Made by a program: the position numbers and the translations under genes. A stretch of DNA of 31,160 bases from Pseudomonadota bacterium (GTDB lineage: Bacteria; Pseudomonadota; Alphaproteobacteria; Rhizobiales; Rhizobiaceae): positions 1-31,160 of the forward strand of contig JBCDIB010000001.1 of assembly GCA_038749385.1 (NCBI GenBank). The letters are read 5' to 3'. How positions within the stretch are numbered: the first letter of the stretch is position 1; every line of letters starts with the position of its first letter. A model generated the notes under the pieces. That model searched no databases and was not told where the DNA came from. It saw only the letters and a program-made list of their open reading frames with translations. This document shows positions 1 through 31,160 of this stretch, piece after piece.

Positions 1-1
1 C

Positions 2-418
2 CTCAATTACGGTTCGGTTGTGGTGGCGGATGCTGACGGCAAGCTGGAAGGCCTGGTGACAGAGCGCGATATCATGAAACGCTTGGTCAATGAGGGTTTG
101 GACGCCAAAAAAACCAAGCTCAGCGAAATCATGACGTCGGAGCTGCGCACCGCCAAGGAAGATGACGATGTGCGCGAGTGGTTGCGGGCCATGTCCAACG
201 AACGGTTTCGCCGTGTGCCGGTGGTGGATGATGGCGGCCACATCAAAGCCATCATGACCCAGGGCGATTTCGTATCTTACACCTGGCCAGACCTGATCTA
301 TCAGGCCAAGGAAATGACGGTCAAAAGCGTGACCAATAACACCCAGACCGCGCTGATTGCCGGTGGTATCGCCATCTATACGATCGTGCTGATCTTTGCA
401 CTGAGGGCGATTTTCTAG
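2..418 (+). CDS. CBS-domain protein with a C-terminal hydrophobic helix (5' end lies outside the window)
   Basis: The frame is open from position 2 (LNYGSVVVADADG...). Two CBS-like repeats are present (VVADADGKLEGLVTERDI and VPVVDDGGHIKAIMTQGDF). The C-terminus ALIAGGIAIYTIVLIFALRAIF is hydrophobic. TAG at 416-418. Confidence 0.85.
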   Translation, partial: LNYGSVVVADADGKLEGLVTERDIMKRLVNEGLDAKKTKLSEIMTSELRTAKEDDDVREWLRAMSNERFRRVPVVDDGGHIKAIMTQGDFVSYTWPDLIYQAKEMTVKSVTNNTQTALIAGGIAIYTIVLIFALRAIF

Positions 419-501
419 TCCAAAACTGGCTCTGCCGCTGCTCGTTGTCGCAGCAGCGCCAGCGGGGGTTTGTGCGGCTGAGAATGTGCTAAGTTACCTG
501 C

Positions 502-1044
502 ATGAGCGTAACCACCGGCAACACTGACAACACCTTTGACGCTGAGCCAACGGCCGCGAGCACCCTGTTTTCTGCCTTGCTTGTGCCCTACCGATCTTTG
601 GCTCCCATCGGCTTCAATTTGCTTATGGCGTTCCTATTTTTGGTGCTCACGTCCATGGGTGTGATGTTCTACCAGATCGGCGCGTGGCCGGTGATCGGCT
701 TCTGCGGGCTGGATTTGCTGCTTATCTGGTTCGCCTTCCATGTGAACTACAAAGCCGCAAAGGCTTATGAGGAGGTTGAGCTTGATCGGACGCAGCTGCG
801 CGTGCGCAAGGTCGATGCCAATGGCCGTGAAGCGCACCACGAGTTCAATCCATTCTGGACGCGCTTTCAGGTCGAACGCCATGACGAAATTGGCATCACA
901 TCCATGGTGCTCACATCCCGTGAGCCCAACGAGGACCCCTCAAAGCGTCAGCGAAAAGTCGCCATCGGCTCGTTTTTAAATCCTGATGACCGCGAGAGTT
1001 TCGCCAAGGCATTTGGTCAGGCTCTGGCGACTGCCAAGGCATAA
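502..1044 (+). CDS. DUF2244-family integral membrane protein
   Basis: L.P.RSL...GF motif, two TM helices, GAWPV.GF.GLD motif, FNPFW and a C-terminal IGSFL...R..FA..L motif, all typical of DUF2244. Confidence 0.85.
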   Translation: MSVTTGNTDNTFDAEPTAASTLFSALLVPYRSLAPIGFNLLMAFLFLVLTSMGVMFYQIGAWPVIGFCGLDLLLIWFAFHVNYKAAKAYEEVELDRTQLRVRKVDANGREAHHEFNPFWTRFQVERHDEIGITSMVLTSREPNEDPSKRQRKVAIGSFLNPDDRESFAKAFGQALATAKA

Positions 1045-1175
1045 GTTCGCAAACCCGCAAGAAACGGGTGGTGACAGTTTGCACGGGGCCTTACCGTCGC
1101 CCCATGAAACATGATCTGCACAGTCCGGCCAACCGCCGCTATGGTGGTATTGCCCAACCCATCACCGACACGATA

Positions 1176-2024
1176 ATGGAGCGCGACGGCGATTACGCCC
1201 TCGTGCGATCTGCCATCGAATATATTTCAGAAAACTGGCTGGCGCAGCCCGGCCTCGCTGAATTGGCAAGCCATCTGGGTCTGGGTGAAACCGCCACGCA
1301 GAAGCTGTTCAAACGCTGGGCTGGATTGTCCCCGAAAGCGTTCCTTCAGGCTGTTACGCTCGACCACGCCAAGCGTCTGCTCCGCGATGACGCCCTGCCT
1401 TTGCTGGACGCAACCTATGAGCTCGGCCTCTCATCGCCATCACGGCTACACGATCTTTTCGTCACTCACGAAGCCATCGCGCCGGGTGTCTGGAAAGCCA
1501 AGGGCGAGGGGCTGAGAGTCGAGTATGGCTTTCACCGCTGCCCCTTTGGTCAGGCACTAATTATGGCCAATGCAGGCACTTTGGTCGGCTTGGCTTTTTG
1601 CGATGCAGGCGAAGAGAAGATGGCTCTGGAAGATATGCAATCCCGCTGGCCCCGCGCGACCTATACCAACGATCTAGCTGCCACAGCGCCCCTGGCGGCG
1701 CGCGTGTTTGACCCATCGCAATGGTCTGCCGATCAGCCGCTCCGGGTTACTCTTATAGGCACCGATTTTGAGATTTCAGTCTGGGATACGCTTTTGTCCA
1801 TTCCGCTGGCCCAAGCCCGCACCTATTCGGACATTGCGGAGGCTATCGAGCGCCCCAAGGCTGTGCGCGCCGTTGGTGCTGCGGTGGGAAAGAACCCGAT
1901 TTCTTTTGTCGTTCCCTGCCACCGCGCCTTGGGCAAAACGGGCAAGCTGACCGGATACCATTGGGGGCTGACGCGCAAGCAGGCCATGTTGGGTTGGGAA
2001 GCAGGGATTGCTGCTGACGATTAG
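1176..2024 (+). CDS. ada: Bifunctional AraC-HTH / methylated-DNA--protein-cysteine S-methyltransferase (Ada/Ogt-like, no N-terminal Zn domain)
   Basis: AraC-type HTH region (FKRWAGLSPKAF...GLSSPSRLHDLF) followed by an alkyltransferase domain with RAVGAAVGKNP and the active-site PCHR. The start is uncertain (ATG 1104 or 1176; the ORF track starts at 1068). Confidence 0.9.
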   Translation: MERDGDYALVRSAIEYISENWLAQPGLAELASHLGLGETATQKLFKRWAGLSPKAFLQAVTLDHAKRLLRDDALPLLDATYELGLSSPSRLHDLFVTHEAIAPGVWKAKGEGLRVEYGFHRCPFGQALIMANAGTLVGLAFCDAGEEKMALEDMQSRWPRATYTNDLAATAPLAARVFDPSQWSADQPLRVTLIGTDFEISVWDTLLSIPLAQARTYSDIAEAIERPKAVRAVGAAVGKNPISFVVPCHRALGKTGKLTGYHWGLTRKQAMLGWEAGIAADD

Positions 2025-2048
2025 GTCTCGCGCCCTATGTCTTGACCC

Positions 2049-2732
2049 ATGTCTCAAGCCAAGTCCAAACCCTATGCCGATACGCTGATGGATGACGCGG
2101 CCATCGCGGAAACCTATAAGCGCCTGTCCGACACTATGCCCGGCCGCACGCCCACGGCCACCGGCCCAAAGGGGCAGCGTGATCCGTTTCAAAGCTGTGT
2201 CAGCTGCATGCTGTCGGCACAAAGCCGTGACGTAAACACGGCCAAGGCTGCCAACCAATTGTTCGCTCTGGCGGACACCCCCGAAGGCATCTTGGCGCTT
2301 AGCGATGAGCAGATCGCCACGGCCATCAAGCCTTGTGGCCTTTACAATATGAAGACCAAAAACCTGCGGAAGATGTGCAGCTTTCTACTGGAAGAGTTGA
2401 ACGGCGAGGTGCCCACCAGCCGTCCGGGCCTTATGAGCATGCCGGGCATTGGCCGAAAATGCGCCGACATCGTCATGAACTTCACGTTCGGCGAGGACGT
2501 GATTGCCGTTGACACCCACATCCACCGTGTTTGCAACAGACTGGGACTGGCTGCGGGTAAGACCGAGGAACAGACGGCCAAGAGCCTGGAGAAACGCTCG
2601 CCGGATTGGGCAAAGCGCGATGGGCACTTTTGGCTGCTTCAGTTCGGCAAGAAAATCTGCCCTTCGCGCGCGCCCAAATGTGGCGACTGCTTTCTGAGCG
2701 ATTTGTGCTTGTGGGATGAGAAGCGCATTTAG
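2049..2732 (+). CDS. nth: Endonuclease III (HhH-GPD DNA glycosylase/AP lyase, 4Fe-4S)
   Basis: LSAQS.D motif, HhH MPGIGRKCA with the catalytic Lys, VDTH with the catalytic Asp, and the C-X6-C-X2-C-X5-C cluster loop (CPSRAPKCGDCFLSDLC). Confidence 0.9.
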   Translation: MSQAKSKPYADTLMDDAAIAETYKRLSDTMPGRTPTATGPKGQRDPFQSCVSCMLSAQSRDVNTAKAANQLFALADTPEGILALSDEQIATAIKPCGLYNMKTKNLRKMCSFLLEELNGEVPTSRPGLMSMPGIGRKCADIVMNFTFGEDVIAVDTHIHRVCNRLGLAAGKTEEQTAKSLEKRSPDWAKRDGHFWLLQFGKKICPSRAPKCGDCFLSDLCLWDEKRI

Positions 2733-2880
2733 CCAGAACACCTAAAATGAGAAACAAGGAGGCAAGACTGGGTTTACCATTCTTGCATTCAGCAGGCGCA
2801 GACGCCGCCAAATAAACTGTTTTTCGAAGATTATTCGGCAGCTTGCTCCCAGCGCCCGCATCGGGCCAGAGGGGCAAATT

Positions 2881-5022
2881 ATGAAATTTCTTTCCATGAA
2901 AGAGCTGTCGCGCGTGGTTCAGACGATCCGCTTTCGCCTGACCGCGGCCATGATCGGCGGCGTCATCCTTACTGTGCTGGCCTTGGTGCTGGTGAATGTG
3001 AACAGCTACACAAACAAAGCGCACGATGCGGCGGAAGTTCAGTCTGCTGCCATCGCCAAGTCTGCATCCGCAGCTTATTTGGATTTCAGAGCTGACCGCG
3101 ATCCAAAGCGTTTCCAACGCACCATGAACGGTCTCGCAACCGATGAGATGGTGCAGCGGGTCGTTGTGCTGAACCAGATTGGTATTCCGGTGTTCGACAG
3201 AAACCGCATGCTCAATCGTGACGACAGAAAGACAGTTGAGCGCGACATGCTGCGCAGCGTGAAAGCGGACGGAGGCACGCTCACCGTCCACGCCGATGAC
3301 AGCTGGAAGCATGCGCAGGCCTTCAGGCTTGATGAAAAGCGCCAGATATTCGTGCTTGTAACGATGGAAGCCAAACAGTTCGGCACACTGGCGGCTGAGA
3401 TTTTTGGCAAGATGAAATATGCGCTGCTGGTGTTTCTGGCGCTCACGGCAGCGGGTGCCACCTGGCTGGTGAACTGCATCACAACCGGGCTGAAACATGT
3501 CGAGCGGCGGGCTGCGCGGGTCGCGGCCGGCGATCTGAGTACACGCATTGAGATCAAGGGCCGCAGCGAAATCGCAGACCTTGGGCGCAGCCTAAACAAG
3601 ATGATCGACGCCATGCAGACCCAAATGTCCCAGATCCATGATCTGGCCTATATGGATGGTACAACCAAGCTTCCAAACCGGGCCTATTTCCGCCGCGAAT
3701 TGACCCGTACATTGGATCTCGCCCGCCGCAATGACCGCCAGGGCGCGCTTTTGTTCATCGACTTGGACGGCTTTAAGAAGGTCAACGACACACTGGGCCA
3801 CGACGCAGGTGACCTGTTGCTCCGTGAATTTGCCCGGCGCGTGGCCATGACCATCCGTGACGCAGACATGATCTCCCGCGCAGCAGAAGAAGGCGAAAGC
3901 CAAGGCGGCGAGGGCGATGCGTCGGTGGCCCGCATCGGTGGCGACGAGTTCACCCTCCTATTGCCTGAATTGGCACGGCCCGATGACGCAGCCATCGTAT
4001 CGCGTCGCATCATAGAATTGCTGGATGAACCCTTCACGGTGAAAGGTCAGCAGGTCTTTGTGGGGGCATCCATCGGCATTTCCTGCTTCCCGCAGGACGG
4101 TCATGAAGCGGGTGTGCTGCTGAAAAACGCCGACATGGCCATGTACGCCGCCAAAGCTGCCGGCAAAAACACCTATGTGTTCTTTTCGCGGGATATGAAC
4201 GTCAAGGCGCACTCGCGGATGTCGGTTGAAACCGACCTGCGGCTGGCCGTCGAATCCAACGAGTTCGAGGTGCACTACCAGCCCAAGGTCTGCACCACGA
4301 ACGAGCAAATCCGTGGCTATGAGGCGCTTGTGCGCTGGAACCACCCGACCCGCGGAATGGTCAGCCCTGGCGAGTTCATTCCGGTTGCCGAGGAAACGGG
4401 TCTCATTTTGCCCATCGGCTATTGGGTGCTGGAAGAGGCCTGCCGCTTCGCCCACAATCTGCATACCGAAGGCGGCAAGCTGCCGGTGGCGGTGAACGTC
4501 TCAATGGCACAGTTCGAGCGCAAGGATTTCGCCGAGCGGGTGTTGGAAATCGTCGACCGCGTCGGTATCGACCCCCATTTGCTGGAGCTCGAGATCACCG
4601 AAAGCATGGCCATGTCCGACACCAACCATGCCCGCGAGATCACTGAAGAATTGCGTCTGCGTGGGATCAAGTTCGCCATCGACGATTTTGGCACAGGTTA
4701 TTCTTCGCTCTCCACCATTACCAAGCTGCCTTTCGACGTGTTCAAGATCGATCGTAGCTTCATCAACCAGATGGGCGATGACCGTGAGGCAAAGATCATC
4801 GTCAAGACGATCCTCGCCATGGCCCAGAGCCTTGAGCTGGAAACACTGGCCGAAGGCGTGGAAACAAAAGAGCAGGCCGAGCAGCTGGGCGAACTTGGTT
4901 GCCACGACGCTCAAGGCTTCCTGTACGCCAAGCCGATGGCCGGCAAAGAGCTGCGCAAATGGATCAAGTCCCACGAGGGCGGCAATGCGCAGGCAACACG
5001 GCGCGAAGCGGACCGAGTGTAG
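2881..5022 (+). CDS. Membrane-bound HAMP-GGDEF-EAL diguanylate cyclase/phosphodiesterase
   Basis: Two TM segments flank a periplasmic region, followed by HAMP (AARVAAGDLSTRI...EIADL). FIDLDGFKKVND and GGDEF are intact, as are EAL (YEALVRW), ELEITES, DDFGTGYSSL, KIDRSF and AEGVE. Confidence 0.95.
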   Translation: MKFLSMKELSRVVQTIRFRLTAAMIGGVILTVLALVLVNVNSYTNKAHDAAEVQSAAIAKSASAAYLDFRADRDPKRFQRTMNGLATDEMVQRVVVLNQIGIPVFDRNRMLNRDDRKTVERDMLRSVKADGGTLTVHADDSWKHAQAFRLDEKRQIFVLVTMEAKQFGTLAAEIFGKMKYALLVFLALTAAGATWLVNCITTGLKHVERRAARVAAGDLSTRIEIKGRSEIADLGRSLNKMIDAMQTQMSQIHDLAYMDGTTKLPNRAYFRRELTRTLDLARRNDRQGALLFIDLDGFKKVNDTLGHDAGDLLLREFARRVAMTIRDADMISRAAEEGESQGGEGDASVARIGGDEFTLLLPELARPDDAAIVSRRIIELLDEPFTVKGQQVFVGASIGISCFPQDGHEAGVLLKNADMAMYAAKAAGKNTYVFFSRDMNVKAHSRMSVETDLRLAVESNEFEVHYQPKVCTTNEQIRGYEALVRWNHPTRGMVSPGEFIPVAEETGLILPIGYWVLEEACRFAHNLHTEGGKLPVAVNVSMAQFERKDFAERVLEIVDRVGIDPHLLELEITESMAMSDTNHAREITEELRLRGIKFAIDDFGTGYSSLSTITKLPFDVFKIDRSFINQMGDDREAKIIVKTILAMAQSLELETLAEGVETKEQAEQLGELGCHDAQGFLYAKPMAGKELRKWIKSHEGGNAQATRREADRV

Positions 5023-5034
5023 AGAGCGCTCAGT

Positions 5035-5063
5035 TCAGCGAAGATCACGTCAGCGAAGATCAC
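5035..5063. repeat. Two-copy 14-bp direct repeat TCAGCGAAGATCAC (period 15)
   Basis: Copies at 5035-5048 and 5050-5063, read directly from the sequence. Confidence 0.8.
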
Positions 5064-5090
5064 AGCCCGGCCATTTGGTCGGGCTGTTTT
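5062..5090 (+). terminator. Intrinsic terminator downstream of the GGDEF-EAL gene
   Basis: Stem ACAGCCCGGCC / GGTCGGGCTGT with loop ATTT, followed by TTTT, between convergent genes. Confidence 0.65.
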
Positions 5091-5093
5091 CGT

Positions 5094-5744
5094 TTAGCTG
5101 GTTGCCAGCTTATAGCTCGCAAAGGCGAAAACGCCGCCCAGCAGCCCTTCGATCCAGCGGCGGGCGCGGCGGTAGGCGGTCATGGCCGTCTTCGTGGCGA
5201 AGACGAGGGCGTAGCCCTGGTGAATGGCGGTGGTGATACACAGGCTCCCTGCAACGGTGAAGATCAAGACCGGCAGTCCACCGCCGCCCATCTGTGAAAT
5301 CGCCACTGTTGCTGTCCAACCCAGCACAGCTTTTGGATTTGTCAGGTGAATGAGTGCACCTCTGCGAAACAACGAACGCCTGTTAGGCATCGCCGCCATG
5401 CCTGCCGCATCAGCGTTCGCGCGACCGGGGGTTAAAGCGGAACGGAGTGCCTTCCACGCCATCCATGCCAGATAGACGGCTCCAACCAGCTTCAGCACCA
5501 TCAACGCGTAGGCAAAGCTGGTGAGCCAAGCCGCAACGCCGACCGAAGCGATCAGGGCCCAAGTGGCGCTGCCGCTCAGAACACCCCAGGTAAGCGTCAT
5601 GCCGGCGCTTCGGCCATGAGCCATGGAAACGCCCATGATGGCCATAGCTGCCGGGCCGGGCGTCGATGCTGCCACCGCAAGGGCGCCCCAAGCCAACAAA
5701 ATAGATGGCCAATGGGCGCTGATCTGTATCCAGAAGTCCTGCAT
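5094..5744 (-). CDS. LysE/RhtB-family amino acid exporter
   Basis: TPGPA motif, G...GV..G helix, LK..GA.YL.W...K and G..I.LTNPKA..W motifs, about 6 TM segments. GGAGAGG RBS upstream of the ATG. Confidence 0.92.
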   Translation of the reverse strand: MQDFWIQISAHWPSILLAWGALAVAASTPGPAAMAIMGVSMAHGRSAGMTLTWGVLSGSATWALIASVGVAAWLTSFAYALMVLKLVGAVYLAWMAWKALRSALTPGRANADAAGMAAMPNRRSLFRRGALIHLTNPKAVLGWTATVAISQMGGGGLPVLIFTVAGSLCITTAIHQGYALVFATKTAMTAYRRARRWIEGLLGGVFAFASYKLATS

Positions 5745-5774
5745 CTACCTCTCCTGCCCCCGTCAGCCGGTTTC

Positions 5775-6410
5775 CTAGTGCGCTTTGTTTTCGTCGCCCA
5801 GCACTTCCTTTCTGGCAACGGTGCTGTCGGCGTTAAGCTTGAAAATCATGGGCACGCCTGTGGCGATTTCGCGTTTGACGATACTGTCTTCATCGTGGCC
5901 TTCCAGCACCATCAGCACGGAGCGCAGGGAGTTGCCGTGGGCGGCCACCAGCACGGTTTCGCCTCGCAGGACGCGGGGTAGAATTGCGGTCATGTAATAG
6001 GGCCACACCCGCGCTCCGGTATCTTTCAAGCTCTCGCCACCGGGGGGCGGTACGTCATAGCTTCGGCGCCAGATGTGCACCTGCTCGTCGCCCCATTTTT
6101 CGCGGGCATCGTCCTTGTTCAGGCCGGCCAGATCACCATAGTCGCGCTCATTGATGGCGATGTTGCGGATGGTTTCCAGATCGCTCTGGCCCACCCCATC
6201 GAGGATGTATTGCGCGGTGCGCTGGGCGCGGGTCTGCATAGATGTGAAGCAGATATCAAACTTCATGCCACGCGCGCCCAGGGTTTTGCCGGCTTCTTGT
6301 GCCTCGGCTTCGCCCTTGGGCGTCAGGTCCGGATCTTTCCAGCCGGTGAACAGATTCTTGAGGTTCCACTCGGATTGGCCGTGGCGGACGAGGACGAGAG
6401 TTCCGGACAT
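5775..6410 (-). CDS. gpmA: 2,3-bisphosphoglycerate-dependent phosphoglycerate mutase
   Basis: [46 protein letters not shown]. Confidence 0.97.
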
Positions 6411-6429
6411 TTTGGTTTTCCTATTTCAA

Positions 6430-7236
6430 TCAATCGGTGAGGCCGAGCACATCCATCATGGAATAGCGGCCAGGTTTTTTGTTGAAGGCCCACAGGGCGG
6501 CGCGCACGGCCCCTTGGGCAAATATGGCGCGGTCTTCGGCATGGTGAGACAGGGTGATGCGCTCGCTGGGGCCTGCCAGAATAACTGAATGGTCCCCTGT
6601 TACCGAGCCGCCCCGCAGCGTGGCGAACCCGATGCTGCCATTGGGCCGGGGGCCGGTGTAGCCGTCCCTCACGCGAACCGATTGGTCGGCCAGGTTGATG
6701 GCGCGGCCGGCAGCGGCGGCTTCCCCAAGCAGAAGAGCGGTGCCAGAAGGCGCATCCACCTTATGCTTGTGATGCATTTCCAGCACTTCAATGTCGAAGG
6801 CGTCCGGACCCAAAGCGGCGGCGGCTTTCTCAACCAATTTGGCCAACAGGTTCACACCGAGGCTCATATTACCGCTTTTAACGACACGGGCATGTCGGCT
6901 GGCGGCGTCGATCTTGGTTTCATCTTCCGCGCTGCAACCGGTGGTGCCGATCACGTGCACGATGCGCGCTTGGGCTGCCAGCTCAGCATAAAAAAGCGTG
7001 GCCTCGGGCTGGGTGAAATCCACCACGCCCTCAGCTTCGACAAAGGCGGCCAGAGGATCATCGGTTATGGTGACACCCAGCTGTTCCAACCCGGCCAGCG
7101 TGCCAGCATCCTTGCCGATGCTGTCTGCGCCTTGCCGGTCGACGGCGCCGGATAATTCAGCGCCTTCAGTGGCAACAATCGTGCGAATAAGGGCTTGGCC
7201 CATGCGGCCGCCAGCCCCGGTTACAACGAGTTTCAT
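6430..7236 (-). CDS. dapB: 4-hydroxy-tetrahydrodipicolinate reductase
   Basis: GAGGRMG Rossmann motif, [27 protein letters not shown]. The start overlaps the upstream stop (ATGA). Confidence 0.97.
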
Positions 7237-9065
7237 GCCCGCAAATCCTTCTGCGTATCTTTCCGGGGTTCAGACGGGACCGTTTCGATGTGACCCGCTT
7301 GGAACTGCGCGTACGCGCCCCCCGCATTCATTAATTGCCCGTGCTGCCCGCTCTCCACAATATGTCCACCGGACATAACGTAAATCGCGTCGGCACTGCG
7401 AATGGTGGACAGGCGGTGTGCGATGACGATGGTTGTCCGCGTGCCGGCCAGATCATCGATCGCGGCCTGCACCTTGGCTTCACTATCATTGTCGAGGGCC
7501 GATGTTGCCTCGTCGAGCAGCAAGATGGGAGCGTCTCGCAATATGGCCCGGGCTATCGATATGCGCTGGCGCTGGCCGCCGGACAGGTTTGTGCCGCGCT
7601 CGCCCAAGGGCGTGTCGTAGCCCAGTGGCAGGGCGCTTATGAAGTCGTGGGCATAGGCCGCACGGGCGGCTTTTTCGATGGCATTTTGGTCGCTTGTGTA
7701 TGCACCGAAAGCGATATTCTGCGCGATGGTGCCCTCAAACAAAACCGGCGATTGCGATACATAGGAAATGGCCTCGCGCAGACTGTCGGAGGTTATGCCT
7801 GCAATGTCCTGATCATCCACCCGCACCGTCCCGGCGCTCGGGTCATAAAACCGCAGCAGGAGAGAGAAAAGCGTGCTCTTGCCGCTGCCCGAAGCCCCAA
7901 CAAGTGCTGTTATTTTGCCCGGCTCGGCCACCAGGCTTACGTTCTGCACCACCGGCAGATCGTCATCATAGCCAAAGGATACTTCGTCAAATTCCACCCG
8001 TCCGACACCGGCCTTTAATTCTTGGGCATTGGGCCTGTCGCTCTGGCGCGGCGGTGTGCGCAAAATGCCCTCAACCATGCGGGCGTTGGTGGTTACCCGC
8101 TCAAAGCCCACCCGTAGCGCCAGCAAGCGCTTCACCGGATCGTAGAGCATGATGAGCGCTGTGAGAAACGCAAAGAAACTGCCCGGGTCAACATCGCCAC
8201 CAGCGGCGCGCATGCCCACAAAGACCAGCAGCCCGCCCACGGATAGGCCCGCCAATATCTCGATTATCGGGCCGGTGGCGGCGTCGGTACGAACCGCGGC
8301 GTTGGACGCCTTTTCCGCCTGCCGGATCTCGTCACTTGCGCTGTCCCGAAAGCGATCCTCAAGATTGAACGCCTTTACGATGTCCATGGACGACACGGTT
8401 TCCTGAAAACGTGACGCCACGCGGGCCACGGCGCCGGTCAGGGCCACGGTCTGTTTTTTCATGCGCTTGATCAGATTTCGGGTCGATAGGCCGCCGGCAA
8501 TCACCACGAACAAGGCAACGCCTGTCAGCTGCGGTTCCAGGGCTATCATCACCGCAAACAGCCCGATGACGGTCACCGTTTCGCGCGTTATGCCGGACAG
8601 CACGGCCACGATCATCTGCCGCATGGAGTTAATGTTCTCGTTGATCTCTCCGACCAAGTAGCCGGAGCGGGATTTGGCGAAATAGTCGAGACCAAGGGTC
8701 AGAAGGTGGTTGTAGATTTTCTGCTGGTAGGTGGCGACGATGGAATTGCCGATGCGGCCCAGCGATATTTTGGCCACAAAGCCCGCAACCCCCCGGCCGA
8801 TATAGGCGGCCACAAACCCCCCGGCGACCAAGAAAACCAGGCTGGTATCGGTGGCCAGAAGCACCTCATTGACGATGTCTTTCACCATCCATGCCAACAG
8901 CCCGCTAGTGCTGCCAACGATCAACAGACTGATGATGGCCAACACATAGGTGTAGGGCTGCAGGCGAACATCTTCGCCGAGAATGCGGCGGAAAATGTCC
9001 CAACCGCTTTCCGCCATCGCATCGCGTGCGGGTGGCACCGTCTCAGATATGCTTGGTGAGCCCAT
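7233..9065 (-). CDS. MsbA-like ABC exporter (fused TMD + NBD)
   Basis: Six-TM N-terminal domain, Walker [10 protein letters not shown], signature LSGGQRQRI, Walker [13 protein letters not shown] and the IAHRLST H-loop. Likely start ATG 9065 or 9017; the ORF-track start at 9134 overlaps glk. Confidence 0.92.
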
Positions 9066-9109
9066 AGGGTCTCTTATCGCAGCGAACCGGCTTTTAACAG
9101 ACGCGGGCG

Positions 9110-10153
9110 TCAGCCAGCATCCGTGTTGAGCCAACGGCGTTGATCCGTCTTCATACCAAATCGTGTGGGGGCATGTGCGTAGGCGGCGAGCCCCAGCATT
9201 GGGGCCAGCGGGTGCATGACTACAGAGACGGGCAACTCGGCCAGCATGGCGCTGTGTGGGGCCTTGTCACGGAACGCATCGATCAGCTTGCCGTTGCGCA
9301 AAACTTCTATGATTTTCTGGCTGATGCCGCCGGTCAGATACACGCCACCGGTGGCGATGAAGATAAGTGCCAGATTGCCCGCAACACGGCCCAGATGTTC
9401 CGCAAACAGGTCCAGCGTTTCGTCCGCCAGCGCGTCGACTTCCTTAATGGCGGCATCGGAAATCTCTGAGGGTTGCGTGAATTTTGGCTCCACGCCATCG
9501 GCCTTGCAAAGCGCCCGATAAAGGTTCAGCAAGCCATCGCCGCAGACGATTTGCTCGGCGGACATGCGACCTTCAATGGTCTCCAGATATGGCCAATATT
9601 CCCGGTCCCGATCACTGACCGGGGCGAGATCTATGTGGCCACCTTCGCCCGGGATGGGCAGCCAAACGCCTTTTGCATTTACCAGTGCCGCAACACCCAA
9701 GCCGGTGCCCGGGCCAAGAATGACCTTTGGACCCACCGGGTCAGCCACATTGTCCGTCAGCGGCTCGATTTCTTCGTCCTTCAGCGCGGAAAGGGCCATG
9801 GCCTGCGCTTCAAAATCATTGAGAATGATGATTTCTTCCAAGCCAAATTCCTTGGCCAGCTGGCGGGGTTGTATCACCCAATGGGCGTTGGTCAGATCAA
9901 TCTCGTCACCATCCACCGGCCCTGCCACCGCCAAAATAGCGGTGCGCGGAATCAGCGAGGTTTTGTTCAAAACACCGGCGTCGATGGCTTCGCCCAGGTT
10001 TTCAAAGTCAGCGGTGCGCACGGGGTCGAAGTGCCGTGGGGCGGCGTGGCTATCCACCACGAGCGCAAACCGGGCATTGGTGCCACCAATGTCGCCGATA
10101 AGGACAGGGTAGTTGAAGCTGGTGGGGTCGGTGAGGTCGGATTGAATTTGCAT
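9110..10153 (-). CDS. glk: Glucokinase
   Basis: IGDIGGTNARFAL, LTNAHW, NDFEAQA, GPGTGLG, EGGH and GGVYLTGGI. Confidence 0.96.
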   Translation of the reverse strand: MQIQSDLTDPTSFNYPVLIGDIGGTNARFALVVDSHAAPRHFDPVRTADFENLGEAIDAGVLNKTSLIPRTAILAVAGPVDGDEIDLTNAHWVIQPRQLAKEFGLEEIIILNDFEAQAMALSALKDEEIEPLTDNVADPVGPKVILGPGTGLGVAALVNAKGVWLPIPGEGGHIDLAPVSDRDREYWPYLETIEGRMSAEQIVCGDGLLNLYRALCKADGVEPKFTQPSEISDAAIKEVDALADETLDLFAEHLGRVAGNLALIFIATGGVYLTGGISQKIIEVLRNGKLIDAFRDKAPHSAMLAELPVSVVMHPLAPMLGLAAYAHAPTRFGMKTDQRRWLNTDAG

Positions 10154-10157
10154 GGTC

Positions 10158-10565
10158 TTAAGGGTTCTTTGAAGACGTTGCCCGCGAAAGGCGGGCCGTT
10201 GAAATGAGGTGTTCTGCGGTGGCCAGATTAAGGGCCATGGGAATGTCGTAGACCAGTGCCAGCCGCATCAGCGCTTTCACGTCCACATCGTGGGGCATGG
10301 GTGACAACGGGTCGACCAGAAAAACCAACCCTTCAATTTGGCCCTCTGCAATCATGGCTCCGATCTGCTGATCGCCGCCAAGAGGGCCGGATTTCAGGCG
10401 ACGGAGTGTAAGGCCGGGCACGGCGTCCGCGATTCTACCACCCGTCGTGCCGGTTGCCACCAGATCAAACTGAGCCAGCTGGGCCTTATGCCGTACGGCA
10501 AACGCCACCAGATCGTCCTTCTTGGCGTCGTGAGCCACCAGCGCGATGGTTGTGGGAGACGCCAT
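10158..10565 (-). CDS. mgsA: Methylglyoxal synthase
   Basis: [39 protein letters not shown]. Likely start ATG at 10565 (MASPTTIAL). Confidence 0.96.
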
Positions 10566-10718
10566 CAGCTTGAAAATCCACAGTTTGTGTTGAGCGCAGC
10601 CAATAGCCTGGAACAAGCCTTGCGCGTTATTTCGTCAGCGTTACCGGAGGTCTAGCCGCTTTGAAAGCCGCAGGATGCACCCAATTTGCAATCTGATCGC
10701 AAAGCTGCGCACTTTTCC

Positions 10719-10728
10719 AAAGCGCTTT
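10719..10728. promoter_or_regulatory. Perfect palindrome AAAGCGCTTT, candidate LacI-family operator in the mgsA/BMP divergent region
   Basis: 10-bp perfect palindrome with a central CG core, next to an AT-rich TAATAT at 10733-10738. The regulator assignment is inference. Confidence 0.35.
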
Positions 10729-10957
10729 TGCTTAATATCTGGTCTGTGCCTACTCGGTGGGCAGGCAATCGGGCAAAACCGATGCGCTTCGGGCTTCCAA
10801 GCATGGCGGGGTCGTGCAATGTTTGCGGCAAGCGGAATGGCGCCCGACCCCAGAAATGAAGTCGGGCAGCGCTTTCGTCCAACCGGCCACCGCAGAGTTG
10901 GCCGACTATCAAACCCCGCGGGCCATCATGGCGTCCGCGTCAAAACAGGGATTTCAC

Positions 10958-11950
10958 ATGAACAAGTTTATCGCCAGCACCGTCGCCGCAATGGGCCTGA
11001 TGGTTTCTGCAGCCTATGCAGAAGGCCCTGCCGTGGTCTTCGACATGGGCGGCAAGTTCGACAAATCGTTCAACGAGGCTGCCTACAATGGCGCCGAGCG
11101 CTTCAAAGTAGAAACTGGTACCGATTACGCCGAGTTTGAAGTGCAGGCTGCTGCACAGCGCGAGCAGGCTCTGCGCCGCTTCGCCGAGCGTGGCCACAAC
11201 CCGGTTGTTGGCATCGGCTTCGCCCAGGCAGAAGCCATGAGCAAAGTCGCCGCTGAATTCCCCGACACCAACTTCGCCCTCGTGGACATGGTCGTCGACC
11301 TGCCAAACGTGCGTTCTGTGGTCTTCAACGAGCATGAGGGGTCTTACCTCGTGGGCGTGATGGCGGCCAAAGCCTCTGAAACCGGCAAAGTCGGCTTCAT
11401 CGGCGGCATGGACATTCCGCTGATCCGCAAATTCGCCTGTGGCTACGTGCAGGGCGTCAAGTCCGTGAACCCGGATGCTGAAGTGTTCCAGAACATGACC
11501 GGCACCACCGGCGAAGCCTGGAACAACCCTGTGAAGGGCGGCGAGCTCGCCACCAGCCAGATCGACCGCGGCGCTGACGTTGTTTATCACGCAGCAGGCG
11601 GCACTGGCCTCGGCGTTCTTCAAGCCGCCGCAGACGCCGGCAAGCTCGGCATCGGTGTGGACTCCAACCAGAACTACCTGCACCCCGGTTCCGTTCTGAC
11701 ATCCATGCTCAAGCGGGTCGACAACGCTGTCTATAACGCCATGAACGATGGTACATCCGGTGAGTTCACAACTGGCATCAACGTGCTCGGCTTGGCCGAG
11801 GATGGCGTGGGATACTCCCTCGACGAAAACAATGCCGATCTTGTCGATGAAGAAATGAAAATGGCTGTCGAACAGGCGAAAGCCGACATCATTTCAGGCT
11901 CCGTGACCGTGCACGACTACATGTCTGACAATAGCTGCCCAGCTGGCTAA
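10958..11950 (+). CDS. BMP-family ABC substrate-binding protein (nucleoside)
   Basis: Signal peptide MNKFIAS...AAYA, GGKFDKSFNE, FNEHEGSYLVG, KVGFIGG, YHAAGGTGLGV, IGVDSNQ and LTSMLKRVD. True start ATG 10958, not 10757. Confidence 0.95.
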   Translation: MNKFIASTVAAMGLMVSAAYAEGPAVVFDMGGKFDKSFNEAAYNGAERFKVETGTDYAEFEVQAAAQREQALRRFAERGHNPVVGIGFAQAEAMSKVAAEFPDTNFALVDMVVDLPNVRSVVFNEHEGSYLVGVMAAKASETGKVGFIGGMDIPLIRKFACGYVQGVKSVNPDAEVFQNMTGTTGEAWNNPVKGGELATSQIDRGADVVYHAAGGTGLGVLQAAADAGKLGIGVDSNQNYLHPGSVLTSMLKRVDNAVYNAMNDGTSGEFTTGINVLGLAEDGVGYSLDENNADLVDEEMKMAVEQAKADIISGSVTVHDYMSDNSCPAG

Positions 11951-11970
11951 GCCGAGCTGCGCGACCCTAA

Positions 11971-12009
11971 AGGGCCGCCCGTCCACATCGGGCGGGCGGC
12001 CTTCTCTTT
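11971..12009 (+). terminator. Strong GC hairpin between the binding-protein and ATPase genes (partial terminator or mRNA-stabilising element)
   Basis: 12-bp stem GGCCGCCCGTCC / GGGCGGGCGGCC with loop ACATC, followed by TTCTCTTT. Confidence 0.6.
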
Positions 12010-12036
12010 ACTCATACTCCACGAGTTCTGCAGCCC

Positions 12037-13677
12037 ATGCACGAAACCCCCGATATGACTGCCGCTGAACTGGCCAACCTGCCCCCCGCAATAGCGCTGC
12101 GTGGCGTGTCCAAAAGTTTCGGGCCGGTGCAGGCCAACAAGGACATTGAGCTGACGGTCAAAAAGGGCACGATCCACGGCATCATCGGGGAAAATGGTGC
12201 GGGCAAGTCGACTCTGATGAGCATTCTTTACGGCTTCTACCAGGCTGACAGCGGCACCGTTTCCATCGATGGGCGCGAGGTGCAGATCAAGAGTTCCGAC
12301 GCTGCCATCGATCTGGGTATCGGCATGGTGCACCAGCACTTCATGCTGGTGGATAATTTCACCGTCCTTGAAAACGTCATGCTAGGCGCCGAAGGCGGCG
12401 CGACATTGGGTAAGGGGATCAACAGTGCCCGGGCCGAGCTTAAACGCCTTGAGGATGAATATGCGCTGGATGTGGATCCCGACAGCGTAATCCAGGATTT
12501 GCCCGTCGGGCTCCAGCAGCGCGTGGAAATTCTGAAGGCGCTGTTTCGGGGCGCGGAAATTCTAATACTTGACGAGCCTACCGGTGTGCTGACGCCGGCC
12601 GAGGCCGATCATTTGTTCCGCATACTCGAGCAGCTTAAATCGCAGGGTAAAACTATCTTGCTCATCACCCACAAGCTGCGGGAAATCATGGCCATCACGG
12701 ATGAAGTGTCTGTCATGCGCCGAGGCGAGATGGTGGCCACCCGCACCACTGCCGACACGTCCGTTGAAGAGCTGGCCGAGCTGATGGTCGGTCGCCGTGT
12801 GCTGCTGCAGGTGGAAAAAGACCTTGCCATCCCAACCCAGGTGAAGCTGGAGGTTGAGGGTTTGACGGTGCGCGACAAGCGCGGCGTCACCATGGTGGAC
12901 GACGTGTCTTTCAACGTGCGCGCCGGCGAAATCGTCGGCATAGCCGGCGTGGCCGGCAACGGCCAGTCCGAGTTGCTCAAAGCCATATCGGGCATCGTTA
13001 AACCTGCGTCCGGTAAGATATTGCTCGATGGCGAAGTGCTGGACCAAAGCGGAACGCCCGACCCCCAGGAGGTGCGGGAGCGGGGCTTGGCGCATGTGCC
13101 TGAAGACCGGCACCATATGGGGCTGGTACTGCCCTTTGAAGAGCGCGAAAATGCGATTCTCGGATATCAGACAGACCCGAAATATGTGAACGGCGCATTT
13201 TTGGACATGTGGGCCATCCGCGCCGAGGCGGAAGCGAAAATCGAGCAGTACGACATCCGCCCCCCCAACCCGAAGCTCAAGACCGCCAATTTCTCCGGTG
13301 GCAATCAGCAGAAGATCGTGTTGGCCCGGGAGATGGAGCGGGATCCCAAAGTGCTCATCATCGGCCAACCCACCCGGGGTGTCGATGTGGGGGCTATCGA
13401 GTTCATTCACAAGCGCATTATCGCCATGCGCGATGCCGGGAAAGCCGTGCTTTTGGTGTCGGTGGAGCTGGATGAAATCCGTGCCTTGGCTGACCGTGTG
13501 CTGGTCATGTTTGCCGGCAAGATCGTGGGTGAATGCACACCCGACACGCCGGAGGGCGAAATCGGCCTCATGATGGCGGGTATTGAGCAGGACAAGGCGG
13601 CCGCGCTTGACGCTGCGCCTGGTGCGGTGCCGGTGGATGTCGCCACCCCAAAGCCAACTGTGCAGGCGCGGACATGA
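12037..13677 (+). CDS. CUT2-type tandem-NBD ABC ATPase (nucleoside/simple sugar import)
   Basis: NBD1 has Walker A GENGAGKST and ILILDEPT. NBD2 has the FSGGNQQK signature and GVDVGA. The complementary degeneracy of the two NBDs is typical of CUT2. Confidence 0.95.
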   Translation: MHETPDMTAAELANLPPAIALRGVSKSFGPVQANKDIELTVKKGTIHGIIGENGAGKSTLMSILYGFYQADSGTVSIDGREVQIKSSDAAIDLGIGMVHQHFMLVDNFTVLENVMLGAEGGATLGKGINSARAELKRLEDEYALDVDPDSVIQDLPVGLQQRVEILKALFRGAEILILDEPTGVLTPAEADHLFRILEQLKSQGKTILLITHKLREIMAITDEVSVMRRGEMVATRTTADTSVEELAELMVGRRVLLQVEKDLAIPTQVKLEVEGLTVRDKRGVTMVDDVSFNVRAGEIVGIAGVAGNGQSELLKAISGIVKPASGKILLDGEVLDQSGTPDPQEVRERGLAHVPEDRHHMGLVLPFEERENAILGYQTDPKYVNGAFLDMWAIRAEAEAKIEQYDIRPPNPKLKTANFSGGNQQKIVLAREMERDPKVLIIGQPTRGVDVGAIEFIHKRIIAMRDAGKAVLLVSVELDEIRALADRVLVMFAGKIVGECTPDTPEGEIGLMMAGIEQDKAAALDAAPGAVPVDVATPKPTVQART

Positions 13678-14126
13678 CCCTCAAACCCCGTATCAATATT
13701 ATCACCTTGGGTGTGGCCGACATGCCAACGTCCCGCGCCTTTTACGAAGCCCTTGGCTGGCCTCTGGAAGTTGCTCAATCCAACGATCAGGTCTCATTCT
13801 TTCGCGGTGACAATATCGTGCTCGGATTGTTTGGTGCGGACGCATTGGCTGAAGACGCCAATGTGAAGGGAGGCGGGCACGGCTTCAAAGCGGTCACGAC
13901 AGCCTATAATTGCCTCAGCGAAGCAGAGGTAGACGAAGCCTATGCCCACGCCGTGAATGTTGGCGCAACCGCCATCAAGCAACCGCAGAAAGTGTTCTGG
14001 GGTGGCTATTCCGGCTATTTCGCAGACCCAGACGGGCACCTCTGGGAGGTGGCCTACAACCCGTTCTTCGCCATGGACGAGAATGGCCAAATAGATTTCG
14101 CAGCCAGCGGTGAGGACCAAGCGTGA
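13674..14126 (+). CDS. VOC (glyoxalase/bleomycin-resistance fold) family protein
   Basis: ITLGVAD...SRAFYEALGW, FWGGYSGYFADPDGHLWEVAYNP. Overlaps both neighbours by 4 nt (ATGA at 13674, GTGA at 14123). Confidence 0.92.
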   Translation: MTLKPRINIITLGVADMPTSRAFYEALGWPLEVAQSNDQVSFFRGDNIVLGLFGADALAEDANVKGGGHGFKAVTTAYNCLSEAEVDEAYAHAVNVGATAIKQPQKVFWGGYSGYFADPDGHLWEVAYNPFFAMDENGQIDFAASGEDQA

Positions 14127-15247
14127 ACGACGAACTTCCCAAGTGGATCGACTACGGCCTGATCCCGTTCTTCAACCTCGTCGTGGCGTTTCTGGTGGCA
14201 GGGCTTGTCGTGCTGTTTGTGGGCGAGAATCCGCTTGAAGCTGCGCGGCTTATGGTCAAGGGCGCATTCGGCTACGGGTCAGGCATCGGCTTCACCCTTT
14301 TCTACGCCACCAATTTCATTTTCACAGGCCTTGCCGTGGCCGTTGCTTTCCATGCCGGCCTTTTTAACATTGGCGGTGAGGGTCAGGCGCTGGTCGGCGG
14401 CCTGGGTGCTGCGCTGGTGGCCATGGCGCTGGGCACGATATTGCCTTGGTATGTGAACTTCCCACTGCTGATCCTGGGGACGGCCCTGTTCGGCGCTTTG
14501 TGGGCTCTGATTCCGGCCTGGCTACAAGCCACGCGCGGCAGCCATATCGTCATCACCACCATCATGTTCAACTTCATCGGCGCGGCGCTGGTGACCTATC
14601 TGTTGTCCGGTGCACTGCGACCTGACGGGTCCATGGAACCTGCCTCGGCACCATTTCCGCCAGGTGCACAGATACCGAAGATGGATTGGCTCATGGGCTG
14701 GTTGGGCATCGACATCCGGTCGGCGCCCTTCAACATCTCATTCCTTGTCGCTTTGCTGGCAGCTTATCTCGTCTGGCTTCTCATCTGGCGCACGCGCTTC
14801 GGCTACGAAGTCCGAACCACCGGCGTGTCACCATCAGCGGCGGTCTATGCAGGCATTCCGCAAACGCGCACCATCATTGTGGTGATGCTCATCTCCGGTG
14901 CCTTGGCGGGCATGATGGCCATGAACACAGTTGTGGGTTCAGAGGCGCGTTACACGCTGGACAATGTGGCTGGAGCGGGCTTCGTGGGCATCGCCGTCGC
15001 GCTCATGGGGCGCTCGCACCCGGCGGGCATCATCCCGGCCGCTATTTTGTTCGGCGCGCTCTATCAGGGGGGCGCGGAACTGGCGTTCGACATGCCCGCC
15101 ATCACCCGCGATATGATCGTGGTCATTCAGGGCCTTGTCATCCTGTTCGCCGGGGCCATGGAGCATATGTTCCGGCCCTCCATCACGGCCATTGTGCGCA
15201 ATCGGCGCGGTGCGGTGGCAGCTTCCGCCGCACAAGCTGCGGAATAG
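14123..15247 (+). CDS. Nucleoside ABC transporter permease
   Basis: GLFNIGGEGQ, IVITTIMFNFI, GYEVRTTG, GFVGIAVALMGRSHP; multiple TM helices. Confidence 0.93.
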   Translation: MNDELPKWIDYGLIPFFNLVVAFLVAGLVVLFVGENPLEAARLMVKGAFGYGSGIGFTLFYATNFIFTGLAVAVAFHAGLFNIGGEGQALVGGLGAALVAMALGTILPWYVNFPLLILGTALFGALWALIPAWLQATRGSHIVITTIMFNFIGAALVTYLLSGALRPDGSMEPASAPFPPGAQIPKMDWLMGWLGIDIRSAPFNISFLVALLAAYLVWLLIWRTRFGYEVRTTGVSPSAAVYAGIPQTRTIIVVMLISGALAGMMAMNTVVGSEARYTLDNVAGAGFVGIAVALMGRSHPAGIIPAAILFGALYQGGAELAFDMPAITRDMIVVIQGLVILFAGAMEHMFRPSITAIVRNRRGAVAASAAQAAE

Positions 15248-15256
15248 GGGGCGGTC

Positions 15257-16225
15257 GTGGATCTCGTTGTTCTCGTTTCCATCATCAACGCCACGCTGCA
15301 GGCGGCGGTGCCCCTGACATTTGCAGCGTTGGCGGGGCTTTATTCCGAGCGCGCCGGTGTCTTCGACATTGGCCTTGAGGGCAAAATGCTGGGGGCCGCC
15401 TTCGCGGCCGCCACCATCGCCTTTTATTTCAACGATGCTTGGCTGGGACTTTTGGCGGGCATTCTCGTGTCCGTGCTGCTGGCCTTGGTGCACGGCTTTG
15501 CGTCGATCACGGTGCGCGGCAATCAGATCGTCTCGGGCGTCGCCATCAACTTCTTCGCCGCCGGAGCCACCGTACTGTTCGGCCAGGCGCTGTTTCGCCA
15601 GGGCGGGCGCACGCCGCAGCTGCAACGCGAAGGGCGGTTTCTCGATATCGACCTACCGTTTGCCGATGCTTTGCGGGACGTTCCAATCGTCGGCACAATT
15701 TATTCCGACATCATTTCCGGCCACAACGCGCTCGTCTATCTCGCCATTCTTGCCGTGCCGCTGACGGCGTGGGTGCTCTACCGAACGCGCGTGGGCCTGC
15801 GCCTGCGAGCCGTGGGGGAAAACCCCGGCGCGGTTGATACGGCGGGCATCTCGGTCACCTTCGAGCGCTACCGGGCTGTCATCATTTGCGGTGTGCTGTG
15901 CGGCTTTGCCGGCACGTCCCTTTCGCTGGCCCAGTCGGTCGGTTTCGGCAAAGACATGACCGCCGGGCGCGGATACATCGCGCTGGCCGCTCTCATTTTT
16001 GCCAAATGGAAACCTTGGCCCGTCCTGTGGGCATGCCTGCTGTTCGCATTTTTCGACGCCATTTCCACCACGCTCCAGGGCGTTACCTTCCCGGTGATCG
16101 GGCAGCTCAACCCGCAGCTGATCCAGGCTCTGCCATACATTCTGGTAGTGGTGCTGCTGGCCGGTTTCATCGGCAAGGCTATTCCGCCCAAAGCCGGTGG
16201 CGTGCCATACACCAAGGAACGCTAG
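15257..16225 (+). CDS. Nucleoside ABC transporter permease
   Basis: SERAGVFDIGLEGKML, QIVSGVAIN, GLRLRAVGENP, AGRGYIALAALIFAKW. Confidence 0.93.
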   Translation: MDLVVLVSIINATLQAAVPLTFAALAGLYSERAGVFDIGLEGKMLGAAFAAATIAFYFNDAWLGLLAGILVSVLLALVHGFASITVRGNQIVSGVAINFFAAGATVLFGQALFRQGGRTPQLQREGRFLDIDLPFADALRDVPIVGTIYSDIISGHNALVYLAILAVPLTAWVLYRTRVGLRLRAVGENPGAVDTAGISVTFERYRAVIICGVLCGFAGTSLSLAQSVGFGKDMTAGRGYIALAALIFAKWKPWPVLWACLLFAFFDAISTTLQGVTFPVIGQLNPQLIQALPYILVVVLLAGFIGKAIPPKAGGVPYTKER

Positions 16226-16226
16226 T

Positions 16227-16625
16227 GTGTCTCATGACCTGTTTGAGGCGGCGAAGGCTGCCAGTGAGAAACACCGCGCCACCTATTCCAATTTCCCCGT
16301 GGGGGCGGCCATCCGCACGGTCGATGGGCAGGTGTTCACCGGCGCGAACATCGAAGTGATCTCATATCCCGAGGGCTGGTGCGCCGAAACCAGCGCCATC
16401 GCCCACATGGTCATGGCGGGCGCGGACGGAATCGTGGAAATCGCGGTGTACGCACCAAAAAAGGACCTCATAACCCCCTGCGGTGGGTGTCGCCAACGGC
16501 TTGCGGAATTTGCCCATGGCGATCCGATATTGCACCTGACGGATGCAACCGGCGTGGTTGAGACAACCACCCTGTCCGCTCTATTTCCCCGGGGGTTCGA
16601 AGCGAAAGCACTGAAAGAAGACTGA
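16227..16625 (+). CDS. cdd: Cytidine deaminase (homotetrameric type)
   Basis: YSNFPVGAA, GANIE, CAE and PCGGCRQ zinc ligands. Likely GTG start at 16227 (MSHDLFEAA). Confidence 0.95.
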   Translation: MSHDLFEAAKAASEKHRATYSNFPVGAAIRTVDGQVFTGANIEVISYPEGWCAETSAIAHMVMAGADGIVEIAVYAPKKDLITPCGGCRQRLAEFAHGDPILHLTDATGVVETTTLSALFPRGFEAKALKED

Positions 16626-17425
16626 TGCATCCGGCTGTCGAAACTCTCATCAAACGTCTCGAAGGCCGCTCGCCGCGCACCGCCATGATTCTCGGCTCCG
16701 GCCTTGGTGATCTGGCGGATACGATCGAAGACGAGGTTTCCATTCCCTACGACGATCTGCCGGGGTTTCCGGTGGGCAATGTCACCGGTCACGCGCGGCG
16801 CGTGGTGGCCGGCACAATTGCGGGCAAGCCCATCATGATGCTGTCGGGGCGTGTGCATTATTATGAACATGGGGACGCCGCCGCCATGCGCCCGGTGCTG
16901 CAAACGCTGAGCGATATTGGCATCGAAAACCTGGTCCTCACCAATGCGGCCGGCTCGGTCGATCTCGATATTGAGCCAGGATCGGTGATGCAGATTAGCG
17001 ACCACATCAATTGGTCCGGCATGAACCCGCTCATGGGTGAAGAAACTGACGCGCGCTTCGTCGATCTGTCGGAAGTGTATGATCGTGGCCTGCTTAGTCT
17101 GTTTTCCTCCGCCGCCGAAACGGCGAACGTGCCCATGGGCAAAGGGATTTACATGTGGTTCTCCGGCCCAACCTTTGAAACGCCAGCCGAGATACGCATG
17201 TCCCAGACGCTGGGCGCAAATGCCGTTGGCATGTCCACCGTGCCAGAAGCCATTCTGGCTCGCTTTTACGGCCTGCGCGTCGCCGGTTTTTCCGTCATCA
17301 CAAATATGGGCGCAGGCATGCAATCCACCACACTCAGCCATGACGAAACAAAGCAGATGGCTCCCGTGGGCGGCGAAAAGCTGGCCAAAATACTGACGCA
17401 AGCCATTTCTGGAGGCGGCCTGTGA
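16625..17425 (+). CDS. punA: Purine nucleoside phosphorylase (trimeric PNP-I type)
   Basis: ILGSGLG, GR.H.YE, TNAAGS, GPTFETPAE, VGMSTVPE and ITN (the Asn associated with 6-oxopurine specificity). Confidence 0.93.
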   Translation: MHPAVETLIKRLEGRSPRTAMILGSGLGDLADTIEDEVSIPYDDLPGFPVGNVTGHARRVVAGTIAGKPIMMLSGRVHYYEHGDAAAMRPVLQTLSDIGIENLVLTNAAGSVDLDIEPGSVMQISDHINWSGMNPLMGEETDARFVDLSEVYDRGLLSLFSSAAETANVPMGKGIYMWFSGPTFETPAEIRMSQTLGANAVGMSTVPEAILARFYGLRVAGFSVITNMGAGMQSTTLSHDETKQMAPVGGEKLAKILTQAISGGGL

Positions 17426-18216
17426 AAACCCAATACGCCCAAGCTGACCGTGATCTGGCCCGCACGATCGTTTCCATGATCGACCTCACCAATCTCAACG
17501 ATGACTGCACCGATGCGGACATACACAAACTGTGTGAACAGGCGTTGGCCACCGACCAGCGCCCGGCCACCGCAGCCGTGTGCGTGTGGCCCGCCTTTGT
17601 TGCCCAGAGTAAGCAGGCCTTGACCGATAGCGGCGTACTGGTGGCAACAGTCGTGAACTTCCCAAAAGGCGGCACGGACACCGCCGCGGTCATGGTTGAG
17701 ACGGAGAAAGTGCTTGAGGCCGGCGCCGATGAAGTGGATCTGGTGTTTCCCTACGAAGCATGGATCGCTGGCGATGTGACCACCGCTACCGAGCAGGTCG
17801 AGGCCATCCGGGCGCTGGTGCAAGCGCCGGCCAAGCTGAAGGTGATCATTGAAACAGGTGAACTGGCCAATGAGGATCTGATCCGGGAAGCGTCGCTCAT
17901 GTGCATCGGGCAGGGGGTGGATTTCATCAAGACTTCCACCGGCAAGGTGGCTGAGAATGCGACGCTGGAGAGTGCCCGAATCATGCTTAGTGCCATCGCG
18001 CAAGCAGGTGGTGGAACCGGGGGAGTGTGCGGCTTCAAACCCGCCGGCGGCATCCGCACGTTTGACGATGCCAGAGATCATCTGGGCTTGGCGGCTTCCA
18101 TCATGGGTGAGGGCTGGGCCACGCCGGCCACCTACAGGTTCGGAGCCTCAAGCCTGTTGGGAAGTGTTGAGTCTGTTTTGATCGGTGGCGCCGCTGCTCC
18201 AGTCGGGGGCTATTGA
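17422..18216 (+). CDS. deoC: Deoxyribose-phosphate aldolase
   Basis: [38 protein letters not shown] (Schiff-base Lys), FKPAGGIR and RFGASSLL. Confidence 0.96.
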
Positions 18217-18217
18217 T

Positions 18218-19537
18218 ATGGCGCGCAAATTTCTCAGCCAGGAAACCATCCGGCTCAAGCGCGAAGGTCAGGTCGTGGCCGCCGACCGTATCGCGGACTT
18301 TGTGGGCGGCATAACCGATGGGTCGGTGTCTGAAGGCCAGATCGCCGCGTTTGCCATGGCGGTGTTCTTCCAGGATATGACGACTGACGAGCGAGTGGCG
18401 CTGACGAAAGCGATGCGCGACAGCGGCACCGTGCTGGCCTGGCCGGAATTGGACGGCCCTGTCGTGGACAAGCATTCCACCGGCGGGGTGGGCGATAATG
18501 TTTCGCTGATACTCGCGCCCATCGTTGCGGCGTGCGGGGCTTACGTGCCCATGATCTCAGGTCGTGGGCTCGGACATACCGGTGGCACGCTGGATAAATT
18601 CGATTCCATTCCCGGTTACCAGACCCAGCCCGATGAGGCGCTGTTTCGCAAGGTCACCAAGAAAGTGGGCTGCGCCATCATTGGCCAGACCGCCGATCTC
18701 GCCCCCGCGGACAAACGGTTTTATGGCATACGGGACGTCACCGCGACGGTGGAAAGCGTGCCGCTCATCACGGCATCTATCTTGTCCAAAAAGCTCGCTG
18801 CGGGCCTCGATGCGTTGGTGCTGGACGTCAAATGCGGCAATGGCGCATTTATGAAAGATGCCGACGAGGCCCGCGAGCTGGCCACCAGTCTGGTGCAGGT
18901 CGCCAATGGGGCTGGCGTTACGACCACCGCCCTGCTGACAGACATGAATCAGCCCTTGGCCAGCGCCATCGGCAATGCCGTCGAGATGCGCAACGCCGTG
19001 CGGCTCCTCACCGGCGACAGCTCTGACACGCGGCTTGAAGCTGTGACGGTGGAATTGTGCGCTGAAATGGTGTTGTCGGCGGGTATAGCCAGTTCCATCG
19101 AAGACGCGCGGGAACAGTGCCTGAACGCGCTCGCCTCCGGCGCCGCCGCCGAGAAGTTCGGACAGATGGTAACTGAACTTGGTGGCCCATCGGATTTTAT
19201 GGAGCAGATGGATAAGCACCTAATCGCCGCGCCTGTGGTGCGGGAAGTGACGGCCAGGAACACGGGGACTGTGGCATCCATAAACGCGTTCGCTCTGGGC
19301 GTTTCTGTCATTGAGCTCGGAGGCGGCCGCCGGGTCGCGGCGGATAAGATTGACCATTCTGTGGGCTATTCAGACGTGGTGCAGGTGGGTGATCGCCTGT
19401 CCAGTGGCGACCTGTTGGCCACGATCCACGCTGCTGACGACGCCGCGGCGGATGCGGCAGAGCAAGCGCTGCACGACGCCATAACTCTTGGCGATGCCGC
19501 CGACGGCCCGTTGTTTCTCGAGCGTATTACCGGCTAA
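18218..19537 (+). CDS. deoA: Thymidine/pyrimidine-nucleoside phosphorylase
   Basis: [49 protein letters not shown] and LGGGR. Likely start ATG 18218. Confidence 0.96.
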
Positions 19538-20118
19538 TTTTGCAGGATCAGCTTGCCGTCACTCACGCGGTAGCTTTTCAAGCGGCTCAAGAATGAATTG
19601 CCCAGCAACACGGTGTCCAGCGCATTGTCATCGAGCACTAAGGCTTCGACGTTCCGAACCGTGATCCTACCGACCGACACGCTGTCCAGGATCGCCCGAG
19701 CGGCCATAACTTCGCCATTTGCCGTGCTCACCCGCACATTGTAGCGAAGCCCGCTGCCCCTGATACCAACCCGGCGCGCGGTGCTTTTGTTTAGCGCGAT
19801 GGTCGAAGCGCCGGTGTCAACCATCACAGGAATTGTGACCCGGTTCAGTTTTGCTTTCGGCCGGAAATGGCCGTCGCGGCCGGCGGTGATCATGGCGCGT
19901 TTGCCGCCGCCGGGATTTGTTCCAGCGCTCGTTTTGTACACGGGTTGCAGAGGCGATGTTTGGCGCTCGGTGCGTGCTGGCTTGCTCACCGATCGGCTCA
20001 CCGCCGGTGGTGTCGTTACCTCCGACCCGAGCCGTGCATCCAGATGCACCTGCAATTGCTGCACCATAAAGGGCGCAGCAAAGGCGGCGATACAACATGT
20101 GACGATCAGCGTGCGCAT
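19534..20118 (-). CDS. TIGR02281-family clan AA (retropepsin-like) aspartic protease with an N-terminal hydrophobic segment
   Basis: GHF...[15 protein letters not shown] catalytic motif, V.TANG, and [10 protein letters not shown]. The stop overlaps the deoA stop convergently. Confidence 0.92.
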
Positions 20119-20191
20119 GCGGCAACACTAGCAAACACGCATTCACAGCAAGTTAGCGCCGCATGGGACTGTCGCAAATCCAGCCGAAAAG

Positions 20192-20207
20192 GTTAGCTGC
20201 CGCTTAC
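20192..20207 (-). promoter_or_regulatory. Weak CtrA-like box upstream of the aspartic protease gene
   Basis: The minus strand reads GTAA-GCGGCAG-CTAAC versus the consensus TTAA-N7-TTAAC (2 mismatches), about 75 bp upstream of the ATG. Confidence 0.3.
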
Positions 20208-20217
20208 CTGCAAAGCT

Positions 20218-20880
20218 CTATTTTGTGCCGTACATACGGTCACCGGCATCGCCCAATCCGGGTACAATGTAGCCGAGATCGTTAAGGTGGCTGTCGACGG
20301 AGGCCGTGAAGATCGGCACATCTGGATGAGCTTTCTCGAAATTCTCAATGCCTTCAGGCGCAGCCAACAGGCACAGGAAGCGCATATCTTTCGCACCCCG
20401 TTCCTTGAGCTTGTCCACGGCCATGATAGCGGAGTTGGCAGTGGCCAGCATCGGGTCCACCACAATGGTCAGCCGGTCGGACAAATCCTCCGGCGCCTTG
20501 AAGTAATATTCCACTGGCTGCAGCGTTTCGTGGTCGCGGTATAGTCCGACATGGGCAACCCGGGCCGATGGTACGAGATCGAGCATACCCTCCAGCAGGC
20601 CATTGCCCGCCCGCAGCACAGACGCAAACACCATTTTCTTACCAGCAAGCATAGGGGCGTCCATCTCTTCCAGCGGCGTTTCGATCTGCACTCTGGTCAT
20701 GGGTATTGCCCTGGTTACCTCGTAGCAGAGCAGCAGCGAGATTTCGCGGAGCAGGCGGCGGAAGCCCGCGGTGGACGTATCCTTCTGGCGCATGTGGCTG
20801 AGTTTGTGCTGCACCAACGGATGGTCGACGACGGTGGTGTTGGTGGGGGTGTAGGTCGATTTGCTCACGGGTGGGCTCAT
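20218..20880 (-). CDS. upp: Uracil phosphoribosyltransferase
   Basis: [31 protein letters not shown] (PRPP-binding) and [12 protein letters not shown]. Confidence 0.97.
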
Positions 20881-21857
20881 TGTTGAGGTGTGTCTAATTT
20901 TGCGAGAAGGGCTGTACGGGTAGCATCGTCCACAAAGGCGACGTTAATGGCTGTGCGGGTCATTTCGTTGTTTTCACCGCGTGAAAACCCAAAAGTGCTG
21001 GCGGCCATTTCATATTCTGCTTGAGTGCTGGTGGCAAAAAAAGGCGGATCATCTGCCGATACCGTCACAGGCACTCCCGCATCATGCAATGTCCGCAATG
21101 GATGTTTGTCCGCTGCGAACACGCCCAGCGCAATATTTGAACCGGGGCACACTTCCAGCACAATCTGTTCGTCCGCCAATCGCTTTACGAGGTCCGGATC
21201 TTCCACCGCCCGCACGCCGTGGCCGATGCGCTCAACCTGCAGGTGCTCGAGGCAGTCTCGCACGCTCTCGGCCCCGCACAACTCGCCCGCATGGGCCGTC
21301 AGGCGAAGTCCGGCGCCTTTGGCCCTCGCGAAGGCACCACCAACTTCAGACGGATGCCCCATGCGCTCGTCGCCTGCCATACCGAAACCGGTCACCATGG
21401 GGTGCGGATGCTTCTCGGCCAATTCTGCGGCTTCATCTATGTGGTGCATACCGATATTGCGCACACCGGTGGTGATGAAGCGGCACTCTATGCCGGTGGC
21501 CGCTTTGGCCTGCGCTGCGCCTTCTGCCATGGCGTCCCACATGTCGGTGACATGGCAGCCCATACGGTCCGAATTGTCGTGGGAGCAGAAGAATTCCTGA
21601 TAGATCACGCCATCGGCGGCTTGGCGCAGCAACACATCTTTCGTCAGCTCCACATAGTCTTCGGGAGCGCGCAACACATCTGAGACCGCGCCGTAGGCTG
21701 CGATGAACGAGGTGAAATCATGCCAGCCATATGTCTCCCCATCCTCGGCAAAGATCCCGCTCAGGTCGACATTGTATTTTCTCGCCTGGTCCCGCACGAA
21801 GGCCGGGTGCGCCGCGCCTTCTATATGGGTGTGAATATCAGCCATCGGCACGGTCAT
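20877..21857 (-). CDS. add: Adenosine/adenine deaminase (amidohydrolase superfamily)
   Basis: HTHIEG, TAHAGE, RIGHG, LEVCP.SN and DDPPFF metal/catalytic motifs. Nucleoside versus free-base specificity cannot be settled by eye. Confidence 0.88.
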
Positions 21858-23095
21858 AGAAAACTCGTCCCGTGCGGCCCCGTGGGTAAATTGAGATGGG
21901 TGGCCACCGATGCGCCAACATCTGCGAAACTGTCGCGTCGTCCAATGAAGCCGCCATCGTGGCCAGGTCGATAGGCCAGCACCGGCACCTGTTCACGCGT
22001 ATGGTCGGTGCCGTGCCAGGACGGGTCGCAGCCATGGTCTGCGGTCAGAACCATCAAATCGCCATCCCGCAGTTTGGCCATCAGTTCCGGAAGCCGCGCA
22101 TCGAACGCTTCCAATGCGGCGGCATATCCCGGCACATCCCGGCGGTGACCGTAGAGCATGTCGAAGTCGACGAAATTGGTGAACACCAGATCACCGTCCC
22201 CCGCATCCTCCATGGCTTGCAGCGTGGCGTCTGTCAGCGCGTCGTTACCGGATGCCTTGCGTACATCGGTGACACCAGACTGCGCATAAATATCAGCGAT
22301 CTTGCCCACCGCGATGACCTGTCGCCCCGCTTCCTTGGCGCGGTCCAAAAAGGTGGGTTCGGGTGGCGCGACGGCGAAGTCCTTGCGATTGCCAGTGCGT
22401 TCATAGCCGGCCTCGGCGGTGCCAGTGAAAGGCCGCGCGATGACCCGTCCAATATTAAGCGGTGCGGTGTGTCGGAAGGCAATCTGGCAAAGTTCTAGCA
22501 AACGCTCGAGGCCGAAGATATCCGGGTCCTCATGGGCCGCAATCTGCAGCACTGAGTCATTGGATGTGTAAAAGATAGGTTTGCCGGAGCGCACGTGCTC
22601 GTCGCCCAGCCGCGATATGATTTCGGTGCCCGACGCATGTTCATTGCCCAGCGAGCCCTTAAGATTGGCTTCGGAATATATGCTGGCCATCAGTTGCGCG
22701 GGGAAGGTGGGTTTGGTGCGAGGGAAGTAACCCCAGTCGAAGGGCACGGGCAGACCGGCGATTTCCCAATGGCCGGAAGGGGTGTCTTTGCCCTTGGATT
22801 GTTCAACCGCGTGGGCGGCCAATGCCGTTGGCTGTGTGGCCACATCAAAACCGGGCGGTACCTCGCCCGTTGCGCTTTGGGCTGCATGGGCCAAACCCAA
22901 AGCCGTCAAATTTGGCAGTTTCAATGGTCCTGGGCCGGTCGGGCGTTGATCCGCCAAACCTTCGGCGCAGGCCTGGGCAATGTGCGCAAATGTGTTGGAC
23001 CCAACATCTGAGCCGTCCACCTGGCCATAGGAAGCCGCATCGGGCGCACCCCCAATGCCAAACGAATCCAGGACGAAGAGAAAAGCCCGTGCCAT
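21854..23095 (-). CDS. deoB: Phosphopentomutase
   Basis: [44 protein letters not shown] and TADHGCDP. Confidence 0.97.
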
Positions 23096-23184
23096 GGCTT
23101 GAAGGTCTAGACCGCTTCGCCAAGGATTGCGAGAGAGGGCTTGCGCTACCCTTGCAATATGTATGGGGTCACACGGGAGATAGA

Positions 23185-24240
23185 ATGCTCATTTATCGGT
23201 TTTGCCTGTCTTCTATTGTGGCGGCCGCCTTGCTCTTAGCGGCGCCGCTGATGCAAATCGCCCACGCACAAGCCACCGAAGAGGACGTTGAGACACAGAC
23301 CGATACGAGCGGGGGATCTTTTGTCGAAGTGGCGCCGCCGCCCTCCGCTGCGTGGCGAGATGATATCGGCACTTTGCGCATTGGCGTCGCCGCGAGCGAT
23401 GACGGCCGAGGCGCCGCACGCAAGTTGGAATTGTTTCGCGAAAGCGTGGCCGACAAATTGGACATCCCGGTGGAAGTGGTTCCGTTCGGAGATTTTCTGA
23501 CACTATCAGACGCCCAAGCTTCGGGCCGAATAGAATATGCCATTCATTCAGCCCTCAGTTTTGCCATGACATCGGTGGCCTGCAATTGTGTGGAACCATT
23601 GGCGGTGCCGACATTTTCCGGTGGTGCCAAGGGAATGCGCCTCATCGTTATCGCCCGCAGTGACGCGAACGCTTCTGTGATGGCGCGGGACGGTGTGGCC
23701 GCCAAGCTGGCCCTGGTGGGTGACAAGCCCGATGGGTCCAGCATCGTTGAAATGACGCAAGCCTTGTTACAGCAGGAAGGTCCGTTGCCTGCCGCTTTTG
23801 AGACGCAGAACATCATTGCGATGCAGGATTTTTCCGCTGCGGTGGCAACACTGAATGCAGGAGAGGTACAAGGTGTCTTGGGCTGGTCAACGCTCACCGG
23901 CGCTTTGTCGGAGGGCTATTCCCACGGTACGCTGCGCCGCCTGGTTGAAACCGGCGCGATCTCCATCGACGATCTGGAGCTAGTCTGGCAATCGCCGGAA
24001 ATTGCGCTGGGCCCCCATGCCGTGCGCCGCAATTTACCAGTGGAGCTGAAAGGCCTGCTGCAGGCTCATCTTTTGGGCCTCGAAGGCGCTGAACCTGCCG
24101 CCTATGACAGTGTATCACCCACTTTGGCCGGTGGCTTCCGTGCCGTGCGTACATCAGACTATCAGGTTGTGAAAACGCTCATAGAGGCTGAGCCGGATCG
24201 CCAGCCGGACAGTGTCCTGCGTGGAGCCGGCGAACAGTAG
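23185..24240 (+). CDS. PhnD-like (phosphate/phosphite/phosphonate-type) periplasmic binding protein with no adjacent ABC partners
   Basis: Signal peptide (..[16 protein letters not shown]), LRIGV, EKL.IPVEV-like segment, G.IEYA.HSALSF and W.SPEI..GPHAVR..LP..LK..L...L pattern typical of PhnD. GGAG RBS before ATG 23185. The ORF-track extension to 22822 is antisense to deoB. Confidence 0.7.
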
Positions 24241-24251
24241 CAGGCCGGAGC

Positions 24252-24695
24252 CTACTCGTCCGTGTTTTCGACCGCGTAGCAGGCGCCGGTGGAGCACGAC
24301 AGTGCTGTCACGTCAGACCGGCTATACACATAAACTTTGGAATGTCCGTTGGCGCTGATGACGATTGTCTCGTCGAGGATTGGCTGCCCCGTTTCATCGA
24401 GCACGATCATATTGGTGGTGCCGAACGCTTTGCCAGTGAGCACAATGGTGCGCAGATCCTGCACCGTTGCGACCAGCATGGCCGGGTTGCCGACGATAAT
24501 GGTCGAGGCAGGCTGGGACAGACGGAAAACCTTGGCCTGGTCCTTATACACCACCAATGCGTCCTCGTCGGATGCGAGGGCTGGCCCTGTGGCAAGGCCA
24601 CCAGCCAACAACAAGCTTAGTGCGACCGTTGTGGCCCACGCGCTAATGCGCTGTCTAAAAGGCAGCGTGATGCTCGTCTCGATGGAATGGGCCAT
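24252..24695 (-). CDS. Pilus assembly protein with a secretin-N-like domain (T2SS-T3SS_pil_N type), secreted
   Basis: Signal-like helix, then V..DQAKVFRL..PASTIIVGNP.....V.....IVLTGK.FGTTN.IVLD. The start is 24695 (GGAG-spaced) or 24710. Confidence 0.85.
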   Translation of the reverse strand: MAHSIETSITLPFRQRISAWATTVALSLLLAGGLATGPALASDEDALVVYKDQAKVFRLSQPASTIIVGNPAMLVATVQDLRTIVLTGKAFGTTNMIVLDETGQPILDETIVISANGHSKVYVYSRSDVTALSCSTGACYAVENTDE

Positions 24696-24743
24696 TGCCA
24701 TGCTCTCCATTTGAATGCGTCACCGCAAGGTCACAGATAATGG

Positions 24744-24759
24744 TGAATCAACGCTTAAC
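24744..24759 (+). promoter_or_regulatory. CtrA-like box in the divergent pilin promoter region, overlapping a GANTC site
   Basis: TGAA-TCAACGC-TTAAC (1 mismatch to TTAA-N7-TTAAC). GAATC at 24745-24749. Confidence 0.5.
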
Positions 24760-24982
24760 TCGACGGTAGGCGGGAGTTTGCGGTGCTATCTGGACGGCAC
24801 ATTCCGAAGGATAAAATGCAAAGCAATCGGTTGCTTTTTCTTCACCACAACTGCCGGCTTCAGTGATTCATCTTTCGGTAATCGTGTTCCTTAAGCGGAC
24901 CGCAAGTGCCCATGGGTAGTTTGAGTTCATCCGACCAACAGCAAAAAGTTGGCGGTTGCTGTGAAAACAAAGGAACAAGACA

Positions 24983-25183
24983 ATGATGATGAAGCTCAAC
25001 AAATTTCTGAAAAAGACCTCCGGCGCGACTGCCATCGAATATGGCCTGATCGCTGCCCTGATCGCCGTCGTGGTGATCACCGCTGCAACGACTGTTGGTG
25101 ACGAGACTTCCAAGTCCTTCACGAAAATCGGCACAGCCATCAAAGCCGGTAACGACAAAGGCCCAGCTGCTGCTGGCGGCTAA
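24983..25183 (+). CDS. pilA: Flp/type IVb(c) major pilin
   Basis: Prepilin cleavage motif SG|ATAIEYGLIAALIAVVVI with Glu+5 and Tyr+6. AAGGA RBS 8 nt upstream. First gene of the cpa cluster. Confidence 0.96.
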   Translation: MMMKLNKFLKKTSGATAIEYGLIAALIAVVVITAATTVGDETSKSFTKIGTAIKAGNDKGPAAAGG

Positions 25184-25200
25184 GCCTTACCGAATATCTT

Positions 25201-25240
25201 AAGAGGGCTCCGCGTATCATGCGCGGAGCCCTTTTTGTTT
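25201..25240 (+). terminator. Intrinsic terminator after the pilin gene
   Basis: 11-bp stem AGGGCTCCGCG / CGCGGAGCCCT followed by TTTTGTTT. Confidence 0.8.
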
Positions 25241-25253
25241 GGAGCAGCCAAAG

Positions 25254-25769
25254 ATGACCCTGACCCTCGCATTCCAGACGTTGTTCATCGCGTGCATGGT
25301 CTGGGCTGCAGTGACAGATCTCTACACTTTCCGCATTTTCAATTCTCTGATCGTTACCCTGCTCGCGGCCTTTGGAGCGTACATTCTCCTGTCGGGCACG
25401 GCGTTCAGTGCGGATGGACTTGTCCAGATAGGCTGGCATCTTGTGGCCGCCATTGCGGCCTTTGCAATGTTTCTTGTGTTTTACGCCATCGGGCAGATGG
25501 GGGCGGGGGATGTGAAGCTGATTGCGGCAACGGTGCTGTGGCTTGGTTGGAACCGTGTCGCTCTGGATTATGTTTTGTATGCCTTGATTGCAGGCGGCGT
25601 TCTCACAATCGTCCTTCTGGTGTGGCGGCGATTTCCGTTGCCGGCGAGCGTTGCCAATATCCGTTTTATAAAGCGTCTGCACATCAGAAGGCTGAAAACA
25701 CCCTACGGCATTTCCTTAGGGGCCGTTGGTATTTGGGCCAGTTTCAACGCGCCAGTCTTCGGCCATTAG
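25254..25769 (+). CDS. cpaA: Prepilin peptidase (A24 family, CpaA/TadV)
   Basis: Catalytic aspartates in AVTDLYTFRI.N and MGAGDVKL, C-terminal PYGI.L, multiple TM helices. GGAG RBS before ATG 25254. Confidence 0.93.
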   Translation: MTLTLAFQTLFIACMVWAAVTDLYTFRIFNSLIVTLLAAFGAYILLSGTAFSADGLVQIGWHLVAAIAAFAMFLVFYAIGQMGAGDVKLIAATVLWLGWNRVALDYVLYALIAGGVLTIVLLVWRRFPLPASVANIRFIKRLHIRRLKTPYGISLGAVGIWASFNAPVFGH

Positions 25770-25806
25770 TGGTTCTCGCATCGGTTTTGAACGCGGAAAG
25801 GTTGCC

Positions 25807-25846
25807 TTAACCATGTCGCCTCACTCCCCGTTAACCGTAATCTAAC
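25807..25846 (+). promoter_or_regulatory. CtrA-like sites upstream of cpaB
   Basis: TTAACCAT at 25807-25814 and TTAA-CCGTAAT-CTAAC at 25831-25846 (1 mismatch to consensus). Confidence 0.6.
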
Positions 25847-25907
25847 GCTTCACAGACAAACTCAGGTCCAAACGTCGGGTGATCCGGCATGGTTTGGAGT
25901 ATGGGTA

Positions 25908-26711
25908 GTGAAAGTTTCTCGTCTTATCCCAGTTGCAGTTGCTGTGGTGGCCGCAGGCGGCGCTGGGCTCGTCGCGATGAATTTGGTCAACCAGCCTCAG
26001 GTGGTGGTGGACCAGGGGGCCGTTGCTGTTCAACCCGAGCGGCCAACGGTTGGCATTTTGGTTGCAAGCGATGATTTCGACATGGGCAACCGCGTCAACG
26101 ACACCAATGTGCGCTGGGAAGAGTGGCCAGAGGAAACGGTCAACGCCAATCCTGATTTCGTCCGAATTGATGAGAATCCCGGCGCGTTGGAAACCTATAT
26201 CGACTACATCGCGCTCTCAAACGTTATTTCCGGTGAGCCGGTCACTTCCAAGAAATTCGCCTCCGCTGAAAATGGCTTCATGTCCGCGCTTCTGCCTCCC
26301 GGCAAGCGCGCCATGGCAACCGAAATTTCGCTGACAACCGGGGCCGGCGGTTTCATTCTGCCCAACGACCATGTCGATGTGCTGATGACGCGGAACCTCG
26401 AAAGCACCGGCGGTGCCAATGAAGCCAGCGCGACGGAAGTGCTGTTTGAAAATGTCCGTGTGTTGGCCATCGGCCAGACTATCCGTGAAGAAGACGGCTC
26501 TCCGGTTGTGGAGGGAAGCACTGCAACCCTCGAACTGACCCCGCGCCAAACTCAGCTTCTCACAGCAGCCCGGGCGTATGAGGGCACATTGACCCTCGCC
26601 CTGCGCTCGCTGAGCGACAAACAGGGCGATTCCACCACCTTGGAACGTGAATTGGCCGGCTCCGTAAACATGATCCTCGGGGGCGTCAAAGGCGTCGCCG
26701 TCACCGAATGA
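25908..26711 (+). CDS. cpaB: Flp pilus assembly protein CpaB/RcpC
   Basis: N-terminal TM anchor, SAF-like region (VRWEEWP, GEPV...K), LPPGKRAMA, GAGGFILPND.VDV, ENVRVLAI and ATLELTP.Q. Confidence 0.95.
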   Translation: MKVSRLIPVAVAVVAAGGAGLVAMNLVNQPQVVVDQGAVAVQPERPTVGILVASDDFDMGNRVNDTNVRWEEWPEETVNANPDFVRIDENPGALETYIDYIALSNVISGEPVTSKKFASAENGFMSALLPPGKRAMATEISLTTGAGGFILPNDHVDVLMTRNLESTGGANEASATEVLFENVRVLAIGQTIREEDGSPVVEGSTATLELTPRQTQLLTAARAYEGTLTLALRSLSDKQGDSTTLERELAGSVNMILGGVKGVAVTE

Positions 26712-26719
26712 GGAACACG

Positions 26720-28294
26720 ATGATGAAACGCGCCCTCTTCACGGCGGCAATGGCCGTCGGATTGACAGCCTTCGCCCCGGTCTTCGACGCATCCAAGCCC
26801 GCACATCTTGGGTCTGGGCTAATGTCGTCCGCCGCCCATGCGGAAAGCCTCATTCGTCTGCGCGACGATGGTGGTGCCAGCCTTCAGAACATCAATTTGG
26901 GCCTGAACAAATCCCTCGTGATTGATCTGCCCCGCGACGCGCACGACTTGCTCGTCGCCAGCCCCAAGGTCGCTGATGCTGTGATCCGTACAAAGCGGCG
27001 CATCTATGTGTTTGGCAAAAGCGTCGGTGAGACGAATATCTTTGCCTTTGACAAAGCGGGCGCCCCCATTCTCTCGCTCAATCTCAATATTGAGCGCGAT
27101 ATTGCGGGCATTAAAGAACAGCTCGCCCGCTTCATCCCAGGCTCAAAAATCAACGTGGAGCTGATCAGCGATAACGTCATTCTCACCGGTCAGGTCCAAA
27201 CCCCGCAGGACGCAGAACGTGCGGTCGCGCTTGCCCAGGCCTTCATCAAGGGCGGCGAGGCGACCACCGGTGCTTTCACGCAGACGGCGACGTCGAGTGG
27301 TAACACCGGCGCTGGTGGATTTGCGGGATCTTCCGTGGCCATTGCGCAACCCGAAGCACGGCGCGAATCGCAAATTATCAACCTCCTGAAAATCGCTGCA
27401 GAGGATCAGGTGACGTTGAAAGTCACCATCGCTGAAGTTCAGCGCTCAGTGATGAAGCAGATGGGTTTTTCGGGTCAGTTCAGTGCCGGAAACGGGGGTA
27501 TGGCCTTCCGGGTCGGCAAGGGGTTCTCCTCGGGCCTTGGCAATCAGCAGGGCACAGGCTCGATTTCGGCCGGAGGCAGCATTGGCGACTTCGGATTTGA
27601 CGCCAACCTACACGCCTTCGAGCGGGCAGGTGTGGCCAGAACGCTGGCCGAGCCCACTCTCACAGCGATTTCCGGCAAAGCCGCTTCATTCAAGGTTGGT
27701 GGCAGCTACTTTGTCGGCGGCGGCCGTGAGCGGGCGATTGAAGAATTCAACGGCGTTGACCGCGAGGTCTTCACCGACACGTTCACCGAAAAAGAATATG
27801 GTATCGGCCTCAACTTTACGCCTGTCGTCTTGGCCCCGGGCCGCATTTCAATCGAGATGAGCACTGAAGTTTCCGAGCCCGACATTCAGGGCGCAGCCAA
27901 TGATGGTGTTGGCGGTATTTTCGCCGGTATGCGCAAGCGCGAGGCCAGCACCACTGTTGAACTACCCTCCGGTGGATCCCTGATGGTCGCTGGTCTGGTG
28001 CAGGATTCGGTGCGCCAGTCGATCACGAAAATCCCCGGTCTGGGCAATCTGCCGATCCTTGGCACACTGTTCCGAAGCCGCGATTTTCAGCGCGACGAGA
28101 CCGAGCTGGTCATCATCGTAACGCCTTATCTGGTCCGGCCCGTCGCCAATCACAAGCTTCAGCGCCCGGACAACAATTTCCAGGCGACGTCAGACATCAA
28201 CGCCAATCTTCTTGGCCGCATCACCAAGGTCTACGGGCGTCAAACGCCCGCAGGCAGCCGCTACAATGGCAAGATCGGTTTCATCATCCAATAG
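26720..28294 (+). CDS. cpaC: Tad secretin CpaC/RcpA
   Basis: LGLNKS.VIDLP.DA.D.LVA.P.VADA, QVTLKVTIAEV, LAEPTLTAISG, F.PVVL.PGRIS, KIPGLG.LPILG.LFRS.DFQ..ETELVIIVTPY. Start 26720 (RBS) or 26708. Confidence 0.96.
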   Translation: MMKRALFTAAMAVGLTAFAPVFDASKPAHLGSGLMSSAAHAESLIRLRDDGGASLQNINLGLNKSLVIDLPRDAHDLLVASPKVADAVIRTKRRIYVFGKSVGETNIFAFDKAGAPILSLNLNIERDIAGIKEQLARFIPGSKINVELISDNVILTGQVQTPQDAERAVALAQAFIKGGEATTGAFTQTATSSGNTGAGGFAGSSVAIAQPEARRESQIINLLKIAAEDQVTLKVTIAEVQRSVMKQMGFSGQFSAGNGGMAFRVGKGFSSGLGNQQGTGSISAGGSIGDFGFDANLHAFERAGVARTLAEPTLTAISGKAASFKVGGSYFVGGGRERAIEEFNGVDREVFTDTFTEKEYGIGLNFTPVVLAPGRISIEMSTEVSEPDIQGAANDGVGGIFAGMRKREASTTVELPSGGSLMVAGLVQDSVRQSITKIPGLGNLPILGTLFRSRDFQRDETELVIIVTPYLVRPVANHKLQRPDNNFQATSDINANLLGRITKVYGRQTPAGSRYNGKIGFIIQ

Positions 28295-28304
28295 CGCCCC
28301 GGCA

Positions 28305-28324
28305 CCGCCCCTTTGAAGGGGCGG
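28305..28324. other. GC hairpin between cpaC and cpaD without a U-tract
   Basis: CCGCCCCT-TTGA-AGGGGCGG perfect 8-bp stem. Confidence 0.55.
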
Positions 28325-28364
28325 CCGAACTAACCGGCTATCGAGAGTTTGAAAGGCCAGCAAA

Positions 28365-29003
28365 ATGGCATCGACAAAGAAAATTCTGGCGATTGGTTTC
28401 GTGGGTCTGGCGTTGGCTGCCTGTGGACGGACAACCGATCCAAATACCGTATCCACGGTCAGCACCGATTACCGCAAGACTCACCCCATTTTGGTGGGAG
28501 AGAGCGAGCGCAAGCTGCACCTGATGGTTGGCAGTGATGATTCAAGCCTCGCTTTTCCCGACCAGCGAAGGGTAGAGGCGTTTGCGGAAGGGTTCTTGTC
28601 ATCTGGCGCCCACGTGTTGACCGTCCACAAACCCCATGGTGCCCACAATCAACATGGCGTTGAACGCGTTTTGCCCGATGTTCTGCGCCAGCTGCGCAAG
28701 TCAGGTGTTCGCGGTCATCATGTAAAGGTGCAAAGCTACAGCTTGCGCAGTGCCCAGGAGGCAGGTGCAGTGCACCTGAGTTACCGCACACTGACAGCCT
28801 CGGTGCACGAATGTGGCACTTGGGAAGAAGACATCACCGACACGTTTGAAAATCGCAACTACCAGAATTTCGGTTGCGCCAGCCAGGCCAACTTTGCGGC
28901 GCAATTGGCTGATCCCAAGGATCTGGTCACACCGCGGGCACCAAGTCCCGTCGATGCAGAACAGCGCGCAAACGTGTTGGAAGCCTATAAGGAAGTCGAC
29001 TGA
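28365..29003 (+). CDS. cpaD: Pilus biogenesis lipoprotein CpaD
   Basis: Lipobox LALAAC, DYR..HPI and C-terminal C..W.ED....F.N..Y.NFGCA.Q.N.AA...DP.DLV.PR. Confidence 0.93.
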   Translation: MASTKKILAIGFVGLALAACGRTTDPNTVSTVSTDYRKTHPILVGESERKLHLMVGSDDSSLAFPDQRRVEAFAEGFLSSGAHVLTVHKPHGAHNQHGVERVLPDVLRQLRKSGVRGHHVKVQSYSLRSAQEAGAVHLSYRTLTASVHECGTWEEDITDTFENRNYQNFGCASQANFAAQLADPKDLVTPRAPSPVDAEQRANVLEAYKEVD

Positions 29004-30556
29004 TGAGTGAGAACCTTTTCAAGGATAAGGCAGCAACACCCTCAAAGGTCGCAGATGCATTCTTTGCGGATGATGCTGGCGAGTTCGCCGCCGACGCAAA
29101 AGTGGACGCGCAGGCAATGGCACCAGCGATGGCGCCTGATCTACCCTCGCAGCCAGAGTTTGCAGCGGAGACGATGTCCGATGCGATGCCTGAAGCAATG
29201 CCTCACGCTGCGCCCCCTCCCGTTGAGCCGATGGTGCTGGAACAGCCCGAACCCACAGCGATGCGCGTGGCCGCCCGTCAGGTCGAAGCCAATGACGAAC
29301 AGTTTCTGTCGGCTATGGAAACTGTGCGGCCCATCCCGCGCATCTCACTTCAGGCTTTTTGTGCCACCGAGCGTTTTGCGTCCGTGCTTGAGCAGGGTGC
29401 CAATGACCGCCGCATGAGCAAGGCCCATGTGAAAGTGCATATGGGCTCCATTCCCGCCGCAACCCAATTCTACAGCCAAGCTCCAACGCCAAACCTGCTG
29501 GTGCTGGAATCCAAGGAGGCGCCCGAGATCATCATCGCGCAGCTCGACGAATTGTCGACCCATTGCGACCCCGGCACCAAAGTTGTGGTCGTTGGCCACA
29601 CAAATGACGTGACGCTGTACCGTGAACTCATTCAGCGTGGTGTGTCGGAATATATGGTTGCACCGGTGGAATTGCCGGCCATGCTGCACGAGATTTCGAC
29701 GCTCTTTGTCGATCCCGAGGCCGAGCCTCTGGGTAAATTTGTAGCCTTTGTGGGTGCCAAGGGCGGCGTCGGGTCGTCCACCATCGCGCACAATTGCGCC
29801 TGGCACATGTCCAATCAGAACGAGTCTGATGTTGTGCTGGCCGACCTCGATATCGCATTCGGAACGGCCAACATTGATTTCGATCAGGAGCCTGCCCAGA
29901 CGATTGCCGATGTGATCTTTTCCCCCGAGCGGCTGGATGAAACCTATTTGGATCGCATCCTTGCAAAGTGCTCTGAGCATTTAAGTTTGCTTGCGGCCCC
30001 GGCTACGCTGGACCGGACCTGCGATTTTGAAGAGCTGACCTTCGACGCATTGTTCGATTTGCTGCAAGCCGGCGTGCCCAATGTGGTGCTGGACTTGCCA
30101 AACACATGGACCAGCTGGAGCCAACATGTGCTGACCCGGGCGGACCACGTGGTGATCACCGCGACCCCGGATCTTGCCGGGCTGCGCAACACCAAGCTGT
30201 TGATGGACAAGCTTGCTCAGCTTCGCCCCAATGACGACAAACCGCATCTGGTGCTGAACCAGGTGGGTGTTCCCAAGCGCCCGGAAATCTCGGTTGCTGA
30301 CTTCTGCGCCCCGTTGGGAATTGAAGCCGCATCGGTTCTACCGTTTGCTCCGGAACTGTTCGGGACCGCTGCCAACAATGGCCAGATGATCGGTGAGTTT
30401 GAGCCAAAACACGACGCCGTTCAGGTGCTCGACGCCCTGGCCGCCACCGTCACCGGACGAAAGCAGCTTGTGGTTTCCAAGCCCCGTGGGGGGCTGGGTC
30501 CAATTCTGTCCAAACTTGGTTTGGGTGGAAAAGGCTCCGCCACCGCAAAGGCTTAG
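29003..30556 (+). CDS. cpaE: CpaE/TadZ (atypical receiver + MinD/ParA-like domain) with a long N-terminal extension
   Basis: PRISLQAF, RRMSKAHV, TPNL.VLE, G..NDV.LYREL..RGVSEY, deviant Walker A GAKGGVGSST.AHN and DLD..FGTA..DF. Confidence 0.94.
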   Translation: MSENLFKDKAATPSKVADAFFADDAGEFAADAKVDAQAMAPAMAPDLPSQPEFAAETMSDAMPEAMPHAAPPPVEPMVLEQPEPTAMRVAARQVEANDEQFLSAMETVRPIPRISLQAFCATERFASVLEQGANDRRMSKAHVKVHMGSIPAATQFYSQAPTPNLLVLESKEAPEIIIAQLDELSTHCDPGTKVVVVGHTNDVTLYRELIQRGVSEYMVAPVELPAMLHEISTLFVDPEAEPLGKFVAFVGAKGGVGSSTIAHNCAWHMSNQNESDVVLADLDIAFGTANIDFDQEPAQTIADVIFSPERLDETYLDRILAKCSEHLSLLAAPATLDRTCDFEELTFDALFDLLQAGVPNVVLDLPNTWTSWSQHVLTRADHVVITATPDLAGLRNTKLLMDKLAQLRPNDDKPHLVLNQVGVPKRPEISVADFCAPLGIEAASVLPFAPELFGTAANNGQMIGEFEPKHDAVQVLDALAATVTGRKQLVVSKPRGGLGPILSKLGLGGKGSATAKA

Positions 30557-30586
30557 AGCAAGAATTAGGGTCGGAAGGACCGCACG

Positions 30587-31051
30587 ATGTTTGGAAAACG
30601 TGGCGATGGAAAATCACCTGGCCCTTCGACAGGTTCGGGTGGTCTGGGCGCAGGCGGCGGGGTGGCAACAGCTGCACCGCCAAAAACCGCAGCTCCAGGC
30701 CCGGCCCCAACGCCTTCACCATCACCCGCGCCTGCTGCGGGTCAAGTGGCTGCGCCAAAAATGCAGCCAAGCATTGCGGACGCGGCTCCAGTGCCCACCC
30801 CGGCTCCCGCGCCCGCCGCGCGGTCAACGTCGGGCAATAACCGCAATCAGGATTATTACGCCACCAAGGCCAGCATTTTTGCGGCTCTGATCGACACCAT
30901 TGATCTGGGTCAGCTGGCACAGCTGGACAATGAAGCGGCCCGCGAAGAAATCCGCGATATCGTTTCTGACATCATCGCGATCAAGAACCTCGTCATGTCC
31001 ATCGCCGAGCAGGAGGCTCTGCTTGAGGACATTTGCAATGACGTGCTTGGC
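30587..31051 (+). CDS. cpaF: N-terminal 155 codons of the Tad ATPase CpaF/TadA, interrupted at about 31051
   Basis: AAGGA RBS and ATG 30587. MFGKRG start, Pro/Ala linker, then DYYATKASIFAALIDTIDLGQLAQLD.EAAREEIRDIV.DII.IKN.VMSI.EQE.LLEDICNDVLG, all CpaF-typical. The expected continuation (YGPLEPLL...) is absent. The frame stays open to the window end, so it is missing from the ORF track. Confidence 0.9.
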
Positions 31052-31160
31052 ATCAAACCACAAATAGCTCGACGGATTTTCCAGGAGCATGCGGCGGCCG
31101 ATATGGTCCTGGAGCTTTTTGATGTGGTCGCTCACCCGCGCCACCGTGGCCTCGGTGTAC
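31052..31160 (-). CDS. Internal fragment of a DUF692/UPF0276 (MNIO, multinuclear non-heme iron oxidative enzyme)-like gene; 5' part outside the window, 3' part missing
   Basis: The minus strand from 31159 reads YTEATVARVSDHIKKLQDHIGRRMLLENPSSYLWFD, matching the DUF692 pattern PYT.E....V..HI...Q..LGR..LLENPS.YL.F. After this the frame runs into the antisense of cpaF. Confidence 0.75.

Follow-up and report, generated by a model that had tools for sequence, protein, structure and literature searches.

The window analysed here is the whole of contig C1, 31,160 nucleotides long, of the assembly G000, which comprises 303 contigs and 2.28 Mb and is 75.2% complete and 1.4% contaminated. The assembly is evidently a metagenome-assembled genome (MAG) of a marine alphaproteobacterium, since the public runs that match it carry marine and groundwater metagenome labels. 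On its plus strand the contig carries the first genes of a tad/cpa pilus operon, whereas its last 109 bases encode, on the minus strand, a piece of a DUF692/MNIO gene; the two meet at 31051/31052, inside cpaF.

The tad/cpa operon and the partial cpaF gene

The native operon is read from the plus strand and starts with cpaB (25908..26711; RcpC/CpaB, Pfam PF16976, E 2.8e-29), followed by the secretin gene cpaC (26708..28294), whose product shows the Pfam domains Secretin, T2SS-T3SS_pil_N and BON and which is collinear with its counterpart in G002, a genome of the same genus. The next genes are cpaD (28365..29003; PF09476, E 1.8e-53), for which an identical protein is encoded on the Logan contig L025 (SRR22824304), and cpaE (29003..30556), which encodes a ParA/MinD-like ATPase (Pfam AAA_31 and ParA) with a best tblastx segment 85% identical to G002; an exact look-up of the CpaE protein returned no record.

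The last gene is cpaF, of which the plus strand (30587..31051) holds the N-terminal 155 codons only, with DICNDVLG as the last residues, as identified from the CpaF proteins of the genus; the open reading frame itself runs from 30587 to 31159, encodes 191 residues and is open at its 3' end. Residues 1–155 share 86% and 78% amino acid identity with the CpaF N-terminus of the congeners G002 and G001, respectively. Both congeners have YGPLEPLL directly after DICNDVLG; the protein of G002 is intact, with 510 residues. Contig C1 is collinear with G002 from approx. 26.9 kb to exactly 31051; past the equivalent point, G002 continues with the remainder of cpaF and then with ORFs of 341 and 329 residues that occupy the places of tadB and tadC. 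After 31051 the window matches the cpaF of its genus at 31 of 109 nucleotides, which is the random level. The first-pass annotation had described the plus strand as following the CpaF consensus as far as DICNDVLG (31051), with no YGPLEPLL after it; this description is borne out by the congeners and by a collection of 5.8 billion proteins, in which, of the 120 best-matching partial CpaF relatives, 113 show the continuation G[YLF]GPLEPLL. A search for natural CpaF proteins that continue like the window (IKPQ/ARRIFQ) had also been proposed; once run, it found this continuation in none of the same 120 proteins.

CpaF/TadA is the motor ATPase of the Tad/Flp (Cpa) pilus. The window resembles this system in its gene order, cpaB-C-D-E followed by the CpaF N-terminal region, and differs from it in holding the first 155 codons only; the T2SSE ATPase domain (PF00437), with its Walker A and B motifs, is absent from the 191-residue ORF and from all of G000. 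The product is CpaF-like despite the missing domain, on account of its N-terminal region and the operon context. A Pfam search of all contigs of this 75% complete assembly also gave no T2SSF (PF00482; tadB/C) and no rpoB (PF00562), and for this reason the missing 3' part of cpaF is best explained by incompleteness. At such a level of completeness absences weigh little, core genes being missing too. The cpaF gene is truncated by the end of the contig, and breakage in the cell is not what the data show.

The 3' continuation of cpaF in the population of the window was recovered from no collection searched. Among partial CpaF proteins the best match to the window is 67% identical and none comes from the same population, and a 24-mer taken just left of the joint gave zero exact matches among JGI metagenome contigs. 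From the congeners we infer that cpaF is intact in this population. The region after DICNDVLG is no hot spot for contig breaks among the 120 partial CpaF proteins, of which 5 end at 12 residues or less from the motif in a distribution that is fairly flat. Three partial proteins (P0029, P0079 and P0109) have non-consensus ends soon after DICNDVLGYG (..GYGSA, ..GYGPP and ..GYGPLSSGP), which may be similar contig-end artefacts elsewhere. The N-terminus of CpaF includes a long Pro/Ala/Gly-rich stretch of low complexity (30620–30830), the length and sequence of which vary between congeners.

The joint at 31051/31052

The position of the joint (31051..31052, 1 nt of overlap) was defined by a three-way DNA comparison of C1, the cpaF genes of G002 and G001, and the DUF692 gene of the locus L023, which is described below. 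The GGC codon of Gly155 ends at 31051; the C at this position is compatible with either parent, and both have an imperfect GTGCT immediately to its left. Each of the two breakpoints falls inside a coding sequence. The break that had been placed at 31051 is indeed the exact point at which C1 diverges from G002 and from the contigs that bear the tail, and the suggested comparison with the nearest genome for microhomology yielded this one shared nucleotide, too little for a k-mer path. The distance from the joint to the end of the contig, 109 bases, is shorter than a typical short read.

No mobile-element features or repeats were found at the joint, and no recombinase gene was noted nearby among the part of the window ORFs that was scanned. 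The earlier observation that terminal inverted repeats are lacking holds, as the best flanking pair is 12 nt long at 92% identity, with its arms 402 nt apart, and none is meaningful. The reciprocal junction for which a search had been proposed, with the 3' part of cpaF joined to the 3' half of DUF692, is absent from the 75% complete G000, where PF00437 has no match and the sole other PF05114 gene is intact.

The DUF692/MNIO fragment

The foreign fragment (31052..31160, minus strand) is a stretch of 36 codons from the interior of a DUF692/MNIO (bufferin maturase-like) gene of Roseobacter type, as assigned from PF05114 and from the match to L023. The minus strand from 31159 to 31043 matches PF05114 (MbnB_TglH_ChrH, formerly DUF692) over approx. 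positions 108–146 of the 263 of the profile (E 5e-7; 29.6 bits versus a cut-off of 25), as a fragment and not a gene, and the peptide fits the conserved ..LLENPSSYL.. core of the family. The proposal that the minus strand from 31052 encodes a DUF692-like peptide is therefore substantiated by a match above the cut-off. It had been stated in addition that both genes keep their 5' parts; this is correct for cpaF, with its 155 N-terminal codons; the DUF692 gene is represented only by an internal piece of 36 codons, which gives no view of its 5' part.

Genes of the DUF692/MNIO family are part of bufferin-type RiPP operons (PMC11626156, PMC12452194), which combine a DUF2282 precursor, an MNIO protein and a DUF2063 partner. 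The tail is like these systems in its PF05114 core, and the near-identical gene of L023 adjoins a DUF2063 gene; the difference is that the tail has 36 codons only, which come from another organism.

One other DUF692 gene is present in G000, on contig C270 (locus L003); this full-length gene shares only 50% identity with the tail peptide. It extends from 654 to 1565 of that contig (PF05114, E 5e-104), preceded by an ORF of 97 residues that resembles a DUF2282 precursor (331–624; PF10048, E 8.5e-21) and followed by a DUF2063 partner (1525–2331; PF09836). The three genes constitute a complete, intact bufferin-type operon that is native to the organism of the window. The contig also includes an extra ORF of 167 residues with no Pfam match.

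When a second copy of the tail was looked for in G000, only chance-sized matches of 13–21 nt were obtained. One of them, 21 nt long and exact, pairs positions 31137–31157 of the tail with 8119–8139 of contig C39, in a response-regulator gene; both stretches encode TEATVAR. As a source of the joint this match was judged coincidental and irrelevant, chance being a probable explanation. A length of 21 nt is a common smallest k-mer in assemblers, and the match could be a spurious graph link. A 30-mer of the tail had zero exact matches among JGI metagenome contigs.

The organism from which the tail derives

The closest match to the tail, L023, was found by scanning one genome per species with a degenerate DNA pattern. 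It lies on a MAG contig labelled 'Pseudomonadota bacterium', with a coverage of 174.6 in the contig name, and carries an intact DUF692 gene of 298 residues followed by DUF2063. The tail is identical to it at 103 of 109 nucleotides (94.5%) and at 35 of 36 amino acids. Among DUF692 proteins none was found with full identity to the tail peptide; the best representatives agree at 33 of 36 residues, so L023 stays the closest. The named relatives of the L023 protein all belong to the Roseobacter group (Shimia, Roseovarius, Ruegeria, Octadecabacter, Sulfitobacter and others), and its close relatives carry the NCBI name 'MNIO family bufferin maturase'.

The lineage of G031, the genome that contains L023, was compared with that of the window through RpoB, with G002 as the same-genus proxy, as the rpoB gene of the window's genome is not assembled. 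RpoB of G031 is 84–87% identical to that of a Thalassobacter (Paracoccaceae) MAG and 66–75% identical to that of the genus of the window; given that G002 and the Thalassobacter MAG share 72%, G031 is no closer to the genus of the window than this MAG is. The cpaF N-terminus of the window has no match in G031. The single DUF692 gene that is present in each of G001 and G002 is 50% identical to the tail. Judged from the match to L023, the RpoB comparison, the Roseobacter-group relatives and the 50% identity with the organism's own DUF692, the tail is DNA of a different lineage and not of the window organism. The two sides of the joint thus come from different organisms, the left one being collinear with G002 and the right one near-identical to L023.

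The operon and the tail in community contigs

For the marine runs of one study the search covered Logan contigs, in which rare variants are lost; another 48 contig pieces and 45 loose ends exist beyond those listed here. In run X1, which may not be the source sample of the MAG, a contig of 2824 nt at a depth of 10.4 runs from the end of cpaC through cpaD and cpaE into the start of cpaF, and ends at 30922. It differs from the window at two positions, 30790 and 30838, both in the low-complexity stretch of CpaF. The exact look-up of CpaD gave only L025, a Logan contig of 2824 nt that bears the same genes and also stops at 30922, and that is probably the same contig.

It is other contigs that bear the tail, and among those listed for X1, X2 and X4 they have depths of 16–203: in X2 a contig of 722 nt with depth 203, in X4 one of 326 nt with depth 154, and in X1 several short contigs with depths of 16–68, one of which matches 58 nt of the window without a difference. 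The depth of the tail haplotype is thus 1.5 to 20 times that of the organism of the window. Several of these contigs leave C1 exactly at 31051 and enter ..WFDESTMAETEFL (minus strand), the normal continuation of DUF692, and in the X4 contig the 30 bases shown to the left of 31051 are identical to L023; others pass 31159 rightwards into the normal ..DLLPLPY. Within the tail, variant positions in the Logan contigs are 31082, 31091, 31114 and 31117. The comparison with the Logan contigs reported no joint, and none of those listed bridges 31051, although Logan drops rare variants, so that absence is not proven, and no run is listed for the joint with the two 31-mers sampled from a 60-mer centred on it. 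The community therefore presents the parents unjoined and at contrasting depths, the DUF692 parent in community contigs and the continuation of cpaF in congeners only.

A probable chimeric contig end

In view of these results, the end of C1 is very probably an assembly chimera between two genomes, and not an inversion, a phase switch or a hairpin from multiple-displacement amplification (MDA). A marine alphaproteobacterium of low abundance (depth approx. 10 in the best run found) would have an ordinary cpaB-C-D-E-F operon, and its assembly would end inside cpaF. At this dead end the assembler would have continued across a join to the DUF692/MNIO gene that belongs to a much more abundant Roseobacter-type co-resident, and the extension would have stopped after 109 bases, probably at the first branch of the strain-variable graph of that organism. 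We infer a technical origin for the join, in a chimeric read or library molecule as opposed to a graph error; if this is right, the join must be present in one or more chimeric reads or library molecules, because the overlap is too short for a k-mer path, and one or a few such molecules are its most likely source. The 3' part of cpaF, together with tadB and tadC, would belong to the approx. 25% of the genome that is absent from the bin. Under this explanation 31051 would not be the site of any biological event, be it an inversion, the disabling of the motor or a phase switch.

In a test with a mock community, the chimeras in de Bruijn metagenome assemblies were located at the ends of contigs (PMC8172020). 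The end of C1 resembles the chimeric contig ends of short-read de Bruijn assemblies and MAGs in several ways: unrelated genomes are joined with hardly any shared sequence, the joint lies within about one read length of the end with a shift in depth across it, and both parental forms are present, unjoined, in the community. It differs from the mock chimeras of that study in that these involved very similar genomes with long identical stretches, whereas the parents of C1 share 1 nt only. The first-pass annotation had considered that the sequence alone could not decide between an inversion and an artefact; of these two branches, the artefact, in its misassembly form, is supported by the foreign tail, the depth contrast and the lack of a bridging contig among those listed, and the inversion is disfavoured.

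Alternative explanations

Another possibility is a real and very recent acquisition, in which Roseobacter DNA with DUF692 entered cpaF by illegitimate recombination at a microhomology of 1 nt and knocked out the Tad motor. The junction does exist in a deposited contig, and the natural continuation of cpaF in this population was found nowhere. Moreover, the shortness of the tail is by itself not decisive, since an assembler would likewise soon stop if a real junction led the contig into DNA that an abundant multi-strain population has in common with it, and the contigs that bear the tail are short and fragmented. Against this, the tail haplotype occurs at a depth well above that of the window organism and several of its carriers continue as an intact DUF692; neither a bridging contig nor a run with the junction words is listed; the joint lacks mobile-element features or repeats and has both breakpoints within coding sequences; the operon of the congeners is intact; and a chimeric read would place the joint just there, less than one read length from the end of the contig. 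Taken together, these observations make an acquisition improbable, though likelier than the other two alternatives below. It is very unlikely, more specifically, that a rare strain has very recently integrated the DNA of the dominant Roseobacter with which it co-occurs into its cpaF, essentially without homology, and destroyed its Tad motor.

A real inversion within the genome that recombined cpaF with a second DUF692 paralogue, or an invertible switch for phase variation, would account for the convergent orientation of the two truncated genes, which is the geometry of one end of an inversion. The foreign origin of the tail largely refutes this reading: the tail is 94.5% identical in nucleotides to a Roseobacter-type gene of another lineage, while the genus has one DUF692 only, 50% identical to it. 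Furthermore, G000 contains neither the reciprocal junction nor a second DUF692 fragment nor the 3' part of cpaF, the flanking inverted repeats amount to the 12-nt pair mentioned above, and no recombinase gene was noted nearby among the ORFs scanned. The claim of a real inversion that disables the Tad motor and splits the operon is not sustained by the foreign tail, the intact DUF692 gene of C270 and the missing reciprocal junction, and for the same reasons the inversion geometry is incidental; we regard an inversion or a switch as exceedingly unlikely.

An inverted chimera from single-cell MDA deserves hardly any credence: head-to-head inverted joins are a known product of MDA, but the classical inverted chimeras join nearby segments of one template molecule, whereas here the halves belong to organisms of different lineages, the matching public runs are labelled as marine and groundwater metagenomes, and the depths have the profile of a mixed community. 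The intramolecular MDA product that had been suggested does not fit two halves that belong to separate genomes in a bulk metagenome.

Implications

The last 109 bases of C1 (31052–31160) are to be trimmed, and cpaF is to be annotated as a partial gene that runs off the contig and not as a disrupted one. The end of C1 gives no grounds to propose the loss of the Tad pilus, phase variation or a RiPP locus beyond the edge of the contig. Should an acquisition nevertheless prove true, it would be a transfer between lineages caught in the act. The case serves mainly to flag data quality, and it also illustrates how, in a MAG, the breakpoint of a rearrangement can be mimicked by a foreign tip that is shorter than a read.
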